From NCBI GenBank assembly GCA_020536535.1, contig JAHLWZ010000971.1:1-35507 (forward strand): a stretch of 35,507 nt of DNA, given 5' to 3'. This stretch comes from Pelomyxa schiedti (lineage: Eukaryota > Protista > Evosea). Positions 1 to 35,507 of this stretch are shown piece by piece. The stretch's first letter is position 1, and every line of letters starts with the position of its first letter. A model generated the notes under the pieces. The model was not told where the DNA came from and ran no database searches. It worked only from the letters and a program-made list of their open reading frames with translations. A program made the position numbers and the translations under genes.

Positions 1-421
1 AGGGAAACACAGCCCCCAACTGAGTACTACCATCTCCACCTGGTTTGCCCTGATTCTGAGACCCTGGTGAGGAGATTTCGAATTTTTGTGTGTTTTTTGG
101 GTGGAGTTAGTTTGAGCCCCAAATTGTTGCAACAGGGTAACACCAACAAAATGTTTTCATTTTTTATCGTTAACGGGTCTAACCATTGGTTGAAAAAAAT
201 CCTACTTTCAACTTTACTGCCGTCACATTCTTGTTTTGCTGCGTCCAAACAGCTTCGATTCCTTCCCTTTAGGCAGCATAATCTCCAACTGCACTTTGCT
301 TTTTTGAAGAAGCAACAAACACCTTCCATACAACCACGTAAGTGCCACGAGTAGGAGGCTCCTCTTCAGATTCTAGAAGGCAGGAATAAGATAGGTAGGT
401 AGGAGGTAATAATCATCATTT

Positions 422-732
422 ATGTGCCTGTCCCTTGTGGGAGTGATGGTACCATCTTTGAGTGCCCTTGTGGGTGACCAGTTTCATCCCACTCAAACAA
501 AGCAACAATCTTCTGCGTACACCTGGTATTATCTTGCAGTACAAGTTGGAGGATTGCCGACTGCCATTTTACTTCCGCTTTTGCTTGATGCCCTGCAACC
601 ATGGTGTGCCTTCATTACAGCTTTCGTGGTTTTTATGATCGTAGTAGGTAGGTAATGTTCAATGAATGAACATTGCTTACCAGCTATGGAAACGATGAGC
701 ATTGCTGTGCCTTCTGTGCCAAATAAACCTTA
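422..732 (+). pseudogene. Fragment of a POT/PTR (proton-dependent oligopeptide transporter, MFS) gene, about 3 TM helices
   Basis: ORF 422-655 reads VMVPSLSALVGDQFHPTQTKQQSSAYTWYYLAVQVGGLPTAILLPLL, matching the PTR2-family 'KPnvsafg-DQF...ffnwfYf.invG' region. A probable intron (~648-683, GT..ttaccag) leads to a stop at ~732. No upstream or downstream transporter helices are recognisable. Confidence 0.5.
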
Positions 733-2880
733 AAGGAGAATTAGTAAGTGAGAGGTGAAAATGAAAAACTCACACAACTGGCTGCAAATAACATGAGAGT
801 AGATAGTAGCAGAATGCTGCACCCCCACAGAGATAACACTCAAGTGACTTGCAAAAGTATCCGCAGAAGCACCGCCAATTAGACCCGATCCACACGTAAG
901 AGCCAGTCTATGTGCCTGGTGTATGTCCTTGGCAAGACCACCCACACCTTGGCTGTGATGGCATGCAAGGCGGTACATTGCATTAGCACTTCCGCCATCA
1001 GCGGCCCTCTGCAACAGTGTCACGGCCTTGCTTGCGTCCCTGTGATCACCATCGCCAATTTCATACCACAGACCAAGGTTGCACAGTGCGTCAGCGTCAC
1101 CAGCATCAGCAGCCCCCTGCCACAGTGTCACTGCCTTGTGGGTGTCCTGCTCAACCAATGCCATAGTAATAACATAAACTGAGACCAGTCGTTCCAGTAG
1201 CATCACCAGCGTCAGAAGCCCTCTGATAAAGTTTCGCTGCCTTGGCCTGCTCAGCACAATCATAATCACTGTAACCCAAAGCAAGGTTGCAAATTGCCGA
1301 AGTAAAACCAACATCAGCAGCCATCTGGTACAGTGTCACTGCCTTGCTGGTATCCAGGTCACCACAAACACCACGCTCCAAGCACACACCAAGGTTGAAC
1401 AGTGCCGCTGCATCACCAGCAGTAGCAGCCCTCTCCCACAGTGTCACTGCCTGCTACCATCACCTTTGCAATAACAGGAGCCAAGGTAGCGCATGGCCGT
1501 GACCTCACCGGCATCAACTGCCCTCTGGAACAGTGGAACTGCCTTGTGCACATCCTTTTTAACACCCCCAACACCGTTCCAGAAGCATACACCCAGATAC
1601 GTTACAGCAGACATACACCAGTTAATCTGACTGGCAGAACAAGTGGCCACGATGGAGGGATTGCTGCTGTGTTCATGAACACTTGATGATCCTGGGGCTG
1701 GAATCTTTGCACTCATTTCACCAAATATGTGTGCTGTGGATGATGAACATTGGCCATTTTGCAAGTTGTCTGAACCCCAGCAATACAAATTCCACAGAGC
1801 AACAAAGTACATGGACAACGACTGTTCTGCTGTTGTGGATGATGGTGGTTGTTGATGCTCCGTGTTTCCTCTCAATGATGCCGCTGACACGAGGTCAGTC
1901 CATTCTTGTTCTGAGGTTCGGCTCGCATAAGTCATCACACGCTTGCAATGTGTTCTCATTTCTCCTTGTGTGAAGGAGATGGCGCGAGAGAAAACCAGAG
2001 ACAGGCACGTTGGAATGCCACTGATGAAGTGATAATTTGTTGTTGGTCGGAGAAAACAAAGGAAAGATACACGGCACACGACACGATGGATACTGATCAT
2101 CTCAGATTCAAACAAGGAGGATGTGTTGGCAACAAGAGTGATTGCAGAGTCAATGTTTCCCACTTGCAACTCAAAAAGTGCCTCCATCATCATCTCGTTT
2201 CTTGTGTTGATCGGACTGTGTACGAATGCCATTCCTTGTTGGAATGTACCCTAGAAAGATCAATTTCTTCTTCACAAAATGCCTCTAAGTCAACAATCAA
2301 CCATGGATGTTCAAGAAAAATGAGGCACACCATATGGCTCACACACTCCTGCACATTGGTCACATCCCACAGGAGACTTTGAAACAACACAAGCAACAAT
2401 TCTTTTTCAAGATGAAAACAACCAAAACAGAAAAAAAGACAGACCACCTTGATGGGATCTTTGACATGGCCAGCATAAAGAGTTTTTCAGACTGAAGACC
2501 ACTGCTGTATAATGCAGAGCCATTATGTTTGTGGTTTTTGAGAAATGAGACACCCAGTGTCTTCTTTCAAAGGCTGCTGAAGTTCCTACTGGAAACCTCA
2601 GGCCAAAGGTGATTTGTCTAGCACTTGCTCCTCCCAAATACAACATCCATCCATGGTGCTGATCCAAGGGTGAAATGAGCTTGTATGTGGTGCAAATACA
2701 TACATTTTTGGTTGATGGTCATGCAAAAACCCTGTGAATGGAAATGTGAAAGAAGCTACATTGTGCTCCTTGGAATGCAATCTCAGGTGGAACTGTGCCC
2801 AGAAACATCTCCCAATTGATCAGAGTGCTGAAGAATCAATCCTCCATCTCACAACTGTTCTCTCAACCTGCAGACACACA
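730..2880 (-). pseudogene. Sel1-like repeat (SLR) protein, frameshifted
   Basis: ORFs 1444-2232, 1151-1447 and 730-1314 contain 36-aa SEL1 units (AVTYLGVCFWNGVGGVKKDVHKAVPLFQRAVDAG; ALFNLGVCLERGVCGDLDTSKAVTLYQMAADVG; ALCNLGLWYEIGDGDHRDASKAVTLLQRAADGG). The frame breaks at ~1447 and ~1153 without splice signals. The 5' part (2232-2880) is degenerate and its limit is uncertain. Confidence 0.8.
1017..1610 (-). repeat. ~108-nt tandem coding repeat (SEL1 units)
   Basis: The anchor gtgtcac(t/g)gcct occurs at 1017, 1125, 1333 and 1441, giving spacings of 108, 208 and 108 nt. Confidence 0.8.
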
Positions 2881-2958
2881 AACCATGCATCTCAACCAAT
2901 GCAGCTTGATTCGCGGATTTGATCAAATCTGATCGCCATAATAAACAGCAAGGGCAGG

Positions 2959-3965
2959 ATGTCGTCTGAACCTTGTTCCAGCGGGGCCTCTGTCTCTGCC
3001 GAGAGACCCCACACTACCACGCAACCACCACCGCAACAACCGGCGATAACCACAACAGCAACTACAAGAGGGCAGCAGCAAGGCAGGGACAAGGGCGGGG
3101 ACAGCCGAGCCGCCACCACCACCACCAACACCACGCACGACGGCAGCGAGGGAGAGGGAGCGGGATGGGAGCAGGAGTGCGGGGTGTGCTTGGGGGCGAT
3201 TGGGTGCCGCGGCACCCTGGACTGCTGCGACCACGCCTTTTGCTTCTTGTGCATCATGAGGTGGTCCCAGGTACGTGCCGTGCCGTGCCGCCTAGAAGTA
3301 GTGTTATTGGCAAATGCGTTGGTTTGTGTGTGCTCTAGTTTATATCGACGCCAACATATGTTACGTAATTTCTTAATTTTCAAAAAAAAAAAAAAAAGGA
3401 AAGCAACACTTGCCCTGTTTGTAAGGCTAGATTTGGGTCTGTTCTACGGCAGGTTCCTTTTTAGTTTTTCTTTCAAACTTTTTTTTTTTACATTTCAGGT
3501 TTTAACAACTGTTTCAGCCTGAAACTGCTGGAGAACCTACGGAAAATCTAGTGTTTCCAGTTGAGTTAAGAGACCAAAAGCCTGCCGTAATGACACTTGC
3601 TGAGTATTATTTGGTTATGGAGCCCAATGTATTGTTTGCGCTTCTTTTACCCTGAGTTCAAGGCTCACCCAGTTCAGCCTCCTGCCATTTCCCCTAGCGG
3701 ATGTCTTTTCCCAACCGCGCCACGAGATGAGGAGGAGCACTATGAAGGAAATGAAGAATTAGTATCGTTCTTGTGTGACCCTGACGATACCGAAGCTCTC
3801 TCTTTGTGCCCCAGTGCTCCGTCACATCTATCTGTTGTGGACTATTTGGATTCTCTGTCGCACTATTCCGAAGATGATGACGAAACCGACGCGACCAATA
3901 CAACAGAACTGCCTTCCACGCATTGGAGCTCGAGAACAGCAAAAATTCCAGAAATAAAGAGGTGA
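2959..3965 (+). CDS. C3HC4 RING-finger protein (putative E3 ubiquitin ligase), multi-exon
   Basis: Exon 1 ends CGVCLGAIGCRGTLDCCDHAFCFLCIMRWSQ|gtacgt (3271). Exon 2 (3399-3452) gives ESNTCPVCKARF, completing the RING. Further exons lie at ~3518-3628 and ~3663-3965 (acidic tail). The 3' end may splice onward to ~4056. Confidence 0.85.
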
Positions 3966-4337
3966 AAGCTATATCTTCCCTTATCCAGCACTTAGAAGAC
4001 CCAGAGCTAGGACTTCCAAGTCTCTCCCATTAACCACAAGGAGCCTTCCAAGGTAGACAACTACCCAACATCATCAAATAACCCGACCCTCTCATAGCAC
4101 TGTTATCCCGAAAGTTGCCATCAAATTACCCATTCCAAATTCTTGTCAAACCAGCCCTTGTATATCCAACACTACTTTTCCTCTTTCCAAGTCCTCACAG
4201 ACAACCCCCACACTTAATAGCAAGGCAAAGCAAGACACACACCAAACAAAAAGGAAACAACCTCCATGCACACACTAGAAAAGTGTTTGGGAAAAGAATA
4301 AATAAATTTACATTGTACTACTAGTTGTATAATAAAC

Positions 4338-16981
<12,644 letters not shown>

Positions 16982-17144
16982 GGTTTGGTGGAATCTTCAG
17001 TCTGGTTCTGAGAGTGCCCATTCCCTATGTGATGCCACTTTTTACGATGAGGAATACCCTCCTTCTTCACTGAGTAACAGGGTAGGATGAGGGTGGCCAG
17101 CCCCAAGTTGCCCGGATAAAAGCTACGAAAATCCATTTAAGCGA

Positions 17145-18788
17145 ATGGCACTGTGGGCGGTTTTGATCTTTTTTGTGCTGGTATTGGGTGCCTGTTGTTA
17201 TGACACTCTCAACGGAAAGGTAGAGACTCTTCTCTCTCCTAAACCTTTATCACTCCTCCCACAATTGTTATTTGCTTCTGTCTCCCTCGTCCACAAACCC
17301 CACGCCCAATCCCCACCCACAATTCTCATTGTTTCTTCAGTTGATGGTAGGGTACCAAGGCTGGTTTGCTACGAATTACAGTGGCATGAATTGGGCACAT
17401 TGGAGTAGCAATGGTCAGGCCCCAGAACCAGGCACCTCTTTGGTTTTTGATCTATGGCCTGACGTGTCTGAGTATGCCAACTTGTACCAGACCGATTTGC
17501 ACTTTAATTCGGGTACGCTCCTGTTATCTATCATGGGAAAATTTTGTTAAGATATTTCATGTACTGTTGCTCATTTCACTTTGTTTTTCTTATCGTCGTC
17601 AGGTTTGCAGGCAGAACTTTTCACTGCCTATGACTATCAAACTGTGGACACTCACTTTAAGTGGATGATGGAATACGGCATAGATGGGGCCTTCTTACAA
17701 CGCTTTGTGTGTGAACTTACAAATCCCACTACCCTCGCTTTCCGTAACCAGGTTATATTTCACAAAAAGGACCCTCTTGTCCAATTGGGTGTCGTAGGTA
17801 CTCTTCAATGTTAAGCAAGCAGCAGAGAAATACAATGTAACATTCACCGTCATGTACGACGTGTCTGGTGCCGACTCCACAATGTTTCAAGTAATGATGG
17901 TAACGAAAAGCTGTAACAGCGCGTTGTATATTAATCACATTAAAGGATGATTGGGCATGGTTGGTGGCTGAAGGCATAACTACATCTTCAGCATACCAGT
18001 ATCACAACGATCGGCCAGTTGTAACAATATGGGGATTTGGCTTCAATGACAGAACTATCGACCATGACTCCGCGTTGGATCTTGTCCATTGGTTCAGGAA
18101 TCAACAGACAGTTCCAATGGGAGGAGTCCCGTATGACAACAGTACTGCATTTTTTCTCTTGCTAAACATAACTAAGGTATTACTGGAGGACTGGCGATCA
18201 CGACAGCTGGCCTGGATGGGAGGATGTCTATGACGCCTTTGAAATCATCTCTCCATGGGCTGTTGGAAGGTTGTCCTATCTCCAAGTATATATTCCTCAC
18301 CCATTTAGATATGACTCGAATGCCGCTTTTGATAAACTCCTGAGAACTCAGGTAGCCGGTGATGTTGAATACCTCCACGGAAAAGCTGATTATGCTCCAG
18401 TGGTATGCCTAAACCTAGTGCTTCTTCAAAACTCAACTTCATTTAAAGATATTCCCGGGTTTCAGCTGGGCCAACCTCCAAAATGATCCCTCCATTTATA
18501 ATCAAATACCAAGGAATTGCGGACAATTCTTCAAGGTTGGCAGAGAAGGAAAAATATTCTAAGTGTAACCCTTCCCAGTACCAAGGCAACCAATTGCTCG
18601 GAATTGAACACTTATTCTTGTATGTGGCAATGTTCGACGAGGTGAATGAAGGCACGGCAATATTCAAAGCAGCTACGACACAATCCAGCACTCCCTCTGA
18701 TGCCAAATTCCTATATCTCGATGTTGACGGTTGTACCATGAACACTGATGACTACCTTGTGTATGCTGGGCAACTTAGTCAAGCATAA
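17145..18788 (+). CDS. Secreted glycoside hydrolase, GH99/GH71-like family, multi-exon
   Basis: Signal peptide MALWAVLIFFVLVLGACC. Spliced motifs DTLNGK|LMVGYQGWF, FDLWPDVSEY, TVDTHFKWMMEYGIDGAFLQRF, RPVVTIWGFGF, DYAPV..PGFSW, and YVAMFDEVNEGTAIFK (ExxE catalytic motif). The 3' end could extend to ~18846. Confidence 0.85.
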
Positions 18789-19065
18789 ATCCATTCCATT
18801 GGAAATCACCCACCAACCAAGAACCCGTTTTTCCCCCTCCTGGTGATATTTTGAGTGCAAGAAAACAAAAATGAAAATCTTGTGTTTTACCCTGTGATAA
18901 CTGAAGGGAGTTGGTTATGGGAAAATGCAAGGTTTGTTTTCAGTAAAGTGGAAGGAACAGAGTGCCTCTATCGCAGTAATGAGTTGTGTGTGATGTGGAG
19001 GTTTGTGGTGGGAAAGTTTTTGACCAACTAGGGTCTTGCTTTTCGCAGTATTTTGCCGGTTAAAT

Positions 19066-20249
19066 ATGTCAGGGAGCCGAGTTGGTGGGCACGTGACGGG
19101 TTTGCGGCTGAGGGTACGCCACAACAGCAGTGCGTTTGTCGTAGATCTGGACAGTGAGGCTTCGGTGGGTCTGTTGAAAGTGGTCATTGAAGAAAAGACA
19201 GGAATGTCGGCTAGAGATCAGTCCAGTGTGCCTTGTCCCTACCCCCTTTTTTTTTCCCTTTTTTTTTTTTTTTGTCTGCGGAACAACCACAAATTCGTGT
19301 TGCCTTATTTTCTAAGCGAATTTGTGACAAACTAGTTCTGTGTGGCTATCCACCAAAACCTCTGTTGGAACCTGATGGCAAGTTACTGATAGAATGCAAC
19401 ATTAGGGACAATGACCAAATCACTCTAACAAATAAATCAAGTCATGGCATAAAACAAGGATTCTCCTCGGAGCCCTATATCCCTCCAAGTAATTGATCCT
19501 CAACGGGTTTAAGTGGGGGAATGTAAGATGAAAATCTAACCAGGGAAGTGAATGACAGGAGTATTGTAGTTTGCCGTGAAGTTCCTGGCGACAACTCTTG
19601 CCTTTTCCATGCCGCAGCGTAAGTGAGTAAGATTCTTTTTTCCCCCACTAAAGACTTTGCTAGGTATGTACTAGAAGGCAGGCAACGGACCAGTGGGCCG
19701 TGCATGCCAATTCGAATAAAGATTGCCGAAGTTGTTGCTGCACACCCCCAAAAGTTCACTACAGATTACTTGGGAATGCCCAACACAGAGTACTGTTCAA
19801 GAATTCGAGACCCTGGATTTTGGGGAGGTTTTGATCACATAGTGCCAAAGCAAATTCTGACCAAAAGAATAGGTGCAATTGAGCTTTCTATTTTATCATT
19901 TTTGTTCAGTGTGGAAGTAATAGTTTTTGACCTAACCACGGGCAGTACTCCTTTATGCTATGGTGTAAATGAAGGATACACCCGGTTTTCAATGTTAATG
20001 TACACAGGTAACTTCAGTACAAGAGATGTAGACTAATTAATTATCCTTTTCAATCCAGGAAACCACTACGATGCTCTAGCTATGACCGCACTTTACGGAA
20101 GTCCAGAGAGTAATGACAAAGTAATTTTTGGAGTTTCTGACAAAAGCAAGGCAATGGCGAAGGTAAGAAAATTCAAAAAAATCCTTTCCTTATCCTGGCA
20201 GGTTTTGGATTTTCTCGTTTCAGAGAGAAAGAGGCGCATGGGCCATTGA
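19066..20249 (+). CDS. OTU1: OTU1/YOD1-like deubiquitinase (N-terminal ubiquitin-like domain plus OTU domain), multi-exon
   Basis: UBL region LRLRVRH..VIEEKTG..VLCGYPPKPL. Catalytic REVPGDNSCLFHA (~19575-19615), WGG|AIELSILS and MYTG|NHYDAL. Ends VLDFLVSERKRRMGH* at 20249. No C-terminal C2H2 finger seen. Confidence 0.88.
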
Positions 20250-20361
20250 TTTCCGTTCTGCCCTGGCTTGTTGTTTGTTTAACTACGCTGTAGAACCTGA
20301 CATCCCTTCAGTTAACTAAATGCACTCTAGAACTTAAAAAAACCACTACTTTTTTCTGTTG

Positions 20362-21952
20362 TTACACTTCCTTACGCAGCCATTGCTGGCTTGTGGCAGT
20401 CGAACATGTCTGCTGCAACAGCTGACTACCCTCAGTAGTGGACTCACCACTCACATCCAAGCACATTCCACTGTGTGAAGCAATGAGCTGGTAGTAATTG
20501 CTACCAGCAGAGACCATCTTCCACATTTGGTTACTTGCACCAGAGCAGGTGTACTGTATGACCTTTGCCCCAGCCTGTGTGGATGCATCACTCACATCCA
20601 TGCATTTGCCACTGTTCTGATTCACAATGGAATAGTAATTCTGGTCCTGTGTGGTGGTGAATTCCCACTTTTGATTTGCACCTCCATCCAGTTCCCACTG
20701 TATCACGTTTGCACCATCACTTGTTGACGCACCATTGACATCAGCTACATACCCACTCTTGGAGTTTGTCAAAGTGTAGTACTGCGGGAGAACGCCGTCG
20801 GCCCATAAGCCTGTGTCCGTGTCTATTGTCCAGCTCTCGTAGCAGAGCATGGAGACCGTCGTCCCTTGAATTGTCAGGGGTTCCCAGACATAGCGAGAAT
20901 TCGCGAGGTCGGTGGAAACCCACCTGTCTCCCAGGAACATGTAGGTGGTGGACATAGTGCCGGTTATGGGAAGGATGAACGTGACCTGTGAGTTGCAGGT
21001 GTTTGTGCCAGAAGGCGCGAAGCTGGACCAAGAGGACCAGGGCCCAGAAATCGACGAAGCGGTGGAGTACTGGTTGTCATTGGTGCTCCAGCCAGTCAGA
21101 TGGGATCCAAACATGAAGTAGGTCCCTAGCATTCAGCAGTTAGTTCAATAAAATTCGACGTTGTTAATGCTAAATGTAAACTGTGGGTGTAGATAAGTCA
21201 ATAATAGAAACCGAATTAAAAAGTTGATGGCACGAGGTTCGGCACGCACCATCCTTCTTTAGAAGAGCAGGTGCCTCGTACTGGTTAAGCGACACCACCA
21301 AGGACTCTATTGTCAAGTAGTCCCAAGACAGGGCATACACCTGCAGCCTAGCCTCGGTCCTGTCCTCGCTCACAAAGTACGCCGCCGCGCCCCCGCCCTC
21401 GCCCTCGCCGTCGTCGTCCCTCCACAGCGTGCAGTCCAGGCTGTCGTGCGTCCCCAGCGGCTTCACGCTCCCGAGGTACGTGTAGTTGCCGCAGACCGTG
21501 GCGCACGTGGCGACGCCGGCGCGCCGCTCGCTGTAGCTGCTGTCGTCGACGTGCATCCACAGCACCCACGTCGCCGTCGCGTTGTTGTAGGCCACGTGGG
21601 GCCGCTCCACCACGCGGTCGGGGCCCAGGTCGCCCTGCGACTGCCTGGTCAGCACGTGGTTGACAAAGTCCCAGCGCCGCAGGTCCGTCGACGAGTAGCA
21701 GTTGATGTTCTGGAACGCGCTGCCGTATGTCTTGTCCTCGCCCAGCCAGTACCACGTCGTAGTCGTAGTCGCGGCGGCTGAAGACGACGAGGGGGGGGGC
21801 ACTTGGACTACGACTCCTTCTCCGTGGGCCTGGATGAGCACGTCGTTGGTGTCATACCATGGCGACCCTGGCATAATCTCGACGGGCGTCGAGTGCACGA
21901 CGACAGCTAATGCCCACAAGGAGCAAACAACACACAACGGCACCGGGGTCAT
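20362..21952 (-). CDS. Secreted GH43 subfamily 24 exo-beta-1,3-galactanase-like enzyme with C-terminal ricin-B (CBM13) lectin domain, 2 exons
   Basis: Signal peptide MTPVPLCVVCSLWALAVVVHS. GH43_24 motifs IQAHG, WYWLGEDK, VVERPHV, WVLWMHVD, YFVSEDR, EAPAL, NSQVTFILP and FLGDRW. Three QxW repeats (ANQKW, SNQMW, SQQW) with CMDV/CLDV. One intron at ~21129-21248 joins KKD|GTYFMF. Confidence 0.9.
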
Positions 21953-22179
21953 TCGAGGTCGAAGCGGTTTCAATAATTTGGGGGAAAATTTGCCCCATCT
22001 CGCCACAACCAACAAAAAAACCCAACCACAGGTAAATGATCTATCAAGAGGAGGCGATACTATCAAGAGGAGTGGTGCTGTGAAGCACACAGCTGAGTAG
22101 AGTGACATTGTAAAATGCATCTATTTAGCAGATCTCCAAAAATAAAAAATAAAAAAGGGTGAACAACTGGGTGTGACAC

Positions 22180-24282
22180 ATGGATCCGGACGACACGGCG
22201 TGGTCAGATCCTACTAGTACGACGTCTAGTGCTTCGGCTGTTATCACGCCCACATTGGCGTTTTCTGAAGTGCCACCATCTATGGAGACGTCTACAGTAA
22301 TTCCTGCTGCAACTTGCTTGACGTCGTCGTCGTCATCATCGGTGCATAAAAATGAGGGTCCTAGGTTGTTGAATTACAGTGCCTTCAATTCACTTGCCAA
22401 ATCCAGTGCTAGTGCTGTGGCTGGTGCTGCCGGCTGGTGTTGCAGTATCGAGTTCCTTCCGTATTCGCTTCTCTTTAACCTGTGGGTAAGGTATTGCTCA
22501 AAGGGCTTATGGCGGTGGCAAAGGACTGTTGGGGCTTGATACTTTGAAGGTAAAGAACCGGAGAGATAGTGGATGTTCTCTGACTCTCTCTCTGTAGGTG
22601 AATAAGCGAAATGAAGGTGACGACAAAGAAGAATGGAATAAAGAACAACAGACAAGCTTGTGGCAGCGCCTATCGTCTCTTATTGGTAATCGAATGGAGC
22701 AAGGCAAAGTTTTACATACCTTTTCACGATTTTCTTCAGGAAAGGACATAGTTAGCCTTATTTCACTTCCGATATGGGTTTTTGAGCCCACATCATTCTT
22801 GCAAACAATGGCGGAACCACTTCAATACAGTGCCCTTCTGGATAAGGTTGATGTGTTTTGTATTTCCTTTTGGAACTCAGCCGTTATTCAGGCAGTGGAA
22901 TGTGAATGTGTACATGAAAAGCTTGCATACATAACAGCGTGGGTAACTGCAATGTACTCTCTTGCTGTTCGCACAAGTATAACTCTCCTTGGTGTTATTC
23001 TTGACTGATAATTTGATAAAGGGAAACCCTTCAACCCTCTCCTGGGTGAGACTTTCGAGGTAATTGCCAAAGATGGCTCTTATCGCTTTTTGGCAGAGCA
23101 GGTCTCTCAACCGTTATTCGTTTCCTTTTTCTCAATAGCCTTGCAGGTCAGTCATCACCCTCCGATATCGGTGAGTACCTTGATGCTTTTCTCGATTCTT
23201 CAACCTTAAAACAGGTAGCAAAAGTGTGGGCAGAGAAATGGTGGCTCGTTTTGGAGCTTCATGTTTGTACAAAATTCTATGGAAACTCACTCGAGGTCAC
23301 AATTGAAGGAACGAACCATTTCCAAGATCTGCAGTCAGGAACTCATTTCACATGGGGCCATCTGAGGTAAAACATTTACTTTCTTTTGCCTCCACTTATT
23401 CTCGCAAAGCACCACTGCCCACAATTTGCTTCTTGGTTCAGTTTGGGTAGACCACTGGGGAGACCTAACAGTTAGGTCCTCTACTGGTGATTATGCCAAT
23501 GTTCGTTTTGAGAAGACTGGTTGGATGTCCGCTGGTAAGATTTCAATTCTTTGACACAGCAATCTGACTTATTATCAGGAAGATATCAAGTTTCTGGAGG
23601 AATATTCGATGCCAGCAACGTGAAAGAAATGGAGCTCAGTGGGAAATGGAATGAGTCGCTCTGGGCACACAGGGTTCATCGTAACGACTCAGGACGAGAC
23701 TGCGTGCACGATACACTTTTGTGGGCTTTTGTTCCAGAGCCTGTGCACCCCAAGTAGGTTTTCATTTGTGAACAAACTCTCTCACCCTTGATAGATTCAA
23801 GATCAACAAGTTCGTTCAACAAAACCTTCTTGGTATTAGTTTTAATGTTGGCTAACCAAGTCTAACATGCCTCAAGCCATTACGGCCGAGCAACGAGCTG
23901 TCCTACCCCCACTGACAGCCGTCTCAGGCCAGATCGCTTACAGTTGGAGTTAGGAAACACAGAAGAAGCAGCAATGCATAAAGTAAAGATGGAGGATATG
24001 CAAAGGACAGAAGAGAGGGCCAGGCGAGAAAGTGGCAACAAGTGGATACCTGCTCATTTCGAGGTTTGTCCAAACGGTCTCTACGTTCTTTCTCACGGTT
24101 GTGTTGTCAACAGAAAACTGCCTACGGTACAGACGGACACGTTTGGGTTCGTAGTATCCCCTATCTCTTGTTGTCGGTTTTGATCTGATCGACTCCTTAA
24201 CCAAAAGGAACTTTGCTCGGCCTACTGGGAAGAGAGGGACAAAAGAGAGGCTGCCTACACAGAAGAAAAGCATAGTCCGTAG
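22180..24282 (+). CDS. Oxysterol-binding protein (short ORP, ORD domain only), multi-exon
   Basis: ISLPIWVFEPTSFLQ, KPFNPLLGETFE (~23024-23059), EQ|VSHHPP signature, LSGKWNE, LPPTDSRLRPD, K..MEDMQR, and a final exon ELCSAYWEERDKR..* ending at 24282. Confidence 0.92.
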
Positions 24283-24607
24283 TCAAGTCTCATACAAAAA
24301 TAACCCCCATTGTTTGTTTCTACTGCTTGGGTCTCCCCAGCATCCGAGGAGCCTTGCCCGGCCAGGGTCCAAAGACTCAAAAAAAAGGGCTGTGTGGCAA
24401 GGTGACTTCGCGTCCCTGCAGTTCTTGTGCGGTTCTAATCACTGATGGATTTCGGGGAAATCTGGAAAGGATTCCTTAGAGTGGTCACTATCCAAACCCA
24501 TCTACCTCGGAACAGTGTGAGTCCAAATGTTTTGTTGCGGTGAAGAGCCGTGTAAGATATTGATAATGGGTCACAAAAAAAGATAAAAGATTTGCTCAGC
24601 GTGCCAC

Positions 24608-27600
24608 TCAGGGTCTCTGGGACAAGGAGGATAACATGGTATCAGGTGGTGGTTGTTGTTGAACTTGTTGTATTTGTACTGGTGGATATTGTGGTGGTTG
24701 TAGAGGTAGGGGTTGTGGTTGTTGTTGATGGACTTGTTGTTGGTGTTGTTGGACTTGTTGTGGTAGTGGTAGTGGTGTCTGCGGTGAGGGTGGGGCATCT
24801 TGGGAGTTCTTCCTTCTCCTTGCGGTTCTTGGTTGCTTGGGTGGCCTCTCTGGAAGTGGTTTTCGTCGAACATATGGTCTCTTGGTTCTTTTTGGTGGCT
24901 GGGAGTCTGTTTGTTGCTGCGGTTGCTGCTGTGGCTGCAGCTGTTGTTGTGCAACTATGGGTGATGGTGCAAGTTGGTGAGGGGAGGTTGCCGGAATTAG
25001 TGCTATTTGCTGTGCCGGTACTTGTGATTGAGTGAGCTGTGGTGGTATATTGGAAGGGGCTGCAACTGCACCTGTTTGTGAAGGGGCCAGTTGAGACAGT
25101 TGAGACAGTTGAGACGGTTGGGTGGAAGTTTGGCTTGATTCAGCTACTTGCGGAGTTTCTTGACTTGTGGAACTAACCCTCCGCTTTCTGGGTCTTCCCC
25201 TTGCGGGTTTTGACTTGGCAACATTTCCATCCTGATGATTCTAATTTACCAATATAAAAGTGCATAACTGTTGTACCTCGCCTTTGTCATTGCTTGTAGG
25301 CGTTGAGGAAATTTCAGAACCCACAGATTCAAGGTCATCCTCAATGTCATCAAGTGTCAGTAATGATCTCTCACACTCTCGTCCAACAAAATTTCGTGGC
25401 AATACTGTCTTTATTTTTGTTGGAATTTAGGTGTAGTTTAAACAGTAGGAATATGATACCATTTTCCTTCTCACTTTGTGCTGGTATGACTCTAACTCTG
25501 GGTCGGGACTAATGGCTTTCCACCTCCGCCAGCACTGCAACCAACCAAATTAAAGAAGAAAAGGAAGGCGTCAATTACCCACCTGGTTATCAGTCCTGCA
25601 AGGAATTTTGCTTGCTATTAGGGACCATTTTTCTCCATATTTATGATACAGATCAAGTAGCATTTTATCTTCCTGAGGGAGGTAATGTGTCACTATGTAT
25701 CACAGGAGGAAGGAAAATTAAATACCTCTGGTGTCCAAACACTGGAGAGAATAAGAGAGGGGTCAAGGACATTCTTCCATCGTTCTCTGCACTTAACATC
25801 CGATCTGTTGGGCACATGATGTGCAATCTTAGCCCATCTTTTTGGTCCATAATAGTGTGACGCTATCATCAGCCTCTGAGAAGAAAATTTAATGTCGAAA
25901 TAGTTATTAATTGGGGTGTAACTATGTCTTCTTCATCATTCCAGTGCCCTTGTTTGAGGCTCGGTTTCAGGGATTTCAGCCACCTGTGTAGGCATTGCTG
26001 CCCATTCCGTCCAGGCAACAAGCTTGCAACTTTTTTGTTTTGTTTTGTTTTGTGAGAGATGCAAAGTAGATATCAAAAAATATTACCTCTTTGCCAGTCT
26101 TTCTCTCCATAAGTAGCAACAGACCGTTTAAGTATTTCATCCTCTGCTGCGGTCCACTTGCTTTGTTCTAAGTGAGACCTTTTGTTTTTTATAGTGGGAC
26201 ATGCCTGTGCAATGACTGGGAATTGAGACTTCGTTGGTACCTTGCCAGACATTGATAAGCCTGGCGACCGCCCTGTTTGGAATTTGAATTCTAAGAGAAA
26301 AACTTCATTGGCTTCGGCACTCACACCCAACTCGGCTGCGATTAGATCCCAGTCATGTGCATTGTATTTTTTGGCCAGCTGTAGCAGTCGTATATCCTCT
26401 TCCTTTGTGAAGGGGTTTTTGTTAATGGTTGGAGACTGAACATTCATCCAGCGGCGTTTGCATTCTGCAACACTGTGTGATGGAACCTAGAATATATGAA
26501 ATTTTTTTCCTGGTTTCTTCACTTACAGCTGACTGTACTTCATTCCAGTCAAACTTTGGATGTATGCAAGAAAGTAGCTTTTCATCTGGAATATTTCGAA
26601 GAGCTAGGAGCTCCAAGTTCCATCTTGCAGACTCCTCTGGGGTGGTACCCTCCCCAATGTTATACCTGTGAGAGAATTATTTTATGAGTGCACTTGTTTC
26701 ACAGACTTGGTGTAGGTGATCTCTTCTGTCATCAGAGTCAATTGCTGTTTCCTTGTTTTATTGAGTGGACATGAGAAACAGGGTATAAAACAAACTTTAC
26801 AGCAGTGTAAAGTAGTGCGGAATCCTTTTCACCCCCTGTGAGAGCCATTATCAGTGTAAGTAAGTTGTGGGAAAAGTTGTTACATTGAGCAATTGACTCG
26901 GGTGTTGGTACTTGATTTGCTGCTTGGTGAATTGCGTCGAGGTTTGGTGGAGGTTCCTAAAAGGAAATTGAATCCTTCACTTCAAGTAGTCAATAAGGAC
27001 CTTTCCAAGCTTGTCTAAAAAGTAGGACCTACCAGGTATGTGCGTTGATCTATGTACATTGGCAGCAGCAATCTTCTTGTTGGCAGTTCGCAACTTATCC
27101 ACACGTTCCTTTCAGTAGTTTTTAGCATTTTTAATTTGTCTTTCTCATTCTGGGCGGCTTACATAGAGTGTTTCACACTCACTGAGGGCATAGTGCAGAG
27201 TAGTGGCAGTTTTCATTAGCATTTCCTGGTGCAGTAAGATCACTTCAATGTAAAACTCTATTGCTTTCGCTCACAGCAACGTACATACATAATATTTGTG
27301 AGCTTGCTTTGAGAGAGCCTCCAAAACTGGGTCCACATGTAACTCATTCTCACGCTTTGTAATCACTAAGGAAGTGGAAAGAGGAGAAGTAATTCCACTG
27401 GAGGGCGTGAAAGGAGTTGGCGGGTTGGTATTGTCTGCCATCACAGAGGTTTGAACATCGAAAGTGGCTGCTAAATTACAAGATTGTTGAAGATTTTCCA
27501 GTCTCCTTGCCGAGGAAGAGTTTTGTGTACCACCACTAAGCAACGAGGAGCACTCAGAATGTTGTGTTGGGCTCACTGCATCACTCAAGTAAGAGGAGCC

Positions 27601-28260
27601 ATCCAAACCAGAACCAGAACCAGGTGCAGCACCTCCCTCCCCCTCCGGATTGTCATTTTTTCGCCTGATCTTGTCTTCAAAGTCCTTGTCCAGGATATAC
27701 TCGAGATCCTGTTCGCCCCCGTCCTCGCCTCCCATAACCGCCGCTGTGCCTGTTCCCGTGCCTGTGATTGTGCTTGTGCTTGCGGTCGTGGTCGTGGTCG
27801 CGGCTGCGCTTGCGCGAGCAGCTTCTTCCTCAAGTTCGCCGTCGACGTCGGGCTCAGCCTCAGGCTCAGCCTCAGCCTCGACGTGGACCCCGCCCCTAGA
27901 TGTCGCCGCGCCCATCTCGTACACCTCGTAGTATTCATCGGGCCCGAGGGTGCCAGTGTCGTCGCCGTAGTCGTTGTTGTTGTTGTGGGTGTTGGCCGCG
28001 GGGGCATCGGCGCCGTTGTAGTTGTTGTCGTAGCCGTAGCGGCTGGCGGCGCCGTCGTCGTTGTCGTAGCCGTCGTCGTCGTCGGCGTTTCCGGCGTTGG
28101 GGGTGTCGTTGGCGGCGGCCGTATCTCGGCTGCTGTTGTTGGGGGACGCCATTTCGGCATTAAGTAGTTCGTCAAGGCGAGATGCGGACAGGTCGAGGGC
28201 GTCGTCGGCAGCTGCAATCTCGGCGCCGCTGCTTGTTGGCGCATCGCCTCGCTCAGTCAT
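24608..28260 (-). CDS. SNAPC4: SNAPC4/SNAP190-like multi-Myb-repeat protein (snRNA-activating complex subunit 4), multi-exon
   Basis: Myb repeats: W-MNVQSPTINKNPFTKEEDIRLLQLAKKYNAHDWDLIAAELG; CLARYQRSLN; KWTAAEDEILKRSVATYGEKDWQR; VASLLPGRNGQQCLHRWLKSLKPSLKQGHWNDEED; VPNRSDVKCRERW. Acidic low-complexity exon 1, an upstream YFLDK..EPPPN motif, and a Q/P-rich tail ending SQRP* at 24608. Confidence 0.82.
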
Positions 28261-28467
28261 TTTTTTTTTGTTATTGTGTTGTTTCTGATTTTTCCGCCTG
28301 GGCGCATCTACTATCCACTGAGGATATTTGCTCCAACCGAGGAAGAGGGGAGTGAGCTCACACAAGGTCCACGAGCACTCCCACCCAGCATAATGAAGGT
28401 CGCCATAGTTTCTACACAGAACTTGTTCGAGGAAAAGACTTGCACGAAAGATAGCAGATCTCCTACG

Positions 28468-29776
28468 ATGAATGTGGGTGTTGTAGTTGCAGTGGCGGTG
28501 TTGGCTGTGGTTGTTGGGGGCAGTAACATTTACCCCCAGTATCTATACTTCAAGTAGGGACGCTTTTATGTTTGGTTTTTGCGCACACCTCGCCACAGTT
28601 TTGGGTTTTTTTTCCTAATTCACTTTTTCCCCCACGTCGTAGCACCCTGCAATTGGATGATTTGGCTGAGAGAGGAATTTGTGTACTTTCTGGCAGTATG
28701 TGACAACATAAATCGTTTTCTGTTTCCCCCTTTGTTTTTTTTTTTTTTTTTTTTTTTTTGGGACTGTGCTTTTGTCGTTACTGTGAAGATAAGTTTATCT
28801 TCTTTCAGTAGTAACAAAGAAAAAAATGGTGACACTGTGCAGAGGATGCATACCAACAAGGGAGTGGGACTTACAAGTACCGCAATGTGTGGGCCTGTGT
28901 TGTGGGTGAAATATCAGTAGCTAACTTCAACACTGGTGTGCTTGCAAACCCAGCTTTCGACTTTTCTTTCCTCTCCTGCTTATACAATGACTAGAAGTGG
29001 GCCTCTTATTCTCAACAAAAGATCCTTTGGTTGTGAGCTCCACCCAATATATGGGCACTCTTGAAACTGTCCGAAGCAAGGTACAGTTTTGTTAAGTCTA
29101 TAGACTCAAACACTGTTAAAACTACTACAGTACAATGTGGCCGCGTCTGTCAATAATGCCACACTGTTTGAATCGCTTCACTATGATGATCAGCAGCACC
29201 AATTTATGCTTGCAAGAGGGGTCGATTCCTCACAGGTCTGTATCACCACCTACCTCTCAAGTCTCAGTCACTCTTAGCGCATAGACTGGATTGGAATACC
29301 TGCAGCGGACATACCTGATTTGTATGTCCAAAGTGAAATTGGTAACATATACCCCATTGTGCCTGTTCCAGGCAGTTTCTACATTGTGCGGATGGCTTCA
29401 GATTACTTTGGAAATACAACAGACTTAACAGTGTGGCTTGTATGTAAATAGGCTTGAGTACTAAGCACATAACCAGAAATACACAAAAGCCTTCCTCAAG
29501 GTCCTAGTCGTGGATATTCTCCCCCAGAATGACGGCTGCAGCATCCGCTGGGCAATGTTTTGGGGAATAGAGAGATACACCAGTGAAGATGACCAAGTGT
29601 ATGCTCTTGCTAAAAACGCCAAGGCAATAGGCACTGGAGCCCTCATCATGGCTGTATTTCTAGCAGGCTGCCTTGCAGCCTTTGTTTTTGCACTCTTCAT
29701 GTGGAAAAAGCAAGAGAGTTCCAGCACAGAAGGTTCAGAGGAGAAAGTCTTGACCACAACAAATGGGACATTCTAA
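28468..29776 (+). CDS. Hypothetical type I membrane protein, multi-exon
   Basis: Signal peptide MNVGVVVAVAVLAVVVGG, several short exons with GT..AG boundaries, and a last exon with a TM helix (GALIMAVFLAGCLAAFVFALFMW-KK) and a short tail. No family recognised; internal exons are not fully resolved. Confidence 0.6.
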
Positions 29777-29856
29777 TCACAGCAACATAACACATGTATC
29801 CCTAACCAAGAAAAAAAAAACCAACAACAGCATGCAAAAATACTTTGTGTTAGAAT

Positions 29857-30312
29857 TCACTTGCAGTGGAGTTTTTCATCAAATATCTGCAGGTATGTCC
29901 AGGCAGGTGGGACCACACCATAAACCACAAATCTAAAGACTGTCCACACCCCAAAAGAGAAACAAATAGCATGGACCGTTTCCAAGACGAGCCCAATCAA
30001 GCGCAACTCTCTCAAAAAGAAAAAGTGAGGTCTATTGACGAGAGCGAAACCCCGGCAAAAAGGAAACAAAAAATGGACGAGGGTAGGATACCTTTCAGGG
30101 AGTAACGACGTATACTGGTACTCTGGCCCTGCCTGCTATTGATTGTCCCTTGGCGCTTGCCCCAATACAACTCCATCCCACCTGTGCACGAGTACTACAA
30201 CACCGGAGTCAGTTGTCGTGGTGGGATGCGTGATTGTGATTATGGGTATAGTTGCACGAGATATACCTTGGGCGACTTGTCTTGCCTGCGGTTGTTCTGC
30301 GGCGACGTGCAT
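29857..30312 (-). CDS. Possible small (~95 aa) 3-exon hydrophobic protein
   Basis: Can be spliced with GT-AG introns as MHVAAEQPQARQVAQ|GGMELYWGKRQ..RRYSLK|ELRLIGLVLETVHAICFSFGVWTVFRFVVYGVV..HCK*. No homology recognised. Confidence 0.3.
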
Positions 30313-30543
30313 GGCTTGTTGAGTCGCAGTGGTGTGCAGGTTTTCAAATATAAAGTGTCAAAAATTACTAATCTCAAACTACAGATACAGTTAAATGCCA
30401 AACGACCTTAGTTTAAAATGCAGCCCCAACAGGGACATTAGTGGTCCCACTTACACAAAGAACTCATAACACCAAAACACCCTCTTTTAAAAAAAATAGG
30501 TCTTCCTAGAAATAGAATCCCTGAAATTTCAGCCAAATCCCTC

Positions 30544-33500
30544 CTACAGGAGAGGTTGTGCAATGAAAATGTGCTCGTGTGTGGGTGTAAAGAAGTCCTT
30601 CTGGCTGTGTAGGATGGAGAATTTTTCGGAAACCAATAGTTGTTGCACAGCATCTAACGGCAAGTACAAAAGGTGGTCCACCTGTTTGTTAACGTTAGAA
30701 GAAATGTGATGTAATAAAAAGTTGAGGAACCTTGTAGGGCAAGTCTCGCAGTGCTGCTCTGTACACAGGGACCCTGAGAAGGAGAACTCCAGGCGGCTTA
30801 CCTGTGGATGGTTGTGGCAACAGAATTTGCCGTACGTTTCGAAGGTATTCTCTGGGAGTGCTCACATGCTCCAAGACATCGAACATTGTGACAATGTATG
30901 GTTGCTCAAGGTTGTGTGTGCTCAATACGGCGGATGGAGAATCCCAGAATTGTGTATGAAATATGAGTGGCACTGGAGGTGTTCCAGATAAATTTGCTAA
31001 AAGTCCTTGTGATTGTTCAACGGCATGCATGGAACAGTCAATTCCATAAGCTTTCCAGCCGGCTTTGTAAGCGGCCATTATGTTGGCACCAAATCCCGAG
31101 CCCAAATCAAGAAGTGCCGCATTTGTCACTGTTTTAGGGTTTGGCAACCCACTTTTCTGGAGGCACTCATTTAGAAGATCCATGAAAAGCCTTCCGTTTT
31201 CAATTCTTGAGAGCTGCTGTTCAGGATAGTTACAATATCCACAAATAGAGCTGAATTCATTGCAAAAATAGGTTTCACTTTGGTATAGGGCATCATACAG
31301 TCCTGGCAGAGAAAAGGTGTTGAAGCAAGTGTTACACTGTTTGCATAAGCATAATTTTCTTGCTTCAGCCAGAGCCACGAAGTCAGAGGGTGACAAAATC
31401 ACCTTGGATGAACTTGTCTTTGGAGGTAGTGATGTGAAGTTTGTTTGGCATCGTGGTTGTTGGTCAACCTCCAAGTCACTGACTTGTTGAGAGGCACATA
31501 CAGGACACTCCACGAGAATTGGGAATTGATTTAAACCAGTGGATTCTGTCTTTATTAAGGCACGTAATGCTTCTGGTATCACAACTTCACTCATGTATTG
31601 AAGACAGCTACTCTTTATGAACCTAAACCTGACCTTGTATGTTGAGCATGTGAACATTCCTGGGGTATGTCACTCAGACCAACTGTATGGAGAAAATACC
31701 TTTACAAATCGTGTGGTCACATATTGCCGGAATTGATTGCATGCTAGGAGAGCAAGGGCATGAATCACTCACGGGTACTCCCTCAGCTTGAAGCAGTGTT
31801 TGTATCACAGAGCTCAGAAACAATAATCCCTTTGCAGGCATTGATACAAATCCAGAGTGAGTTCCTGTGTGATGAGCCTTGAAAGCCATTTCGTTTGCTT
31901 TCCAACGGCTGCATACACATTCGTGTAGTTCTCTCATAGGATCGCATAGTCTCACATTAATGGGACACTTCAAGTTTGGTTTTCCTTCAATTACAGAGAT
32001 ATCTTCCAGATCTACCTGCTCACTCTGCAACATGGAGAATTTGTCTCCGAACTGCAAAAGATTAGTACTTGGCAGGGTAAACACTAAAACCTGTGTGTAC
32101 ATCTGTGGAGTAACGTGAACACAAGCACCTAAGCAAGAATAGGTTGCTGCTCTCCAGCAACTATAGGCAAGAGTTTCTTTTGTTTCCCAAGGAGAGAAGA
32201 AAAGAAGATCCATAGCCGGATTGATTCCAATTGACAAACAGCAATCCAATGCTGAAGCACGTTAGTCTAGCCTACATAATGGCAAATTACTCACCCACTA
32301 AATTGGTTTTCTCTGTCGTGTCCTTGCACATCCCGTTGAGTACAGAGTCGCAGAATGACTCTATGCCAAGAGTAATCTGAACGAATCCTGCTTTGTTCAA
32401 TCTGCTCAGAACAGTGGGGGAAACTGTGTCTGCCCGTGCTTTGCACGTTTTTGGTATTTTGGTTAGTCCCGCTTTGATAATTTCATCACAGATTTCAGTT
32501 GCCACTTCGACATCCACAAGAAAATCATTATCACTCACATGAACACAATCAAATGTTGAATTTGATGGGCCCATGGCATTTTGTATAGCTGATATGATAC
32601 TTGCAACAGGTGTAGGAACTGTCTGATCACGAGGGGCACTGCAAAATACACACCTTCCCCTGCATTTATCACTCACTTTCACATAGAGTTTATGTACACC
32701 TGTGCCACATGGGTAAGGTGAAACTGTTTGTTGCCTTCTGCTGTTGTCAACTTCTTTGTAGCAGGTAGTATTGACTACGTCTTGAGAACTGGTGGTATAG
32801 GCAATTCCTGCCCCAATTTCGTCTGCATTTACGGTCATAAATTGAAAAGCAGAGGATGCGGTTGCTATATATTTGCATGAGTCATCCAGCACTCGGATGA
32901 ACAGATTGGGCAAAGAGGATAATTTACGGAACAGTGTAAATTTCCATGATTGGAAGCGAGCCCAAGGCTCTACTTCGGTTCTGTGTTGTAACAAAAAGGA
33001 TGCTATCTGATGAAGAATGGCTTCCCCTGGCCCTGCCACATAGATATCAAATGGAAGTGATTCAAATAACTTTGCGTGAGGGTAATGACTGATATTCAGC
33101 CCCCCACAAACCAGTAGAGCATCAGGGAGAGTCTTATACACTTCCATTATGAGTGGGGCATCGTTTCTCAATGTTTGTGGAATAAAGCTGAAACCTACGA
33201 CGTCATAGTCAGCCCTTGAGAGTACAATTTTCAGAGATTCAGCTGGGTGATCACAGAGATTTGGATTGAACACACGACAATCTACAAAGTCGGTGTCATG
33301 TGTCATATAGTGACGGAGTTGTTCCAAACCCTATAAGTTGTGTAAGGAGGATGCCAAAAGGGAAATAAGAGGGTACCCAATGAGGAGCTACAAATGGAAG
33401 TGTGGAAGCTCCCCCTTGAGCGGTACCACAGGGAGCAATAAGAAGAATTCTAATGAACTGATTACGGTGCCTTACAGGCACAGAAGGGACTTTATTAGCA

Positions 33501-35302
33501 ACATCCTCAAAACTTCCACACGTCCCATCCAAACAGGACTTCAAAAAGGTAGTCAAAGCCTCCTTCCCAACAGTTCCACAGTGGGGTAACATTACATCTT
33601 GCAGGGGATGCATCGTCCGACCAATCCAGTGGCATACATTGGGGGGAACAGGTAAAGTTAAATTTCCACATGTGAATTTCCACTTGCCCCGGTCAAAAGT
33701 GAAGATTACATTGCCGGTTTTTGCACCATAAAGTGAATCAATAGCATTGCTGAAGTCACATGACAGAGAAGAATTTAGTTCTGGAAGAGGATTCATCATG
33801 GTAGATGGAGAGTGAAAGCGTTCAATGAGGGAGAAAACGAGATCTGTCAAACTGGTGGTTGTCAAGGTTGGATGGTTGATATTCAAAAGCTATCTTGTGT
33901 AAAAATTCGATAATTAAAGTCAATTTTGGCACCTTGAGGCAGGCAATGAATAGAGCCAAACCATTTACACCTATACTTCGGTCAACTATACCCAAAGGCC
34001 ATCTTGGGTCATGGGTGAACCCTTCGAGGATAGACTCAAAACATGGGACCAAGTCAGTTGCCACAGAGTTTCTTATCTCAACGTTCTACTTGGGATGAGA
34101 AAGAGGAGTAATGTATTCTCAGCATGCCATTGGGAGAATGTGTGAAGAATGTTGAAGTACAATATTGGCTGGCCCTTGAATAGTCTCGTTCACAATGGGC
34201 CACCCTTTTTCCTTGGCGAGATCGACGAGGGGACTGCCTTTGCCAGAATGAGTTGACTACATAATGTACAAAGTACCTGCATAAAGCTCTAGAAAAGGGA
34301 AACTGTTGAGAGCCAGTCGGGACCCTGTTTCTAAGGCTACATGCAGCAATTCCACTGACCGTTCAATTGTTTCCAATAGAGCCTGGATTCACAAGTAGGT
34401 ACAAAATTGAGCGCAATTGGCATACCTCTACAGTGACAGTAGGGTGGAAAAGAATGAGGTTGATGTTTGTAATTGGAACACCAACTGACAAGCTGGCTTT
34501 CACAGAATCAAAAGCTTGTTTCCCAGTGAATCCTTTCTTGAGTTCAGGTGACATCAAGCTTGCATCAGAAAATGATTCTACTCCAAATGATAAAACTCGC
34601 AACCCAGCCTTAACTCCAAGATCGAGGACCTCTGGATTCACACAGGAAACGCGTGTCTGGCCTATAAGCATGAGGTTTCCTGGTACAGTTCCTGCCTGCT
34701 TCGCCCTTTTAAGTAATGTTATTTCAGATTTGTATCTATTGCTATAAAACCTGATAAGGGCAGAAAAAAGGTTGCTGGCTCTTGTTGGAGAAAGAAGGAA
34801 GTCATCATCATTGAAATAGACTGCTGAAGATTCACTTGTTATCGAGCAGATCAGTTGCGCAATTTCTTCGGGGTCGAGAGAATGAGGAGCAGTATAAAAT
34901 TGCCATCCAAATCTCTGGGCTTAAACCCGTTAATGAAGAAAGAACAGGATTTAATAGTTACCAGTGCAAAATGTGCATCTATGAGGGCAAAAGCTTGTGG
35001 TGTATAAACGAACTGTGTGAACAAACTCTGATGTAGGGGAGAGTACGCTCTCAGCCAGACGCCAGTAAAGCCTATATGGAATCTCGGCGCCACTGTATTT
35101 AGCGAGACTGAGGAATTCTTCCTTGGAAATCTATCACAGAGTGAGTACAGAATCATACACTGTGGATTCAACTGAACATCTTCGAAGAGAGTCTTCAATT
35201 TCAACAGGTGCAGCATTGCGCAGAATAACTCCTGGGATTGACACGAGAGGAGCAGTTAGCCCATTTTGCAGTATAGATGTGATCATGTCACACATCACGG
35301 GT
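30544..35302 (-). CDS. Multidomain fusion: B12-binding-type radical SAM + second B12-binding radical SAM + zinc-ribbon class I SAM methyltransferase (5' end truncated), about 10 introns
   Basis: RS1: GEPVM..IPGVILRN, VRLYTTSFCPHRCTFC (34966-34989), YFNDDDF, QTRV, LSFGVESFS, ELYA|GSPL. RS2: RILLIAP..PHW|GLEQL, DVVGFSF, LLVCGG, DIYVAGPGE, SDKCRGRCVFC, SDNDF, LGIESFCD. MTase: CPVC..CKQC, LLDLGSGFG, YGIDCS, TMFDVLEHV, ending QPLL* at 30544. The introns keep one reading frame throughout. Confidence 0.85.
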
Positions 35303-35386
35303 TCGCCAAGGAAAAAGGGTGGCCCATTGTGAACGAGACTATTCAAGGGCCAGCCAATATTGTACTTCAACATTCTTCACACATTC
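35303..35386. repeat. 84-nt perfect inverted copy of 34136-34219
   Basis: tcgccaaggaaaaagggtggcc...cacacattc is the exact reverse complement of gaatgtgtg...ccttggcga at 34136-34219. Confidence 0.95.
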
Positions 35387-35507
35387 ACCCAAAGGCCATC
35401 TTGGGTCATGGGTGAACCCTTCGAGGATAGACTCAAAACATGGGACCAAGTCAGTTGCCACAGAGTTTCTTATCTCAACGTTCTACTTGGGATGAGAAAG
35501 AGGAGTA
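35387..35507. repeat. 121-nt perfect direct copy of 33990-34110, running to the window end
   Basis: acccaaaggccatcttgggtc...gaaagaggagta is identical at both positions. Confidence 0.95.

What the first reader, a model, noticed from the sequence alone, without database searches (positions are those of the whole stretch)
30544..35302. Spliced eukaryotic megaenzyme: two cobalamin-type radical SAM modules fused to a methyltransferase
Seen: the ORF track shows disconnected pieces. Removing short introns (e.g. 34238-34276, 34086-34127, 33890-33932, 33331-33376, 32252-32294, 31660-31699) gives one continuous frame of roughly 1,400 aa. It holds RS1 (CPHRCTFC, absent from the ORF track), a linker, a B12-binding domain plus RS2 (CRGRCVFC), and a class I MTase. 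Established: B12-binding radical SAM enzymes (class B methylases and relatives such as HpnP, BchE, Fom3) are essentially prokaryotic, oxygen-sensitive and usually single-module. Inference: a bacterial three-gene tailoring operon was acquired, fused into one polypeptide and intronised, forming a small multi-step methylation or radical-chemistry assembly line in a probably anaerobic protist. It would imply an unrecognised B12-dependent pathway. The substrate cannot be read from the sequence.
Basis: partly seen in the sequence, partly recalled or inferred. Interest (0 to 1): 0.9.

Follow-up and report, generated by a model that had tools for sequence, protein, structure and literature searches.

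The report
Amoeba's bacterial double B12 radical enzyme
The oxygen-shunning amoeba Pelomyxa schiedti carries an intact, spliced and transcribed gene for one large protein made of two bacterial-type vitamin-B12/iron-sulfur radical enzymes plus a methyltransferase, apparently taken over ready-fused from bacteria and shared with other anaerobic protists, which points to an undescribed B12-dependent pathway whose product is unknown.

Summary
Real gene, longer than reported. The genome is Pelomyxa schiedti and the contig end (35312-35507) is a chimera. The true 5' part lies on contig C874 and adds a second B12-binding domain. Full model: about 1,570 aa, 16 introns, B12-RS1-(OxsB-like domain)-B12-RS2-Zn-ribbon methyltransferase. 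RNA confirms four introns; a Mastigella transcript carries RS1 to MTase in one ORF. Both CxxxCxxC motifs are intact, and the module-2 model matches OxsB and TsrM (Z about 20). The two modules were already fused in bacteria: Ca. Omnitrophota proteins have MTase-B12-RS1-B12-RS2 in one ORF (about 35% identity over 1,200 aa), and one bacterial contig has the split three-gene operon beside a GT8 glycosyltransferase. Trees of both modules join Pelomyxidae with the metamonad Paratrimastix, next to these bacteria. The C-terminal MTase is probably a replacement. No curated family cut-off is met. Best guess: sequential radical tailoring, then methylation, of a sugar or sugar-nucleotide; substrate unproven. 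NCBI annotates a 5'-truncated model (KAH3743680.1); I found no paper on it. The scan already noted a separate single-module B12 radical SAM family in this genome.

The parts
30544..35311 (-). Window part of the gene (aa ~153-1569), 13 exons: 35311-35173, 35130-34962, 34919-34751, 34705-34426, 34382-34277, 34237-34128, 34085-33933, 33889-33377, 33330-32295, 32251-32091, 32051-31700, 31659-30731, 30681-30544. The first ~153 aa (B12-binding domain 1, 4 introns) lie on contig C874 (L002:738-1419, + strand)
35312..35507 (.). Chimeric contig end, not part of the gene: inverted copy of 34126-34219 joined to a direct copy of 33990-34110
   Evidence: 98% and 100% repeats; runs X1 and X2 leave the window at 35311
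35173..35311 (-). End of B12-binding domain 1 (GLGE motif) and linker to RS1
33933..35030 (-). Radical SAM domain 1 and its C-terminal part; CPHRCTFC at 34989-34966; YFNDDD, GQTRV, FGVESF and LYAG motifs conserved with orthologs
33490..33770 (-). N-terminal accessory domain of module 2 (approximate bounds); superposes on the N-terminal domain of OxsB
   Evidence: AF2 model; OxsB aligns model residues 7-626, TsrM and TokK only from about 115
33000..33457 (-). B12-binding (class 1 Rossmann) domain 2
   Evidence: PF02310; five-strand Rossmann in the model; TokK and TsrM sequence hits
31750..32720 (-). Radical SAM domain 2 with C-terminal helices; CRGRCVFC at 32664-32641
   Evidence: PF04055
30547..31520 (-). 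Class I SAM methyltransferase (Methyltransf_23) with N-terminal Zn-ribbon (CPVC near 31507, CKQC near 31345), DLGSGFG near 31108, DVLEH near 30880
34086..34127 (-). GC-AG intron, 42 nt, RNA-confirmed (the NCBI model uses an earlier GT donor and loses 11 aa)
32052..32090 (-). In-frame 39-nt intron, RNA-confirmed, same position in the ortholog L020
34238..34276 (-). 39-nt intron with an in-frame stop; retained in the one RNA contig that spans it, but at the same position in the ortholog and needed for the conserved YAG motif

Best explanation
A functional nuclear gene of Pelomyxa schiedti for a three-site tailoring enzyme of about 1,570 aa. SHOWN: the architecture B12-RS1-(OxsB-like domain)-B12-RS2-Zn-ribbon MTase; splicing and transcription of parts; conservation in Mastigella, another intron-rich eukaryote and, without the MTase, Paratrimastix. 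Modules 1 and 2 are two old, distinct subfamilies that travel together as a cassette, and the closest kin are already-fused Omnitrophota proteins. INFERRED from family knowledge: each RS domain binds a [4Fe-4S] cluster, cleaves SAM to the 5'-deoxyadenosyl radical and abstracts an H atom, while the neighbouring Rossmann domain holds base-off cobalamin. INFERRED, weakly: the two modules act one after the other on a single small substrate, most likely a sugar or sugar-nucleotide unit. At least one adds a methyl to an unactivated carbon through methylcobalamin, and the class I MTase then O-methylates the product, for example for a surface or cyst glycan. The tandem arrived fused from an Omnitrophota-related anaerobe, gained introns separately in Archamoebae and Preaxostyla, and in Pelomyxidae had its N-terminal MTase replaced by a C-terminal one. 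Confidence is about 0.9 for anatomy and bacterial origin, about 0.4 for the sugar substrate.
For: Continuous frame and motifs. RNA joints. Mastigella Trinity ORF of 1,391 aa spanning RS1 to MTase, 42% identical. L020 ortholog about 50% identical with 10 of its 11 introns shared. 7 of 9 SNPs against runs X1/X2 are synonymous. Omnitrophota fusions L028, L059 and P0005 and the split operon L027: MTase, RS1, RS2, GT8. Matching trees for both modules. Fold. Sugar hints: GT8 next to L027; module-2 relatives fused to UDPGP and RmlD/epimerase or named RpiB and WbqC; GT5 neighbour; GHMP kinase, PHP, aldo-keto reductase and carbamoyltransferase around P0025; a Zn-ribbon MTase relative beside GT2 and PMT_2. 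The host has B12-dependent methionine synthase (PMC8887013; L009).
Against: No biochemistry. Omnitrophota long proteins are mosaics of many enzyme domains (10.64898/2026.06.07.730766), so their sugar domains are weak evidence. Several neighbourhoods are uninformative (gyrA, LexA, restriction genes, phage tail). Neither module has TokK's Trp76 or the Cys-X3-Cys-X2-Cys-X-Trp motif of iterative methylases (PMC9204698). The best PDB sequence hit of module 2 is the non-methylase OxsB. No P. schiedti RNA record spans the whole gene, and one intron is retained in the only contig across it.
Confidence: 0.5

Rival explanations
1. Module 2 works like OxsB/AlsB: cobalamin-assisted radical rearrangement (for example ring contraction) of a nucleotide, with module 1 as the partner RS enzyme (as AlsA partners AlsB) and the MTase finishing a modified nucleoside, possibly a defence or antiviral molecule.
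For: OxsB alone aligns over the whole module including its N-terminal domain (Z 19.7, 496 aligned) and is the top PDB sequence hit (E 4.8e-15). Albucidin needs two RS enzymes (PMC13331322). L029 joins module 1 to an MTase, a dCMP-deaminase-like domain, HD and HAD; relatives carry NUDIX and GHMP domains.
Against: Only 13-14% identity and rmsd 5.5 to OxsB; TsrM and AprD4 score the same Z. The position aligned with OxsB Asn186 is Val or Ile in both modules. No HD-domain OxsA partner in the cassette loci L027, L028, L059 or L022.
Confidence: 0.22
2. The enzyme methylates or remodels membrane lipids (hopanoid- or sterol-surrogate, ether or branched lipids), an adaptation to life without oxygen.
For: Weak matches to HpnJ, HpnR and the ladderane-cluster family (E 1e-15 to 1e-9); the bacterial cassette MTase weakly matches CMAS.
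Against: All scores are about a tenth of the cut-offs (for example 55 against 578 bits); no lipid genes beside any cassette locus examined.
Confidence: 0.13
3. One module is a non-radical, TsrM-like methylase or only a structural partner, so the protein has fewer active steps than its domains suggest.
For: Module 1 has an invariant Arg in the loop after strand 3 (GFSPVR), the loop that carries TsrM Arg69 (PMC13331322). The C1083 paralog keeps module 1 but has lost RS2 and the MTase; Paratrimastix lacks the MTase.
Against: Both cysteine triads and the SAM-binding motifs are conserved in every member. The Arg register against TsrM was not checked structurally.
Confidence: 0.12
4. Contamination, mis-assembly or a decaying pseudogene.
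For: Single-cell amplified assembly with chimeric ends on both C971 and C874; one retained intron in RNA.
Against: 16 spliceosomal introns, 4 RNA-confirmed; eukaryotic-type neighbours on the contig; two other runs give the same sequence over 30200-35311; orthologs with shared introns; mostly synonymous SNPs.
Confidence: 0.03

Closest known systems
OxsB / AlsB (cobalamin-dependent radical SAM ring-contraction enzymes; PDB 5UL2-4)
   Same: Module 2 has the same order: N-terminal accessory domain, class 1 B12 Rossmann domain, RS barrel, helical C-terminus. Z 19.7 over model residues 7-626; best PDB sequence hit. AlsB also works with a second RS enzyme.
   Different: 13-14% identity; Asn186 position is hydrophobic here; no OxsA-like HD partner; fused to a second B12/RS module and an MTase.
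TsrM, TokK, CysS, MgmA/QCMT (class B cobalamin radical SAM methylases)
   Same: B12 Rossmann domain plus CxxxCxxC barrel; Foldseek E 1e-19 to 1e-13, Z 16-20.
   Different: Single-module prokaryotic enzymes without the N-terminal domain; TokK's Trp76 and the CxxxCxxC-x-W signature are absent here; identity 10-17%.
Uncharacterised Ca. Omnitrophota MTase-B12-RS-B12-RS proteins (MBU4313012.1 / L028, L059, P0005) and split operon L027
   Same: Orthologous module 1 and module 2, in the same order, with the same linker; about 35% identity over 1,200 aa; one well supported clade in both trees.
   Different: No introns; MTase is N-terminal and lacks the Zn ribbon; often embedded in long multi-domain proteins.
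KAH3743680.1 (P. schiedti 'B12-binding radical SAM domain protein'), Mastigella eilhardi EP01105_P028581, Paratrimastix pyriformis KAJ4460428.1
   Same: The first is this gene; the others are orthologs with the tandem.
   Different: The NCBI model lacks the first ~160 aa (B12 domain 1) and 11 aa at a GC-AG intron. The Mastigella ORF also begins after B12 domain 1. Paratrimastix has no MTase and shares 0 of 8 intron positions.
PhpK-like single-module B12 radical SAM family of P. schiedti (earlier scan findings)
   Same: Same superfamily, same host, also bacterial in type.
   Different: Separate family: about 12 other contigs match TIGR04479, and none of them was found by searches with this gene's exons.

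Membership tests
Class 1 cobalamin-dependent radical SAM enzymes | CX3CX-aromatic-C [4Fe-4S] motif in a partial TIM barrel | tested here: met
   CPHRCTFC and CRGRCVFC, conserved in all orthologs; PF04055 87.8 bits with two stretches on KAH3743680.1
Class 1 cobalamin-dependent radical SAM enzymes | Five-strand Rossmann B12-binding domain N-terminal to the RS domain | tested here: met
   Module 2: AF2 model and Z 16-20 to TsrM, OxsB, TokK. Module 1: profile match to the module-2 domain, probability 99.7%; not folded. PF02310 stays below its cut-off in Pelomyxa and passes it in orthologs P0007 and P0174
Class 1 cobalamin-dependent radical SAM enzymes | Binds cobalamin base-off and needs it for turnover | not testable with these tools
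   needs reconstitution
TokK/ThnK/CysS-type iterative radical methylases | Trp at the lower face of Cbl (TokK W76) and Cys-X3-Cys-X2-Cys-X-Trp | tested here: not met
   Aligned position is Leu (module 1) or Gln/His/Val/Ile (module 2); residues after the triads are TA and SA (PMC9204698)
OxsB/AlsB | [quoted passage not shown] | tested here: met
   OxsB aligns model residues 7-626, about 80 residues more than TsrM; the N-terminal domain was not folded and searched alone
OxsB/AlsB | Asn186 water-mediated lower ligand; OxsA or AlsA partner; close sequence similarity | tested here: not met
   Ile or Leu at the aligned position, 13-14% identity, no HD partner in cassette loci
BchE, HpnJ, HpnR, PhpK, MgmA, ladderane B12-RS (NCBIfam) | Curated family score cut-off | tested here: not met
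   Best 59.5 against 481 bits (BchE); all far below
Class I SAM methyltransferase, Methyltransf_23 with Zn ribbon | DxGxGxG motif I, DVLEH motif, N-terminal CPxC...CxxC | tested here: met
   PF13489 38.1 bits, above the cut-off of 27; cysteines invariant in three orthologs and present in nearly all 16 bacterial relatives
MTase of the bacterial cassette (L027, L028, L059, P0005, P0185) | Descends from the cassette's own MTase | tested here: inconclusive
   Cassette MTases lack the cysteines, score 13-34 bits against 36-72 for Zn-ribbon relatives and form their own clade, but the AU test does not reject a union (p 0.29)

The most novel reading that the evidence does not exclude
Several unrelated anaerobic protists (Archamoebae, Preaxostyla and probably a third lineage) each kept a two-module cobalamin/radical SAM cassette from Omnitrophota-related bacteria to make a natural product not known from eukaryotes, such as an oxetanocin-like rearranged and methylated nucleoside or a C-methylated sugar, used in defence or in managing their prokaryotic partners.
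Probability: 0.25. Interest if true: 0.85.

Novelty: new variant of a known kind. Interest (0 to 1): 0.63.

Why it matters
The reviews of cobalamin-dependent radical SAM enzymes that I searched (PMC9204698, PMC12931638, PMC13331322) never mention eukaryotes, and three literature searches for eukaryotic members found nothing. This is a conserved, expressed, two-module member in free-living anaerobic protists of two supergroups. It extends B12 use in eukaryotes beyond the textbook enzymes and offers a self-contained cassette that can be expressed and assayed. It also ties a cargo of Omnitrophota long proteins to gene transfer into eukaryotes, and gives new examples of the OxsB N-terminal domain, whose function is unknown. 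The limits: the substrate is unknown, the superfamily is well known, the fusion predates eukaryotes, and the host has about a dozen other B12 radical SAM genes.

Tried and rejected
Fusion made in the eukaryote: rejected, since Omnitrophota ORFs are already fused. Module 2 as a recent duplicate of module 1: rejected; they are 20-25% identical and each has its own bacterial orthologs. Start at 35302 with a B12-less RS1: rejected (chimeric end; C874). A 30-nt first intron (35160-35131): replaced by 35172-35131 on ortholog and NCBI evidence. Viral origin: one scan of viral contigs found nothing. The first metagenome scan found nothing because its patterns were too specific. A word-based search with exon 8 gave only two hits. 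The Atlas searches gave only generic B12/RS clusters. An 89-row mixture-model tree did not finish, so the trees use LG+G4 on each module. A single origin of all eukaryote-like copies is rejected for module 1 (AU p 0.019). No curated family fits. My joined model was not sent to any search or folding tool; searches used single exons by reference or stored proteins by id.
Full report
Verdict. It encodes two complete B12-binding/radical SAM (RS) modules and a C-terminal methyltransferase (MTase). The tandem came from bacteria already fused. The substrate is unknown.

Host. The assembly has 52,367,397 bases in 5,337 contigs, matching the single-cell genome of the anaerobic amoeba Pelomyxa schiedti (52.4 Mb, 5,337 scaffolds, 1.59% GC-AG introns, B12-dependent methionine synthase; PMC8887013). 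The best database hit is this gene's own annotation, KAH3743680.1, on a 35,507-base contig.

Observation. All six named introns are at the stated coordinates. With four more, the minus strand reads 1,446 codons without a stop, ending at 30546-30544. Exon-by-exon Pfam scans find RS in two places, a weak B12-binding hit and Methyltransf_23 above its cut-off. The single RNA contig across 34238-34276 is unspliced there, although that intron holds a stop, interrupts the conserved YAG motif and sits at the same place in an ortholog. I read this as partial processing, but it is unresolved. No P. schiedti RNA record spans the whole gene, and the runs come from the same study as the assembly.

The missing 5' end. 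Positions 35312-35507 are an inverted and a direct copy of internal sequence. Runs X1 and X2 follow the window to 35311 and then continue with letters found near the end of contig C874. That stretch, with four short introns, encodes a B12-binding domain whose motifs match the orthologs (profile match to domain 2, probability 99.7%). The full model is about 1,570 aa with 16 introns, 15 of them 39-60 nt and one 79 nt: B12-1, RS1, accessory domain, B12-2, RS2, Zn-ribbon MTase. It was not sent to any search or folding tool; those used single exons by reference or stored proteins by id.

Function is conserved. A Mastigella eilhardi transcript ORF of 1,391 aa runs from RS1 to the MTase at 42% identity, which is the best evidence for one polypeptide; it too begins after B12-1. 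A metagenome contig (L020) has the whole architecture at about 50% identity and shares 10 of its 11 introns. Paratrimastix pyriformis has B12-RS1-B12-RS2 without an MTase and shares 0 of 8 introns. Seven of nine SNPs against runs X1/X2 are synonymous. A paralog on C1083 keeps module 1 only.

Fold. AlphaFold2 on module 2 gives pLDDT 91.5 and pTM 0.92. Its best matches are TsrM, OxsB, AprD4, CysS, MgmA and TokK (E 1e-19 to 1e-13, Z 16-20). [quoted passage not shown] OxsB is also the top PDB sequence hit (E 4.8e-15), at only 13-14% identity. No NCBIfam family comes near its cut-off.

Origin. The closest prokaryotic relatives are Ca. Omnitrophota proteins with MTase-B12-RS1-B12-RS2 in one ORF, about 35% identical over 1,200 aa (L028, L059, P0005; only L028 and L029 carry the name, the other two are assigned by resemblance). 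One contig has the split form: MTase, RS1, RS2, GT8 glycosyltransferase (L027). Trees of each module agree. Pelomyxidae plus Paratrimastix form a clade (100/99 and 98/96) inside a cassette clade with these bacteria. A second, probably eukaryotic pair (P0185, L026) sits apart, and a union of all eukaryote-like copies is rejected for module 1 (AU p 0.019). These are LG+G4 trees with some compositional bias, and the direction of transfer rests on the many prokaryotic relatives surrounding a few eukaryotic ones. The Pelomyxidae MTase carries a CPxC...CxxC Zn ribbon that the bacterial cassette MTases lack, and it scores better against unrelated bacterial Zn-ribbon MTases, so it is probably a replacement, though the AU test is inconclusive (p 0.29). 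An MTase thus accompanies the pair in most lineages, in different positions.

Mechanism. From family knowledge, each RS domain should cleave SAM at a [4Fe-4S] cluster to make the 5'-deoxyadenosyl radical next to base-off cobalamin. The residue under the corrin helps set the chemistry: Trp76 in the radical methylase TokK, Arg69 in non-radical TsrM, Asn186 in the ring-contracting OxsB (PMC13331322, PMC12931638). By sequence alignment alone, both modules have hydrophobic residues at the Asn186 position, neither has TokK's Trp, and module 1 has an invariant Arg in the same loop. This mildly favours methylation and does not decide it. Context leans to carbohydrates: GT8, UDPGP, RmlD/epimerase, RpiB, WbqC, GT5, and a GHMP kinase/PHP/reductase/carbamoyltransferase cluster occur beside or fused to relatives, and RS domains fall in the sugar-metabolism module of Omnitrophota long proteins (10.64898/2026.06.07.730766). 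I therefore favour two sequential radical steps and an O-methylation on a sugar or sugar-nucleotide (about 0.4-0.5). An OxsB/AlsB-like nucleoside rearrangement is the main rival (about 0.2), then lipid tailoring and a partly non-radical enzyme.

Novelty. The superfamily is well known and NCBI annotates a truncated model. The reviews read never mention eukaryotes, and searches for eukaryotic members found no paper. The scan had noted a separate single-module PhpK-like family in this genome; I confirmed about a dozen such loci. What is new here is the two-module cassette, its Omnitrophota link, its OxsB-like domain, and its retention in anaerobic protists of two supergroups. I class it as a new variant of a known kind, interest 0.63.

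Noticed in passing
G000:C874:63680-63882 (L002:1420-1621): The end of contig C874 is chimeric too (inverted copy of L002:1181 onward plus 121 nt of window 33969-34089). The gene is split over two contigs by this mis-assembly, which is why the NCBI model lacks its first B12 domain.
   Followed up: yes
G000:C1083, L014:5650-8740 (- strand); P0073: Spliced paralog of about 40% identity: B12-RS1-linker-degenerate second B12 domain, with no RS2 or MTase; it arose inside Pelomyxidae.
   Followed up: partly
L140:2544-7562 (P0185) and L026 (P0006): A second pair of cassette copies that look eukaryotic (an actin-fragmin-kinase-like neighbour; a TCA microsatellite upstream). P0185 is intronless with the bacterial MTase-first order; the pair groups with Omnitrophota, not with Pelomyxa. 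Hosts not identified.
   Followed up: partly
L020:7357-12436 (ERR12015701): Intron-rich ortholog from an unidentified eukaryote in a metagenome; three of its introns appear to be GC-AG.
   Followed up: partly
G000 contigs C966, C870, C252, C475, C589, C562, C423, C173, C694, C160, C526, C798: About a dozen loci match the PhpK-like B12 radical SAM model TIGR04479 below its cut-off: a second, expanded family in the same genome.
   Followed up: partly
window 20362-22120 (- strand): Glycosyl hydrolase family 43 domain (E 1.7e-9) followed by a ricin-B-type lectin domain (E 6e-59), probably one spliced secreted glycosidase.
   Followed up: partly
window 19623-20036 (+ strand): OTU-like cysteine protease fragment (E 1.6e-5).
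   Followed up: no
window 730-2232 (-), 2959-3522 (+), 22598-23008 (+), 26073-26447 (-): By eye only: Sel1-like repeats (172-nt duplication), a RING-finger protein, an oxysterol-binding-protein-like piece and Myb-like repeats; ordinary eukaryotic neighbours.
   Followed up: no
L009 (G000:C3680): By eye, a spliced fragment of B12-dependent methionine synthase, consistent with cobalamin use by the host.
   Followed up: no
P0018, P0045, P0048: Metagenomic proteins of 1,800-2,300 aa with four radical SAM motifs in tandem; a separate multi-module family, not examined.
   Followed up: no
L029:1-10206: Omnitrophota long protein joining module 1 to a second RS domain, an MTase, a dCMP-deaminase-like domain, HD and HAD.
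   Followed up: partly
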